Source: Oopsacas minuta
Taxonomy: Eukaryota > Animalia > Porifera
Direction of reading: 5' to 3'
Length of the DNA stretch: 64,000 bases
Assembly (NCBI GenBank): GCA_024704765.1
Contig: JAKMXF010000334.1
Span: 62,001 to 126,000 of the forward strand
Shown here one piece after another: positions 1 to 64,000 of this stretch. Position numbers and translations under genes: made by a program. Position 1 is the stretch's first letter; every line of letters begins with the position of its first letter. The notes under the pieces were generated by a model, which saw nothing but the letters and a program-made list of their open reading frames with translations, did not search any database and was not told the DNA's origin.

Positions 1-1065
1 GTAGTAGCCCCAGAATATACGCCCACTAGAATATGCCTCTCGGGGTTATATTCTGGGCTTACCCACTTCATACCAGTGTATATTTGAGGACGGGGTATAA
101 TCTCGGCTGTTACACCAGAAAGATCTATCATGATCAGTATTGGCGCCCACTAAACTACCACTTAGTTATGACTGTCCATAAATCTGTTCTAAGTATAATA
201 AGTGAATGGAAATCCCTAAAGAGACCTTCCATACAGCCTGGCCAGTTATGGATGCCACAACTGGCCCGAGCCGGACAAGTTATGGGCCGGGCCAGTTGTA
301 TCATAACAGAGCCCTGATGTTTACTCTAATTAGGTTTGACCTGGTCAGAGATAATTAGGCTCGCATGGCCCTGGAAATGCTCATTCAATCAATAAATAAT
401 GAATGAGTTTGCCTTGTTGAGCAACAGTATTGGACATGCATATTCAATATTGGCAACACTAAGAATATATACTCAGGACATTAAAGTAGTGTGCTTCAAA
501 GAGCGACGCTCCTACTTGTTTGTAAACAATTTACAAATTTCATGGTTATTCTGAATTTCAATATTAGGTTCAGTGTTGCAATAATGAATATGTTTGCTGT
601 ATCCAATTCTGTTGTTTGATCTAAACCATATTCTTGATTGAATGAGCATTTCTTTTTAAGACAATTATTCGCTCCATCCTCCCTGAGTGTTGTTGGGAAT
701 GTTTGACTCCCAAACTTTCATTTTGCCAGAGAAATGGTTCTGTCATAGATACAAATAGCCGAAATCTATAAGAGTGGAATTTCCTTAAGTTGCAAGTAAG
801 TGTATACCTTTTACAAACACTTTCAGTAAATTTGTATGTTGGCATACAATTCTACTCAGTTCACTTCATAAGGTGTGTGTTTATGTATAAAATAGAAGCT
901 GGCTTATTTATTGTAAACGATTATAAATTGATAACAAATCTAAGAACAGCAAAAATTGAGGCAAAATTGTTTGATCAGAGATAATGCGATAATCCTGAAT
1001 TATTGCGCTTTTTGCTAAGTTGAAGTTGCCTGGTCTTGCACTGCGAGTTTTGAAGGGAAGAATTC

Positions 1066-1386
1066 TCAATATACTGTGTTCCCCTTCTTCAACTCCATCT
1101 TGTAGAAAAGTATATCTCTTCTATATTGAATTCTCTCATCTTCCAATTCCTTCTTTACCCTCTCCAATTCAGTTATTTCCTGTGTAAGACGATTTAGTTG
1201 CTGTTTCAAAGAAGCTTTGTTGATTTTGTAATATTTTCTTCTATTCTTTATATCCAATTTCTCTTTTTGTGTCATATTCGCTTTGAAAATGAGTTCATTT
1301 AACTCAGGAATAGGCATTTCGCAAATATGCTCCATTGAGTAACTCATTTGATTAATGTCAATTGATTCGTATGTTGAATATTCCAT
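1066..1386 (-). CDS. Small Maf-like bZIP protein (106 aa), intronless, degenerate basic region
   Basis: ORF-track start 1401 is TTG; first ATG is at 1386. EMPIPELNELIFKANMTQKEKLDIKNRRK resembles the Maf extended homology region (xVRELNxxL...LKQRRR), followed by a heptad zipper LTQEITELERVKKELEDERIQYRRDILFYK. Confidence 0.7.
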   Translation of the reverse strand: MEYSTYESIDINQMSYSMEHICEMPIPELNELIFKANMTQKEKLDIKNRRKYYKINKASLKQQLNRLTQEITELERVKKELEDERIQYRRDILFYKMELKKGNTVY

Positions 1387-3344
1387 TATATTTATTTTCA
1401 ATTTATTTATTTACTTGTTTGTTGTTTTGTTTATTTTCTCAGTTGCTATTTATATTAACTCAAATGTTAAATTCGCTTAGAATGTATTTTCTTTCCAGAT
1501 TCACTATTAAGAGTTAAGTTCCTTAATTAATTACCAGAATTCCATTACTTTCAATATTATCATAACCCTAATAGAAAGTGCTTAATACTGTACTCAGAAT
1601 TGTTGGATAGATTTAGACACGTGATACGTGAGCCTCTCTTCCATAAAAATACTTTCAATAATCTATGAATACAAATTCACAGCTTTCACGACATTTAACT
1701 TCTAAGCATATCTTTTGTTTATTTTGAGATCTTACACGATTGATCGGGGATTTTGTATTAATTCACATTTATTATGATAAATTCTAATTTTTGAGGATTA
1801 TTTCTTTGGAATTTTTGTTTGATTTAACCAACTTTGTGATTTGTATACAGGACATGATACATGTCTGATGATATACCGGTAGTATGCAATCTAGCATTTT
1901 CTATTCGAAATGTATTTCCCTACAAACAACTGGGTAATGTACAAGTATGCATTTGAAGATACTTCACGAAGAACTGAAAATATTATTGTCAAATGGTTCA
2001 TGCGCGCAGCTTCTGGTTGTCAACTGTAGCTGTAGCGAATATTTGGACAGATTTCACCTTTTTGGACGTATTACTTTAAGATTAAGAGATTATATTTTCG
2101 ACAAAATTTCCCTATTGGATCTTGCGCTTTTACGCTTAAATTTGTTACTTGCAATGGCCAATGGGTCAAGAAGGGCTCTAAGTACATGTCGACGCCCTCT
2201 CATAAACGTCTTAGTCCGACTATACCCTAACAAGGAAAGATAGAATGCATAGACCCAAACCTATCACTTCCATATGCTGGTTATCATACCATTTACGGTA
2301 TATTGCAAATATACACAAGTAAGAATAATTGTTGCTTTGAAATATTACCCTACCTTAACATTGAGTGGAAATTCAAATATTTTTTAGGAATATTTCGAAT
2401 TTTTAAAATTTTGTAATACAAGCTATCGCTACAAATGGCTGATCACTTAGGGTGTATGAGAATGACCTAAGGTAACATACGTTTTCTTCAGAGGTTTGTG
2501 CTTTACATTCCCTACTCTCCAACCTTTTCTATTGAAAAATAATTGGCAGAATGTACACGATAGCTTACAAATTTTCAATCCTCTTTCGAAAGCTATTCCA
2601 AATCATGTAATCAACAAGCCAAGTCCTCCTTCTAAAATGAGCATATCATCAAAGAGGGTATAATTACCAAGAAATATTTTACAAATTAGAGAAGTTATGA
2701 GACTGTTTTTCCATGTCTATTACTGGAATCTGAAAACATTTTCAATTACAAATAGCTTTCATAATGCCTTATCTTCCTAGAATTTTGTTGATGACATTAC
2801 TGTAATCCAGCAAATTACTTTCCTTGGGTACATCACTATTCTCCACATACTCTCATTGTAACTTGTCCAGATATTATTGTTCCATTATTTTCACGCTGGT
2901 GTTCAAATTTTAACAATTGGTTGTATTGTAGCATATCTTGATATGTAAGATTTTCGCATAGAAGCCTAGAATTTCTTATGGGTGGATTCCCAAGGCAAGT
3001 TTGTTTAAGTAAGGCAAGTAAAAAAGTGTTAAATATGAAAGAGAATTATTTCTTTTTCCCAGGAGATTGACGAAGATCTTAATCTATATCAATTCCTGTG
3101 AGGTAATGGGAGTGTTTTTGTAAAAGAACAGATAATATTATCTAATAACTGTTGTACGTACTCAATTCTGCAAGGCAACACTACCTCAGCATCATAATTA
3201 TATTCTATAATTATATAGGAAAAATTGATTTTAGAGAAATTGATTATTTTGCATGTTTGCTTAATCCCCATTTTATGAACATAAACTCCAATTTGCTGAA
3301 TAATATTCTATATATAAAGATAATGAGTAATTGTTTTGCTATAG

Positions 3345-6300
3345 GAAAGCCACATAAATTTACTATCAGATGCTTGCAGAGTTGTAAAGCTTTCAGATCC
3401 ATCTTTGAGGTACACTGATGTTACATTACCTTTCGTATTATAATTCCAGAATTATTATTTATTATTCACCCAATCATTTAGTATGTTTGGAGATATTCAT
3501 GCGATACATGTACTTGTATTTTACCCTTCCTTACCTAGAATACTATCCCTACACAAGGAAGTGCATGTGTTTTTAGCATAGTTATCGTGATTTTAGTGAT
3601 TTAGTTTTTCGGATTTATTCTCAGCAACTTGCTGTGTGTAGGGTTATTCCCTCATGATTGTAATCAATAATAGTTAAGTTATATATTTTATATATCTCCA
3701 CGAGGGCTCCCGTAAGTAAATGCTCACCTCTTCCAAATTCCTGGCGACGCTACTCACCCTAGCCACACCCAAGTTAACCTGTTTGTTCAAGTTTATTCAA
3801 GCTCAGACAAGTTTGGCCAGGTTGATCAATTTCGGTCAAATTGACTATAGAATTTCAAAAACTTAAAATATCTATATTCCAAAGTTTGGTAATATATCAC
3901 AGCTGCTGTAGGGTAGTTATCGAACCTCCAAAATCCAGACATCTTAGACGTATTTCATTATCCAAATACGTTTCTTAATCCATATACAAGAATACCTAGT
4001 AAAATACATGTGGCAATTACCAGATAGGAAATTTCCACTGTAAGTATGTACAGTAGATTCTCCCAAAACGGACACTCCGAGAAGCGGAGAATCCCTCTAC
4101 AATAGATAAACCTCCTGGGACGGAATGAATTAGCAATCATATATGTAATATTTTAGCAGTCTCCGAGGAGCGGACAACTCCCTAAAATGGACAGAAGCGA
4201 TCTCCCCTATGTATGTCTATTATTCGGGGACTCTACTTACTGTCTGTATGAACTGATTAGAAATACTTTCTTTTTTTGGGATACATTTATTTCTCAGAAA
4301 TACGTGCAAGTCAAATTCACGAACTTTTTTTGGAATGAAGCATTCCAATCTCATAACATTAATATTGATAATCTAACATAGATGTTCCCATTTCATCGTA
4401 CTCATGAGATATACAATAGTGCTTTTTACCATTCACAATCTTTCATTAATTTCTAATCTCTCGTAATGTGCAATATTATTTTTGTCCACTTTGATTATGG
4501 AAAAAACTTCGTTTCTACGGCTAACTTGTCATGATTATGTAGAATCCTTTATAATGAAGACATATTATGATGCGTTTCACTAATGAGAATATCTATTAGA
4601 TATTATTTAATGCAAATTACAATTCATAAGCTAAGCGTAAATCTACTTTCATATTGGATATGCTGGTATATTGAAAAATTATCTGATTTCGTAAAGTTGT
4701 GTTACATACAATCTGTGTTCGGTAAACGCTCCGCTACACTTTAATCGGATTTTGTGGTCTTTAAAATGCTTGTACGAAAACTGAAAAATCGGTATTTATT
4801 TCCAAAATTTAAAATGTTGTCTTTTGGAAACGGGTATATATTCTTTATTAAGGTGCAACAACGGATGATTTCCTATTAACTCTGGTTAGAAGTACGTACA
4901 CTATTACATTTATCAGAACTGTTTTTCTATAATTATCACAGAAATTCATACTACGTATACCAGTCAATTCTTTTCAAAATCTGGAATTAGCCTTACATCA
5001 AGATTCAAGATTCCTTTATATTTGTTCATACTGTACAGTATTTATGAATTGTTGTATAAAAAGAGACTTTAGCCCCCCCCTGGATCCGCACCTGAGAAAG
5101 AAGAGAGTTTTATGGAAAATTTGCCCTACTTTTGTCGTATGTCATCTGACGGACAGCCAGCCGTGGATTTTCTTAACAATACGATCGCATGCTTACAATG
5201 TATTATTTTTGTACCCTGTGACTTGTTTAAATTATTATAAATCAGAAAAATAGATATTTCAATTCAGAATTATAATGAGAAATTTTTTTGTAGAGAGGAA
5301 ATAGTTGCTAAGTTCATAGAATTACAATTATTCGAGTACCAAATGCTTTACAAAGAGAACCAGGAAGTGAGTTACAATTATTACATATTTTACATTCCAT
5401 TACATGAGTATTTGTCGATTATTTGATACAACGATGTGATTTTGGCTATTACGGTAAACTAATACTTTCATATACACAGTTATGATTGAAGAAGTATAGC
5501 TATAAGTACCACATTGAAAGACATTTCAGAATATTTCAATATACAAAGTAATATTCTAAGTTACAACATATAACCGCAATTATATGTTCGAATATTACAG
5601 CTGTAGCAATCTTATGGAAACAGCTGTAAATAGAAATTAATCATATTTTCCGCAAATTAGCTCTAGTTTTACTTTATTGAACTTTTAAATAATTATTTTC
5701 AATTTGTGATTATTCAATACAGGAAATGAAAATCGATATAATTCCAACATATGCTTTATTGGAGTAAATAAATCCTCTTATAATATAAATATATCAAAAT
5801 ACACCGAAAAACAAACGATTTGATGTATTTTTTTCCTTGAATTATTCTAATAGAATTCTTGGTTGGATAAGATAGATAGACGTTTCTCATGGATGAGGAG
5901 AGAGATAGTAGAAATGGAGAAGATATTACCTCTTGTATTCCCGAGCGAATGGAATGTTCTACAAACTATGTGTCAAGAATTCTGTACAGTCACAAAGTAA
6001 ACAAAATATAGGATATTATGTCTAGTTATCCACCAGATGGAGTATTAGAAAACCTATTTAGTAATGTATAACTCGAATATGACGTACTTCTTTCCAACCA
6101 ATGATCTAGTTTCCATTCTCTTAATACAATATCTATTCGGGTAAAACAACACTGAAATAGTATCTTCGTATTAATATTTGTGTCCCTAACGAGTACGTCT
6201 TATCCTGTATATATTTAGGACTATCGCTAGGGGGGAAGGCCCTAGGCGTTGGATCTTAGGGGCGTCAGAGGGTCACTGGAAATCCTGCGACGGCCCTATG

Positions 6301-9300
6301 ACAACATATCAACTGTATTACCACCAATATTCCCTTAGAATTATTTTCGATTTCATACTAGGCTTGACTTGTTAGAACAGTTGAGACAAAGATCATCAGA
6401 TATAGAAGTTAAACTACTACTATTTGCTATACAGAAGACATCTGATTTTGAGAGACTACTTGCTCAGAGATTCAGCACTCCTGAAAGTGTATGTTCATTA
6501 ACGGAAGTTGGAGGCAGTGAATGTCATAATAATAATAACTTGGGAAACAAAACTAGTATTGACCGAATTTGGAGTTGCCGATTCTCATGGATTAGTTGAA
6601 AACTACTGCCCCTACTTGTTGCTACAGCGTTATATGATCAAATTTATATATCGAACTCTGAAAAAACCTGATGAAAATATCTCGCTCCAATGTATTATAA
6701 TCATTTTTAGAGAATATTGATTAAGTTGCAATATTATTATTATTTCACATAGGAATCCAAATCAGATGTATCCCCATTTATGGGATTAATTTCTAAGTGC
6801 TTTGAGAGTCATTTAGACGTATTTATTGGTGCTCAAGATAAGAATTTGGGTGAACTATTGGATGAGTTTATTGAAGAGATGAAACGTAAAGATTCGAAAA
6901 ATAAAGTAAGAATAATTACTTACGCTTCGTCAAATAGCTTATCGCTTATTGTAAATCATGATGTTCCTGTGATACCTATAAGGGCAATTGGAATGTAGCA
7001 TCTTGTTATTATTATATACATGCACGCTACGCTTGCTTGTACTGCCCAACTTGCGAACTCTTTGTATTTGCTCTTTTTGTATATCGGTTGCTTCGTAACT
7101 GCAATATAATTCCAAATTAGAGTTTGTTGTTAGAATCGAATTTAGTTGGCGAAAAATGTTATTTCCCTTTCCCCTAAGCCAGAGTTTCTCAACCCCTCAT
7201 AGGCTATAGCCACAATTTGTATCACACCCAAATCAACATGCTTGTTCAAGTTTGGTCAAGTTTGATAAAAATGTCCATGGAACTTCAACTTTTTTTGACC
7301 AAAATACGTCATTTGACCACATGTTGAGGTTGAGAAACCCCGCCCTTAGCCAATCAATTTGCATTCTCAGATAGAAATGATGAATTTTCGAATTTTTACA
7401 AACCACATAAGCCATAACTATTGTACTAATTTGTATCTAGGGATCTACTAGTACAGTATTCAGCTCATCAGGAGATTTATTCGTATTCTATAAAAAATGT
7501 TTAGTTCAATGTATTACTCTATCTACTGGTGTTCCATTGCTTCATCTCTCCAATGTATTCAAGAAATATCTGAAAGAATATGCTAACAGGATACTCATTA
7601 GCCAAATTCCTAAGTTAGTAATTACCGATTTATTTATTTAAGATTATTATAGATTAATTGTACTCAGTTATGCTGTAAAGACCTTGTATTCCACGTTTTT
7701 GCGTTTTTGTTATTCGCAAAGTGTTTTTACTCGATTAAAAAGTTAAAGTTACAAGTGTGAAAGTGATTTATCATATGATCAACCATTTTCATACCTTTTG
7801 GCATATACCTATTTTCAAAATGATACCAGAGACTTCGTTTAGTCAGAGTAATCTGGCATATAGATTCTGAGTTTTACATTTTCGATATATCTAGATGATT
7901 CGTCATATGATTAATCATATATTCTCGCTTTAAACTTTTATTTTGTCTGAACATTATGTAGGCTAGCAGTACCGAGTGTCGGAGGAATAAAGTTACTATT
8001 GAAAGAGAGTGAGAGAGATAATTTAACTAAAGAAGAGAGCATGCTAGTATGTGGAATATTATGTACAGCTGATTATTGTCTTGAAACTGCTCAACAGGCA
8101 AGTTCATTAGAATTAATAGTATTAACTAATATCAGAATAATAGAAGTTATTATTACACAAATTTACATATGACAATGTATTGGAAAAATAATTGTAAATA
8201 CGTATTACATTTGTGTGTTGAGACATTTATGTAACGGTCATTAGTATTTAGTGCAGCGTCAAATCACACTATATAAGTTTACCAAGTCTGACGTCAGTCA
8301 AAACTTGTTCTTATCCCTAAAAATTTTTAATTTTACGGTTTATTTATGTCGGTGGCGGTTATTTCTACGAGATCAGATTTGTATTATTAAAACCCTACCT
8401 CCTCAGTATAAAAAGTGACATTTCACTAATCTTGGAAAATGACCCTTCAACACTGAAAAATGTATTGAAAATCTCTCCTACATAAGAAAATTGTTCAAAA
8501 TTTTATCGCCATTAAATTCTCTTATCTCAAGTCTGGTATCATTAAGGGCTGAAAGACCTTGGAGATAGCCTCCTACGCCAAGGCTATTTCCGCCTCCATG
8601 TACCCCTCCCAACTGTTAATAATCTATATAGAGAGTTTGGAGTTTCCGCGAAAATTGAAATTTCCTAACCCTAGTTCAAACCTGTAATGAAACACGCAAT
8701 TTCTTCCTGAGTCCCTTTGTAATACTTACATATATAAACGTAATCATTGGAGTAGACGCTAATTATAATTACGTTGTATTATCAGTGAAATTAATTAATT
8801 AAGGAAATATTTTATGGACAATACTCAAGTAGGAAGTGACTTTCGCCACCAGCTTTTAAGTAATTCCGAATCGAAAATGCCCTTTCTCACTTACTCACGC
8901 TCTGTAGGTGTAGCAGAATTATATTTTCAATAATCATCATTTGTATAAGATTAAGTATGGATGATGTATTAACTTTTGGTTTGGAATTACTCCAGCATAA
9001 TTCCAGTATGATTATCGTTTGAGAAACACAAATCTTACGAATCACTTGTATTTTGCCTGAATTTATGGAAATACAATTTGATTGCGATATTAAAGTTTTC
9101 AATTTTAGTATTAAAATTTTGTTTACGTAATGTTATATATTATTTCATATTTTCATAAGAAAATAGACAATTAATAGTTAGATAAAGATGTCGGTTATTT
9201 GTCATTAGAATTTCAAAACGTCACAAATCATTTTTTGAGTACCTGGTAAGGAAATAACCTGACAACTTATTTGCTTCATATGGTTACGTTATTACTTTCA

Positions 9301-12300
9301 GTTACAGTATGCTCTGTTTAATAGAGGCACCAAACTTGATCAAACACGAAAACCATGGAAATAGTGTTAAATTACCCCGGTTAATCAGGTCATGCCCATA
9401 TTCATGGTTAATCAGGCCCAATGGCCTTGTCCCTATGTAGCTCTATTAATCGGGCGCGGGCTATACCGTTTTCACAGTACGATGCAACCTCGATTAACCG
9501 AACTCATCAGACCGGTCAAAATCGTTCGGATAATCTGATGGTCGAGGTCGTGAGTATATAATGGAATAGGAACTGCGGGCATGTTCGAATAATCACAGTT
9601 GCACTGTACTAATACAACTAATGAGTTTCATAAGTGTAGTAGAACTTTATAATGACAAATCTGTAGTGATATATTTACGGCTCTCATTACAATTTTTCCC
9701 CGTTCGATCAAATAATATTTCTGCTTTCCCAAAATAGTTATAAAATATCTCAGGAGTTATATGTTTATCTATGTGTTTAGCTTGAAGATAAACTGAAGGA
9801 GAAAATACAAAATGATTTACAAAGTCAAGTCAAATTTGCTGACGAATATGAAGTGTTTAACAAGTTAGAATTATTATTTATTTATCATTATATATACGAA
9901 TAATCACTTTTGAGGTAATGGGAGTTTCCCTTATTTTGCCTAACTAAGTTTATACTTTTTAGCATAATCACAACTTGTATACAGCTATTAGTACAAGATG
10001 CTGACAATGCTTGTTCTAACGCATTTCACCATATGATTAAAGTAAGTCAATATGTTTATTCCATTTTATTTTTATGTTAGTAATATGTACTATGGATAAT
10101 AAATGTTATTTTCTATATGTAGAAATCAAGATTACGTTGTGTTTCTTTACTTTTTCGGAGCCGTTCCATAGGCCAAACTTATTTTCGCGGACCCTTATCA
10201 CAAGCATCAGTAGTCCCTGTAGCCTAAACAGAGCATTAAAGGAGCGTGCTCCTATTTTTCGAAGTGGGAGAAGGAGCTAAAAGCGTTCTCCAAACAATGA
10301 GGTGCGCTTAAGAAGAATTTAAATATGATTCTGACAACCAAATCAAGGGATTAGTTATTTTCTGCTAGAATAGGGAAATATATATGTTAGAAATACAGGG
10401 ATTCCGAGACAAGTTATCCATAGAAAAAGTTAAAATAGGTTGGTAAGAGTCCCTGCAAGATAGAGTGTCGGTTCAGAAATTCCTGGTTAAACCCCTGAAC
10501 CAAATTTAATTGGAGGATAAATTACAGTTACGAGCAGCTGATATAAGTGTTATTTGGTATACGTCATTTAATAGCTATACGAGAGGTACCTGATGAGCTT
10601 TTGGCGGTCAGGAAGTATTCGATAGCAAGTGCTAGCAAGTGAAGAGTCCTTGTACCGTTGTTGTACGTATATCTTATGTTTAAATTATATTATTAGGATT
10701 ATTCGAATCGATTTAAGTATTGAAAAGATGTTTGGTATGTTTGTGATATATGCGTAGCCGGTACCCTTGTTACACAGGTATACAATTGTTATTTAGGGAG
10801 CTTTTAATAGATTAAATTAGTTACAGAAAATGTGTATGCAAAGATAGTACAATGAGAACTACAAATAATTTTGTTATCATTGGTAACTACAATGCCTGCA
10901 GGGTAGATTTTCTTGTATTCTTCCTGAGTATCTCCCAGTGTATGTAGCAGAACTCCTTCCTGAGTGAACACTTTTATGTTATTAGCACGACAGTCACTCA
11001 TTATAATATTCTGTTTCTTATCGAAACAGAATGAATGACATTGCATAACTTGTTCGTTGCCTTGCTCACTACATGAAATATATGAACGGAGCTTTTCACT
11101 AATTGGGCCAGCTCATAAGGATATTATATTAGTTGGGACTTTTGGGAATGATTGAAATCAAGGTTGAAACCGCTCGAACCGAATATCAGTATTCATAAAT
11201 GGTAGCCTAACCGAATACTGATAATATTGAGCTATTCGCCAAATATTTTTCGGTTGTAACCTTGAAATCAAACTCAGTTTATGTGGAGAACAAGCATTAG
11301 TTAATTAGCTATTGAATTTGGTTTGATCAGAAACTTGTTTCAGCTCCAGTTAACGTCCATCTAAGCATGCGGGTGGGCGGCTTTTTCATTATCATTATCT
11401 CATATTTTATGACGTTATCATAATGCAAAGTGGATAATTTGTGTAAATATGTAAATAACATTACTTCGAAATATGTAATTAATCCTCTGACCTCAGGTTG
11501 GGAGAAAACAAGCAGTTCTCCTCTATTTAATCAATTAAAATTCTCTTTCAAGCACAATTCGTTAGCGAACCCGTACCTTTCACTGGTGACTTGACTATGT
11601 AGTATGTACGGATGTACCAAAGCTCAAAGATATTCGCCAGCGAATCGTATCCTGTGTCCATAGACCCAAAAATTGAATCAAATTGCTGATTTTCCTCTTC
11701 AATTAATTGATGAACTCTTTTAAAACTACCATAAACTTTAAATGAAACTAAATAATACATATTTAAGGAATAAGTTATTGTATAATATTAGGAGGCTTAG
11801 TATTTTGTTACTTCCAATTAAATAATATGGTCATACAACTTCCAATGAATGTTTTCTACTGTTTGCTTATACGAAATTGACAAAACACGCTATCCTCCTT
11901 ATTGTTATATTTTCGAGGTATTTAAAGTATAGTGCTGTGTACATGTCCGTTTGGTACAATGCACACATCCTTTAGTTAGAATACACTACGCAACATTGTT
12001 CATATAATTTTTTCATTCAACAAAGTTGTAAGAAAATTTGTTTCTGGAATTTTGAAAGCACCATGTTTGGTAAGAGTTTCAACAATGTTGCAATAAACTT
12101 GTTGCATGGAATAGGAACATGTTCTATTTTCTATTTTCACGCAACATTGTCGCACCGTGTATGTTGCCCTGTTGCATGCAACATATACATCGTGTAGGGT
12201 AGCGGCCCACCCGTGGGTTTTAGACAAAAGTTATAAAGGGCACTTGAATAGTTCATAGAAATTCATGCAACATGCCATGCGAAATTTATAGACTATTAAA

Positions 12301-15300
12301 CTTTGCTCAGAGAATGGCAACACTGTCAATATCATACGTACAAATTTTAGACTCATGGGCCATGGCTTAGGAAGGAAACTCAATGAATCCATCGTTTGTA
12401 TGTTGCTAGACTTATTATGGAACCATAAGTAAAGCGTTGCCATTTCTTCTCGTATTTATATATTTGAAGTTAGTAATGTTATTAGGAGGCTAAGTGTTTC
12501 GTTACTTCGTTTATATTTTGAATATTTTAAGGAATACCTTCTAGAATTTACACTCACAACGAAATATGCAATCCTCCTTATTGCTATTTGTTACTTGTTG
12601 TCCCTTATCAACTCTAGATATTTAATTCAAACCATAGCTTATGGACAAACTTAGCACAACCCCAATTAATTCCAAAATTCAAAATATATTTGGTAAAGAA
12701 TATAGGTGATCATTTCCATTGAAATTTAATGCCATACACTGTTAAACTCGAAGATTATTTGCTGGAGTGTAAAAGACCACCATACACTAGGCAATATTGT
12801 TGCACTGTCTATTATCATGTTTCCTTGTTGCATTGTGTAAGGTGGGCTTAACTTTTAAGGCAGCAGTTCCCAACCTCGCGTTCATGGACCCCTCGGTGGT
12901 CCACGGGGGTAAGGTTGAGAACTGCTGTTGTAGGGAAACTGGGTATGAACAAACAATATCTGTACTTTTAACGGTTAGGACAAGTTTGGGACCAAAAATT
13001 GTACAATTTCAGACATCAATATAAGATATCCGTGTTAGATATAACGAAAATTGACTGTACTCTTTGTATTATGAGATATATACAAACAAACTAGTGGGCT
13101 GATACTTAATTAAGACAACTAAGTTAATTAACTATGTGGAAGATAACATTTTACCGATGAATTATACTTATTAATTGAAGAAAATAATATGGTAATATTA
13201 ACTAAACTAGACTAAGATATCATATTACAAACTAACAATTAAATCTACAGTTATGCCAGATAACTATTTCTGCCAATAAACAATTCATGAAACTACTGAT
13301 TTCTATGCAATAGCGTTATAGTTGTAGAGAAACTGGTTTAGATATGAAACCTATAAGAATCCACAAATGAACAATTGGATAAACATAATTCAACTCAAAT
13401 GCAATCGATTATGTGTATTTTCTTGGTGATTCTCTTTTTATTCGCGTTCCATTGCAACTGTTTGAACGCTAGTCTTAAGCTGAAAGTTGTCACGGTCGCT
13501 ACCGATGAAACGGACGGGTTAAAAAGGCTTCGACGCTCCGCTGAAGTATACGATCTTGACTTGACAGTCACTGGGCTTGGAATTGAATGGCAAGGAGGAG
13601 ATGTTGCGAGGTTCGCCGGTGGAGGCCATAAAGTAAATATCCTGAAAGAGAAGCTTGAAGAATGGAGAGACGAACCAAACACGGTTATAATGTTCACTGA
13701 TGCTTATGACGTCATCTTAACTGCAAATGCTGAAACAATTTTGAAGAAATTCCTAGAGTTTGAATGTAAATTAGTTTTCGCTGCAGAGCCATTTCTCTGG
13801 CCAGATTTAGGATTAGAACGATACTACCCACAAACCCGGCTTGGATATAAATACCTGAATTCCGGTGGTTTCATTGGTTACGCTCAGGACGTATGGAATA
13901 TAGTAAACGATAAACCGATCGGAAATGATGAAGATGATCAGCTGTTCTACTCGGTTATTTACGTTGATAAACGGGAACAGTATGATATGAGACTAGATCA
14001 TCGTAGCCATATATTCCAGAATTTAAATGGTGCTTTTGGTGACGTAGAATTAGAATTCAGAGACAATGATACGGTCCTATTGAACAAACTTTATCAAACT
14101 TATCCAGCCATGGTTCATGGCAACGGAGCCTCTAAAAATAACCTCAACAATCTAGGTAACTATCTGGCACAATCTTGGGTGAAAGAATTCGGTTGTGTAC
14201 ATTGTGACGAGAGTATAATTGAAAGTATAGATTTTAGTCCTGAAAATTCCCCTACTATTCAATTAGCGATATTCGTGGAAGGCCCTACACCTTTCTTAAC
14301 ATTATTTCTAGACAAGATATCTGAATTAAGCTACCCCAAAAAAAGCATTAGACTATTCCTACATAATAATTATGACTACCATTCAGGGACTTTGAATAAA
14401 TGGATAAAGGAAAACCATAAATTATACAAATCTTATTTAATTAAGAGTCCGCACGGTAAATTGGACGAGGCACAAGCTAAAAATACGTCGGTACACCAAT
14501 GTTTGGAGAAAAGCGAGTGCGAATATTTGTTTACAGTCAATTCAGATGCAATGTTAACGAATAAAGACATTATCCAGTTATTGATTCAAAGGAATCGTTC
14601 TATTATCGCTCCGTTGATTCGAATGCCTGGAAAATATTGGTCAAATTTCTGGGGACAAGTAGCACCAGATGGATTCTACGCACGGTCGTTTGACTATTTT
14701 GAAATCATCCAAGGCGACAGGAAAGGTATTTGGAATGCAGCATTTATCTCAACTGCTATTCTCTATAACCGTGAGGCACTAGAAAAAGGTTTGAACTTCG
14801 AAAGTCCAGATTTGTCCACGGATATGGCAGGGCCAGCATTTCTCAGAGAGAAAGGTAGATTCATGTATTCAGACAACCAGGAAGAATACGGTCATTTAAC
14901 TGATGCAACGAACTTTGATGTTACGAGGAGAAATCCAGACATGTACATGTTGTATGATAATAAGTTGGATTGGGAGACAGTGTATTTGCACGAGAATTAT
15001 TCAGGGAACTTTGAACCGGATGTAAACTACAGTATGCCTTGTCCAGATGTATATAATGTCCCGCTAGTCTCACCATTGTATTGTCAACACTTGATAGAAG
15101 AAATGGAGTTTTTTGGTAAATGGTCTGGTGGAGGACATAATGATGCAAGGCTTGCTGGGGGTTATGAAAATGTACCAACGGTTGATATACATATGAACCA
15201 GATCGGATACGAAAAACACTGGTTGACTATTATCAAAGATTACGTATTGCCTGTACAGGAGAAAATTTACGTTGGTTACTCATCCGATGGTAAAGCTATT

Positions 15301-18293
15301 ATGAATTTTGTTGTCAAATATCATCCCAAGGGGCAAAAATATCTCCGTCCACATCACGATTCGTCAACATTTACGATCAACGTTGCGCTGAACAGACACG
15401 AGATCGATTTTACTGGAGGTGGATCGAATTTTCTACGATACAACTGTTCCGTACCGCAAAATCCTGTCGGATGGTTGATCATGCATCCAGGGAGACTTAC
15501 ACATTATCATGAGGGTCTTGAGATTATAAGTGGAGTTAGATATATTATGGTATCATTTATTGACCCTTAGTGTTGGTTTTGAGATGTATTTGATTGTTGT
15601 AATATTCTCAGCCTTTGTGTATTCAGTTTTCAATAGTTTTGTATAATTTTTGTGTTATTATTGTGAATATTTTTCTGTGAACAACTTGCTTTGAAGTGTT
15701 ACCATTGCAATGCTTGGGACAATTGTGTAGATTTTGACTGACCGGTGAGTCAAAATCTACACAATTGACCAACCCTTCGAGATTTGTACATACTTGCTAA
15801 TTGTATTATCCCGATTTTTGTGGGCATGTCGATAATTTCTTCACTTAGTTTTGTCCTCACTCCATCTACGAACACCTACTTATTAAGCATATTTATGTGT
15901 CATTGGTATATACAAGTCCTATTTGATTATTTTCTTGCCAAACCAACTTCATTGCAACTAAAGCTGGTGGCCTCAAGGGTCGTTTAGCCTCCAAAAATTG
16001 TTCCTTCCCATTTTTCAATTATATCCTTTAAGTTTTCTCATATTTTATCCTCAATGTAAATAGATGAACTTGTTATGTGTGTGTATTCTTGTAGAATAAT
16101 TGGAGTTCACTAGAGTCTGTGGGAGACCAATCAACGTACGTTGTAGAGATACAGACTTATCTACATAGAACTATTCCAGCAGTGAGAGATGCACTCTCCT
16201 GTAGTAAGAAGTTCTTCAATCATTTCTGCCATAAATTCGCTTCAGAATTTATCCCTAGTCTAATCAGTAATACACAGAAGTGTAAGCCTCTTTCAGCTAT
16301 TGCTGTAGAGCAGGTGAGATAACTGTACGAGATTTTACTTTTCATTAATTCTGTCTAGTTATACAAAATATCGGTGAACAGACAGATAGTGCAGCTCTGG
16401 GACTTAGAGCTCGCAACATCCTTACATTTTCGGGCAAACCCAGACCTATACAGGCTCGAGGGCGCTATCACCCCCGCTCTGCCCGACGGCCTAAATCACG
16501 AACACGGCCTTGTAACCTTACTCAATGGACAACATTAAGATGTCATATAAATTAATGGAATTGAACAAATAGCATGTTCATAAGTCATAAATTTGAGCTA
16601 TAACTCAAAAACGAAAATCTCGGAAAAGTTCAAATGCTGGCCAATCCAGATAGTTATAGCCCCGAGCCTGGCTCAAGAAAAATCCATACTGATTTTACGT
16701 ACGTAGGACGATTCGCTATTAAGAAATTCCATTATTCACAGAAAACATGCCTGAATTCCTATGAACATGCTTGTCATCTAATCTACGGTAAACCGAAAAT
16801 TATCTCATACGTAATAACCTGTATATTATTATTTAAATGGGATTTATTCATTGAAATTGTTATCAGTGATAATACAAAGTATTTTTGTGTAAAGACATTT
16901 CCAGGACTATTTACAAGACAATTTATAATTGAAAATATCATTCTTGTATATTCAATACAGTATTCTATGTAGCTGATGATTGATGCCCTGACACTAAAAA
17001 CTACTTTATTAGAAATGCCCTCAATTGGACTACAAACAAAGAAAGCACCAGCAAGGTAATGTATTATTTCAGAGTGCGATAATATCCAGGGATTCCCTTC
17101 CCAAGGCAACCCTGATAATATCAGAGCATTAAAGGAGCGCGCTCCTATTGAGGAAACAATTTCAAATTTCGTTGTTCTGCATAAAATTCAGTATTGTCGC
17201 TATAATAGTGGTTGCTGCGACACTTTTTCATAGTTCACATTTAAATACGTAAATAATTGAAAAGGTTTGATGTTGTACATTTAGCAATTTCCCGAATGTA
17301 CAATGATCCAATTCAATCCTGATTATCTATCATACAAATCTAATGTAACTCTGGAAGAATGGAAAGCAGCGTTATTAAATACATGTCATATCGCCCTCCC
17401 CCAATTCTTAAATTATCGATAAGAAACAAGTAATTTTACAATGTACAAGCCCTTTACATGACCTAAGCAAACTGTATTTAATATAAATTCTATTTGGAAA
17501 TATTGATAGAGACTACTGATTGGTTCATCAACTACGTTGGCTATTTGGTTTATAACATATTCACTAGTTATCAATCTATCATAACGAAGGGATTCACTAG
17601 AATAGATCGTATTCTGAAAGTAACAATGACACCGCATGAGAATAGCGAGCTGTTCATAGAAGAATATCTAAAGTTGGTAGAGGAGAGAGAACAATCTGAA
17701 TTCCAGAAAATACTAGAAATGAAGGTATTGGCATCTTTAATCAATAATAAACATTTCTTCGAAATCTCAATGATTTTTATTGTATTTGCCTCTGCCCTTT
17801 CTAACCTTTTCCGCAATTTTGTTCTGATATTAACTTATTTTTCCCCCAGTTTTCGGGGAAAAATTGCAATTCATACTTTCGGATACTTATAGAAAGGTGT
17901 GAAAATATGATAAATTGCCAAAAAGGAGTGAAAAATCACTTTAGAAAAAATTCATACCCGAGGTGCAAATTTACTACCCAAAATGTATACGTACATGTAC
18001 CAATTTTGGAGATAACCTGACTTCTAGATTTCGCACTGCCCCGCTGACGGACGAAAGTATGGACATCACACATTGTACATGCCATAAGGGTACATATATA
18101 CGCCTATCGGAGCTGCAGTAATAATTATAATGAATTATATATTAAGGGTTTAAAAAGAGCAGAACAGAACGCTCTAATGGAACTCTACAAAGTTAGAATT
18201 AGTTTACATGCTCCTGTAAGAGGTGATGCTTCTCCTCAGACTCAGGAGAGCAGACTCAAGAAGTTAGAGAAAATGGTTAAGAGGCCATTCTAG
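3345..18293 (+). CDS. VPS53: Vacuolar protein sorting 53 (GARP/EARP subunit), multi-exon, 5'-incomplete
   Basis: Exons with consistent phases: 3345-3409, 5294-5366, 5854-5996, 6362-6488, 6753-6905, 7441-7613, 7962-8097, 9781-9863, 9963-10041, 16095-16313, 16973-17055, 17568-17724, 18147-18293. Peptides match VPS53 hallmarks: WLDKIDRRFSW, IEVKLLLFAIQKT, SKCFESHL..QDKNL, DLFVFYKKCLVQC, SVGDQSTYV, FQKILEMKGLKR. N-terminal exons were not found in the window. Confidence 0.95.
4051..4238. mobile_element. Pogo/Tigger-like MITE
   Basis: Starts TA|CAGTAGATTCTCC..AACGGACAC and ends with an imperfect inverse (GTCTATTATTCGGGGACTCTACT). Non-coding, ~190 bp. Confidence 0.6.
9475..9606. mobile_element. Pogo/Tigger-like MITE (degenerate)
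   Basis: CAGTACGATGCAACCTCGATTAACCGAAC ... GTTCGAATAATCACAGTTGCACTG|TA imperfect terminal inverted repeats. Confidence 0.55.
10804..11110 (-). pseudogene. 5'-truncated NHL-repeat gene relic (last ~2 propeller blades)
   Basis: SEKLRSYISCSEQGNEQVMQCHSFCFDKKQNIIMSDCRANNIKVFTQEGVLLHTLG..IYPAGIVVTNDNKII parallels the C-terminal blades of the NHL genes at 24720-25958 and 58280-59521. An in-frame stop lies just upstream and no N-terminal part is present. Confidence 0.7.
12861..12927. mobile_element. hAT (Charlie-type TIR) miniature element, 67 bp
   Basis: TIRs CAGCAGTTCCCAACCT / AGGTTGAGAACTGCTG. Flanking 8-mers TTTTAAGG and TTGTAGGG match 6/8, consistent with a decayed 8-bp TSD. Related ends at 27006-27116, ~28028-28115, ~32810, ~7180-7340. 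Confidence 0.7.
13399..15570 (+). CDS. PLOD: Procollagen-lysine 2-oxoglutarate 5-dioxygenase (LH3/PLOD-type, GT + LH domains), intronless, nested in a VPS53 intron
   Basis: ORF-track start 13375 is TTG; first ATG is at 13399 (723 aa). Signal peptide; LKVVTVAT; GGGHKV; MFTDAYD (GT metal motif); YLNSGGFIG; DDQLFY; NFWG; RLAGGYENVPTVDIHM; HHDSSTFT (HxD); THYHEG; C-terminal VSFIDP. Confidence 0.97.
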   Translation: MQSIMCIFLVILFLFAFHCNCLNASLKLKVVTVATDETDGLKRLRRSAEVYDLDLTVTGLGIEWQGGDVARFAGGGHKVNILKEKLEEWRDEPNTVIMFTDAYDVILTANAETILKKFLEFECKLVFAAEPFLWPDLGLERYYPQTRLGYKYLNSGGFIGYAQDVWNIVNDKPIGNDEDDQLFYSVIYVDKREQYDMRLDHRSHIFQNLNGAFGDVELEFRDNDTVLLNKLYQTYPAMVHGNGASKNNLNNLGNYLAQSWVKEFGCVHCDESIIESIDFSPENSPTIQLAIFVEGPTPFLTLFLDKISELSYPKKSIRLFLHNNYDYHSGTLNKWIKENHKLYKSYLIKSPHGKLDEAQAKNTSVHQCLEKSECEYLFTVNSDAMLTNKDIIQLLIQRNRSIIAPLIRMPGKYWSNFWGQVAPDGFYARSFDYFEIIQGDRKGIWNAAFISTAILYNREALEKGLNFESPDLSTDMAGPAFLREKGRFMYSDNQEEYGHLTDATNFDVTRRNPDMYMLYDNKLDWETVYLHENYSGNFEPDVNYSMPCPDVYNVPLVSPLYCQHLIEEMEFFGKWSGGGHNDARLAGGYENVPTVDIHMNQIGYEKHWLTIIKDYVLPVQEKIYVGYSSDGKAIMNFVVKYHPKGQKYLRPHHDSSTFTINVALNRHEIDFTGGGSNFLRYNCSVPQNPVGWLIMHPGRLTHYHEGLEIISGVRYIMVSFIDP
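15720..15767. repeat. Perfect 20-bp inverted repeat with 8-nt loop
   Basis: CAATTGTGTAGATTTTGACT-GACCGGTG-AGTCAAAATCTACACAATTG. Confidence 0.9.
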
Positions 18294-18776
18294 TCAACGA
18301 CAGATATAATAGATTTATTAGTTATATATTTCATTCATTCATTAGTTTAGCTTATTATTAAATCATAATATAGTAGATTACAGATACTTAATTATATTTC
18401 CTTGGCTAAGACATATGATTCCAATAGGACATTGTTTCACAAACTGGAGTCCATGGAAAGTATAGAGATATATGGATTTTGAATATGGAGGGGTCCATAG
18501 AAAACCTGTTGCTCTGAGGGGTCTTCAGCGCAAAAGAAGGTTGCAAAACACTGCCATATGATTTCCAGAATTTCCCAAACAGAATTCCTGGGATATACAT
18601 AGGGAAACCTATTCCCATTCCCACGGCAAACCAAGATATCTCTCTATTAGCCCCCACTATACAAACACATGACGGTTGAATATAATTATATGAATTTAGT
18701 AAATAGAAAAATAGAGCGAAACTAAAGTATAGAAATAGTGTAGAAAAGTGAAAAATTCAAATATTAGTAAATACGA

Positions 18777-20381
18777 TCACAGACAAGTATCTATCATGAT
18801 CCCTTCTTTACTGACACCACGATATATCACACGTCTGTCACTTGTGACAGCTAGACGCTGTACCACACCCTGTCTCCATACTCTAGTCATGGATACCCCA
18901 TCGGAACTGTATATCCCAATGAAACCAACATTTCCAACGAAAATATCACCATCACTTGCAACCGACAAACTCTGCGGTCTGTCCAACTCTTTCGCCGGAT
19001 TGCCAATACTCCCAAATTTGTACCTCAAGTCTCCAGTAGGGCTGTACACGTGTATGCATGGGTAACCTTCATGTAGTACCACTATATCATACGAGGGTGT
19101 TACCGCGATCTCCCTAGGGTGCAAAAACTGTCCCTCCCCATCTTCAGTAGATTTTATCTGAAAAACAACTTTATTGAGATCAGGTGAACACACTAGTACG
19201 CGGTTATTGTTCGTATCTGCTAAAACTATATTGTCTTTCTCAGTCAGTGACAAACCATGAGGGCGCGAAAATACATACCAATCTATCGCAGTGATCTCCA
19301 TGCTACTCTTCAGTTCAATTGAGACGAATCGCAGTGCATTTTTATTAGGAAATGATATGTAATAGCCTGATGGTGCGGCTACAACACTGTGTACAGATTT
19401 TCTTGTTAGACTACGGCCTAATGAACATTTGTGTGCATTTTGTGGGTGTTTAAGATCCATTATGTACAGCGTATTAGTTTCCCAGTCTAATACATGCAAC
19501 TGATTATCAGCTCCTACGTTCAAGCCGTAAGGGGATTGTACACCCATGTTGATTTTCAATAGCTCATCTTGAGGAGGCGTGTTCACCTCAATTATGACAT
19601 GTCCTAATCGTTTGAGTTGGAATTCGATATCTTTATCAATGTTAAATTTAACATCAGGTAGCATAATGACGTCATCTGTTGAAGTTTCGTTTAGTAGTGT
19701 AGAAAATTGATCTCTCATTTCTCCCAATTTTAAAGTGAGTGGGTCTCCTTCTACATCGAGTAATTCATAAGAACTGAGTTCTACTTGTATCTCAATCTTT
19801 CTCTCAGTCGTTGCCTCGAGTATAGCTTGCTCTAGGCGTTCTGCTTGTTTACGTAGATGCGATTCTTGAGTTGCAATTTCCTGTATGACCTTGTTGTAAA
19901 TGTTCTTAACTTTGCGTAGGGCTAGCTCCTTCCTATCCTGCAGTATTTGTATGTATTTGTCGTATTGTGTAGCAATCTGTTGACAGATGTTATTTTCTGC
20001 ATTTCTACATCTGACAATCTGTTGCTCTACACGTGACAGCTGCTGGTTGACAGCAGTCACACGTGATTGACTGTCACGTATTAGATTCCTGAGTGTAACA
20101 CTGGGTGGAGGAACTGCAATTGTTGATAAGTTTATACTGTCCTGACAAACACTAGAATCATCTCTGAGCTCCTGGAATATTCCTGTTGATGACGTCATTG
20201 GTGTACTACAACGACTACGAGCTTCTATCATTTCATTATGTGAGGAGCCGCTAGGAGTACGGTGAGGGGTGCGGTGTCCTGAACGACGTGGAGAGGGGCT
20301 AGATTCACGAGACCGTGAATTGATGAAGGGGAAAAATCGCGGGCGATTGGAATGGGAATTATGTGAGTTGTTATTTTCCAT
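18777..20381 (-). CDS. TRIM-like coiled-coil + NHL beta-propeller protein (534 aa), no RING or B-box, intronless
   Basis: Ser/Arg/Pro-rich N-terminus, coiled coil (~aa 95-195), then NHL blades (SPYGLNV, FSRPHGLSL..VLADTNNNRV, FLHPREIAV, LDRPQSLSVASDGDIFV). Confidence 0.85.
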   Translation of the reverse strand: MENNNSHNSHSNRPRFFPFINSRSRESSPSPRRSGHRTPHRTPSGSSHNEMIEARSRCSTPMTSSTGIFQELRDDSSVCQDSINLSTIAVPPPSVTLRNLIRDSQSRVTAVNQQLSRVEQQIVRCRNAENNICQQIATQYDKYIQILQDRKELALRKVKNIYNKVIQEIATQESHLRKQAERLEQAILEATTERKIEIQVELSSYELLDVEGDPLTLKLGEMRDQFSTLLNETSTDDVIMLPDVKFNIDKDIEFQLKRLGHVIIEVNTPPQDELLKINMGVQSPYGLNVGADNQLHVLDWETNTLYIMDLKHPQNAHKCSLGRSLTRKSVHSVVAAPSGYYISFPNKNALRFVSIELKSSMEITAIDWYVFSRPHGLSLTEKDNIVLADTNNNRVLVCSPDLNKVVFQIKSTEDGEGQFLHPREIAVTPSYDIVVLHEGYPCIHVYSPTGDLRYKFGSIGNPAKELDRPQSLSVASDGDIFVGNVGFIGIYSSDGVSMTRVWRQGVVQRLAVTSDRRVIYRGVSKEGIMIDTCL

Positions 20382-21375
20382 TTTAGAAATTATTGCGAAA
20401 ACTAAAATTATAGAAATTTAACAATAAGATTCCAAATACAGTATACTCCCGTTACATCGAAGCTTTAGGCAACGCGATAATTCGATATAATCGATGGAAT
20501 TGATGTTACAGTTGAAATCGGGCCATTTTGTCCATTTTATTTTTGGCGCTGACAAAACGACAAAATATGCTGATAGACAAAAAACAAACACTTTGCTAAA
20601 TGCTGATGGACTAGATTATTTTTGATAGCTAATATGCCATTAGCAACCATATTTGTAAAATGTCAGTACTTTGATATACGCCGATATTATCCGTGTTCGA
20701 GATAACAAGAGTTAACTGCAGATAATAATGTTCCCTGATTTCAAGAGACAAAACACAAATATATTTTGTCCTCTGCTTCAGAATATCTATACCACTCATA
20801 TTATAACAGAATAGTTAATAACTAATCTGTAGATCCATAATGAGTGATAGTATCCATGAGTAATACAAAACGAATAGACTTTATGCTATTGAATATACTT
20901 TAAGGTTGAATGAAAATAGTTTAAGATAGGGTTATCTAATTATAGGTAGAGACAGCTGCAGGCAACTGTTAGAAACAGGCCATTGCCTAAGATAAGACTT
21001 ACGCTTACTTCGGGTTAATTAATGCCTACGTTCTAAACTTCCACCTAAATACACATCGGTTAGTACGTATATCCCGAGAGTAATTTTCGGCTTCCCGAGG
21101 GTCGAGTTCTACTGTATACAGGCTTGTCAAAGGTCCTACATAGTCAGGTCAGGTCAGGTGTCAAGATTAATCGGGTCGCAAGCCCGTCCCGAGCCCAAGG
21201 CCCGTTCTGGATCGGTTTGCTTCGGGCCATTGCAACCTCTAGTATATACTATATAGCTTTCCTGCACAAAATGGCCGAAATGATAGAGCAACCTTCCCGG
21301 CAAAGAATGGTTTAATAGAAAGAGTCTAAAATTGATTCAATATGTCTAAGCTAAGTGATGGTTTCACCTAATTAG

Positions 21376-24300
21376 TCAGCTGTCAGGCGTACTAGCCTGT
21401 GAATTTAGTTTGGATAGAGTGTACATTGAATAGCGACTTTCTCCAGTAACCTCAGAGAGAACTGTAAGAAATTTTGGTAAATCTAATTTCCCTTTCTCTG
21501 TCGTGTAAGTCTCCAAGATGATTATGCCTTTACCTCTAAAATTAAAGGAATATTGAAAACTTTATGTGAATGAATTACCTACAGTAAAACTCGGATAAGA
21601 AGTACACTTGGATAGTGGAACCAAGAGACTGGCCAAATGCAAACATGGCAATTATAGAAAGGTTGACAGAGTCAGGGAGTCAGCACAGCTCCCGACTGGA
21701 TCAATATTTCAAATCCAACAGATGACATATAAGTATAGTGCTTCTAGTAATAGACCTGAATAATAAACTCACGCAGCTGTACACGGTTCTTTATATACAT
21801 CTAACTGATAGTACTGATTAGCCCACATGAAACATCGTCTCACTTTAAAGATAGGAGCATTGTCTACTGATCTCTGACGAACTAATATCTACAGTAAATT
21901 CCTGTTATAACGAAGTGATTCTTTATTCCCTATAACTTAAAATTAATTGATTTTACTCCACTTATAAGGAAATGAAACCGGGGCCCCGTTATAACGAGAG
22001 TTTACTATCTTTTTCGTATAGAATTGATAATATTATTACGTCATATTCCTTAGAAGTTATCTGTCTCCTCATTTCTGCTATTTCTCCTTTCACAAATCTT
22101 CTCACAGTACAAGTGTATGCGTATTTTCCTAAGAATAACAAAGTGTATAAATTAGGCAAAAATGGAATTCGGTGTAATACATTCACCAAATCGTCATCAT
22201 TATCCATAGCACAAATGTAAGTAATATTAATCACAAAAGTACAGAAATAGGGTTGAAGAGTATATTCCCCGAAGTTTTGACGTTACGTCTTTTTGAACTG
22301 TAATATCAACAGTCCATTATGCCGCCGGGACTGTTTATGTGTTGATGTCCGATCGGACAAAATTGGCTAAGTGGGTTTATGTACATTTATGATTTGATTG
22401 TCAACTTCCATTTACATTCACGGCTTTTGAAGCGGTCCAATTGAAACCTGACCAACGGCAGTGATAAATAACGCATTAATATTACCATTTTGTCCACGTT
22501 TTCTGATTCTAATCTGTGAGTTTTTATCTGGAGAATCCAAATAATCATGTCTCACATCAAAATCTTGAAATGTTGGAAATTCCTAAAATATAATGAAATG
22601 CATAAAATGAGTTTATTCAAAATAGATATTTAATATCAGAGAATAAGATTCTTACCTCATCTGGTATCTGTGATTGTATTAAGAATTTTCGTTTTTTGCT
22701 CTCTATATGTAGCCTATCACCAACATCTATTCCGATACGAGCACAAATTGCCTATTAATTAAATACGCAGATTATTGTAGTCAATGTTTTGCAGTTAGTA
22801 AATTTCAATATTACCTCTTTGACTCGACGGATTTTACCATCAAAATCTGTTGAATTGTCTATAACTTCGACATAAGGATGACCTACCCAAGCCTATATTA
22901 AAGCAGATAATTCAGAGAGAGTATTATTTGATCAGAAATAGCAAAAATAAGTAGGGGCTGTTATTAATCGAGATTTAGATGTCGTACAACGTCTATGGCA
23001 TTATGGCATCATAAAGATAGGAGCTGGACTAATAAGAGTTCAGACACGATGTGGCGACGATATCTTTCAGAATAACTTATCTCTGATCGATTACAGTGAG
23101 TATTCTCGAATTGTATACCAATTCAAACCTCTTCAAATTGTTTATAGACTATAGCACATACTTTTTTTAATAAGTTATCCAATTGTATAGCTTCATCTGC
23201 ACTCTCTGTTCTAACAGGATTATTCTCTTTCGCTTTGAGATAGAAATGTGAAGCACCATCAGCTGCTGTAACCTTAATATTAATACAAAATTCCCGTTCA
23301 GAATAATTCCAACTGTATGTAATAAAGCATTACACTATGCTAAATATATTCTTACCAAATGTATAATAAGATTATAACGAGCATCTCTCATAGCAACACA
23401 ATCAGTATTAAATTCTTTCATCATTTTATCCCACATTCCTTCATCGCAATCTAAGTACAGAACAATTGACCATCCAGTCGATAGTAAATATAAAATCAGT
23501 GGAACGAATTTACGGATAAGACACACTCAAAATTACTTAAAATCAGATTACCACAATGGTTATTCAATTGGGGCTACTCAAGTTAATACTAAATCTGGTT
23601 GTGTTCGTATTATAGAGGTTCCACTGTATAGACATATACGGATACACCCCAAGTAACCAGCAGTTCCAAGTTAAAGAATATAGTATTGGTGAATTCCATT
23701 ATTTCCAGATTATTGCTAAAAGTATAACACCTAAAACTAGTTTAGATATTACAAAAGAAAAATCTCAAAAAACACCGTCTTTGCCGACTTAAATTCACCA
23801 AATAAATTCAGTGGATTATTGACGCTATTCGACTGAAATAATCCTGTTATACAGTTGAGAGCGTCAGAATCGAATTATACGCTCCTGTTTACCCCTAATT
23901 AGCAGGCGGAAGCTAATCTCTAGGACAATTTTGAAATGTTGATAAAAAGGTGTGACAATATGATTAATCATGTGATAAATAACTAAAATAAGTACATTAA
24001 AGTGCTAATTAAATTACATACACTCCACCAGAACTAATTTTATGCATTTATGCTTAATTATAAAACACTACAATCTGATTGGGCTAAAATAGGTGTCAAA
24101 AGGTGTGAAAATATACACATAAGAAAATTTTCAAATGTCATATGCATATCTAGGTCTCTACGAGTGTAAATGCCAAATTTTGGTGTCTTAATCTCTAAAG
24201 GTGTGAACAGCAGAGCGAAAACATATATACATACGAAGTCAACCATTTTAGAACTGAGCCATTATTCTAATGTAATACGTACTCTGTATTTCTCAAACAA

Positions 24301-27300
24301 AACAATCATGTTGTATATCGATAGTGTGTACTTACAAACAGAAGCATCCATTGTTCCTCTATCACATATAATAATACAATTTTGTTTAGAAAACTGTGCA
24401 AGATCTTCAAATGTCTTCTCCAATTGTAAAATAGTTTTAAGCAAATTAAATTGAAATGAATAGCGTTCAATCTCTGTGAATTCTCTTGGCTTAGGACCTC
24501 CCCTGGAAGTATAAATTCAATAATTACAGAAGTACATCATTTAGTTTAGATCAACCGAACATTGAAATATTCGGTTGCAACCATTTAATGCCAACACAGG
24601 GAATGTAACCCCCAGTAAGGTTCAGAAAGGTGTGTAGAATGCTCTAATGTGCAAATTAAAATTCTTTATAACATATTTTACAAATTTTTAATAAAACAGT
24701 AAAATACAAAATAAATAAACTAGAAACATTGCAATGAATAGTTAGGATTATCAGATATAACAAAAATAATTCCTAATTTAGAGATGCCAATACCGTATGG
24801 ATAGCTGAGTTCTTCTTTCTTCTTTCCCTTACATCCTATGGAGTGAATGAATTCTCCTGATTGTGTGAATATCTTGATACAGTGGTTATTAGTATCGCTT
24901 ATGATAATATTACCGGAGAGGTCGAAACAGAAGAATTGTGGATAACTTAGCAAACAATTTGGTTTATCTCCCTGAGAGATACAAGAGCTGAGATAGTCTC
25001 CATTTCTAGAAAATAAATGTACACATCTAGGACTCCAGTCTAGCACCACTACACAATCTTGAGTAAGCTTAACATCATGAGGATAGTACAGCTGTTTAGT
25101 ACCTAAGTTTGATTTGAATTGTAGAAGTGTAGAGAAGATGGAAACTCTGTGCTTGTCCCTATTCGCTACAAACACATCTCCATTTGTGTCTATACATAAT
25201 CCTCTGGGTAATTTTAACTCTTCTTCTTTACTGTCTGAGTTATCAGTTCTTTTCAGAAGATAAAGTTTGTTCTTACAAAACTTGAACAGAGAGTTATGTA
25301 ATATGTCAGTTATGAAGATATATTCTTTATTCACAACTATTCCGTATGGTTTCTTCAGGATATCTTGACCGAAATTTGTAAGGAATTCTCCTTCAAATGA
25401 CATAACTTGTACTCGACTATTGCCCCAATCAGCTATTTATATTCTATGATTATCTTCATCAAGGAATAGACCAGCACCATTAAGTTCATTCTTACCCTTT
25501 CCGCTCTTACCAGTTATTAGAATAGGTACTTTCTTCAGTGAATAGTTTGTTACCTCCCACTCTTTGACCTCTCCGAATTCTGAGATAGCTGATCGAATTG
25601 TTTGAAGTGTGGGAAAAAGGAAGAGAGGATATGGTAGTTTTGTAGGAGCTTCCAGATCCTGGAGACCTTGTTGATAAAGTCGGGTAGCTTGTTGATGAAT
25701 TGAAATATTTGTGTTTACTTTCAAACTCATCTCTTTCATTTGTTTTCTAGTTTTTTCTAGCTCTTGAATTGCTGCCTTGCGAGTAGTCTCCTTGGTTGTG
25801 TAGTCCTCTCGGAGCTGAGAAAGTTGTCGCAAGATAGCATCCCTCCTCTCAATCAGTTGAGTAATGAGAGGATTGAATGTTTGTAGAATTTCTGTAGCGA
25901 CAGCATCGAATTGTGCCATCTTGTCGAGTTGTATATTCGTGGGCTCATTAGTTGCCATTCCAGCGATTTGATTTATTGATTTTATTCGAAATGAAATAGT
26001 TAGTTTATTCAGACTATATCTTATACTTGTGTAACTTGAGCAATGAGCATGCCATTATACCTCAATGGTTGTTATGGAAAAACACCCCTGTTTTTGGCTA
26101 GAACGTACGAGAGATATCTCTTACTAATTAATTATGTGATTTTATGATGGTTGCATTCCGTCTAAAGTTAGGTGGTTTTCAACAATTCAGATTACATTAA
26201 AACATGAATTACGAAGCAAGTTTGCTTCTAACCACAGTTCAGGTGTACATACCTTATTAAGATATTATTAAATGAATTCAGTATTTTCAGTAGAACTCGG
26301 TTAATACTTACTAAATCTTTACAAACCAAAATTAATCAAGTTTCCCATCAATTTTCTGGAATTTGTATTTGGGTAACTCAGTTTTGAAGTAAGTACTTGT
26401 TTACTTCCTGAAAGGGTACATCTTTATCCGAGTTATACTGTAATTTATTTATTCATTGCAGGGCTGTATCAACTCATTTTCTTGAATGAATTAAATGAGT
26501 TGATAACGCAAATCGGGCCTGGAGGTATGTAAAGTAGGTACATTATCTGTTCTAAGAATAGGAAATTATCTAGAGAAATGATGTAACAATGTATTTTGCT
26601 TCTGTAGTAGCACTACAATGCATCAATTATAATGTTTTAACTCATCATTTCGAGTTAAAGTCTTGTTTAATGACTCCCTTCGCGACCAAATAGTTACAAA
26701 GCTATTTAGCTAAATTAGTAATTGTTGATGTCAAAAACCACAATATTCTACGTAGAAAACAAACCTTTCCATTACCATATAATGCATACCGTATACCAAA
26801 TTACCAATACTGTTAATTGCTCTTGAATATATTTTGTTTTTCAAATCAATGCTCGAAAATATAAACAAACAACAATTACAGTAAGGATAACTCACGATAG
26901 AAGAATAGTAGCTGTTTCAGGTACACTGTACACCTAAACAAGTATTGTTTGCATAAATGTAATAGTCAAACCTCTTTGGAAGATTAACGAGGACTCCGTT
27001 TAATGCAGCGGTTCCTGGTAGTCCACATGCAATCTTTTGCAATCTATGAGATAGGACCCACAAAATATGTTAAAATTGGTATAGGGGTCCACGGGTGCAA
27101 AGGTTGGGAACCGCTGGTTTGATACATACGCTATTATATCAGTAAAATTCGTATTTTCTTGACCTGCATAGCTCATGGTATTCCATATACCGAATTACGT
27201 ATTTAAATACACAACGCTAATTCATTCTAAAAATAAATACACAAACCTTCCAACCAATATTCTCGAAGAAAGAACGTAGTTCAGTAATTGTAGTAGTCTT

Positions 27301-27806
27301 TCCAGCAACTGGACCTAATTTATACAAGTACGAATATAGTAAATATTTGTATTTATTATTTATTATTTATTATTTATGTGGAGCGATGGAATTCTAGTTA
27401 CACAAAATTCTAAATTGCACGTATATTGTACGTACAGTCAACTATAGTTGTATCAAATTCTAAAATTGTACAAATATGGACCCAAATTAACATCACCTCC
27501 ATCGGTTATATCGAAGTAATTTCGCTGTCCCTTGAGCTTCGATATAACTGAGAGGTTACTGTATGTTACTTCGACGGTTTCAGACCATATTTGTAGAATT
27601 TCTGACTTCAATATATCCACTTTTAAGATGAAATTTAATTAAGAAAATCAATAAACTCAGATAAACAATAAATAATCCAACTAGGCTAACAAACCTCCTG
27701 TAAGAACTACTTTATAAATAACCCTTTTATTAGCATCCAATCCTGCTCTTACCTTCTCACTGCTTACAGTCTCAGCAGTACCAGCTGATACCTTATCATC
27801 TGACAT
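21376..27806 (-). CDS. TTD14 (TRPL translocation defect 14)-like P-loop NTPase with C-terminal CYTH-like domain, 12 exons, 408 aa
   Basis: Exons (phases checked): 27806-27695, 27314-27247, 26933-26896, 24502-24336, 23450-23356, 23272-23162, 22892-22815, 22751-22656, 22582-22486, 22128-22040, 21888-21773, 21535-21376. Motifs VVLTGGPVAGKTT, VPETATILL, IICDRGTMD, VTAADGA, AWVGHPY, FQDFDVRHDYL, RIRKRGQNG, KVRRCF..YYQLDVYK. Confidence 0.88.
23760..24235 (+). repeat. Dispersed ~480-bp repeat, copy 1 (copy 2 at ~42690-43180)
   Basis: Direct alignment to 42690-43180. 23836-23935 is identical to 42819-42918; flanks are visibly more diverged, with indels. Confidence 0.9.
24720..25958 (-). pseudogene. 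Coiled-coil + NHL-repeat gene, copy A, single in-frame nonsense codon; nested in TTD14-like intron 3
   Basis: The two ORFs (25437-25958, 24720-25403) are in the same frame. The codon at 25439-25437 is TAA where copies B and C have TAC (HRIY). Otherwise colinear with the intact 413-aa copy C. Confidence 0.85.
26068..26081 (-). promoter_or_regulatory. RFX X-box-like motif upstream of NHL copy A
   Basis: GTTGTTATGGAAAA versus the X-box consensus GTTNCCATGGNAAC, ~110 bp upstream of ATG, inside an upstream block shared by copies A, B and C. Confidence 0.35.
27006..27116. mobile_element. hAT-type MITE
   Basis: CAGCGGTTCC ... AAGGTTGGGAACCGCTG termini; same family as 12861-12927. Confidence 0.6.
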
Positions 27807-28214
27807 GAAAGAGCTTTTGGGAAATAATTAGAGGAGAGTTATACAAATCGTATTTTGCAAGAATTTCCTTTGCTAATGATGCGAACTAGGAAAATAGCAG
27901 AGTTGGTAAATTTGATAGAAGTGAAACGAATTTACCATTACAATGGCCTAATATTGGATGATTTGTAAAAACAAGTGAAGAATATATTACATGATGGAGT
28001 GTTTTAACGGATATTTTGTATTAAACCAGCGGTTCCCCCACGGAACCTTATAGCAATAACACATTATGCCAAGGGTGCCGCGACACCATGAGCATGGACC
28101 TCAAGTTGGGAACCGCAATCGGAGCGTTAAACGTTTCATTTTTAATGGAAACTACACTACAATAATAGCGTATAATAATGAAAATTACTGAACACTAAAC
28201 AAGCATTAAATAAT

Positions 28215-28940
28215 TCAACTCTTCTCTCTCACAACACCGACTAGACTCGGTCTAAGTAGTCTCCCATTCAGGAGATAACCAATGGTACGAACCTCCCCAA
28301 CCGTACCTGGTGCATCTCCTGGCATTAGAAATGCTGACTCGTGGTACTCAGGATTGAACTTCTCACCGAGAGGAGATATACGCTGTAATCCATGGTTTGA
28401 GAATACTTTCTGTAAATTCGTTTCTGTCATTTTGACACCTTCAAATAAATCAGTAAAACTCTTACACGCATCCTTCAGATCATCTGTTTTGACACTTTTA
28501 ACAGCTGCTTCCAGAGTATCGGCTATGTTGAGAAGGTCTCTTGTGAAATTCTGTATCGCGAAAAGTCGCGATTCGTTCACTTGCTGTGTTTTAATTTTTC
28601 GTATATTTTCTATTTCCGCTATTGAATAGAGATATTTGTTAGTCATTTCTTTCAAATCTTTTTCATTTTTACAAATTAATTCTTGTAATTCTTCAATTTT
28701 AAGATTTTCTTCATTTTCCGGTAATTTTGAACTTTCCTTTTCCTCAATTACTTTTTCATTATTTTTATGATTATTATCTTTACTAATTCCGAATATACTA
28801 TATTTGGAATATTTAGGTGAGATAGGATTTGATTGAGTAATAGTAGGAGTGTAGAATATAGGTCTGTTTAGTGAAGAATAGTTTCTTGAGAAGAGAGGAG
28901 ATAATGTTCGTGATAGGAGGAGTGTTTTGGATGACATCAT
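28215..28940 (-). CDS. GRPEL1: Mitochondrial GrpE nucleotide-exchange factor (241 aa), intronless
   Basis: N-terminal transit-peptide-like segment; AEIENIRK, FAIQNFTRDLLNIADTLE, GVKMTE, GEKFNPEYHESA, GYLLNGRLLRPSLVGV. Confidence 0.95.
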   Translation of the reverse strand: MMSSKTLLLSRTLSPLFSRNYSSLNRPIFYTPTITQSNPISPKYSKYSIFGISKDNNHKNNEKVIEEKESSKLPENEENLKIEELQELICKNEKDLKEMTNKYLYSIAEIENIRKIKTQQVNESRLFAIQNFTRDLLNIADTLEAAVKSVKTDDLKDACKSFTDLFEGVKMTETNLQKVFSNHGLQRISPLGEKFNPEYHESAFLMPGDAPGTVGEVRTIGYLLNGRLLRPSLVGVVREKS

Positions 28941-29436
28941 AGACTAAATTGAAAATAAAAGAGTTGGAGAATATTTAGAGAGTTAATGAGCGGGGGGCAG
29001 TATATTCGGTATCCAAAAGTATATTGATGAAGTCACAAACTCTCAAAGCTGAAGGGGCTTAAAGCACCCTAAAGCAACCTCCTTCCCCCTGGAGATAATA
29101 CCTTCCATAGCAACCAAAAGCGCTTAGTTATGTAGGATATAACGTTAGGAGGCAGTGACTAAATTTCGGAAATTTCACCTTATAACTTCACGGCACATTT
29201 TGATGCTGAGGTCCGGAATCTCACGGATTCGGGAGACACAAGGTTGACATATAAGTGGTTCTATTAAGCAGAGTCATAGGCTATGGTACTTGCTAATTTT
29301 GAATTAACCATTTCCCATTAAATAGACAATAATTGAGAAATATTATTCATTGGAGAAAACTATAATAATCTTACAGTATAATAAAGCACTACATTCCTAA
29401 TATCACTAACGGTATCCAAGCTGCTACCACCACAAA

Positions 29437-29895
29437 CTAACGATAAGATTTCTGATATCTAGCTCTTGCACCTGGCCCTCCAAATTTCTTCGGTTCACAT
29501 CTTCTAGGATCAGCCACAAGCAAACTACGATCATATCGAATCAATAAATCTCTAATTTCTTTCTTACTAGCTTCATCTACATATTTCTGATAATAGGCAA
29601 CTATAGATTTAGCTATTGACTGCCTGACTGCATATATCTGTGATGTATGTCCACCTCCTTTTACACGGATTTTGATATCTAAGTTTTTAATTCGCTGCTC
29701 TCCGAGGAGACGACCTGGTTCTTGGAGTTTGTCCTGTAAGGCGAGTGGCTCGAAGTATTTGAGTGGTGTGCCGTTTACTCGGATGTTCCCCTTCCCCTGA
29801 CGACATACAGCGACTGCAGTAGCGGTCTTCTTACGACCAAACACCTGGACTAACTGCTTGGGTGGTTTCTGAGCAGGGCGAGCTGTAGTTGCCAT
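29437..29895 (-). CDS. RPS16: 40S ribosomal protein S16 (uS9), intronless
   Basis: [64 protein letters not shown]. Confidence 0.98.
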
Positions 29896-32005
29896 TTTAG
29901 AAACTAGTAACGATTAGCTATTATTCGATTTAATAACTAAAATTTACAAAAAAAGTTTTAGCATCAAAAACACATTATTCCATAAATTATCAAAAATAGT
30001 GAAATTATGGTTACGAATAAATTTGGGTCGGCCTTACGCCAAACGGGACGTATGAAAGCGGCTAAAATATAATCAGAAGCACGAAATTGTCCCAAATATA
30101 GAACAGAGTTTGATTTCCCTCTTGGAAATTCGAGAAACTTGATGTAAATTGTGTTAATTAAGTCCAACTAAACTACAACATTCCATTCTAAAGATTCGAT
30201 GTATTCACTCTTAATGTCATGTAAGCTCTACTCTCGAGTTTATCATCTGACCTTGGTTTATGGGAACCAGAGATGGAACTGGATAGTACATACTTAGAAC
30301 TTAGATAAGACATACTGTTGGTAAATCTCAACCTGTAGATGGAGATCTCTATCAGTTCCATCTCTGATAGAAACCAAACAAACATTCGTAATACAACTAA
30401 ACAATACTAAGTATTAATTAGGGCAGAAAATTAGTAGAAACACACAAATTGAAACTATTATTATTTGTACAAAGAATAAAACATATATAAGGAGAGATTC
30501 TAGCTATATATTAAGCAGATAGCTAGATTGGTAATAAATGTAGGCTGTATTAAAAGCAGAGATGGATGGAGAAGCATTGTAGTGAAGTGATGATGTTATA
30601 ATGTATGTCATGTTACTTTATCAGTGTCCTAAATAAGAGAGTTATCAAATAATACAGTCAACTGTTATATTGATATTATACCAGCTTGTACCGAAGTAAA
30701 AATTGTACCATTATGGCCTCAAACCGTCAAGTAACCTACATTCCATCGGTTATATCGAAGTAATTATCGCGGTCATTTGAGTTTCGATATAACGGAAGTT
30801 GACCGTAACTGAGACGAAAAGTAAAAACTGAAAATCCTCAAAAAATATTTAAGAAATTACAATAGAAAAATTACAAAATTGATTTGTATAAATTTTTGTA
30901 TTTCAAAATCTCGATACTTTTCTGATGCGATACTTGAATGTCCATGGTAATAAAACAAGCTATCACATCTTATGGTAATTTTCAGATATACCATTTGATT
31001 TTGCCAGACCTGCATAACAATATCTGGCTACAAATCCTAGGGACTGTTACACCATGATTTGATTTGTAATATTAGATTATTATTATTAAAGTCCTTTTTC
31101 AAATAAACTCATATTATTTCATAGAGCTAAAATTAGTATCAAATTATCCTCCAAATCTCATTGGATATGATGATTGTAAGATTTCTAAATAGAAGCACTC
31201 ATACTTTAAATAAGTTTACAATGATTACAGCTATAACAGGCGGAGGCCATTATCCAGGAGCGAGTAAGAGAAATTCCTATGTGACTAATTATATCTACAA
31301 GGGTGGATACGAATAGAAAACAACTACCTACAGCAAGGGTGCTCAAACCGTGGCCCGTGAGACCATTTGCTATGGCCCGCAGATAATTCGCTTGCTTTCA
31401 TTATCCATATCTATACAGTAAATTAACGCGCTTCAATTGTCAGATAATAAGAATTTTTTCTAAACACCTTATAGAAATAATTATAATACTCAACCAATGC
31501 AACAATGTTCCCAGTATGAATACAGTGTTTGGTAACTATTAGTTTGCATTTACGAATTCTATCAATTGTTAGAGCTTCAGAAGTATAACGTAGGAAGCAG
31601 AACCTAATTGACGTGGTGAGATTTTTCTGCAATGTTATTCTAGCATGAACAGTACATAGTATACCCCAAATCTAGATTTAGTACTATTGTTCACTTGCTA
31701 GAATACAAGCTAAGTTCAAAAAGAGACATCAAATGATTCGAATCCATTTAAACGAATATAATTTAAGTCAATAACCTGAATTTACAAAGTAGAATCCATT
31801 GTTAATGCAATATGAGGTCAAATAGTATAGCTTGAAAATTGATTAAACTAAAGCCAGAGACGATCTATGATTTGTGGCTCGTAAAGCGGAGTCTAATTTT
31901 TAAAGTGGCCCGTAGATTTAAAAGTTTGAGCACCCCTGACCTACAGTTTCCATAGTCCCGAAGTAACCCTATGATCCAATCATAGTTATGTACATAAAAA
32001 CTAAC

Positions 32006-35000
32006 CTCTTCAATCTTCGTTGAAAATGAGAAAGAATTCCCAATTTTAGAATTTGGACTTTGGTTTTCAGAAACATTCACATTATCATCTTTAAATTCTC
32101 TTTCCACTTCTTTCTGTACAAACATAGCATACTCATCAGCTGGTATCGCTATCGGTAGCTCAGAATCAGCTGTTTTTATGATGTAAACTGGACCAGAATA
32201 ATTATTTGTTACTGAATTCAAATTGGGCGGGATTGTAGGTGGGAAACGTGTAATTTTGGCGGTAGAATTAACCGTATTAGAATCAGTAGTAGTGAACATG
32301 GATGGCAACGTATAGGTGCTGTTGGAATGTATTGATTGTTTTTTGAGTGTCTTCTTGTACTTGCCTCTAGATTTAATCATATTATTCATAGCTTCTGGAG
32401 GTAAGAGTATCCGAGAAATAGGAATAGACACTCGTAAGCTCTTAGGTTTACGCCCACGTCTCTCAATGTGATCATCATCATCATCATCCTTTGATAACTG
32501 GGGGATTGTCTTATTTGAATTCGGACTATATGATAGAAACGAATAAGGTAGATTGGAATGTGGCTCAGGGTAACTAATAATTAAATTTCTATGCGTACAG
32601 TTTTCCTGGGTTATTTCTGGATATGTCATAATATTCAGGGAAAATATTGACGCTTCTGGCAATTTTTGACAAAAATATTGAAAAAATCATATTATTTGCA
32701 TATAATATTAGAAATCAGAGGAAAATTCGAAAATTCCAGGATTTTGAGATAGATATCTAGGCAAATAGTCAGAAAAGGTGGACCGATTGGTTGTCCATGG
32801 GTGAAAAAGGTTGGGAACCGCTAAACTAGGGCACCAAGGGTCCCCAATTAATTCCAAGAACGACGGGTACCATGAATTAAGACAGTAACTTAATATTTGT
32901 AACCAATTTGTATGACACAATACCCCGTAATGATATTATATGCTAAGGGTTGGGCACGAGGTACATAGCGTAATAATGTACTCTTGTAATATAGCATTAG
33001 CAAATATGATTTAGGGGAAATGGGCGGTATTGAAATGACACTATTAAGATAGTAATATTGTATGTTGTGAATACCTATAAGATAAGAGTTACGTTTACCC
33101 TGTAAGATATATATTACCCTGCAAGATATATGTTACCCTGTAAGATATATGTTACCCTGCAAGATATATGTTACCCTGTAAGATGCCAAAAAAGTGTCTG
33201 AACTGATAAACTTCCTGTGTTCTTATTCTACAATCTTTATAGCGTATAAACAGGAGTGACGCCCCTTCTCGGCAAGTGAAATAGCAATGTAATGCTTTAA
33301 CAAAACTCCAATATTAATTAATAAGTAAATTGATCTATATTATGAACTGATGTATTTTGCTGACATAAGTATGACGAATAATCAATAAAACAAACCTCAT
33401 TTCACCAACCATCTGGTTAGAAACCTAAAATAATTTGGGGAATAAATGTAAATAGTAAACAAACAACAAATCATAGTCTGGCAACACTGATCTGTCTGTG
33501 TTGCCAGATCATGAACAAAGTTCTTAGATTATCGTATTGACAGGAACTTATGTACATGAACTTTCGGCAGAAACCTGGCATGAAATGAAATGAATATAGA
33601 ATAAACAATTTGTTTTGACCAGAACTTGGGAAGGTTTTGCATGAACTTTTCAAGTTTGTGCCAAGAATTTGTTGACACATCAGCTGGCAACACTGGGACA
33701 GATAAAAGGTGTGTAAAATCAAGGAAATGTAAGAACTTACCTCTTCTTCACTTGGTAGTAGAGGACAGGAAATTGATGTCATTGGTGTCTGTTCTAATAA
33801 TAGAATTGTAATTAAATATCCGTACTTACATTGAATCAGTGAAAAGAGAATGAACTTACCAACTGTAATAGTGTTACTGGAATTATTGAATGATTGAATC
33901 AATAATCTAATAATAGATAGTAGCATGAATTAATAAATCATTAGAATATGGTCATACACTTATTAGAAGTGAATAAACAAATTTGAACTCTTTTTGAGAG
34001 AATTTCGAAAATCACTTTCTGGAATTATAACAGTATTATCTTGAATGGTAGCAGAACTGTAGGACATTATATTCATGTTTATTATCCTTGGACGGGGACA
34101 TGACATATACGAAATTAATTATTTTCAAAAGTGGTAAGGCTTAACATGCATATTTTAATTGTTAATGTGTAAGAGTTTGGGTTACTCTCTTCTACACGTA
34201 AATAGCGTTAATTAATTCAAATTCCAACAACTTGATATAATTTCATTTAAACAAAATGTAATTCAAGCCTAGTAATATGCCAGATTGATAAGATGAAGTG
34301 GTACAGTTCTCGCTGCACCGATTCTACCGCCCTGTATAGTAATAGTAGACAATGAATCATGCAAACACACAGACACAGCCAACTCCGGTTATATCGAACA
34401 AGTATATATCGACGCAATGATAGCGGGTCCCTTGAACTACGCATAACAGGAAAGGGTGAGTTTTGCCTCACTTTCTCTTGTTAATCGTTGGTATTGGTTA
34501 CACTCCTTAGACTCAGAGGCCAATTATTGAAGGGGCTAATCCAAGGGGCTACTATTCAAGCCAATATAGTAACTTATTCTTAGAATTTGAATAGAGATTA
34601 CTGTTTGATGTGTAATCTTTCGCACACATACGTCATAACACATCTGAAGAAATGATACAATTTGAACAGTAATAAAAGTATAAAGTAATTGCGGTTACTA
34701 ACATTCTTTCTTCTTTCGATTGAGTGATTGCTTGGTTCAGTTTCAAAATCTCAGAATACAATATCTCTTTTTCCTAAAAAGGAATAAATAAATTGAGAAT
34801 TGCGAATGATTGTTCAGAAACCATTCTCAATGTACCAAATGAATACATACCAATGAATAGACACTAACGTTAGCAATACAATTGGAGACCATATATAATA
34901 TAACCTCGATTTATTGAAAATGAAATATGAATAATCTACTTGTAATGGGTTGTTCAAACGTACGTAACGGTACCAAGGGGAGGGGGGGTTAATATCTTAG

Positions 35001-35612
35001 AAATATTTGCGTTTTTTCGTGACGAAAATAAGACGTGGATCAGTCAATGAACTCCAATATGACTGTTCCTTGATGGAATGTCTATCCTCACAAATCATAA
35101 ATTGTTTCACGGTTGGATGTTAATGTTGGATTATTTGTGCGTATGAAGGCCGATAAATTGTGACGTCGGGCCAAAACGGGTGGCAAGTATAAACACGCCC
35201 AGATTTCAAACATAAAACAAGTGATTAGGGATAGAATGTTTATCAAGGCCCTCAATCATGGTATGAGGGGGCATTGAAATACAAAACGAAATTATTGGTT
35301 ATAAGTTGAACCTCGTGACTAGAAATCTCAGAGCGAGGATGCAAGGATAAGAATTTACCTCATTTAATGGTGATTGCAATAGGGGAATTTGTGGAAATTG
35401 AATCATATTCAAATTCCACAAATTCCTCTCTAAATAGTAAAAAACCAATCAAACAAGTGCAAGTATATTCACACAACTAACTATGGAAAGATACAACGCA
35501 CCTCAATCAAATTTGACAGCTGAAACAATAGTTTAGTTTTGACATCAGAAAGTTGAGCTTTCTTCAAAATAAATTCATCCTCTGTGATATAAGAATTTTC
35601 CTCGCTAGCCAT
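32006..35612 (-). CDS. Uncharacterised multi-exon gene, N-terminal coiled coil (weakly INO80E/TFPT/TBRG1-like) plus low-complexity region; 3' end unresolved (may extend to ~30188)
   Basis: Phase-consistent exons 35612-35502, 34773-34703, 34643-34602, 34056-~33978, 33906-33860, 33793-33741, 33424-33396, 32525-32006. Protein begins MASEENSYITEDEFILKKAQLSDVKTKLLFQLSNLIEEKEILYSEILKLNQAITQSKEER and later has DDDDDD..RRGRKPK. Confidence 0.55.
33095..33185 (+). repeat. 19-bp minisatellite, ~4.8 copies, alternating T/C variants
   Basis: TTACCCTG(T/C)AAGATATAT(G/A); order T,C,T,C,T. Confidence 0.9.
33496..33695. mobile_element. MITE with C(A/T)GTGTTGCCAG terminal inverted repeats
   Basis: CTGTGTTGCCAG (33496) ... 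CTGGCAACACTG (33695). A further terminus lies at 33478-33489. Confidence 0.55.
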
Positions 35613-37675
35613 TGATGTGAAAAATCGCGAAACGCATACGAATGTGGTTATAAAAAGCGCAAGAAGTGTAGCAGAGTAAATAACTGGAGAAAGTTAGTAG
35701 TAGAAGAGAGTAGGTTATTAGATTCAACTGGAAGCTCCAATCCATCTTACTGTAGAGAAGACAACTTTATTCTTATGGCAAAGACTAGCAGAGAATTCAG
35801 TATAGGCACAAATCTAGGCAAAGCAGAGTAGTAAATTGATAGGAATATACGAATTATCATTTAGCCTAGTTTAGTGCAATTTTATCATGCTTAGAGCAAA
35901 CAGTGAATTGAGTTGAAAAGCATTCAATATTATTTCCACAATTCGGGAAGCTCGATTATTGGAATTTTGTAGGGATAATATAATCAAGGCTTTGTAAGTG
36001 ATCTTGTTTTAATATATTAAAATTAATTGAATTCTTTTGAAACTACGAGTAGATTTGAAATTGATTTTTGTGGAATATTTATTACATTTCGCGTGAGATA
36101 TGTTAGTGTAGCTAATATGAAATTTGGCAGAATTGAATTTACGAAAACCTGTTGTTCAAATAGAAAAGGAGTAGTCTATCGGTCCACAAAAATGCGGAAC
36201 CGTCCCAGGGAGATAAGAAAACTTGGTTTCTCGCAAATTCGCCGATTTTGATACCCACTCCTTTGGATTTCAAAGAGTGACGCCATCAGTGGGGCCCATG
36301 AAATCCTAGAGAAATAACTGGCCGAATAAGTACAATAATGAGCGCTTACGCGTCTCTCTGAATTGTTTGGTTTGGCGAAAATATTTTTAGAAAGTAGCCG
36401 TGGAATTTGTTCAAGATCAGTTGAATTTAAAGTGAGAATATAAAACTGAAAGTGAGATTGTGTTCAAATACTTGAGACTTGACAACGATGTATGGTACCA
36501 AAATTTCAGAGATCCTGCAGTCCGGTTTCAGGCTGTCCGGTCCGCTTATTCTCAAGTGCAGTCTGGACCGGTCCATGAAATTCCCGGACCGTTCTCAATT
36601 CATTTTCGAAAAATTGATTTGATTTAACTTGATACAAATATACATGGAAATAAATCCACAACTCTACCCCTGATGTATGAAGTGTGCTAGCCCGGTAAAA
36701 GACACTGAGATAACGATCAGAGTTAGAAATTTAGCTTGTCCAACAAAATTACGCTACCACCAATCGATTTTCCAATGATAATAATTCATTTATGAACCTA
36801 CGAATGCTGCACAGCAGTCACTCCCGATGATCTCGCCGCCCGGTAGGAATGGGCCTTGTCCTAAGGGCTTAAGTCCGGAATTAAGCCCTCTTGTAAAAAA
36901 AGTTTGGACCTTAGGTTAGAGTCGTGAACAATAGATCTAATTATAAATATAAAATAACAAGAATGTGATAACAGAGTTCAGCATTGTTTCTACTCCTTCA
37001 TCGCTGATCAGATAATTATCTGAATATCCACAAATTTGACCAGACCATGCTTCAATTGTTCTAATGAAACACATCATAGACTAAACACGGTTGAACTATA
37101 ATTTTCAATGATGATTGTATCGAGTCAAAGAGTAAATTCAATTAATGGAATTATGAATAATGTCTTGTGTATGATTTATTATTTGTCATCATCTTAACCA
37201 TCCTACAACTCAAAAATTAGTAAAGTCCTTATTACATTACAGACTGGATAATCCATTCTTACAGGACATATTTTAGATCAAATTGAGTTTCATGTCCAAG
37301 GAAAAATGTGCAAAAAAACGCGGTATTTTCCAGATCTTTGTTGACAAGACTAATATTCCAATACTTATCAATCTTTCCATATACCCCGATTAAAATGTCC
37401 AGTTAAAATCCACCCATCCTTCGAGCTATTTCTTTACCTTAGTTGACATATATTCTGTTACAGGTTGGACTTTGGGGATTAATTAATTTGAAATTACAAT
37501 TGTACAGTATCGAATTGCAGTGTAATCAATCCCATCAAGCAATATTTCCTTTCATAAAGACAAGATTAAATACCATGAAAGAGCTAATGCAATGCCAAAT
37601 AAGGAAATAAGCTCATGCTATAGTATATAAGACGGTACATGTAAGATTTTAGAAATTCTTTTCCAAATATTTCTA

Positions 37676-38341
37676 ATGGCATCTAACCACTACGAGAAAT
37701 CAATTCAGATTTCTCAACAGATCTCAAGCTCTACACTGAAAATAATCCTTCTTGGAGATTTTACAACAGGGAAATCAACGTACATGAAAAGTCTATCTAA
37801 AAAATTTCATCAAGCAAAGTTTAGTGATAAACTCGAGTGTCCGAATTGTATGATAAATAAGGAATCATATAAAGTTGAATTACATGATCCGCCGAGGGGA
37901 ATTGAGGAATATCGCAGTTTAAACCCTAGCTATTACCGTGGGGCTGTTGGTGTTATATTCTTCTACGACCAAACAAATTACAATACATTTTTAAGCATTA
38001 AAAGTTACTGGCATAAACAATTGGAGGAATTTAGAAGGCCACTTGAGCATGAGCTAGAAAACCCAATTATGATGTTAGTTAGAAATAAATGCGACCAAAA
38101 TACAAATAACATGGTCAGTGATTTGGAAGAAGAAGCTTTGTGTAAAGACTTAGACATCAAGTTAAGAGTCAGCGTGACATCTAAAACAGGTGTATCTGTG
38201 AAAAGATCTTGGAATAGATTGATGGAGAATATCGTGAGATGTGTTACAGAGAATTTGAAAAAAAATCAATTCGTATCTTTAGACACAGTTAGTTTTGTAA
38301 ATGATATACCGGGAAAAGGTACTATGTGTTGTTTTACGTAG
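37676..38341 (+). CDS. Divergent Rab-like small GTPase (221 aa), intronless
   Basis: G1 GDFTTGKST, Rab-family segment YRSLNPSYYRGAVGVIFFYD, G4 NKCD, G5 VTSKT, C-terminal CCFT prenylation-type motif. G3 reads DPPRG. Confidence 0.85.
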   Translation: MASNHYEKSIQISQQISSSTLKIILLGDFTTGKSTYMKSLSKKFHQAKFSDKLECPNCMINKESYKVELHDPPRGIEEYRSLNPSYYRGAVGVIFFYDQTNYNTFLSIKSYWHKQLEEFRRPLEHELENPIMMLVRNKCDQNTNNMVSDLEEEALCKDLDIKLRVSVTSKTGVSVKRSWNRLMENIVRCVTENLKKNQFVSLDTVSFVNDIPGKGTMCCFT

Positions 38342-38555
38342 TTAATAATCGCAACAGTTCACTTTTGTAACAATTTTGTATCTGTTCTATACACATAAGA
38401 ATTGATATTATCTGAATTTGTTTTGTAAGAGTTGTTGATGATTAAATACACAATTCGTTTTGCTTTTTTTGAAATATTATTTAAACAATTAAAACTAATA
38501 ACATTGATAATAATACATGCAAGAAATCTAAAATTACAATCTGTGCAGACATCAT

Positions 38556-38682
38556 AATGTATCAATTGAATTTCATTAGATGGCACTATGAATTGGAGGC
38601 ACTATAAATGTTCAAAACCAAACGCATACTTTGCCTCAAATTTATAGCACCATAATAGATACGTACATTCAATTGATACATT
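38556..38682. mobile_element. Foldback/MITE, 127 bp
   Basis: Perfect 16-bp TIR AATGTATCAATTGAAT / ATTCAATTGATACATT plus an inner imperfect inverted repeat (ATGGCACTATGAATTGGAGGCA / TGCCTCAAATTTATAGCACCAT). Confidence 0.7.
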
Positions 38683-39820
38683 AAACAAGGGCGGCGGAAT
38701 GTGTTAAGTGGCGATCAGGCCAATGGCTTGATCTATTGTAAAGTGGTCAGGGCCAGATCATACAATTGAGGCCAGGCTAAAAGTGGTCAGGCCATGGTCT
38801 GACTGGCCTGACTGTCGGCACAGATTGTAATTTTCATTTCTCTATAGATTTCAACATTGCATTGTTTGCACTGATTCAGTGTTGCCTATTCGCAAAATCC
38901 ACCAACTAACAACGAGTACATTTTGTATGGTTGCATAAGGGCCATTTAACGTTACGTAACGCTACAAGGGGAGGAAGTAGTATGTGAAATGTGACAGTCA
39001 GGGAAAATTGCAAAACATATATATAATTATCGTTTGAAGAGTCCCTAATAGCAAATTCGTGTAAAATTGGAGGTATTTAATAAGTCAACTTATTTGATGC
39101 CTCCAACATTGTACGATTTGGTAAGAGGCAAAGTTCAACTTACAATGACCATATATCCTAAGTGGGGGTTATCTAGGTACTCTGGGACTAAAATTAGTAC
39201 AACAGGCTCAATATGTTACTGTCCAAAATCGTGCCAGTCCAGAAAATCCTGGATCAGCCCTGTACCCTAGTGTTATTATTTCATGGAGACCATAACATAA
39301 GTACTTCCTGACGAGTGATGACTGTGCCAAGGGATCATAGTGATGTTATGCGGAGACTCATCAGGAGACCACCTTTTTGTACGTGCTGCCCACACCTAGG
39401 ATTTCTCTATCCTGTCCCGTAAAGTAGAAATAAGTTTAAGATGTGAAAATTGGGCCTACAAATCAATAAATGTAATTTATTATCTACATTTATCATACTA
39501 CTTATCCATTACCCAATAGTGCAATTATCAGTGATTACCGTGGTTTGCTACTGAGAGTAACAGATTATAGAAGGTTTTTAACTATAATACAAAATACACC
39601 AATTACGAAATAATTGTTGGTAAAGAAACCAAAGTCAAATTCACATTGTAAATAACAATAATTACCAGCGCATGCCTAATCTACGCGATGAGTACTTTTT
39701 AATATATGTGAATTTTGGCCCCAAATTTTCGTGACAAGACTACCAATCTAAAATATATTACGTCTTTACACCAGCTAACAATAACTCAATTATTTCTATC
39801 ACTAGCCCCTGATATCCATA

Positions 39821-42006
39821 ATGTCGTATGGTATTGAATCAGTTCCTGTTGAATTGGATCCTAACTCTCAAGCCCAAAAACCCAGACATGCCGAATTCTC
39901 ACGCCCGAAATTCCTCAAACTTTCGAACGATGATGTTGAGAAAGGCCGCGACCATTTCACCCGTGAAATCCTCTACCCAGGCAACGGTGCAACTAAGGAA
40001 CCCTTGCCTTGGAATGCCGGATATGCCGAAGTTATAAACGCTGGTAAATCCGATAAAAACGAGGATCAATCTTGGATATTTGCCGGAGTAATGATTTCGG
40101 AATCCGGTTCCAAACAGCTCCGACCTTCAAAGGAATACATGGGGACTTCTCTAGCTAAGAGAGAAGATTCAATTGCTGTCGTGATGTTTGGTGTATGTGA
40201 TGGCCATGCTGGATGGGGAGCAGCTCTCTACGTATCGAAAGTATTAGCTGTACGAATTTCAGAACGATTGGAAGCGATCAAACATTTCCTATTCAAATCC
40301 ATTGAAACTGGTTCTGAATTAATTTACAAATCACCTGATAAAGCGTATGCACCCGGTGACGTCATCCCAACAGAAATGCAAGAAACAATTACAACAGAGA
40401 ACCTAGTTACGGGAGTGCTTGAGGAATGTTTCCGTGAATTGGATGATGAAATACGTCGAAGTTTGTCAACCTATGATATTACAGGTGGTTGTACCTGTCT
40501 AGTAGTACTGTTTATGTTAGGTAAAGTATATGTAGCAAATGCTGGTGATTGTAGAGCTATTCTTGTTAGGAAGAAGAAGCAAGGAGGATATTGTTTTGAA
40601 GAATTAAGTCAAGATCATAATCCTATTACAGATAGACAGAGAGTGCAGTCTATTGCTTACTTACAGCCAGAATTACTAGGTTACTAATTATTAGCTTACA
40701 ATAACGAGACTACGTTCCATGACATTCCACTAATCCATGGTAAATTGCCACTAGTGCCTCTAAACGACCTGATTCAACATATGCCTTAAACGACTGTTTC
40801 GAAAGTGAGGCTATATTCCCCCCCAAGGGTTGTCCTAATTCCGAAGGATCCTGGAATAGATCTATATCTAGGGGAGTTTCTATTTTTCTGGGCCATTTTC
40901 GGGGCAATCGTGTGTAAATGGGGAGTATCCAAATTATTAATTTTTGCAAGTAAATTCAGGGATACTGTCGATTTCTTTACAGACACTGATATAACTTGTT
41001 GACTATGTTTTAAATATCTTTTCACTACAGTCAACTCTCGTTATATCGAAGCTTAAAAGGCCGATAATTACTTTGATTTAGTGGAGTTCGATATAGCCGG
41101 TGAAATTTACGTTACTTTGACGGTTTGGGACCATATTTGTACAATTTCAGACTTCTATATAAGTGTATATTTCGATATAACAGGAGTTGATTGTATTTAC
41201 AATTGACTTCTCATTTATCTGTAGGTCAATACTATGGACGCTTAGAGCTAGAGAGAAGGGCGAGGAAGAAAGACGTGGAAAAGAACGAAGATGGTAAGCC
41301 TACACGCCTCCTTTTCAGAGACGCGTACATGCGTGGGTGGGCACGTCGTGACGTCACAGAAGAAAACGTGAATAAAATCCCAATGGTAATAGGACGAGAC
41401 AAGCGAGCTAGACTCCTGTCAACTATTGGTACAACTAGAGGCTTCGGGGATCACGATTTGACCTGTCAAAGTGGGATGTATATTAAACCTTTCATGACGT
41501 CAGGCCCTGAGATTACTGTGTATCGTCTTACAGAGCGCGAACACACACCAGATGACGTCATAATACTAGCGTCAGATGGTCTATGGGAGTGTTTAACGAA
41601 TAAAGAAGCAGTGGATAGTGTATCTGGTACTTTGGCGAAGTTCCTTGTTGATGATCCCATGAGGTATATACAAACTGCTGTTGAATTGGTGAGAAAAGCG
41701 CGAGGCGAGAGTACAGCTAGATCTTGGAGAACACCGAACGATGAATTCGCTAGCATGGACGATATATCATGTTTTGTTATACCAGTTCATCAGCATATGC
41801 GTGCACCGAAAACTCTAACCTCTACTGCAGCTACTGCTAAACGCGGAGCTGATTGTAGTGATTTCATAGATATTAATGCTCAAGTTATAAATTTTCAAAC
41901 TTCTAATAATAGCTCTGAGGATTTGAGTCAAGCTAGTGACATGAATATTTTGATTGAGTTTGAGTCGTCTGTACAGAGTCTTCCTGTTGATGAGTCTAAT
42001 GTTTGA
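39821..42006 (+). CDS. PPM1H: PPM1H/J/M-type PP2C protein phosphatase, 2 exons (39821-40679, 41225-42006), 546 aa
   Basis: LPWNAGYAEVINAGKS..NEDQ, CDGHAG, GGCT, YVANAGDCRA, flap RLELERR..RDAYMRGW, ARLLSTIGTTRGFGDHDL, LASDGLW, SMDDISCFVIP. GT-AG phase-1 intron. Confidence 0.92.
41028..41193. mobile_element. Pogo/Tigger-like MITE in the PPM1H intron
   Basis: TA|CAGTCAACTCTCGTTATATCGAA ... TTCGATATAACAGGAGTTGATTG|TA. Related fragments at ~20445, ~27500-27565, ~30655-30810, ~34378, ~60960-61050. Confidence 0.8.
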
Positions 42007-42107
42007 TTGAAATATTTGTTTATATTTTTGCTTATTTATATATTGTATATTGCTGCATTTGATTATATGTGCTTTTCTGGTATGTTTGAAGTTGTCTGTT
42101 AAGTATT

Positions 42108-42169
42108 CTCTTGATTAACTATTCTCCACGACTAAAAATTTTGAGTTGTGGAGAATAGTCAATCGAGAG
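42108..42169. repeat. 26-bp imperfect inverted repeat (10-nt loop)
   Basis: CTCTTGATTAACTATTCTCCACGACT-AAAAATTTTG-AGTTGTGGAGAATAGTCAATCGAGAG; one A-C mismatch and two G-T wobbles. Confidence 0.8.
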
Positions 42170-42689
42170 TTTTGCGGTTTTCACACCTTTTGGATATATA
42201 TTTGTAGCGACAATATTAATAGTGCCATTTGGACCTAATAAATATGTTATGCATACTCTATCTCTATAAACTATTTCCAAGTCAAAATGACGTCATCTGA
42301 ATGCTTAGCAAATTTGTCAACAAATGCTCCTATAAGCCGAGTTCTACTAATTGTTAAACTCTGAAGTGAACAGCTGATTTTGATATCTCGAATTGCAATG
42401 TAACTGTTTTTGCTCCGCTTACAACAAAATTCTGCTTAAACGAATTGAAACCCGAGCAGTTTGTTAAACGAGAGTTTACTGTAAATAGAAAATATTTATC
42501 CACAGAAATATTTGTAAGGGATATCGCAGCCGATATCCTTTACTCTGAAGGAGTGACTGGGGAGAACCCTGCTCTATTTTCTTTGACTAGGCACAATTCC
42601 GGTTCAGTCTCAGGTGAATTGATCTTTGCTGCCATTCATACCACATAAAGCGCTGTCAAGTTGCACACATACTATACGCATGTAATTAC

Positions 42690-43180
42690 TAAAAATCTCA
42701 AATCACCGTCTGTGCCGACTTAAATTCACCAAGTTCATTTCAGTGGATTATTGACACTATAATATTCTACTAAATAAGTAAATATCCACTTCAGCAAAGA
42801 AATTTTCAGATAGTATATAAATAATCCTGTTATACAGTTGAGAGCGTCAGAATCGAATTATACGCTCCTGTTTACCCCTAATTAGCAGGCGGAAGCTAAT
42901 CTCTAGGACAATTTTGAAGTGTTGATAAAAAGGTGTGAAAATATGATTAATCATGTGATAAATAAGGACATTACAGTGCTAATTAATTACATACACTCGA
43001 CCAGAAGTAATTTTATGCATTTATGCTTAATTGAAGACCATACAATCTAAATGAGCCAAATTACAGAGTTATCAAAAGGTGAAAAAATTCAAATATCATG
43101 TGTACATCTAGAAGTTATTACGAGTATAAAAGCCAAATTTGGTGTCTTTATCTCTAAAGGTGTGAACAGCAGAGCTAAAA
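42690..43180 (+). repeat. Dispersed repeat copy 2 (see 23760-24235)
   Basis: Direct alignment; carries a ~50-bp insertion relative to copy 1 before the identical core. Confidence 0.9.
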
Positions 43181-43376
43181 CATATGAACCATCGTGTGAC
43201 CCATTGCCCATTGACTTATATTTATCCCACAATTTTATATCTAAAGTAATGTAGCACAGCAGTGAACACAATAGACACGAAATTCCCATAATTATCATTA
43301 TTGACAATATGATTCAAATTCAAATTCTAATAAAAATCATTAAGTCTGCCCAATACTGAGAAATCATCAAGCACTA

Positions 43377-44873
43377 TTATCTCATATTTACAAATATTTC
43401 TATGTCAATGCCTCCATCTTTACAACATCCTTCATTAATTTCAGCTTGAGAGAACGTAGCAATGTTTCTATTTTTCCAAAAATGATAAGAATAATAATCT
43501 GTTTTCCCTACCTGAAATAATTCACTGCAATATTCCAATGTACCACCAAGGTTGTCATGGCAAATCAATCGGGTAAGGAATTCTACTCTGAAAGGCCATT
43601 TGAGTTGATCTTTCTTAGGTACAATCGGAGGATTGAAATTTATATGTAAGTTCTCAGAAACATGCATCTTGAACCTGAAATCATAAGCAGCTATTTTCCA
43701 TGTCTGGGAATGATATAATTTTTCTTTTTTGAATGGAAAGTCTATATTAGCTATTCTCCATTGTAGCTTGGTGGTATTAATGAGAGAATAGAGGGTTACT
43801 ACGTTATGAGTGAGATGTTTTATTGTTTCTTTCTGCTTCATAACAATATCTTCCATTGCATTGAGTTTCATTTCTGTCTGTTTAGACAATCGTTCCATCA
43901 TATCATTCTGTTTCATAACAATCACTTCCATCGCGTTTAGTTTCAATTCTGTGTGTTCAGTCCTCTTCTCCTCCAAATGCTGATAGAGTTCCTTCCTCTT
44001 GATTAGTCCTAGTTCACACTTGTACTTTATAAACGGACACCCTACCTCCTTCTCTACACACTCCTCCTCTATGTGTCGTGCCATATCCTCACGACAAGCC
44101 ACTTTGCCACATTTTAGTTCACATGATAGTATCATTTTGGGACACTCTTCCATATGGTTACTCATATCACAAGCTTTGAAACCTATGTGACAATGCTCAC
44201 AAGGTATCATACGTTGTACACACTTTGTATTCACATGCATATCAAGCTCATCACGTGGTAGCTCTATCCCACAGCCTAGTTTGCAATGCTCTACCATACG
44301 ACCACAATCTTTATTTAGATGATGTGGCATATCCTCGCGACATAGCACTACGCCACAGTTTAGTTCACATTTTAGTGGTATTTTTTGACACTCTTCATGA
44401 TGGTTGGATAAGTCACAAAATTTCAATTCTTTCTGACAATACTTACACAGTATTTCCCGAAATAAACACTTTTCACTCATATGAATATGTACTTCATTAC
44501 GTGGTAACACTATGTCACATCCTAGTTTACACATCTCATCTACTAGATCACACACAGCAAGATGTTTCTCACATTCACCTAGTGTTCCTAGCCAATCACA
44601 GCCCCGTTTGTATAAGGGACACGAGCACTTGAGTGAGAGAACTATGTTCCTCACATGTATGTTCGGGTGTGACTGTTCTTCTCCCTTCTCACAACAGGAA
44701 CAAAATTGTTCCCCACTACTAGATAGACACGCTTCTCTCAGTATTCCGTGACAACGGGGACAAACCAGTAAAGTACAATCTCTCTCTGATAAATTCTCAA
44801 TCAAAATATCTCTCCTATGACCTGTAGCTACTCCTCCTTTATCAGCTTGTAGTTGTTTGATGTTTTCTGCCAT
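43377..44873 (-). CDS. TRAF-like protein (498 aa): degenerate RING, multiple TRAF zinc fingers, coiled coil, MATH domain; intronless
   Basis: CPLYKRGCDWLGTLGECEKHL, repeated C..GC...(V/L)xRxE...H...C zinc fingers, LQWRI..., LKWPFRVEF, IDIEIFV. Confidence 0.9.
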   Translation of the reverse strand: MAENIKQLQADKGGVATGHRRDILIENLSERDCTLLVCPRCHGILREACLSSSGEQFCSCCEKGEEQSHPNIHVRNIVLSLKCSCPLYKRGCDWLGTLGECEKHLAVCDLVDEMCKLGCDIVLPRNEVHIHMSEKCLFREILCKYCQKELKFCDLSNHHEECQKIPLKCELNCGVVLCREDMPHHLNKDCGRMVEHCKLGCGIELPRDELDMHVNTKCVQRMIPCEHCHIGFKACDMSNHMEECPKMILSCELKCGKVACREDMARHIEEECVEKEVGCPFIKYKCELGLIKRKELYQHLEEKRTEHTELKLNAMEVIVMKQNDMMERLSKQTEMKLNAMEDIVMKQKETIKHLTHNVVTLYSLINTTKLQWRIANIDFPFKKEKLYHSQTWKIAAYDFRFKMHVSENLHINFNPPIVPKKDQLKWPFRVEFLTRLICHDNLGGTLEYCSELFQVGKTDYYSYHFWKNRNIATFSQAEINEGCCKDGGIDIEIFVNMR

Positions 44874-45041
44874 AATACTACATATAGTGACACCAAAATT
44901 ATATCTAGTTTATACCAATACTATTTTAATAATCTTAGTTAGATAGTGTCGTCTTATAGGCACAAACTTGTCAGTATCTTGTTACGAAGTTATGAAATAC
45001 TAATATATGTATTTGAGATCTTTAGGTTATAATATCATTGA

Positions 45042-46370
45042 ATGGCAGCTAATTCTGTTGTACAATTAGTCTCTGAGCATGGGCCAGATTTGTGTAGAGT
45101 TAGAGGTGAGGGAGGATTAGTTAGAGGTTTTAGGAGAGATATTCTAACTGAGAATTTATCAGAAAGAGATTGTGCTCTTCTGGTTTGTCCCCGTTGTCGT
45201 GGAATATTACGAGAGGCGTGTATCTCGTTTGGTGGTGCACACTTCTGTTTATCTTGTACCAAAGGAAACGAGCAGACACACCCGAATACACACGTAAGGA
45301 ACACGATATCATCACTTAAGTCTACATGTCCCTTGTCTACACGGGGCTGTGAATGGCTAGGAACACTTGGAGAATGTGAAAACCATCTTGATATGTGTAG
45401 TAACGTGCATGAGATATGCAAACTAGGATGTGATATAGTGTTACCACGTTATGAACTCGTTAACCATATGAGTGAAAAGTGTCTACAACGTGTAATTCCC
45501 TGTGAACACTGTGAGAAGAATTTCAGAGTGTGTAATATGTCTAGCCATATGAATGATTGTCTCAAAATGCTACAGACATGTGAACTAGGATGTGGCATAC
45601 TTGTATGTAGTGAGGACATGGAGCGACACCTAGAGGAGGAGTGTGTAGAGAAGAAGGTAGGGTGTCCGTTTATAAAGTACAAGTGTGAAGTAGGACTAAT
45701 CAAGAGGAAGGAACTCTATCAGCATTTGGAGGAGAAGAGGACTGAACACACAGAATTGAAACTAAACGCGATGGAAGTGATTGTTATGAAACAGAACGAA
45801 ATGATGGAACGAATGTCTCAACAGACAGAAAAGAAACTCAATGCAACAGAAGATATGTTACTAAAATTGACTCGTAAAGTGGAATCGTTAACCAAAGAAA
45901 GCGATTTTAATCAAGAAGAAATTATCGTTGAGGATAACACTTTACTATGTACTCTCCCAAATGCCACAAAACTACAATGGAGAATAGAAAAGATTGAGAA
46001 TATGATGAAACCTCGTCTTTCTTCAACTTTTTCTTTTTCCCACAAATTTCAAGTTGACGGATTTATATTCAATTTTCAGCTTCAATATTCAGATGGATTA
46101 CGAATTAACTTATGCCCTCATATTGGATCAAATTATGATATATTACATTGGCCCTTTAGGGCTGAGTTTCTCACATATTTGATTTGTCATAGCAACCGTA
46201 AGAGTACCTTAGAATTCAAGAGCCCAACAATTAATATCAATAAAGAGGATTATTACTTTCACAGTATTTGGAAGGACAGAGAAATTGCTTTATTCCCTAG
46301 AGCTTCTATAAAACCTGAATTTATCAGAGATGGAGCTATTCACTTAGAAATTTTCGTAATTATGAAGTAA
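45042..46370 (+). CDS. TRAF-like protein (442 aa), head-to-head paralog; intronless
   Basis: Same architecture with fewer zinc fingers: LQWRIEKI, LHWPFRAEF, IHLEIFV. Confidence 0.9.
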   Translation: MAANSVVQLVSEHGPDLCRVRGEGGLVRGFRRDILTENLSERDCALLVCPRCRGILREACISFGGAHFCLSCTKGNEQTHPNTHVRNTISSLKSTCPLSTRGCEWLGTLGECENHLDMCSNVHEICKLGCDIVLPRYELVNHMSEKCLQRVIPCEHCEKNFRVCNMSSHMNDCLKMLQTCELGCGILVCSEDMERHLEEECVEKKVGCPFIKYKCEVGLIKRKELYQHLEEKRTEHTELKLNAMEVIVMKQNEMMERMSQQTEKKLNATEDMLLKLTRKVESLTKESDFNQEEIIVEDNTLLCTLPNATKLQWRIEKIENMMKPRLSSTFSFSHKFQVDGFIFNFQLQYSDGLRINLCPHIGSNYDILHWPFRAEFLTYLICHSNRKSTLEFKSPTININKEDYYFHSIWKDREIALFPRASIKPEFIRDGAIHLEIFVIMK

Positions 46371-46957
46371 CGGATTATGATTTTACTTAGAATATTTGTA
46401 TCGTTTATTTTACCGAATACAAATTAGATATTTCTATAACCTGCAATTGTCTGCAGTCAAGACCCGATCGCACGATTTTTGCATTCTAGGTCATTCGACT
46501 AATGACAATGCCATATAGTATAGCCTGGTTATACATTCTAGTATAGATAAATATATACATTCAAACCAGATTGGAGATAAAAAGAATGTCGAATTTGGTT
46601 GAACATGCTCTTTTTGTTGTGAGGCAGCGTTTTAGTACTAATTAATCGCACCTAGCAACAACCGTGGCTGGCTGGCGTGGCATCTCCGCATTTAGGAAAG
46701 TTTTAGCGGGACATGACACTCAAATAGCCTAGACTCCGCATAATAGAACCCCCCCAGGTAAGCTCTGACCAGCATTAATCGACCATGCAAAATGTATCAA
46801 TAGTCTAGTTAATCCAGCCAACACCTTTATTCCACTTATTCAGGTTAAAGGGCCTGACCCCGAGGTGACCCTATTATGCATACCTACTCGATGCCTTTCA
46901 ACTCTTTTAAGTAACTCATTTATTCATGATATCCATAAATTAGCCCCACAGATATCT

Positions 46958-48148
46958 ATGTCAAAATGTCTTGATAATTCCTTAACAGTTCAACAAGTAT
47001 TATTCCCTTACTTAAAGACTGATGTAACCACTGAATCCGTAAATCCTCTACGCAACTCAATTATTATTGAAACTCATTTTTCTGAGGGAATTGCATATGA
47101 AATATATCTCGCTATTTTCCTATTATTTTCTCTGGCAGCTCAATACGTATTTATTTACGACAAGAATATATTTCTTTTGGACTTCGATCTGCCTATGTTA
47201 CTGAGTATACTAATTTTCCGTAGAATGCTATGGAATTTGGTAAACTTTTCTTTCGAAGATTTACGCGACTGTTTTTCACTATTTTTTACCTTTCAAAGTT
47301 TTCGATTTACATTTTTGAGTTTGTCAGTTATTCTGTGTTTTATGTTTTTCCTACGAGTTGCGATTCCACTCAGTTTTTCTCAAATATTATCCCTTTTCTA
47401 TCCAATCTTACTCTACCTTTCATTTTTTGGGAATTCTACTGATCCAAGGGAACTCCGTTCACGTTACCATTACGGTATGGATCTATTCTCGATTTTAAGT
47501 TCATCACCTCCGACCTCTCTACGAACTAAACTAACATTCCATTACCCTGAGAACTACCAATTATTACATCCATTACTTGGACTAATGGATTCCTCAGTTC
47601 TGTCACAGGAAATTTTACTATTTTCCACAGATTTATGTATCAGATTGAAACAATTATTCTTTAATATGTTATTATCACTGTATATAATCGGCATACTACC
47701 TCTACTTCTTTCTCATCCATCTATTTCACCTTGCTACAGATTATGTGTATTACATATATTATGTTTCTACTGTATCTCTGGTATTTTGTATACACGTCAT
47801 TATTTCCCTAACCATTATATTATAATCATGTATGATTTATTTCGAGCTTCACAGACCCTCCATTACTCAATTCCTGCTAACAATCTATCTCTATTTGCCC
47901 AATTTCGTTTGTATATTTTCAATTACATTGCTTCAAAGCCTGACTTTTTCGCAAACTTGTTACTTCCATTAATGATCACTCTACTCGCATTAATGTTGTA
48001 TATTATATACAGCTGTGTGTCTCTATTGCATCATTTGGTGATATTTTTCCTGTTTCTACATGCTATATACGTTCTTACTCTCCTACTTAGAGACAAATAT
48101 GACCCAGAGATATGTCCCAATCCAAAAGTTAATGTCGGAAAGTTGTGA
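46958..48148 (+). CDS. TMEM39: TMEM39-family multipass membrane protein, intronless
   Basis: ORF-track start 46865 is GTG; first in-frame ATG is at 46958. AYEIYLAIFLLFSLAAQYVFIY, IFRRMLW, LSLFYP and DLCIRLKQLFFNMLLSLYIIGILPL parallel TMEM39A/B conserved blocks (from recall). Confidence 0.75.
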   Translation: MSKCLDNSLTVQQVLFPYLKTDVTTESVNPLRNSIIIETHFSEGIAYEIYLAIFLLFSLAAQYVFIYDKNIFLLDFDLPMLLSILIFRRMLWNLVNFSFEDLRDCFSLFFTFQSFRFTFLSLSVILCFMFFLRVAIPLSFSQILSLFYPILLYLSFFGNSTDPRELRSRYHYGMDLFSILSSSPPTSLRTKLTFHYPENYQLLHPLLGLMDSSVLSQEILLFSTDLCIRLKQLFFNMLLSLYIIGILPLLLSHPSISPCYRLCVLHILCFYCISGILYTRHYFPNHYIIIMYDLFRASQTLHYSIPANNLSLFAQFRLYIFNYIASKPDFFANLLLPLMITLLALMLYIIYSCVSLLHHLVIFFLFLHAIYVLTLLLRDKYDPEICPNPKVNVGKL

Positions 48149-49525
48149 TTATAAATTGAACATCAAAACACACAGAAGAATCAATCTAATGAGTGTGTAT
48201 TAGTATTTTGTTGTTATTATTAGCATTTAGCATACACTTTGACACTTCTTGTAATTGTATTCTCATAGTTCTGGTATTATAACTGTAAAGATTTTAATTA
48301 TGAATGGTTAATAGCTAAAATGTTAATTTACCGAAGGTTATCAAAGCCAATTAACATTTAATTACAATCACACCTGCTTTAACGACTACTTCTGTATAAC
48401 GGTCACCTACACTTAAAAGCATTCCCTCCATTTCCCATAACTATAATAAGGATATTACCTCTTTATTTCTGATAAATAAATACGGTCTCGTTGCTACGTG
48501 CTACATAAAATCCTTCAGCTCAGCAACCCCATTGGATGTCGTGATAATTTCGCCAAAAACGCCATTAGATCGTAGATTTGTGTATTGTGTATGGTCAAAA
48601 CCTTGAAAGCCAAAATATACATATTGCAAAAAAGATTTATGCATAAACGCCCTAAGATGTGTGATCAGTGAATATTTGATTTTTGGTATATCACTCTTAT
48701 ACGTAGATATCAAATTAGGTACGATTTATTTCGCGGTAATTACTACCTTACTGATTTTCACAACTCAAGTGAGCTAATACAAACACATAATGTGTTTGAC
48801 CACCTGCTTTACAAAGTTTTGGAAAGTTCTCCAAGTTTTGATGAAATTAATGACAAATTAGGAAATTGTGAAGTAATCACGGGAAATGATACAGCGCATT
48901 AACCAATAAAGAATCTTCTACAAATATGATGATATTCGTACTTACATACAATGACTTGTTAAACTATTGACAAATTTTAAACTATGCCAAATATTTTTAG
49001 AACTATTGTGCATTAGAAGTCTTCAACAAGAAATAAATTATATTATCAAAATAGTATTAAGGTCCCATTGATATTTTTCGGCCAGTTTCCCCCAGGACTA
49101 TGTACACGGTGACAGACATGCTATGCACACCTGATTACATGTAGGCGAGACTGCTTCGATACGAATTCCGTATTGCTGATTGTACTTGTATCACACCGAC
49201 ACGTATATGATATTTATTGAATAATACACACCAACATAAATCTATTACAATAATCGAGGAAATTATTGTAATAGTTGTGTCATTGGATTCCTATCTGTGA
49301 ATATGGATAGCCATCAAGGCTAAAAAGAGCTAATTTTAACAAAAAATCTGACCTCAATAGGGAACGAAAAAACGCTGTAAAAGACACAGGCACACATGGG
49401 TAGGGGTAGAATTCACTATGAACCACATATTGATAACTTATTGAAAATATTGTGAGGAATAAAAAGAATGAAAAATAACAAGTAAAATAAATAGGACGAG
49501 TAGCTATTACGTCATATTTCCACAT

Positions 49526-50476
49526 CTATTCGGTTGCTTCAATACATTTACTACTACCAACTTCTACTTGCTTTTTGAGTGTGGGCCTCATAGCTGGATA
49601 ATTGTGTGTTTCAATAAAAAACACGTATGTTAATGCACCAAGGGGTGCCCCGATCAAGGGTGCGATTACCGGTACCCAGAAATAATAATCGTGTACACGG
49701 AAAATCCCTGCCCCCCAAATACAAGCCGCGAAACATCTTGGAGGGAAGTCTCGAATTGGATTAGCGGCACCCCCACAGTTGTAAGAGAAACTAACCCCCA
49801 GTGAGAAGATAATCAAGCCAACCCCAATAGGACGTAGATACTCAATTAGACCAGTATTCGGCCTATCTACAACAGCTAAGATTAGGAATTGTAGGAGAAA
49901 TGCACTGAAAAACTGATCCCAAAAATGGTTCAGATTCGATACGTCCGGTTGAGGATTAGTAGTCCATATTCTGTAGGTTTCATTTACACCGTTGAACACG
50001 TGTATACCACCATCATAGTTGTTTAAGGCATCAAAATAGTAGAGATAGTTTACTAACGCAGCCATGAATGCGCCTAGGACTTGGGCAATACAATAGAAAG
50101 GAACCTTCCACCAAGGGAACTTGCCTACAAAGGCTAGCCCTAAGCTTATCGAAGGGTTCAAATGACCACCTGACACACCCATTGATACAAACAGGCCGAA
50201 TGTTATGCCGATTGCCGCGGCCCAGGCACCCCCGATCCAGTCCGTGATTGAGTTCCCAATAAAAAAGGCTTGAGCAGCTCCACCAATAGCATACGTAATG
50301 AAAATGAAAGTCCCGAAGAATTCAGCCAAATAATCATGTCCGATGAAATGTATTACTTTCTTCCAGGCCCATTCAAATAGCTTGCCAGGGTACCATAATA
50401 TTGATGGGAAGTTGTATGGGAATACAACGAAACGTTGAGGGCGATCCTCGTACTTGACACTTGGTAGAACTTCCAT
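49526..50476 (-). CDS. Aquaglyceroporin (GlpF/AQP3-7-9-10 clade), 316 aa, intronless
   Basis: LAEFFGTF, SGGHLNPS, AQVLGAF, long loop C, NPIRDFPPR (the Asp after the second motif is aquaglyceroporin-type), YFWVPVIAPLIGA. Confidence 0.95.
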   Translation of the reverse strand: MEVLPSVKYEDRPQRFVVFPYNFPSILWYPGKLFEWAWKKVIHFIGHDYLAEFFGTFIFITYAIGGAAQAFFIGNSITDWIGGAWAAAIGITFGLFVSMGVSGGHLNPSISLGLAFVGKFPWWKVPFYCIAQVLGAFMAALVNYLYYFDALNNYDGGIHVFNGVNETYRIWTTNPQPDVSNLNHFWDQFFSAFLLQFLILAVVDRPNTGLIEYLRPIGVGLIIFSLGVSFSYNCGGAANPIRDFPPRCFAACIWGAGIFRVHDYYFWVPVIAPLIGAPLGALTYVFFIETHNYPAMRPTLKKQVEVGSSKCIEATE

Positions 50477-51233
50477 CGATTAGAATGAAATGAATTAGTT
50501 ACTATTGTTATTTACCATTATTTATGGAATGATGTTATGCATACAAAATGCGACTTACATCAAACTTGCTGACTCACAGCATATATTGAAAGATATCTTT
50601 ATAATTTTTAAGTATTTATTAGGTGCAGCTCCTATAACGAGATGTCCTCAGTGGTAGTGGCGTATCCAGACTCGGACCTACCCGGGCGTCAGTCTTCCGC
50701 TATCCTGGCTCAGCTTACGAAATGTTATGCACAAATTTTCACACCTTTTTGTATATTATTCAAGATGATGCTAACGATACCGTTTCAACTGCGTGTCAGG
50801 GGTAATTTCGAGTATGTAGATTCCAATTTTGACATTTTCAAATATACATATCTACAATTCTACATGATTTATCATATGATCAAGCATATTTTCACACTTT
50901 TACAAATAATCATTTTGTATTGGGTAGAGAGTCAGAGACATAACCCAGAGGATCTAGCTGCATTCCCAGTCTGTCGGCTGGACATTTATTACTTTTATCA
51001 ATCTAGATTTTTAGTTGAACGAATCTTAGGTTTCTTAGTGAATATTACATCCCCCATCAAATCCTCCAAATCCTTAATATATTTTCCTTATTATTTTCGG
51101 TTATTAATCATTTCTAAACTCCTCTCGTAAAATACATGGTGATTGTTTAATAAATAATAATAAATATGAAGTGATAAGAAAGATACCAAAGAAAATACAA
51201 TCTATATAACAAATTGAGGAAATACATAAAATT

Positions 51234-51833
51234 CTACTTATTCTTGTCTACACCTCTAGAGAAGTATGTCTGACTTTTCACCGGGTCAGGAATAATAGTG
51301 TCTTTCCCAGGACTCCATTCAGCTGGACAAACTTCTCCAAACTTATCCGTGAACTGTATAGCTTTTACCAACCTCAATGTCTCGTCAATTGACCGTCCAA
51401 TCGCCATATCATTGATGGTTATTTGTCTTAGAATACCCTTTCCATCGATAATGAATAAGCCTCTCAAAGCAACACCATCTTCCGTTAACACTCCATAGTC
51501 ACGAGAAATGGACTTAGTTATGTCGGATAGTAATGGTATATTCATTGCACCTAGCCCGCCTTTATCACGTGGTTGTTTTGTCCATGCCAAATGGCTGAAT
51601 TCTGAATCTACTGAGCAAGCTACTAAATCACAGCCGATTGCATTGAATAGATCTGATTTCTCACTGAACGCGATTATCTCTGTCGGGCACACGAATGTAA
51701 AGTTGAGTGGGTAGAAAAATAGCACAAGAAATTTTCCTTTATAGTTCGCCAGTTTTATGGGTTTGAAACTTCCCTTCACTATTGCAGTACCGGAAAAATC
51801 TGGTGCGGGTTTGCCAACAAATGCATTTGACAT
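51234..51833 (-). CDS. PRDX: Typical 2-Cys peroxiredoxin (Prx1/AhpC class), 199 aa, intronless
   Basis: ATG at 51833 ([13 protein letters not shown]); [27 protein letters not shown]-terminal YF. Confidence 0.96.
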
Positions 51834-52233
51834 TTCTTTCGCGAAATCTAAAATGCTTCCTAATACAAGTGACAAGGATTATATATAGAACATACAGCCA
51901 ATTAATTTCAATGAATATTAAAGTTCTTAAATAATGAAACTCTTTTCTATCAATTTTGATCTCCTTGGCTCTATAAGCGGGGAGCGTCCGAGGCAGTTAT
52001 CCAACAGAATTCGTACTTCAAAAGCTACCATTAGAAAATAGGAAAGTTGTGAGTCCATTATTAAAAACATTTCGATCGCCAATTAATAAGTGTCAATAAA
52101 TACTGAAATTCAATGGTTCTTCTATAATATTTTGTATGTAACCAGAATTGTAGCCATACACTATAAATACATACAAACTAGCATTACTAATTAAGAGATT
52201 ATGAATATGAGTTTATGAATGTGAAATGAAATT

Positions 52234-55200
52234 CTAAGGTTTCTTTTCAGACAGCTGATAGAGGTGATTCTTAATCTGCTTCAAACTTGAAGTACCTACT
52301 CTAAACGGCATGTGTATTGTTGGCGGTACATCTGATATCTCTTCTTCCTGTCCTGTTGTAAAAATAGATTTATTTCAATAAACAGCGATCGCCAAAGGTT
52401 ACTTTCCGTGTGTCTATCTCACGGCTGTCTAGATCTCAACCGGACCAATATTTGGACTGCTAAGTGCTAATACAAATAGTATTAATGTACTGGACAAACT
52501 TTTGTGTGCTCATATTTTTTACAAGTCAATTTGACAAATTGAAATCTGCTTGCCACGACCTGGATACAAGTATTACCTACATTTATTTAATGCTCAATTA
52601 ACTGCAAGGCTAAACTGTTAACTATTAACAGCATTTTCACTTTCCAGTGTATGTATTTCAGGCTGTTATGCTTAGTTTTCTAACCAACCTAGTGTTTCGT
52701 TAAGATTTCCTAATGAAGGAGAATAGTGTTTTCTTAATTTTGAGAGTTTCATTCCTATATCAAATTCCGCTAAAAGAATATGAATATAATTGATGTGCAT
52801 TATTTAAAATATCTCTCAAGTCTTGACTAATTCTCAGGGTTGCCGTGGGAATGGAAATCCTATGGGAATTCCGATAGAGATCCTGTGGAATGGGATGGGA
52901 GTTGAAATTCCGTTCCCACTGCAACCCTCCTAATTCTTAACATCAGCGTTACACTTGGGACGTCTTCGATTAAGTTCTCATATAATTGTTCAATAGATAT
53001 TAGTACTTCCATTAATATGTACAAAGATATATATGTTAAGGATTATACATAGCTGTATGAAACGATCCGTAGGTCAGGTTTCAACCGGGTGTGAAATGCT
53101 AATACAAATAGTATTAGTCAAACGCTTTTGTATAGGTCAGCCTGGCCAATTGAGATCTGCTCGCTACGACCTTGTCATATGATCTACCCTATTTATTAAT
53201 AACATTAACGTACACTGTTTTCTGGTAGTTCTGAATAATGAGTTATCTAATTCAAAACTAAAGTCAGTCAGATCGTCTAAGCTGCCAGTACTATGTAGTG
53301 GTAAGGCAAAGAGAGACTCGGATGAAGGGCTAAAGAAATATAAGTAGAAATGGTTATAACACTACCTTGTAGGGTGTAGTTCGAAATATTCATCTATAGA
53401 TGCCAACCTGACTTCTCACCAACCCTTAAGATTCCTTCTAAAATCCGTGATAGCGGGATTTCTGTATTAAAAATTAAAAAGCAATAGACATTTCGCTTCG
53501 CGATGAACTCGGCGTAAATCATAATTTTTGAAGTTCATTTACCACACAAACAACAATAAATTTGTATTTGACGGACTTCTCTCGTGCGTAAATAAAAATC
53601 TCAGAGCTAGGAGAATTGCTTCTTCTGCATAATTATATAATGCTAGTTACACCCTTGATTTATCATGCGAATTCTGATTCAGGTTAGATGTTCTAGCTCA
53701 CACACCTACGGTAATAATTCTGGTCAATCTGAAGATTGGTCAGGTCACGTGTTCTTCCTTTATAAAGTACATAACTCGATAAAGAGTTGGCTTAATAATA
53801 TATATCCGGAATTTCACTGTAACTATTACCAAATATTTTGCTGAATATCATCGCCCTTGGTTTCTACTATCTCCAATTCATCATTTAGATTCAATGTCTT
53901 TAGTCCAGGAGAGAAATACACTATAACATATAGCTTGTCTGGATCTGTAGATAACTTAGTAGAATCCTCATATATATGGAATATTATTTGTGTGTTGTAA
54001 TTGAGTTCTGATATTTTGTCTAATTTTCTTCTTGCTTCTGCCCATTCTTTATCTGCTTCCTATGAATGTATTTAGTATAATTACAAGAGTTGCTTATTAC
54101 AATATGTGATGTCTAGCATTATAAGTTTATTTACAACTGTATAGCTAAGATGTTGAGATGTTTCGGGATGGAATATTCTCATCGCAAACTTTTCAAGGAT
54201 CGAATGCCATGGATTGTCAAATTTAAGACCGATCTTGAACTTTCCTTAACTTAACAATACTAGAATTTCCAGGCAAACTTCGGAAGAATATAATATCAAT
54301 CGTAACCACTCACTTGTAATCAACCCCAGATCAGTTTCTAGGGGTGCTTGACTTACACATATATTAACCAAACTAGAATTTATTAAATTTATTCAAAAAG
54401 ACTTACTTCCCATAGACCTCCATACTTGATAATATTGAATAGAGAATGTACATGAGACTCGCTAGTGAAGTAAAGTCGAGTTCTGACATGTCTCTTTGGA
54501 GATTCTACATCAGTTGAGAAACTAGAGAAGTGGAAATTTCGTGGTAACCAGACCGCTATATTTCGCACGACCGCGCGGGAACTTATGAATATGCTCAAAT
54601 TATAAATGATTATTAGTTAGAGAAATCAGTGATGAAGTACAGGCAGCCCTCGCCGGTCGCTGTTTCGATTATTCGCGGTGTTTGTTCCGAGTTATGTCAG
54701 TTTGGTTGAAAATTTTGCAATTTTTATATTTGGTATGCATTACTATGGCGAAAATGTATTTTTTCTCGATAAACAGCTTTGGACTTTTTATCTAAATCAA
54801 CACATCTACTGTTTTTGTTATATTTTGATCACGTGAAAACAGAAACTTTTCTTATTAAAAATAAGCAAGTTTTACTCTCTTATGCTCACACAAGTAATAT
54901 TTTTAACTTAGTGAATACCATTAACCTTTTAAAACTCATAATTATTGCTTTATTATACATTCTTATCATATTTAGTAACACCACAATTCTCATTGAATTA
55001 ATGTCTTACCGTTCGCGATTTTGCCATTCGCGACAATTCTCAGGAACGTAGCCCCCGCGAACGACAAGGGCTACCTGTATTACAAATTTACAACACACAC
55101 AAACCACCAATAATTCTTAATGCTACTAGATCAATTAGAATAATTAATTAATACCCACAAGACATCTACTTTGAACTCGAGACGAAAACATTCCCTAATT

Positions 55201-58200
55201 TCAAGTTATTACCCGAACAACCATTAAGGTATCATGGTATGCTCATGTTACACAAGTATAAATAGAATTAACTAAATCTATATCTTTCAAATAAATCAAA
55301 CTAACTACTAATCGCTGGAATGGCAACTAATGAGCCCACAAATATACAACTCGACGAGATGGCACAATTCGATGCTGTCGCTACAGAAATTCTACAAACA
55401 TTCAATCCTCTCATTACTCAACTGGTCGAGAGGAGGGATGCTCTCTTGCAACAACTTTCTCAGCTCCGAGAGGACTACACAACCAAGGAGACTACTCGCA
55501 AGGCAGCAATTCAAGAGCTAGAAAAAACTAGAAAACAAATGGAAGAGATGAGTTTGAAAGTAAACACAAATATTTCAATTCATCAACAAGCTACCCGACT
55601 TTATCAACAAGGTCTCCAGGATCTGGAAGCTCCTACAAAACTACCATATCCTCTCTTCCTTTTTCCCACACTTCAAACAATTCGATCAGCTATCTCAGAA
55701 TTCGGAGAGGTCAAAGAGTGGGAGGTACCAGACTATTCACTGAAGAAAGTACCTATTCTAACAACTGGTAATAGAGGAAAGGGTAAGAATGAATTTGATG
55801 CTGCTGGTCTATTCCTTGATGAAGATAATCATAGAATATACATAGCTGATTATGGCAATAGTCGAGTACAAGTTATGTCATTTGAAGGAGAATTCCTTAC
55901 AAATTTCGGTCAAGATATCCTGAAGAAACCATACGGAATAGTTGTGAATAAAGAATATATCTTCATAACTGACACAGAACATAACTCTCTGTTCAAGTTT
56001 TGTAAGAACAAACTTTATCTTCTGAACAGGACTGATAACTCAGACAGTGAAGAAGAACAGTTAAATAACCCTGGAGGATTATGTATAGACACAAATGGAG
56101 ATGTGTTTGTAGCGAATAGGGACAAGCACAGAGTTTCCATCTTCTCTACACTTCTACAATTCAAATCAAACTTAGGTACTAAACAGCTGTACTATCCTCA
56201 TGATGTTAAGCTTACTCAAGATTGTGTAGTGGTGCTAGACTGGAGTCCTAGATGTGTACAATTATTTTCTAGAAATGGAGACTATCTCAGCTCTTGTATC
56301 TCTCAAGGACTTGGAACAAAATTGTTTGCTAAGTTATCCACGATTCTTCTGTTTCGACCTAGCTAGTAATATTATCATAAGCGATACTAGTAACCACTGT
56401 ATCAAGATATTCACACAATCAGGAGAATTCACACACTCCATAGGATGTAAGGGAAAGAAGAGAGGAGAGTTCATCGATCCACACAGTATTGGCATCTCTA
56501 AATTAGGAATTATTTTTGTTATATCTGATAATCCTAACTATTCATTGCAATGTTTCTAGTTTACTTTTACTATTCATTAAATTAATGTCATAAATTTACA
56601 CAATGGGTCATAATTAGTAAATATCAGTTGGATTCGGAACTACGTATTTGAATAATGGATTTGATAGAAACGCTTATCGTATCTCCTAATCGAATCTACA
56701 TTCCCGTATATACCAATCTAGCTGGAGCTGTGTGGCGCTGTAAGTTATCCAATGAGGTCCAGGACAAAAGCTATAATGGTTACCTTAGTTACCACAATAA
56801 TTCCAGATCATGGTGAAATCCTAATATCCGACTAATCCTCTTGGATCTGCCACTAGACATGCTTTGGGGCAACGATTTACTAAGGAGGGTCTCCCTATAG
56901 TCTCCTTATGCCCTAGTGGCGACGTTCCTTCCTTAATGTCCCTACGCTTATTCTTAATTCTACAAGTCACTGTTTATGAGGGCGAACGTTCATTTCCAAA
57001 TTTGACTATGAAAAGTTGTATTGCCCTGTATAAGCGTTGGGGTATTTCCTGCACGATAAATATGCACCGGGCACAAGAATTTATTTCACAATTCGTAGTG
57101 AGAGGGAGTCTATACTTATAATATTTAGAGCGACAATTTACTGCTGAATATAAGAATTGTGGATTTGTAAATCATTTGAATTGATACAAAACACTCATCA
57201 AATCCAAAAGGATTTCTTGGTGATTTGCAGGGCTCTCTCAACCTTGCAACCTTGAAATGTACGATTTAGTAATTATTTTCGACGAGATCGTGAGAATTGA
57301 GAGCACTGGATTTTGATTTGTAAGGATTTGATGATTTCTTAGAATCTGGATTTGATTTGACTAAAGAAATACAAATACATCAGATCCACAACTCTGCTTA
57401 CGAGTACAGTGGATACATGTTATAAGAACATCGTCGGGAATTGCAAATAATGTTCTTATAAGGGGCATGTCGTAAACAGAAGATATCGCTTTATAATTAT
57501 ATAGGAACATCATACTGGTAAAACGGTTACCATATACCCCTATATAATTTGTGTTGGATATAAGAACACAAGTATGGAACATACTAGATATAATAACCAT
57601 CCTCTGAAAAATAACTCGCATATTGGAAAATTATATCTAAGACCCTAGGGTCCTAGAGTGTAATTTCGCTCTAGGACACTATATTTAGTGTATTTTAAAA
57701 ACTTATTATATCAGTCTAGTGTATTTTGATTAGTTTCAAACAGGGTCCCAGAAATAATGCTAGGACCCTAGGGTCCTGAGAAAAACTCCTCCTCATATAT
57801 TAATGTATAACGTATGCCGGTTATACGAATACGTCGGTTATGAGAATTTAATTTGCTATTCCCAAGTGTGTTCTTATAACCGATATTCTTATATCCGCAT
57901 CTAATGGATATACAAGTGTGTATTATTATGCTAAGAATATCAGGTATAGTGGAACTAAATAATCGCACTCTATAAATTTCAACTTTCAAGTTCCAGAGAA
58001 AACAGTTCATATACAAATTAAAGAATTGCCTCGCTATCTCACTAAATATCCTACAACACTAACCGCTAACATATATACAGCTGCAAAACATAAGCTACAA
58101 TAATTCACCAGCACAAAACATCTCTACATTGTGCTCTAACCAAAACATTCCAATATTTTCCAGGTATTACCATAGCAACCATTAAGGTATCATGGTATGC

Positions 58201-61200
58201 TCAAGTTACACAAGTATAAGATAGAGTTAGAATTAACTAAAATATCATTCGAATAAACAAAACCTTACTAATCACTGAAATGGCAACTAATAAACCTATG
58301 ATAAAACAACTCAACAAGATGGCACAATTCGATGCTGTCGCTACAGAAATCCAACAAACATTCAATCTTCTCATTGCCCAGCTGATCGAGAGGAGGGATG
58401 CCCTCCTCCACCAACTGTCTAAGCTCCAAGAGGACTACACTATCAAGGAGACTGCTCGCAAGGCAGCAATTCAAGAGCTAGAAAAAACTAGAAAACAAAT
58501 GGAAAACACGAGTTTAAAATTTAATGCAAACATTCCAGTACATAACCAAGCTACTATGGTGTATCAACAGGGTCTCCAGGATCTGGAAGCTCCTACAAAA
58601 CTCACATATCCTCTCTTCCAATATTCCACACTACAAACAATTCAATCAGCTATCTCAGAATTCGGGGAGGTCCTAGAGTGGGAGGTACCAGACTATTCAC
58701 TGAAGAAAGTACCTATTCTAATAACTGGTAATAGAGGAAAGGGTAAGAATGAATTTGATGCTGCTGGTCTATTCCTTGATGAAGATAATCATAGAATATA
58801 CATAGCTGATTATGGCAATAGTCGAGTACAAGTTATGTCATTTGAAGGCAAATTCCTTGAAAGTTTCGGAAAAGGCTTCCTAAAGGAACCATACGGAATT
58901 GCTGTTAAGAAAGAATATATCTTCATCACTGACACATCGCATAACTCTCTGTTCAAGTTTTGTAAAAACAAACATGAAATTATGAACAGAACTTGGAGCA
59001 CAAGCAGTGAAGAAGAACAGTTAAATAACCCTGGAGGAATATGTATAGACACAAATGGAGATGTGTTTGTAGTGAATAGAGACAAGCACAGAGTTTCCAT
59101 CTTCTCTACACTACTACAGTACAAATCAAATCTGGGTGTTAAACAGCTGCACCATCCTCAAGATGTTAAGCTTACTCAAGATTGTGTAGTGGTGTTAGAC
59201 TGGAGTCCTAGATGTGTGCATTTATTTTCTAGAAATGGAGACTATCTCAGCTCTTGTATCTCTCAGGGACAGGATCAAAATTGTTTACTATGTTGCCCAC
59301 GGTTTTTCTGTACAGACCTAGCTAGTAATATTATCATAAGCGATACAGGACATCATTCTATCAAAATACTTACACAATCAGGGGAATTCATACACTCCAT
59401 TGGAAAAGGTAAGGGGGAGAAGAGAGGAGAGTTTAATCGTCCGTATGGTATTGGAATTTCTAAATTAGGATTAATATTTGTTCTCTCTTTTAATCCTACC
59501 TACTCATTGCAATGTTTCTAGTTCATTAATAATTAATATGTATGTGTATTCATTAAATTAGCCTCGTAAAGTCGTAATATATTCAATGTAGTAGCATGCA
59601 GTCAGTATAATAACGACTACATTAGTGATATATTATAATCCCATAGACTAATACAAACTATCCAGATACATATTGTGATGCAAATAGTATTCCTCGCGTT
59701 GAACAGAAGTGTTAACAGGGACTGTTAGGGTTACAGTCACAGTCCTACCAAGATGTGTTTTCAAAAGTACATAGAGTAGCCTCATAGTGTAATGAAGTTT
59801 CTCAACCTGTGGTCATATGTCCAAACTTTCCTTTTAGGCTGATTATATGATTTTGGTCTAGTCCAAGTTCTAATCCTATGGCCATTTCGATTTGAAAAAC
59901 AGGCCGACATGGGTGTGGTCAAGTCATGATACACAATTTATACTAATCATGGCCATCACGCGAATTTACCTATTCATATCTCCTACCTGGCAAAGTGTCC
60001 CGATTAATCGGAACCAACTAATTACAAAACTCACTTTGGATTTAGAAGATGGAAACATTCCTGTTCAGCATAAGAGTTGTTTTCAATGTGTAAGAAATCT
60101 GATACTATTTTCTTCAGTAAAGGATTACAAATAGTCTGCGCTATCCTTATTTTCTCATCTACAGTGATTCCATACTCCTACGTACAGATAGAATAGTATT
60201 AGTTATGTCTGTCTGGGCATTATCTTGGACTATATGGGTAGGGGTAGAGCCAGGGTTGAGTTCAAGTTTTAAATATTCAACTAGAAATACGAGTGCAACG
60301 GAAAATGGCGAAAGTGCGTAGTTAGTACAATTGTACTTGAACCCAACCCTGTGTGTACCGGTGTAGGTCGGTGGGAAATAAAGGTCATATTTAGGTACGC
60401 CATTAACCACATGTACATAGCTGAAGGAAGTGGGGAGTGACCTTTACCCAAATTTTCAATAATGTATTATATGGTTACAGTGCTAATAAGCTGCTCCACT
60501 TTTCATAGCCATACCAATAATCTTCTCACCAATTTTCGCGGGCTCCGTACCGGCTTGTCCACTTGTAATAGGTTTTACGGCATTGTTAAATATACGCCTG
60601 CAATAGTCGCCCTACTTCTTTAGAGTTTCTTCTATAAAAATACTTACTTGAGGTATAATAATATCTGCAAGAGCTTTAGACTTATTGTGAAGTTTTGCTG
60701 CATCTTTAAACAAATATTCTCTATATTAATTAAAATATGTATGTTAGTTATTAGCTAACTTAAAGCTTCAAAGTGGATTATATCTAAACAAAAAGTTGCA
60801 CCATTTTGTAAAGCAAAAGGATCGTTGCTTCACAAATGGTCTAATAACTTAAGACAAGGAAGGAGTGTATGTAATTTGCCGGAGTTTCAGTTAACGTTTC
60901 AACTGCTCCTTCATCGAAAATTCCAAATACCCGCTTATATCTAATTCTGAAATCGTACAAATATGATTCCAAACCGTCAAAGTAAGATATTTAATGGATT
61001 ATATCGAATAATTAGCGCGGTCCCTTGAGCTACGATATAACATGAGTTGGCTTATATGTAATTCTTAGATAGAAATGAATTATAATCTCACTTGTTATGC
61101 ATGATATCATACTTAATGCAATCGTAGAGGTCTGGTATCTTGCTTATGTCAAAAGTGTTACTCTTTAAATCGTAGAAGTCCTAATTAAATATATGTGTAT

Positions 61201-63799
61201 TTAGATAAAATATTAACAACAGTAAAATGAACTCATAATTAGCCCAAACTGATTGCTTTATTATCTCACAAACAATCTATTAATGAAATGAGATTAATTT
61301 TTGATCGAGAAATTATTTTACCTTTTTCAACTTTTGCCATCTTTGAATCATCATTTCTAAAACTTCTAAACGTCTCCCTACACAACAAAATATATATCAT
61401 TCTAAGATAATTGCCAACCCTCTGAGGATCCCTGGAAAATCACAGAATTTTACAAGAATTGCAGGAAGACTTTTGAATTCATGTAAATCCTGAAATTCCA
61501 ATTTATGGATGTGAAACAATTTTCGAAAATCCCGGAAAATATGTGTTGGTAAGTATACATTACAGAAAAGGACTGACATGATTCTTTCGTATTAATAAGC
61601 TATCACTTTCTAATTTTTGTGAAACCAACCTTCGCATATTCAACGCGGGTTTAGAATTATATTAAATCGTGCTTCAAATTTTTCATGGATATGGACTGCA
61701 TTTTGTTTGGTAAATATTTCGCATAATCGCGAATTCGCAAGCAAAATTCACGTAAAATATGATTTGCTAATAGACCCCTCTACAGTATATATGCGTATAT
61801 GCGACTTTCATACCATCTTCTAACGAGGATTCTCTCAGTTCTTCTAGATGTTTCACCAGTGAGTGTACTCTCCTGTTAACCTTAATACACTGATCATATG
61901 GATTCCCTATTCGCTTAATTGCTGCTAGTAAGGAGGGAGATCTTGTCGATGCTAACTATTATGATAAATGTATGTGAATATAATCATGTGATCTGATAAT
62001 ATTGGAAGGAATTTGTTGATTTACTATTTAGTAAGGTTTATTACTGTAAATTGAGATTTACTGAACCAGCCAGTCTCTCGGGTCATGGAAAAGCTGACGG
62101 TTTATCTGAAAAGTATCCTCTTACTAACCTGCTCAATCATACCATCATTAAATATCTGATTCGTTTTCATTACTTGATGGAGTCGATTCTTTGCACTAAT
62201 ATTATAGTTAAAACTGATGTGAATACCAGAAAATATAATTACTTACTTAGCCATTATAATATTATCATTACTTGAGGTGTCCAGTAGTGAAGTGCTATCA
62301 TCATCACACTTTACAAGATGAACTAAAGTAGATGGGAGACTCCCTTCTAATTCTAGCATTCCCTATACAGCGTAACATCGATTTAGTAAAGTCGAAGGGG
62401 CATCGCAATCATTACTAAATCGATGATATTTACTATGCATTTTGATGGACGAGATAAGGAATAGTTTTAGAAGTTTTGTAATATGGTTTGGAGTTCAAAT
62501 TATCAATATGGAAAAGTTTGAAAACACTACCTGACTAACTCAGACGGTAGAGTGATATCTTTTCAAAATTTTATGAATCTTTTTGAAATTTGCTAATAAA
62601 TTCAGATTGTTCATTGTTTTAATGTTGAATAATTAAATTCTACATGTTGTATTCAAGTGTATAGTTTGTATTTATACCTTTACGAATGCTGCTGCTGTCA
62701 TTTGTACCCGCCCCTCATCAGAAGCGTATATCTTCAAATCATGTCTGTAAGTGGAATGTAACCGTAGGAATCCAGACCCAAGAATTGAGTTATAGTTTTC
62801 TAATATAATCAATAATGATGATACCTTCATAACAGATATGTCAAAACAAACAAACAAACATCAAAATACATTACCATGATCTCCAGGATATCTAAGTCTG
62901 AAGTATCTTCCTAACTCTTCTGCCTGTGCTTTACCCGTTTTCGTTAACTCTCCACCCCATTTCAATATCAATAAGAAGGAATGTGAATTCGGGTCTTGAT
63001 TACCTATGAATAGGACAAGAAGGGAAATACATATTGCTACAGTGGAGGCTGTGCAAAGGCTGTGGTTCGCGATCGGTTGGTTCAAATGACCTTTGTGCAT
63101 GCATAGCAATAATTTCCACCATACACAATACAACATTGTTGCATGTAACTAATCAGCATCGTGTATGTTGAATTTTCCATGCAAAGCATTGTACCCATAT
63201 TGGCAAGAGTTTCATGCAACAATGCTGTAAGCAACTTGCTGATGGTCATAGGATCATGTTTTATTTTCCTGCAACAATGCAATTTTCATGTAACAAAAGT
63301 TGCATAGTGTACGGTAGGATATACGAATACATGTCTAACGTATATGTAATATTAATACTGTTATTTTGATGTACCATATTTCCCTGAATAAACGCTCGAG
63401 CGTTTATTCTTTTCGTGGGGCATTTTTTCGTACAAATTCTTTACCATTTTATGATACAAAAAGATTCTGAGAAACAAATTATTCTAATTTGTTGCAAGGA
63501 CAAATGAGGCTTAAATTCATCAAGATTATTCTAGAGGTGGTGATTAATTTTTAAACACAGTCTTAGAGCCTTTTTCTTGCCCCGGCGCTTATTCAGGGAA
63601 ATACGGTGTTTGGAATTCACGGTTTCCTTGGAACGACCAATAGATTAATATCGCTTTACTGAACCTGATTTATTTTCGTAAATTTACATTTCCCCAAGAC
63701 GTGGGGGATAATATAACAGAAAGTTACCTAATCTTCCTACCTTTCTTCAACTGTCTCTTCATTTGAATCTTTCTATTAATCCCAGAAAACTTCCCATAC
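52234..63799 (-). CDS. PPIP5K: Inositol hexakisphosphate / diphosphoinositol-pentakisphosphate kinase (C-terminal histidine-phosphatase half); 5' part lies beyond the window
   Basis: Phase-consistent exons 63799-63741 ([12 protein letters not shown]), 63003-62875 ([14 protein letters not shown]), 62799-62678 ([27 protein letters not shown]), 62362-62247, 62195-62129, 61955-61814, 61377-61322, 61180-61092 ([15 protein letters not shown]), 60720-60648, 60177-60035, 54521-54407 ([18 protein letters not shown]), 54059-53830, last exon 52352-52234. Tail exons near 53329-53214, ~53000-52930 and ~52757-52692 are less certain. Confidence 0.93.
52836..52928. mobile_element. MITE with AGGGTTGC..GTGGG TIRs
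   Basis: AGGGTTGCCGTGGGGAATGGAAAT ... ATTCCGTTCCCACTGCAACCCT. A related end lies at ~18615-18635. Confidence 0.6.
54640..55077. mobile_element. Pogo/Tigger-like non-autonomous element, 438 bp
   Basis: TA|CAGGCAGCCCTCGCCGGTCGC ... GCGAACGACAAGGGCTACCTG|TA (TA TSD, ~21-bp TIR). Confidence 0.8.
55320..56559 (+). pseudogene. Coiled-coil + NHL-repeat gene, copy B, single +1 frameshift; nested antisense in a PPIP5K intron
   Basis: At ~56308-56317 it reads GGA CTTGGAA CAAAAT versus GGA CAGGAT CAAAAT in copy C (one extra base). The downstream frame (56254-56559) restores the NHL tail ending NYSLQCF. Confidence 0.85.
58166..58179 (+). promoter_or_regulatory. RFX X-box-like motif upstream of NHL copy C
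   Basis: ATTACCATAGCAAC, 13/14 to GTTACCATAGCAAC, ~100 bp upstream of ATG. Confidence 0.45.
58280..59521 (+). CDS. Coiled-coil + six-blade NHL-repeat protein, copy C (413 aa, intact), intronless, nested antisense in a PPIP5K intron
   Basis: N-terminal coiled coil; blades [64 protein letters not shown]. Confidence 0.9.
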   Translation: MATNKPMIKQLNKMAQFDAVATEIQQTFNLLIAQLIERRDALLHQLSKLQEDYTIKETARKAAIQELEKTRKQMENTSLKFNANIPVHNQATMVYQQGLQDLEAPTKLTYPLFQYSTLQTIQSAISEFGEVLEWEVPDYSLKKVPILITGNRGKGKNEFDAAGLFLDEDNHRIYIADYGNSRVQVMSFEGKFLESFGKGFLKEPYGIAVKKEYIFITDTSHNSLFKFCKNKHEIMNRTWSTSSEEEQLNNPGGICIDTNGDVFVVNRDKHRVSIFSTLLQYKSNLGVKQLHHPQDVKLTQDCVVVLDWSPRCVHLFSRNGDYLSSCISQGQDQNCLLCCPRFFCTDLASNIIISDTGHHSIKILTQSGEFIHSIGKGKGEKRGEFNRPYGIGISKLGLIFVLSFNPTYSLQCF

Positions 63800-64000
63800 C
63801 TAACAAGAATACTAATGTTAAAGAAACTATTATTTATATTGATGGAACAAACATAGAAAACATAAATATTGAAAATAGCACATTAGTATCGATTGTAAGA
63901 TCGGCCCAAAAAATTTTCAGATAATATCGATATTATTTTAATTATGTTATCATTAATAAGTTTGCTTTTTACATTTCTAATACAATTTTCATTTGATTCA

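What the first reader, a model, noticed from the sequence alone, without database searches (positions are those of the whole stretch)
49526..50476. Aquaglyceroporin with an aromatic-free A-G-G-R selectivity filter: candidate silicic-acid channel
Seen: counting gaplessly from the two Asn-Pro motifs (N107, N239), the four ar/R positions are A87 / G227 / G236 / R242. Known: the equivalents are W48/G191/F200/R206 in E. coli GlpF and F63/G203/Y212/R218 in human AQP3. Both aromatic residues are replaced by tiny ones here. Plant Lsi1/NIP-III silicon channels use a similarly wide G-S-G-R filter, and aquaglyceroporins have been implicated in sponge silicon uptake. Inference: if the host is a siliceous sponge, this looks like a convergently widened pore for Si(OH)4 or another bulky metalloid. 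Caveat: W85 is nearby and may partly fill the space.
Basis: partly seen in the sequence, partly recalled or inferred. Interest (0 to 1): 0.82.

Follow-up and report, generated by a model that had tools for sequence, protein, structure and literature searches.

The report
Glass-sponge aquaglyceroporin, known silicon-channel candidate
This is an intact, apparently transcribed aquaglyceroporin gene of the glass sponge Oopsacas minuta whose pore filter does lack the usual aromatic residues, but this gene family has already been published as the sponge's candidate silicic-acid channel, so the finding is correct rather than new.

Summary
Window 49526-50476, on the minus strand, is an intronless 316-aa MIP channel. 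Alignment to E. coli GlpF and human AQP10 puts A87/G227/G236/R242 at the four ar/R positions.

W85 is not a displaced filter residue. That column is hydrophobic in all 138 other aquaglyceroporins sampled, and 41 of them also carry an aromatic at position 87.

The host is the siliceous glass sponge Oopsacas minuta: a paralog ORF in the same genome is 100% identical to a named O. minuta protein. The gene is one of only three MIP genes found there.

AGGR or a near variant is conserved in all 32 members of this gene's clade. In the sample, an all-small filter ending in Arg occurs only in hexactinellids. Filters with no aromatic residue are not specific to silicifiers: human AQP10 is G-G-I-R, and about 10% of sampled aquaglyceroporins from animals not known to silicify lack both aromatics.

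The silicic-acid reading is plausible. GlpF gains Ge transport when four filter residues, including both aromatics, are changed to the Lsi1 type, and AQP10 transports Si. It is untested for this protein.

It is also already published (Santini 2023; Maldonado 2020; Leria & Maldonado 2026). Verdict: real and ordinary for this lineage. First-stage notes of this scan also flagged the two paralogs on another contig.

The parts
49526..50476 (-). Complete intronless CDS (316 aa plus TAG) of a hexactinellid aquaglyceroporin (gAQP)
   Evidence: ORF list. Pfam MIP 2.1e-38. AQP10 5e-55. AF2 model pLDDT 87, Z 38 to AQP7. Start conserved with homologs. Covered by the RNA-like run X4 with no joints inside.
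50216..50218 (-). A87, TM2 position of the ar/R filter (GlpF W48, AQP10 G62, Lsi1 G88)
49796..49798 (-). G227, TM5 filter position (GlpF G191, AQP10 G202, Lsi1 S207)
49769..49774 (-). G235-G236. G236 is the loop-E filter position LE1 (GlpF F200, AQP10 I211, Lsi1 G216). G235 corresponds to Lsi1 G215.
   Evidence: Lsi1 residues from PMC8556265
49751..49753 (-). R242, LE2 arginine of the filter. The following D243 (49748-49750) is the aquaglyceroporin-type Asp.
50288..50290 (-). A63, TM1 'fifth' filter residue. It aligns with GlpF G25, which is Lsi1 T65 according to Saitoh 2021. It should be exposed when the TM2 residue is small.
   Evidence: position shown by alignment; exposure inferred
50150..50158 (-). 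First Asn-Pro motif, NPS instead of NPA
49754..49762 (-). Second Asn-Pro motif, NPI. This is the majority form in hexactinellid gAQPs (33 of 46 other rows; NPV in the TNAR clade, NPA in two) and is absent from 138 other aquaglyceroporin representatives.
50222..50224 (-). W85, a conserved hydrophobic TM2 residue two positions before the filter site. It is not a filter residue.
   Evidence: TM2 is an unbroken helix 79-102 with pLDDT above 90. The column is L/F/I/W/V in 138 of 138 other aquaglyceroporins and is aromatic together with an aromatic at 87 in 41 of them.

Best explanation
The ORF encodes one of the three aquaglyceroporin paralogs (gAQPs) of the hexactinellid glass sponge Oopsacas minuta. 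It folds as a standard six-helix MIP channel of the AQP3/7/9/10-GlpF type. The two aromatic side chains that normally form the hydrophobic corner of the ar/R constriction are replaced by Ala and Gly. Counting the TM1 position, the filter is A63/A87/G227/G236/R242. Inferred mechanism: with the aromatics gone, the constriction is wide and is lined by the loop-E backbone (G235-G236) and Arg242. It would then passively pass small, uncharged, tetrahedral or pyramidal hydroxylated solutes such as Si(OH)4, Ge(OH)4 and As(OH)3, down their gradients, probably at the expense of glycerol. In the animal it would be the passive influx limb of the published gAQP plus ArsB/Lsi2-like silicon route that feeds spicule formation. 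The likeness to plant Lsi1 (G-S-G-R) is convergent and not by descent. Shown here: gene, host, fold, filter residues, clade-wide conservation, probable transcription. Inferred: pore width, substrate range, physiological role.
For: Gene and family. Host: a paralog ORF is 100% identical to a named O. minuta protein. The assembly has 365 contigs and 61.46 Mb, matching Santini 2023. Filter mapping: to GlpF, to AQP10, and across 50 and about 150 relatives. W85 excluded as a filter residue. Conservation: hexactinellid gAQPs are monophyletic (100/99) with four clades, and this clade carries AGGR 20, GGGR 6, AAGR 2, AGGR-like with Cys 2, and two truncated AGGR rows counted within the 20. An all-small filter ending in Arg is found only in hexactinellids among the roughly 150 closest 50%-identity representatives. 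Transcription: run X4 covers ORFs but not the 48.2-49.3 kb spacer, and it alone shows a GT..AG joint in a neighbouring gene. Partner candidates: CitMHS/Lsi2-type loci exist in the genome. Literature: GlpF G25T/W48G/G191S/F200G gains Ge and As transport and loses glycerol transport; Lsi1 T65A keeps activity; the AQP10 filter is T/G/G/I/R and AQP10 is Si-permeable (PMC8556265; PMC4551902; PMC6232157). Three hexactinellid gAQPs rose under DSi enrichment, only one of them significantly (PMC7439455). Hexactinellid gAQP filters were compared with Lsi1 in PMC12978542. O. minuta 'aquaporin 9 genes' are listed for silicon transport in PMC10280926.
Against: I found no transport assay for this or any sponge gAQP; the sponge evidence is expression correlation in another species. 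It is unknown which paralog clade corresponds to the DSi-responsive 'AQP3/9' of Vazella. Lsi1's selectivity rests on two polar faces (T65, T181, S207), and this protein has Ala and Gly at the T65 and S207 positions, so the filter is wide but not Lsi1-like in chemistry. T65I or T65V hurts Lsi1. These three genes are the only MIP loci found in the genome, so they probably also carry water and other solutes. Aromatic-free filters occur in animals not known to silicify.
Confidence: 0.6

Rival explanations
1. It is a general-purpose solute and water channel. With no orthodox aquaporin in the genome, the three gAQPs share all MIP-type transport (water, urea, ammonia, glycerol, H2O2, metalloids). The wide filter reflects broad permeability as in vertebrate AQP10, and silicic acid is at most an incidental substrate.
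For: Only three MIP loci were found in 61 Mb, all gAQPs. The closest solved relative, AQP10, has a wide G-G-I-R filter and a glycerol and urea physiology. About 10% of related aquaglyceroporins from animals not known to silicify lack both aromatics. Maldonado 2020 argue that these channels keep roles for other metalloids.
Against: The all-small A/G-G/S-G-R filter was seen only in hexactinellids, which silicify heavily. The three paralog clades hold distinct, strictly conserved filters, which suggests division of labour and not one generalist design. The GlpF variant with Lsi1-type filter residues lost glycerol transport while gaining Ge.
Confidence: 0.3
2. It is a normal glycerol channel in which W85 (or W80) swings into the constriction and restores the aromatic corner, so that the gapless alignment misleads.
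For: W85 is conserved as W/F/Y in most hexactinellid gAQPs and sits near the filter in sequence.
Against: No alignment (HMMER, or MAFFT with 9, 20, 50 or about 150 sequences) places a gap between position 85 and the first Asn-Pro motif. The end points of the structural superpositions agree with the sequence register: AQP10 offset 25 at both ends, 250 residues aligned. TM2 is modelled as one regular helix with high confidence, so position i-2 faces away from position i. In 41 of 138 other aquaglyceroporins an aromatic at column 85 coexists with the canonical filter aromatic at column 87, 13 of them with Trp. Some clade members have Cys, Leu or Ile at 85.
Confidence: 0.04
3. It is a decaying or contaminant gene with no function in the sponge.
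For: It is intronless in a metazoan genome, and a dispersed repeat lies just upstream.
Against: The frame is intact and the length and start are conserved across dozens of orthologs with a conserved filter. Metazoan neighbours are present: PLOD, TRAF zinc-finger, NHL, PP2C, TMEM39, peroxiredoxin. The ORF is covered in the RNA-like run. Both paralogs are also intronless. The protein is in the public proteome.
Confidence: 0.01

Closest known systems
Hexactinellid aquaglyceroporins gAQP_Hex1-4 (Leria & Maldonado 2026, PMC12978542; Maldonado et al. 2020, PMC7439455; 'aquaporin 9 genes' of O. minuta in Santini et al. 2023, PMC10280926)
   Same: This is the same gene family, and almost certainly this very gene. 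Hexactinellid gAQPs form a monophyletic group with four clades, and Lyssacinosida have three genes, as found here. They are already proposed as passive dSi channels working with ArsB pumps, and their filters are already compared with Lsi1.
   Different: There is no difference in kind. I could not tell which published subclade name (Hex1 or Hex4 is most likely) applies, because the paper's sequence files and Table S14 are not held. The paper frames the filter by seven Lsi1 residues. The A-G-G-R description, the NPI hallmark and the tandem copies in other assemblies are details added here.
Human AQP10 (PDB 6f7h)
   Same: It is the best solved relative by sequence (5e-55, 39% identity; TM-score 0.92 normalised to the AQP10 chain). 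It has Gly at the TM2 and TM5 filter positions, no aromatic in the filter, and an unusually wide ar/R region. It transports Si in oocytes and HEK cells. The conserved His before the first Asn-Pro motif (H80/H105) is shared.
   Different: AQP10 has Ile at LE1 and Thr in TM1; this protein has Gly and Ala, so an even less obstructed filter is expected. AQP10 has NPA/NPA, against NPS/NPI here. The pH gating of AQP10 was not examined here.
Rice Lsi1 / OsNIP2;1 (PDB 7cjs, 7nl4), NIP-III silicon channels
   Same: It has small residues at TM2 and LE1, the Gly-Gly pair before the second Asn-Pro motif, and the Arg: G88/S207/G215-G216/R222 against A87/G227/G235-G236/R242. Some hexactinellid paralogs in other species are exactly G-S-G-R.
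   Different: It is not a NIP. phmmer gives only a partial match at 1.5e-8, against 5e-55 for AQP10, and Foldseek gives a query-normalised TM-score of 0.58. The polar residues T65 and S207 are Ala and Gly here. There are 129 residues between the two motifs, not 108. The aquaglyceroporin-type Asp follows the Arg. The resemblance is convergent.
E. coli GlpF and the engineered GlpF_SFLsi1 (G25T/W48G/G191S/F200G; Saitoh et al. 2021)
   Same: It is the same aquaglyceroporin scaffold (30-32% identity, Z 35.5). The engineered variant lacks both aromatics, as this natural protein does, and it gained Ge and As transport while losing glycerol transport.
   Different: Wild-type GlpF has W48 and F200 and does not transport Ge. 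The engineered variant carries Thr and Ser where this protein has Ala and Gly.

Membership tests
MIP / aquaporin superfamily (PF00230) | Profile match above the curated cut-off, and a six-TM fold with two re-entrant half helices | tested here: met
   132.8 bits against a cut-off of 25. AF2 model pTM 0.84, with helices as expected and half helices at 108-116 and 240-254. Z 33-38 to solved aquaglyceroporins.
MIP / aquaporin superfamily (PF00230) | Two Asn-Pro-Ala motifs | tested here: met
   N107-P108 and N239-P240 are invariant. The third residue is Ser and Ile instead of Ala, which are tolerated variants.
Aquaglyceroporin (GLP) subfamily | Closest relatives are AQP3/7/9/10 and GlpF; Asp after the filter Arg; Pro in TM6 (GlpF P236 position) | tested here: met
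   PDB ranking. R242-D243 and P269 are invariant in the alignments.
Aquaglyceroporin (GLP) subfamily | Aromatic 'hydrophobic corner' in the ar/R filter (GlpF W48 and F200). This is typical of the subfamily, not strictly defining. | tested here: not met
   A87 and G236 occupy these positions. Both aromatics are also absent in about 10% of sampled GLPs and in human AQP10.
Hexactinellid gAQP clade (Leria & Maldonado 2026) | Groups with hexactinellid sequences to the exclusion of other GLPs; three genes in a lyssacinosidan | tested here: met
   100/99 support for the hexactinellid group, which includes named O. minuta proteins. Three loci in the genome.
Hexactinellid gAQP clade (Leria & Maldonado 2026) | Assignment to a named subclade (Hex1, Hex3 or Hex4) | not testable with these tools
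   The paper's File S1 and Table S14 are not held. The tandem duplicates seen in other assemblies would fit Hex4, but that is a guess.
Plant NIP-III / Lsi1 silicon channels | Membership of the NIP lineage | tested here: not met
   NIP2-1 matches only residues 50-142 at 1.5e-8, against 5e-55 for AQP10. Query-normalised TM-score 0.58 against 0.74.
Plant NIP-III / Lsi1 silicon channels | G-S-G-R filter with polar T65 and T181 faces | tested here: not met
   The filter is A-G-G-R with A63 at the T65 position. The T181 equivalent was not determined.
Functional class: silicic-acid-permeable channel | Measured Si or Ge flux | not testable with these tools
   There are only analogies: AQP10 and GlpF_SFLsi1 transport Si or Ge, and Vazella gAQPs rise with DSi.

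The most novel reading that the evidence does not exclude
The three glass-sponge gAQP lineages carry three different, each tightly conserved, five-residue filters. This lineage has A-A/G-G-G-R. A second has A-G/A-S/G-G-R. A third has P-T-N-A-R, with the conserved His before the first Asn-Pro motif changed to Gln in 12 of 12 sequences. This may represent a substrate partition that the literature has not resolved. In it, this AGGR lineage, which is present as two or three copies on single contigs in other glass-sponge assemblies, would be the high-capacity Si(OH)4 pore. The NPI motif, seen only in hexactinellids in this sample, would contribute to that specialisation.
Probability: 0.2. Interest if true: 0.5.

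Novelty: already known. Interest (0 to 1): 0.25.

Why it matters
Sponges are the only animals that build silica skeletons. How silicic acid enters their cells bears on ocean silicon cycling and on the origin of biomineralisation. If this channel conducts Si(OH)4, it is a natural animal counterpart of the plant Lsi1 pore, built on an aquaglyceroporin scaffold. It would also be a ready test case for the rule that removing the two filter aromatics gives Si permeability. That idea is already in print for this gene family, and the O. minuta genome paper already counts 'aquaporin 9 genes' under silicon transport. What remains valuable is the missing experiment, not the sequence observation.

Tried and rejected
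1. A pore-radius (HOLE-type) measurement and a direct check of the W85 side-chain direction were not possible. The AF2 model's coordinates are not exposed to scripts. I relied on alignment register, helix continuity and column statistics instead.

2. No run on record as RNA holds the locus. I inferred that X4 is RNA-like from its coverage pattern and a GT..AG joint. Contigs cannot give expression level or strand.

3. The supplements of both Maldonado papers are not held. I therefore could not name the subclade or see their Table S14 filter table.

4. Pfam ArsB (PF02040) found nothing in the genome. The related CitMHS model (PF03600), to which I take Lsi2-type proteins to belong (my own knowledge, not checked here), found seven matches spread over five contigs. 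None is near this gene, and I did not classify them.

5. I considered horizontal transfer or a retrogene because the gene is intronless. I rejected this as a special explanation: both paralogs and the orthologs in other assemblies are also single ORFs, and the neighbours are ordinary metazoan genes.

6. I looked for demosponge gAQPs among the closest relatives to compare siliceous and non-siliceous sponges. None was among the 20 representatives whose names I looked up. For demosponges I rely on the published description.

No spliced model was needed.

Full report
THE OBJECT

The interval 49526-50476 holds a single open frame on the minus strand, not the plus strand. It has an ATG at 50474-50476, 316 codons and a TAG at 49526-49528. 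In-frame stops lie upstream, and the N-terminus is conserved with homologs from the first Met. Pfam calls it MIP (PF00230, 132.8 bits against a cut-off of 25). Against solved structures, the best sequence matches are the aquaglyceroporins: human AQP10 (5e-55), AQP3 (about 1e-43), AQP7, TbAQP2, PfAQP and GlpF (about 3e-28). Orthodox aquaporins and NIP2-1 score only 1e-5 to 1e-11. An AlphaFold2 model built on a 50-sequence alignment has mean pLDDT 87 and pTM 0.84, with the expected helices. It superposes on AQP7, AQP3, GlpF and AQP10 at Z 34-38 and rmsd 1.6-2.1 A over about 245-250 residues.

THE HOST

The window's genome has 61,460,524 bases in 365 contigs. One paralog ORF in it is 100% identical over 333 residues to 'Aquaporin-9-like [Oopsacas minuta]'. 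The other paralog carries an O. minuta accession. The genome paper describes 365 scaffolds, about 61 Mb and 36% G+C, which matches the window's composition. So the host is the hexactinellid glass sponge O. minuta, a silicifier. Neighbouring ORFs are ordinary metazoan genes: PLOD, TRAF zinc-finger, NHL, PP2C, TMEM39 and 1-Cys peroxiredoxin. The window's protein is itself in NCBI/UniRef.

THE FILTER

I fetched glpF from E. coli K-12 and aligned it. The result is A87=W48, G227=G191, G236=F200, R242=R206 and W85=V46. The TM1 'fifth' residue is A63=GlpF G25, which Saitoh et al. equate with Lsi1 T65. The HMMER alignment to hAQP10 has a constant offset of 25 and gives G62/G202/I211/R217. This is the filter Saitoh et al. 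name for AQP10. Their TM1 residue is printed as Thr35. In the alignment, the only Thr of that helix aligns with A63. I note this numbering mismatch and did not resolve it. In the 50-sequence alignment, AqpZ rows read F-H-T-R in the same columns, which is a positive control.

W85

- No alignment introduces a gap between position 85 and the first Asn-Pro motif.
- The end points of the structure superpositions agree with the sequence register.
- TM2 is modelled as one regular helix, 79-102, at pLDDT 93-97. A residue two positions away therefore points to a different face (inference).
- Among 138 non-hexactinellid aquaglyceroporin representatives, column 85 is always hydrophobic (L 51, F 33, I 16, W 14, V 14, and others). 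It is aromatic together with a canonical aromatic at column 87 in 41 cases, 13 of them with Trp.

W85 is thus an ordinary structural position and not a shifted filter residue. I could not measure the pore because the model coordinates are not exposed.

HOW SPECIAL IS A-G-G-R

The genome has only three MIP loci. They are this gene and a convergent pair on another contig, with filters A-G-L-R and T-N-A-R. A maximum-likelihood tree puts all hexactinellid sequences in one group (100/99) with four well-supported clades. O. minuta has one gene in three of them. This matches the published picture of four clades, with three genes in Lyssacinosida.

I tabulated 46 hexactinellid sequences besides the window's own; one of them, P0272, is the window protein's own database entry.
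- This gene's clade (32 rows including the window's own two; 69-86% identity for the others) reads AGGR in 20 rows, GGGR in 6, AAGR in 2 and AGCR in 2; two of the AGGR rows are truncated at the N-terminus.
- A second group reads GSGR, GGGR, ASGR or AGLR.
- A third clade is T-N-A-R in 12 of 12 rows, always with Pro at 63, Gln at 105 and NPV.

The filters are therefore under constraint, and they differ between paralogs. The second motif is NPI in 33 of the 46 rows, NPV in 12 (all in the T-N-A-R clade) and NPA in two. NPI occurs in none of 138 other representatives.

An exhaustive HMMER search of 1.84 billion cluster representatives, followed by tabulation, showed two things.
- A filter that is small at all three non-Arg positions and ends in Arg was seen only in hexactinellids. 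One pond-snail protein is G-G-S-K.
- Fourteen non-hexactinellid representatives, about 10% of the sample, lack an aromatic at both the TM2 and LE1 positions. The ones I could name come from gecko and kestrel (AQP10), prawn, pond snail, two tardigrades, millipede and a fluke.

Vertebrate AQP10 generally has Gly in TM2. So 'aromatic-free' is not diagnostic of silicification, while the extreme all-small version is so far lineage-specific. The nearest non-sponge relatives that I could name are AQP3- and AQP10-like proteins of hemichordates, an ascidian and a coelacanth, and aquaglyceroporins of freshwater snails.

EXPRESSION

No run on record as RNA holds the locus. Four runs of one sample do hold it. 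Three have flat depth across genes and spacers and so look like DNA. The fourth, X4, covers the ORFs (46.9-48.1 kb, this gene, the peroxiredoxin) at hundreds-fold word depth. It drops to 0-10 across the 48.2-49.3 kb spacer. It alone shows a 336-bp skip with CT..AC ends, which is GT..AG on the minus strand, in a neighbouring gene. I read X4 as RNA-derived and the gene as transcribed without introns. This is an inference from contigs, not a measurement. No run shows a difference in any filter codon. The two variants seen fall at K302 and V306.

FUNCTION

What is shown is a channel fold with small residues where the hydrophobic corner normally sits. What follows from published experiments:
- Wild-type GlpF, PfAQP and AqpM do not carry Ge. 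GlpF with G25T/W48G/G191S/F200G gains Ge and As transport and loses glycerol transport.
- Lsi1 T65A/G/S keep activity, whereas T65V/I lose it.
- hAQP10, with a wide filter lacking aromatics, carries Si in oocytes and HEK cells.
- In the glass sponge Vazella, three gAQPs rose on DSi enrichment, only one of them significantly.

On this basis the most likely mechanism is passive conduction of Si(OH)4 and similar metalloid hydroxides through a widened constriction lined by the G235-G236 backbone and R242. This would supply the silicon route that ends in ArsB/Lsi2-type exporters. CitMHS-type loci, the Pfam family in which I place Lsi2, exist elsewhere in the genome.

Against a dedicated role:
- These are the only MIPs the genome has.
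- Lsi1's polar T65/S207 chemistry is not reproduced, since Ala and Gly sit there.
- I found no flux measurement for any sponge gAQP.

I put Si permeability at about 0.6 and a mainly generalist role at about 0.3.

NOVELTY

The O. minuta genome paper already lists its 'aquaporin 9 genes' with ArsB under silicon transport. Maldonado et al. 2020 proposed the gAQP plus ArsB route. Leria & Maldonado 2026 analysed 46 hexactinellid gAQP hits, defined the four clades, and compared their filters residue by residue with rice Lsi1. They reported that all hexactinellid clades keep at least three of seven Lsi1 filter residues.

- the classical four- and five-position description (A63/A87/G227/G236/R242);
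- the exclusion of W85 as a filter residue;
- NPI as the majority second motif of hexactinellid gAQPs, unseen outside them in this sample;
- the contrast between paralog filters;
- tandem copies of this clade in other glass-sponge assemblies;
- the frequency of aromatic-free filters in animals not known to silicify.

First-stage notes of this scan had also flagged the paralog pair on the other contig. I confirmed that pair and its filters here.

Noticed in passing
G000 contig C309, 394802-395701 (+) and 396148-397065 (-); locus L002 149-1150 (+) and 1411-2424 (-): The two other MIP genes of the genome lie tail to tail about 450 bp apart. Both are intronless. One is A-G-L-R with NPA/NPI. The other is T-N-A-R with NPA/NPV and has Gln in place of the near-universal His before the first Asn-Pro motif (the AQP10 pH-sensor position). 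That Gln, with Pro63, is fixed in 12 of 12 orthologs.
   Followed up: partly
whole genome G000: Only three MIP-family loci were found in 61 Mb, all aquaglyceroporins, with no orthodox aquaporin. The genome paper speaks of four 'aquaporin 9' genes, while the six-frame searches here find three.
   Followed up: partly
window 50730-50900, upstream of the gene's start: A roughly 140-165 bp repeat unit with at least 80 matches across the genome. Some form head-to-tail arrays, for example on contig C350 at 113934-114638. DNA-run depth rises 3-6 fold here. The 162-aa ORF at 50642-51130 (+) has no Pfam match and overlaps this repeat.
   Followed up: partly
window 51234-51875 (-): An intronless 1-Cys peroxiredoxin (AhpC-TSA plus 1-cysPrx_C) lies directly upstream of the channel gene on the same strand. 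It is also covered by the RNA-like run.
   Followed up: no
window 52351-52688: The RNA-like run X4 skips 336 bp with CT..AC ends, which is GT..AG on the minus strand. This is a spliced intron of a minus-strand gene next to the peroxiredoxin.
   Followed up: no
L005 2783-3736 and 6001-6954 (ENA ERZ25069837, contig of 903,909 bp): Another glass-sponge assembly carries two near-identical AGGR copies of this gene about 2.3 kb apart. A third cluster member lies on the same contig. Several other assemblies also have two or three members per contig, whereas O. minuta has one. An NHL gene follows, as in the window.
   Followed up: partly
protein P0013 (UniRef, labelled 'Salmonella sp. s51228'): A 235-aa 'aquaporin' filed under a Salmonella taxon sits inside the hexactinellid gAQP group in the tree, next to P0011 (99/100), with an -SGR filter and NSA/NPI motifs. 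It is almost certainly a mislabelled sponge sequence.
   Followed up: partly
protein P0142 (Lymnaea stagnalis, CAL1539801.1): A pond-snail aquaglyceroporin with a G-G-S-K filter. It has Lys in place of the otherwise near-invariant filter Arg.
   Followed up: no
window 49560 and 49571: Two single-base differences (A>G, C>G) appear in two DNA-like runs of the same sample, falling in codons V306 and K302 of the C-terminal tail. They are probably allelic, as the specimens were non-clonal.
   Followed up: no
residues 1-46 of the protein (window 50339-50476): An N-terminal extension with the motif RPxxF..FP....W.PGK..EW.WKK is shared by all hexactinellid gAQP clades and absent from other aquaglyceroporins. 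It is modelled at low to medium confidence as a hairpin plus a helix before TM1. It may be what a topology predictor called a seventh TM helix in the 2026 paper.
   Followed up: no

Follow-up and report, generated by a model that had tools for sequence, protein, structure and literature searches.

The window analyzed here is a 64,000-nucleotide stretch of the genome of the glass sponge Oopsacas minuta (contig JAKMXF010000334.1, positions 62,001 to 126,000), which carries three copies of an NHL-repeat gene that we call A, B, and C. Copy C (58280..59521, plus strand) is an intact open reading frame of 413 amino acids and is the only copy in the window that is certainly intact. Copy B (55320..56559, plus strand), as delimited by DNA alignment and frame analysis, is split in the assembly into two open reading frames (55320-56366 and 56254-56559) by a one-base insertion at a TT dinucleotide (56311..56312, plus strand), and both pieces pass the Pfam NHL threshold. 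The sole read-derived contig over this break comes from run X4 (depth 1060; runs X1-X3 have no coverage there). It is missing one letter at 56311, which yields an open frame reading GLEQN, and copy B is probably intact in the living animal. Run X4 is RNA-like in appearance, with depths of 10^3-10^4 on gene bodies versus 8.6 between genes, and its contigs can neither rank expression nor distinguish paralogs.

Copy A (24720..25958, minus strand), which was also delimited by DNA alignment and frame analysis, is probably a pseudogene. The assembly shows a TAA stop in its reading frame at codon 174 (25437-25439), a position at which the four other members of its clade have TAC. Its branch has accumulated 18 non-synonymous versus 3 synonymous codon changes, several of them at otherwise conserved positions, and the A-B pair has a dN/dS ratio of 1.17 at a dS of only 0.036. 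These facts, together with the frameshift of B in the assembly, are what would be expected if there were no adaptive diversification at all, such that the propeller loops are merely the least constrained surface of the protein and the copies in the window are decaying pseudogenes. Against this, the only read contig over the break in B restores its frame, and further evidence from intact genes is considered below.

The site patterns of copy B demonstrably mix A-like with C-like tracts, which makes it a gene-conversion mosaic. At 55772..55797 (plus strand; codons 151-160, in the D-A loop of blade 1), B is identical to C, and A agrees with the outgroup paralogs L003 and L004. The same identity with C recurs at the blade-3 xxPxG turn LNNPGG (56058..56073, plus strand), where A resembles L003. 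In the blade-5 region (56318..56365, plus strand; codons ~334-350), B matches both C and L004, and A agrees with L003. Even for A and B, homology between paralogs extends only from ~110 bp before the ATG to a few base pairs past the stop codon. In the conserved 5′ block of B (55218..55324, plus strand), CAACCAT lies ~102 bp and TATAAA ~63 bp before the ATG; in that of C (58176..58284, plus strand), CAACCAT lies at -104 and TATAAG at -65. This 5′ motif was rejected as a means of counting the family. Its strict pattern occurs at just 13 sites versus 2 control matches, and so it marks this subfamily and its neighbors rather than the whole superfamily.

The three copies are part of a much larger gene family. 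At least 101 related intronless loci are present in the 61.5-Mb O. minuta genome, which is a lower bound set by a cut-off of E≤5e-43 applied to 910 first-look candidates. Tandem arrays of the family are found in related assemblies, and one further O. minuta paralog (L010) has lost its ATG. The family is apparently restricted to glass sponges. It evolves through duplications, both local and dispersed, as well as through short-tract gene conversion and loss.

The C-terminal part of the protein is a propeller of a familiar type. Copy C scores 67 bits against the Pfam NHL model PF01436 (cut-off 20, E=8.9e-19), and the AlphaFold2 (AF2) model of C has a pLDDT above 90 over residues 141-413 (58700-59518, plus strand). 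The 24 strands predicted between residues 147 and 412 are arranged as six blades of four strands each, with an N-terminal strand closing the propeller. The best Foldseek matches are the NHL domains of Thin, LIN-41/TRIM71, and TRIM2/3 (TM scores by target 0.83-0.87; E values versus TRIM-NHL domains from 4e-21 to 1e-15), and the best phmmer match is the TRIM3/TRIM2 NHL domain (E=5e-30). The propeller of the O. minuta family is TRIM2/3-like.

The N-terminal part is helical in the AF2 model of C, with helices at residues 13-80, 86-102, and 111-127 (residues 13-127, 58316-58660, plus strand). Against Pfam, the N-terminal 140 residues give only sub-threshold, coiled-coil-like matches, and no sequence homology of this part to the TRIM coiled coil was found. 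A comparison with the Atlas returned nothing at or above 0.9, and matches to B-box clusters at 0.77-0.80 are only a lead. A homodimer prediction for residues 1-140 gave an ipSAE of 0.61 versus 0.04 for the best control. This value passes the mark, as did 21 of 30 proteins solved as one-chain pairs but none of 23 solved as single chains. At least 55% of the contacts agree between runs, with a partner pLDDT of at least 60, and the contacts predicted at 42-24, 21-46, and 32-32 point to antiparallel chains. The model may have memorized TRIM coiled coils, which could account for part of this result.

No upstream RING or B-box was found in the open reading frames, which have just 5-14 codons before their conserved MATN start. 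In the protein itself, whose frame opens only 13 codons before that start, Pfam matched no RING domain. It likewise has no match to the B-box model PF00643, and the 17 B-box matches in the genome sit at other loci. Pfam also finds no NACHT or NB-ARC domain in C, in B, or in the N-terminal 140 residues. The original prediction of a RING-less coiled-coil-NHL family is supported by the short open reading frame starts, by the Pfam results for RING and B-box, and by the modeled N-terminal helix and six-bladed propeller.

It had also been proposed that A, B, and C differ mainly near the xxPxG turn and after the blade Asp, and all of the strings quoted for each blade are present in the translations. 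The coordinates given with that proposal (55320-59521) leave out copy A, and it mentioned neither the TAA in A nor the extra base in B. In the order A/B/C, blade 1 reads ELNGAG/EFDAAG/EFDAAG and DWG/DYG/DYG, blade 2 TDIL/TDTE/TDTS, blade 3 LKLPRG/LNNPGG/LNNPGG, and blade 4 YYPHD/YYPHD/HHPQD. Blade 5 reads SYPQ/SYPR/CCPR and DTNN/DTSN/DTGH, and blade 6 LSYPYG/FIDPHS/FNRPYG. There are 65 variable propeller residues among the three copies, and these occupy 41 of 98 positions in the D-A and B-C loops, 18 of 121 strand positions, and 6 of 47 positions in the A-B and C-D loops (Fisher's test, top loops versus the rest, p=2.7e-7; top versus bottom loops, p=2.8e-4). When the motif is defined as the two residues before and one after the xxPxG Pro plus the two after the blade Asp, 20 of these 30 positions vary, compared with 45 of the 243 others (p=1.2e-7). 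The clustering is far beyond chance.

Whether selection drives this variation was addressed with our own implementation of codon site models with NEB posteriors, rather than codeml or FUBAR. In a sister clade of eight genes, the model comparisons gave 2dlnL=131.3 (M1a versus M2a) and 134.5 (M7 versus M8), with 9.3% of codons at an omega of 7.6. A second, independent set comprised 10 genes taken from syntenic arrays of two other assemblies and yielded a 2dlnL of 165.6, with 6.4% of codons at an omega of 8.4. The signal is weaker in the clade that includes the copies from the window (A, B, C, L003, and L004), where 2dlnL was 26.7, two sites (220 and 250) were selected, and 48-49% of codons fit an omega of 1. 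For A, B, and C alone, dN/dS in the motif class of loop positions is not above 1 (0.68, 95% interval 0.32-1.76), and it is 0.91 at the motif positions of the five-gene clade. The positive evidence for selection thus stems from the wider family and not from A, B, and C alone. The diversifying selection originally proposed for the top-face loops is supported at the family level by the site-wise test suggested with that proposal, in which two independent gene sets have 6-9% of their codons at an omega of 7.6-8.4. Support is weak for the copies in the window, given the two selected sites in their clade, their low loop ratio, the broken frame of A, and the mosaic nature of B.

Could the high omega values be an artifact of gene conversion among paralogs that have been forced onto a single tree? 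The mosaic structure of B would fit such an explanation, as would the star-like tree of the eight-gene clade (internal bootstrap values of 40-52%). In addition, synonymous divergence is raised at the hypervariable motif codons of the five-gene clade (0.32-0.34 versus 0.13-0.17), a rise that imported conversion tracts or multiple hits would be expected to produce. However, null simulations on one tree gave likelihood-ratio statistics of at most 6.0, and even extreme recombination, simulated as eight randomly re-related segments, gave at most 12.7, compared with the observed 131 and 166. A tree-free Nei-Gojobori estimate for the eight-gene clade also gives a dN/dS of 2.22 (1.16-4.57) at the 30 motif positions, which were fixed a priori. 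After the permuted-segment simulations we rejected conversion as the sole cause of the signal, and we regard this explanation as highly improbable.

The neutral explanation introduced above is also favored by the loop ratios of A, B, and C and by the large fraction of codons at an omega of 1 in their clade. However, the bottom loops, although no less exposed, show dN/dS values of 0.27-0.43 and contain no selected site. In the eight-gene clade, the Nei-Gojobori ratio is 1.58 (1.07-2.48) over all top loops, compared with 0.43 for the bottom loops and 0.47 for the N-terminal part. Moreover, the high omega values come from two sets of intact genes, and the same positions recur in independent gene sets. 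With its bottom loops conserved and omega far above 1, neutral loop evolution is largely refuted for the family, and we consider it very unlikely as a general account.

The selected sites fall almost entirely on one side of the propeller. Of 27 such sites, 25 are in the D-A and B-C loops and none in the A-B and C-D loops (p=1.5e-10), and seven are common to both independent gene sets (p=4.6e-6). These ~25 residues, which are under recurrent positive selection, flank the xxPxG Pro of each blade or lie just after the blade Asp, and the strands, bottom loops, and coiled coil are conserved. Residues 355 and 308 of C align with D640 and N594 of TRIM2, which lie at the central groove of the top surface (PMC9634614). 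Our assignment of the top face is based on strand topology and these two anchor residues, for which the chain-numbering offset was deduced. By this assignment, the top face that surrounds the central groove, which is the ligand face of TRIM-NHL proteins, would be made up of the D-A and B-C loops.

The composition of these sites bears on what the ligands might be. Tyr, Trp, Arg, and His are enriched, as is Glu, and Tyr and Trp dominate. Summed over the 25 selected top-loop positions, net charge varies between -3 and +3 among 13 paralogs. It is conceivable that the family consists of RNA regulators of the Brat/LIN-41 type, whose top faces have diversified to bind different RNA motifs in transposon or viral RNAs or in many endogenous mRNAs. 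The nearest folds and sequences are indeed those of RNA-binding TRIM-NHL domains, Arg enrichment at the selected sites reaches 3.4-fold, and in those proteins the top face is the RNA face (PMC9634614; see also PMC5908797, PMC4015489). However, the top face of TRIM71 is described as strongly positive (PMC9634614), in contrast to the shifting charge, Glu enrichment, and aromatic dominance seen here. The composition argues against the simple form of the RNA-binding face that the original prediction had drawn from Brat and LIN-41, and we consider this alternative unlikely. Given both the enriched residues and the charge range, proteins appear to be more likely ligands than RNA.

Our preferred interpretation, which we consider likely, is that A, B, and C belong to a large intronless coiled-coil-NHL family whose top face is under selection and which would constitute a repertoire of binders. 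The product of each gene would be cytosolic, with a coiled coil at the N terminus followed by a six-bladed NHL propeller of the TRIM2/3 type but no RING or B-box. The coiled coil is predicted to form an antiparallel homodimer, so that each molecule would display the same variable face twice. Taken as a whole, the family might then be a germline-encoded set of intracellular binders that differ in specificity. Two aspects of the data are in keeping with this. The family is large and lineage-specific, with at least 101 loci, arrays, broken members such as A and L010, and the mosaic B, and selection is focused on the presumed ligand surface. The driver of this selection would most plausibly be something that itself changes rapidly, such as parasites, viruses, mobile elements, or non-self tissue. 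The immune or antiviral interpretation is drawn by analogy.

Several known systems offer such analogies. The family shares with the TRIM-NHL proteins (TRIM2, TRIM3, TRIM71/LIN-41, TRIM32/Thin, Brat, and Mei-P26) the type of six-bladed propeller, a preceding coiled coil (here predicted to be an antiparallel dimer), and probably the use of the top surface around the central groove as the ligand face. Unlike those proteins, it lacks RING and B-box domains and therefore has no ligase module of its own. Its genes are single-exon and number more than 100 paralogs in a small genome, rather than a few conserved orthologs, and its top face is hypervariable, with selected positions that are not uniformly basic. 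In restriction factors of the TRIM5alpha/TRIM22 type, the C-terminal recognition domain is likewise presented by a coiled-coil dimer and has surface loops that experience recurrent positive selection, and their genes are clustered paralogs with gains, losses, and conversion. However, their recognition domain is B30.2/SPRY rather than NHL, they carry RING and B-box domains, and they amount to a handful of genes.

A further parallel is offered by the HNWD/het-e/het-d NLR genes of Podospora anserina, which have hypervariable WD40 propellers (PMC2873952, PMC11761791). Like the sponge family, they amount to a set of intracellular beta-propellers in an organism that is syncytial, and they diversify through positive selection and sequence exchange between paralogs. 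Their selected positions also lie on one face of the propeller. They differ in that WD40 propellers are joined to NACHT and effector domains, with repeat exchange within and between genes, whereas the O. minuta proteins have NHL propellers and no NACHT, and their variation lies between whole paralogs. For pattern-recognition receptors of the demosponge Halichondria panicea, NHL repeats are listed among the domains of NLR/TIR-type architectures (PMC8242945). This likeness is one of domain content. Those are multi-domain receptors, whereas the proteins here consist of a coiled coil and NHL domain only. NHL proteins are not mentioned in the glass-sponge genome papers we examined, and our literature search for hypervariable NHL families found no prior description.

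Sponges branch close to the base of the animals, and glass sponges are syncytial. In such a body, any system that recognizes viruses, mobile elements, or foreign cytoplasm has to operate inside the shared cytoplasm. More than 100 intronless genes make up a visible share of a 61-Mb genome. The family combines a near-constant scaffold with ~25 residues on one face that change under strong positive selection, and this signature has identified diversified receptor repertoires in other organisms. A bolder idea, which we offer only as tentative speculation, is that glass sponges possess hundreds of germline-encoded, intracellular, dimeric NHL binders whose hypervariable top faces recognize non-self, parasites, or mobile elements. 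Such a system would parallel, in an animal, the hypervariable WD40 het/NLR system of fungi, built on a TRIM-NHL scaffold shorn of its ligase module. If this role is true, NHL would join the short list of scaffolds used for diversified recognition (LRR, Ig, SPRY, and WD40), and the family would provide tractable natural variants for learning how NHL top faces encode specificity.

Low-GC (~35%), intron-poor eukaryotic DNA, assigned to the glass sponge Oopsacas minuta by the annotations on its closest proteins, carries three copies of the same intronless gene. Only copy C (58280-59521, forward strand) has an uninterrupted 413-codon ORF, and residue numbers used herein follow this copy. In the assembly sequence, a TAA interrupts copy A (24720-25958, reverse strand) at codon 174 (25437-25439); the other four members of its clade have TAC at this codon. 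Copy B (55320-56559, forward strand) has one surplus base in the TT at 56311-56312 of the assembly, yielding two overlapping ORFs. All of the blade strings quoted in the original prediction are found in the three translations, and the proposed clustering of changes around the xxPxG turn and after the blade Asp is borne out by residue counts. Among the 65 propeller residues that vary between A, B, and C, 41 fall in the 98 positions of the D-A and B-C (top) loops. The 121 strand positions include 18 variable ones, and the 47 positions of the A-B and C-D (bottom) loops include 6. Thirty motif positions (two residues before and one after the Pro of xxPxG, and two after the blade Asp) are variable in 20 cases, versus 45 of 243 elsewhere (p=1.2e-7).

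The proposed RING-less coiled-coil-NHL architecture is supported. The NHL domain is the sole Pfam match above cut-off in C (E=8.9e-19), and neither a RING nor a B-box is detected by Pfam in the ORFs; the 17 B-box matches in the O. minuta genome all lie at other loci. An AlphaFold2 model of C built with 55 homologues has moderately confident helices (residues 13-80, 86-102, and 111-127) followed by a six-bladed propeller (residues 141-413, pLDDT >90). The top Foldseek ranks are the NHL domains of Thin, LIN-41/TRIM71, TRIM2, TRIM3, Mei-P26, and Brat (E 4e-21 to 1e-15), and the closest solved structures by sequence are TRIM3 and TRIM2 (phmmer, E=5e-30). The open frame of C starts 13 codons upstream of a MATN start that is kept across paralogs, and inspection of the N-terminus reveals nothing resembling a signal peptide. 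A homodimer prediction for residues 1-140 passes its controls (ipSAE 0.61 versus 0.04 for the best control; contact agreement between runs ≥55%; partner pLDDT ≥60). Among proteins of solved structure, 21 of 30 pairs of one chain attain this ipSAE mark, versus none of 23 single chains. The predicted register is antiparallel (contacts 42-24, 21-46, and 32-32). TRIM proteins are arranged in this way, and the prediction may owe its pass partly to the model's memory of them.

Selection was assessed with our own Goldman-Yang F3x4 codon likelihood (M0, M1a, M2a, M7, M8, and M8a, with NEB posteriors) on IQ-TREE topologies, with every branch length optimized under the codon models. The gene sets are small: the five-gene clade of A, B, C, and two O. 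minuta paralogs (L003 and L004), a sister clade of eight paralogs (L006-L013), and 10 genes from arrays in two other assemblies. In the sister clade (pairwise dS 0.03-0.20, whole-gene dN/dS 0.5-1.5), 9.3% of codons are at omega 7.6 (2dlnL 131.3 for M1a/M2a and 134.5 for M7/M8), and the 10-gene set assigns 6.4% of codons to omega 8.4 (M1a/M2a 2dlnL 165.6). The five-gene clade gives an M1a/M2a 2dlnL of 26.7, with 0.6% of codons in the selected class and selected sites 220 and 250. Simulations under the fitted null produce a statistic of at most 6.0, or at most 12.7 under an extreme recombination model in which eight segments each have randomly permuted relationships.

Tree-free Nei-Gojobori counts over structure classes set in advance give the sister clade a dN/dS of 2.22 (bootstrap 1.16-4.57) at the 30 motif positions and 1.58 (1.07-2.48) over all top loops, versus 0.43 for bottom loops and 0.47 for the N-terminal part. 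Corresponding values in the five-gene clade are 0.91, 0.87, 0.27, and 0.34, and the motif value for A, B, and C alone is 0.68 (0.32-1.76). The diversifying selection proposed for loop sites is thus apparent in the family, because loop dN/dS exceeds 1 in the sister clade and the site models agree, but the three window copies by themselves do not prove it.

At posterior >0.95, the selected sites are 27, 152, 162, 179, 219, 267, 268, 292, 294, 308, 329, 339, 341, 356, 357, and 404 in the sister clade, and 178, 179, 203, 219, 222, 268, 270, 284, 291, 292, 331, 339, 341, 356, 378, 387, and 389 in the independent 10-gene set. Seven are common to both (p=4.6e-6). Together with 220 and 250 from the five-gene clade, 27 selected sites lie in the propeller. 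The D-A and B-C loops account for 25 of these and the A-B and C-D loops for none (p=1.5e-10), and 20 coincide with the 30 motif positions (p=2e-17). The topology of a four-stranded meander puts the D-A and B-C loops on one face. In phmmer coordinates, positions 177 and 131 of the TRIM2 chain pair with C residues 355 (a blade Asp) and 308, respectively. Provided that this 281-residue chain terminates at residue 744, they would correspond to D640 and N594. [quoted passage not shown] From strand topology and these two anchors, we infer that the selected sites occupy the top, ligand-binding face.

Searching the 61.5 Mb O. minuta assembly in six frames with C recovered at least 101 loci (all E≤5e-43), drawn from 910 first-look candidates. 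Almost every locus is an uninterrupted single-exon frame of ~400 codons, and the coiled coil is missing from one NHL-only subfamily of ~300 codons. A, B, L003, and L004 are nearest to C (77-82% amino-acid identity), and the sister clade shares 50-53%. Beyond this genome there are 238 protein matches, and all among the matches listed are from ENA assemblies. Two of these, ERZ25071281 and ERZ25069837, carry tandem coiled-coil-NHL arrays syntenic with the window, and therefore the family is common to related sponges with lineage-specific copy numbers. One such array adjoins VPS53 and PLOD, which is also the setting of A in O. minuta, and another is flanked by genes for an Arf-like GTPase and PP2C and by a TRAF-like gene. 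Between an NHL array and PLOD in a related assembly is an 807-aa hAT-type transposase ORF (L033 14433-16856; DUF4371, Dimer_Tnp_hAT), which is absent at the corresponding place in the window.

A distinct NHL protein of 534 aa (18777-20381, reverse strand) is encoded 4 kb from A. Its N-terminus is rich in Ser, Pro, and Arg, and the protein also has a helical region and matches NHL weakly. Its orthologue in a related assembly (526 aa) is duplicated (L031 2243-3823, 7228-8616, and 19096-20241) and alternates with coiled-coil-NHL genes in a single tandem array, and therefore the two types appear to duplicate as a unit.

Paralogs are homologous only from ~110 bp before the ATG to a few bases past the stop, and this is true even of A and B, whose synonymous distance is just 0.036. 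In three short tracts (codons 151-160, ~248-253, and ~334-350), B matches C while A matches L003 and/or L004, which makes B a mosaic. Synonymous divergence in the five-gene clade is higher at hypervariable codons, consistent with imported tracts. The A branch has 18 non-synonymous changes (stop included) versus 3 synonymous ones, several at positions otherwise conserved, a pattern consistent with decay. The sister-clade gene L010 (G000:C356:32427-33653) has ATA where all others have the ATG start, with the rest of the frame open, and is separated by a dS of 0.03 from L006, its inverted neighbor at a distance of 20 kb on that contig. Taken together, these observations point to birth-and-death evolution with conversion.

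Of 26 paralogs examined (loci L001-L030), 16 have a conserved module in the shared 5′ flank, with CAACCAT at approximately -100 and TATAAR at approximately -64 relative to the ATG. The module is present in B (55218-55324) and C (58176-58284), both on the forward strand. Members of the NHL-only subfamily also carry it at protein identities below 50%. The background expectation is ~0.02 per 250 bp, and the strict pattern has 13 sites genome-wide versus 2 control hits. Sister-clade genes have TGACGTA inside this block, which looks like a CRE/bZIP site.

Exons of a histidine-phosphatase gene (His_Phos_2, PPIP5K-like) at 54389-54598, 62672-62857, and 62861-63136 on the reverse strand flank B and C, and therefore both NHL genes are antisense within its span. 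Read evidence for this region consists of public contigs from four runs of one sample. At 56311, the sole covering contig (run X4, depth 1060) is one letter shorter and restores the frame of B, so the frameshift either reflects an assembly error or belongs to one allele. The restored frame reads GLEQN, which has no match in the other paralogs compared. Over 55000-59800, depth in X4 is 10^3 to 4x10^4 on NHL coding parts and 8.6 on the spacer, versus a flat 55-170 in the three other runs. X4 thus behaves like an RNA library, in which case members of the five-gene clade would be highly transcribed, although contigs cannot tell the paralogs apart. Between B and C, contig depth is raised several-fold at 57576-57897 in the three DNA-like runs, and many loose contig ends and replaced letters occur at 57440-57869. 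The high-depth stretch suggests a dispersed repeat or a polymorphic insertion.

In comparison with the remaining propeller positions, selected positions are enriched in Trp (11-fold), Tyr (4.9-fold), Met (4.0-fold), Arg (3.4-fold), His (2.8-fold), and Glu (2.0-fold), a composition characteristic of hot spots for protein binding. Across 13 paralogs, the net charge of these positions varies between -3 and +3, whereas the TRIM71 NHL face is described as strongly positive (PMC9634614). The main rival explanation is a diversified RNA-binding family, in keeping with the use of this face by LIN-41. Because of the composition and charge of the selected sites, we favor a repertoire of intracellular binders that act as dimers, with ligands that differ between paralogs and are probably proteins.

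NHL is not mentioned in the O. minuta and Aphrocallistes vastus genome papers, and we found no relevant description of hypervariable or expanded NHL families in the literature. Two systems come nearest in concept. One is TRIM5alpha-type factors with their variable SPRY loops. The other is Podospora het/NLR genes, which carry hypervariable WD40 propellers (PMC2873952, PMC11761791). In the demosponge Halichondria panicea, NHL repeats are noted among NLR/TIR-type receptor domains (PMC8242945). The window also has a divergent pair of TRAF-like paralogs (43377-44873, reverse; 45042-46370, forward), each combining Cys/His repeats that resemble TRAF-type zinc fingers with a MATH-like C-terminus, and a zf-TRAF gene occupies the syntenic position in a related assembly (L032 15256-16587). 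This neighborhood is no evidence for an immune role. By analogy, an immune, antiviral, or allorecognition role for this family of sponge proteins is plausible.
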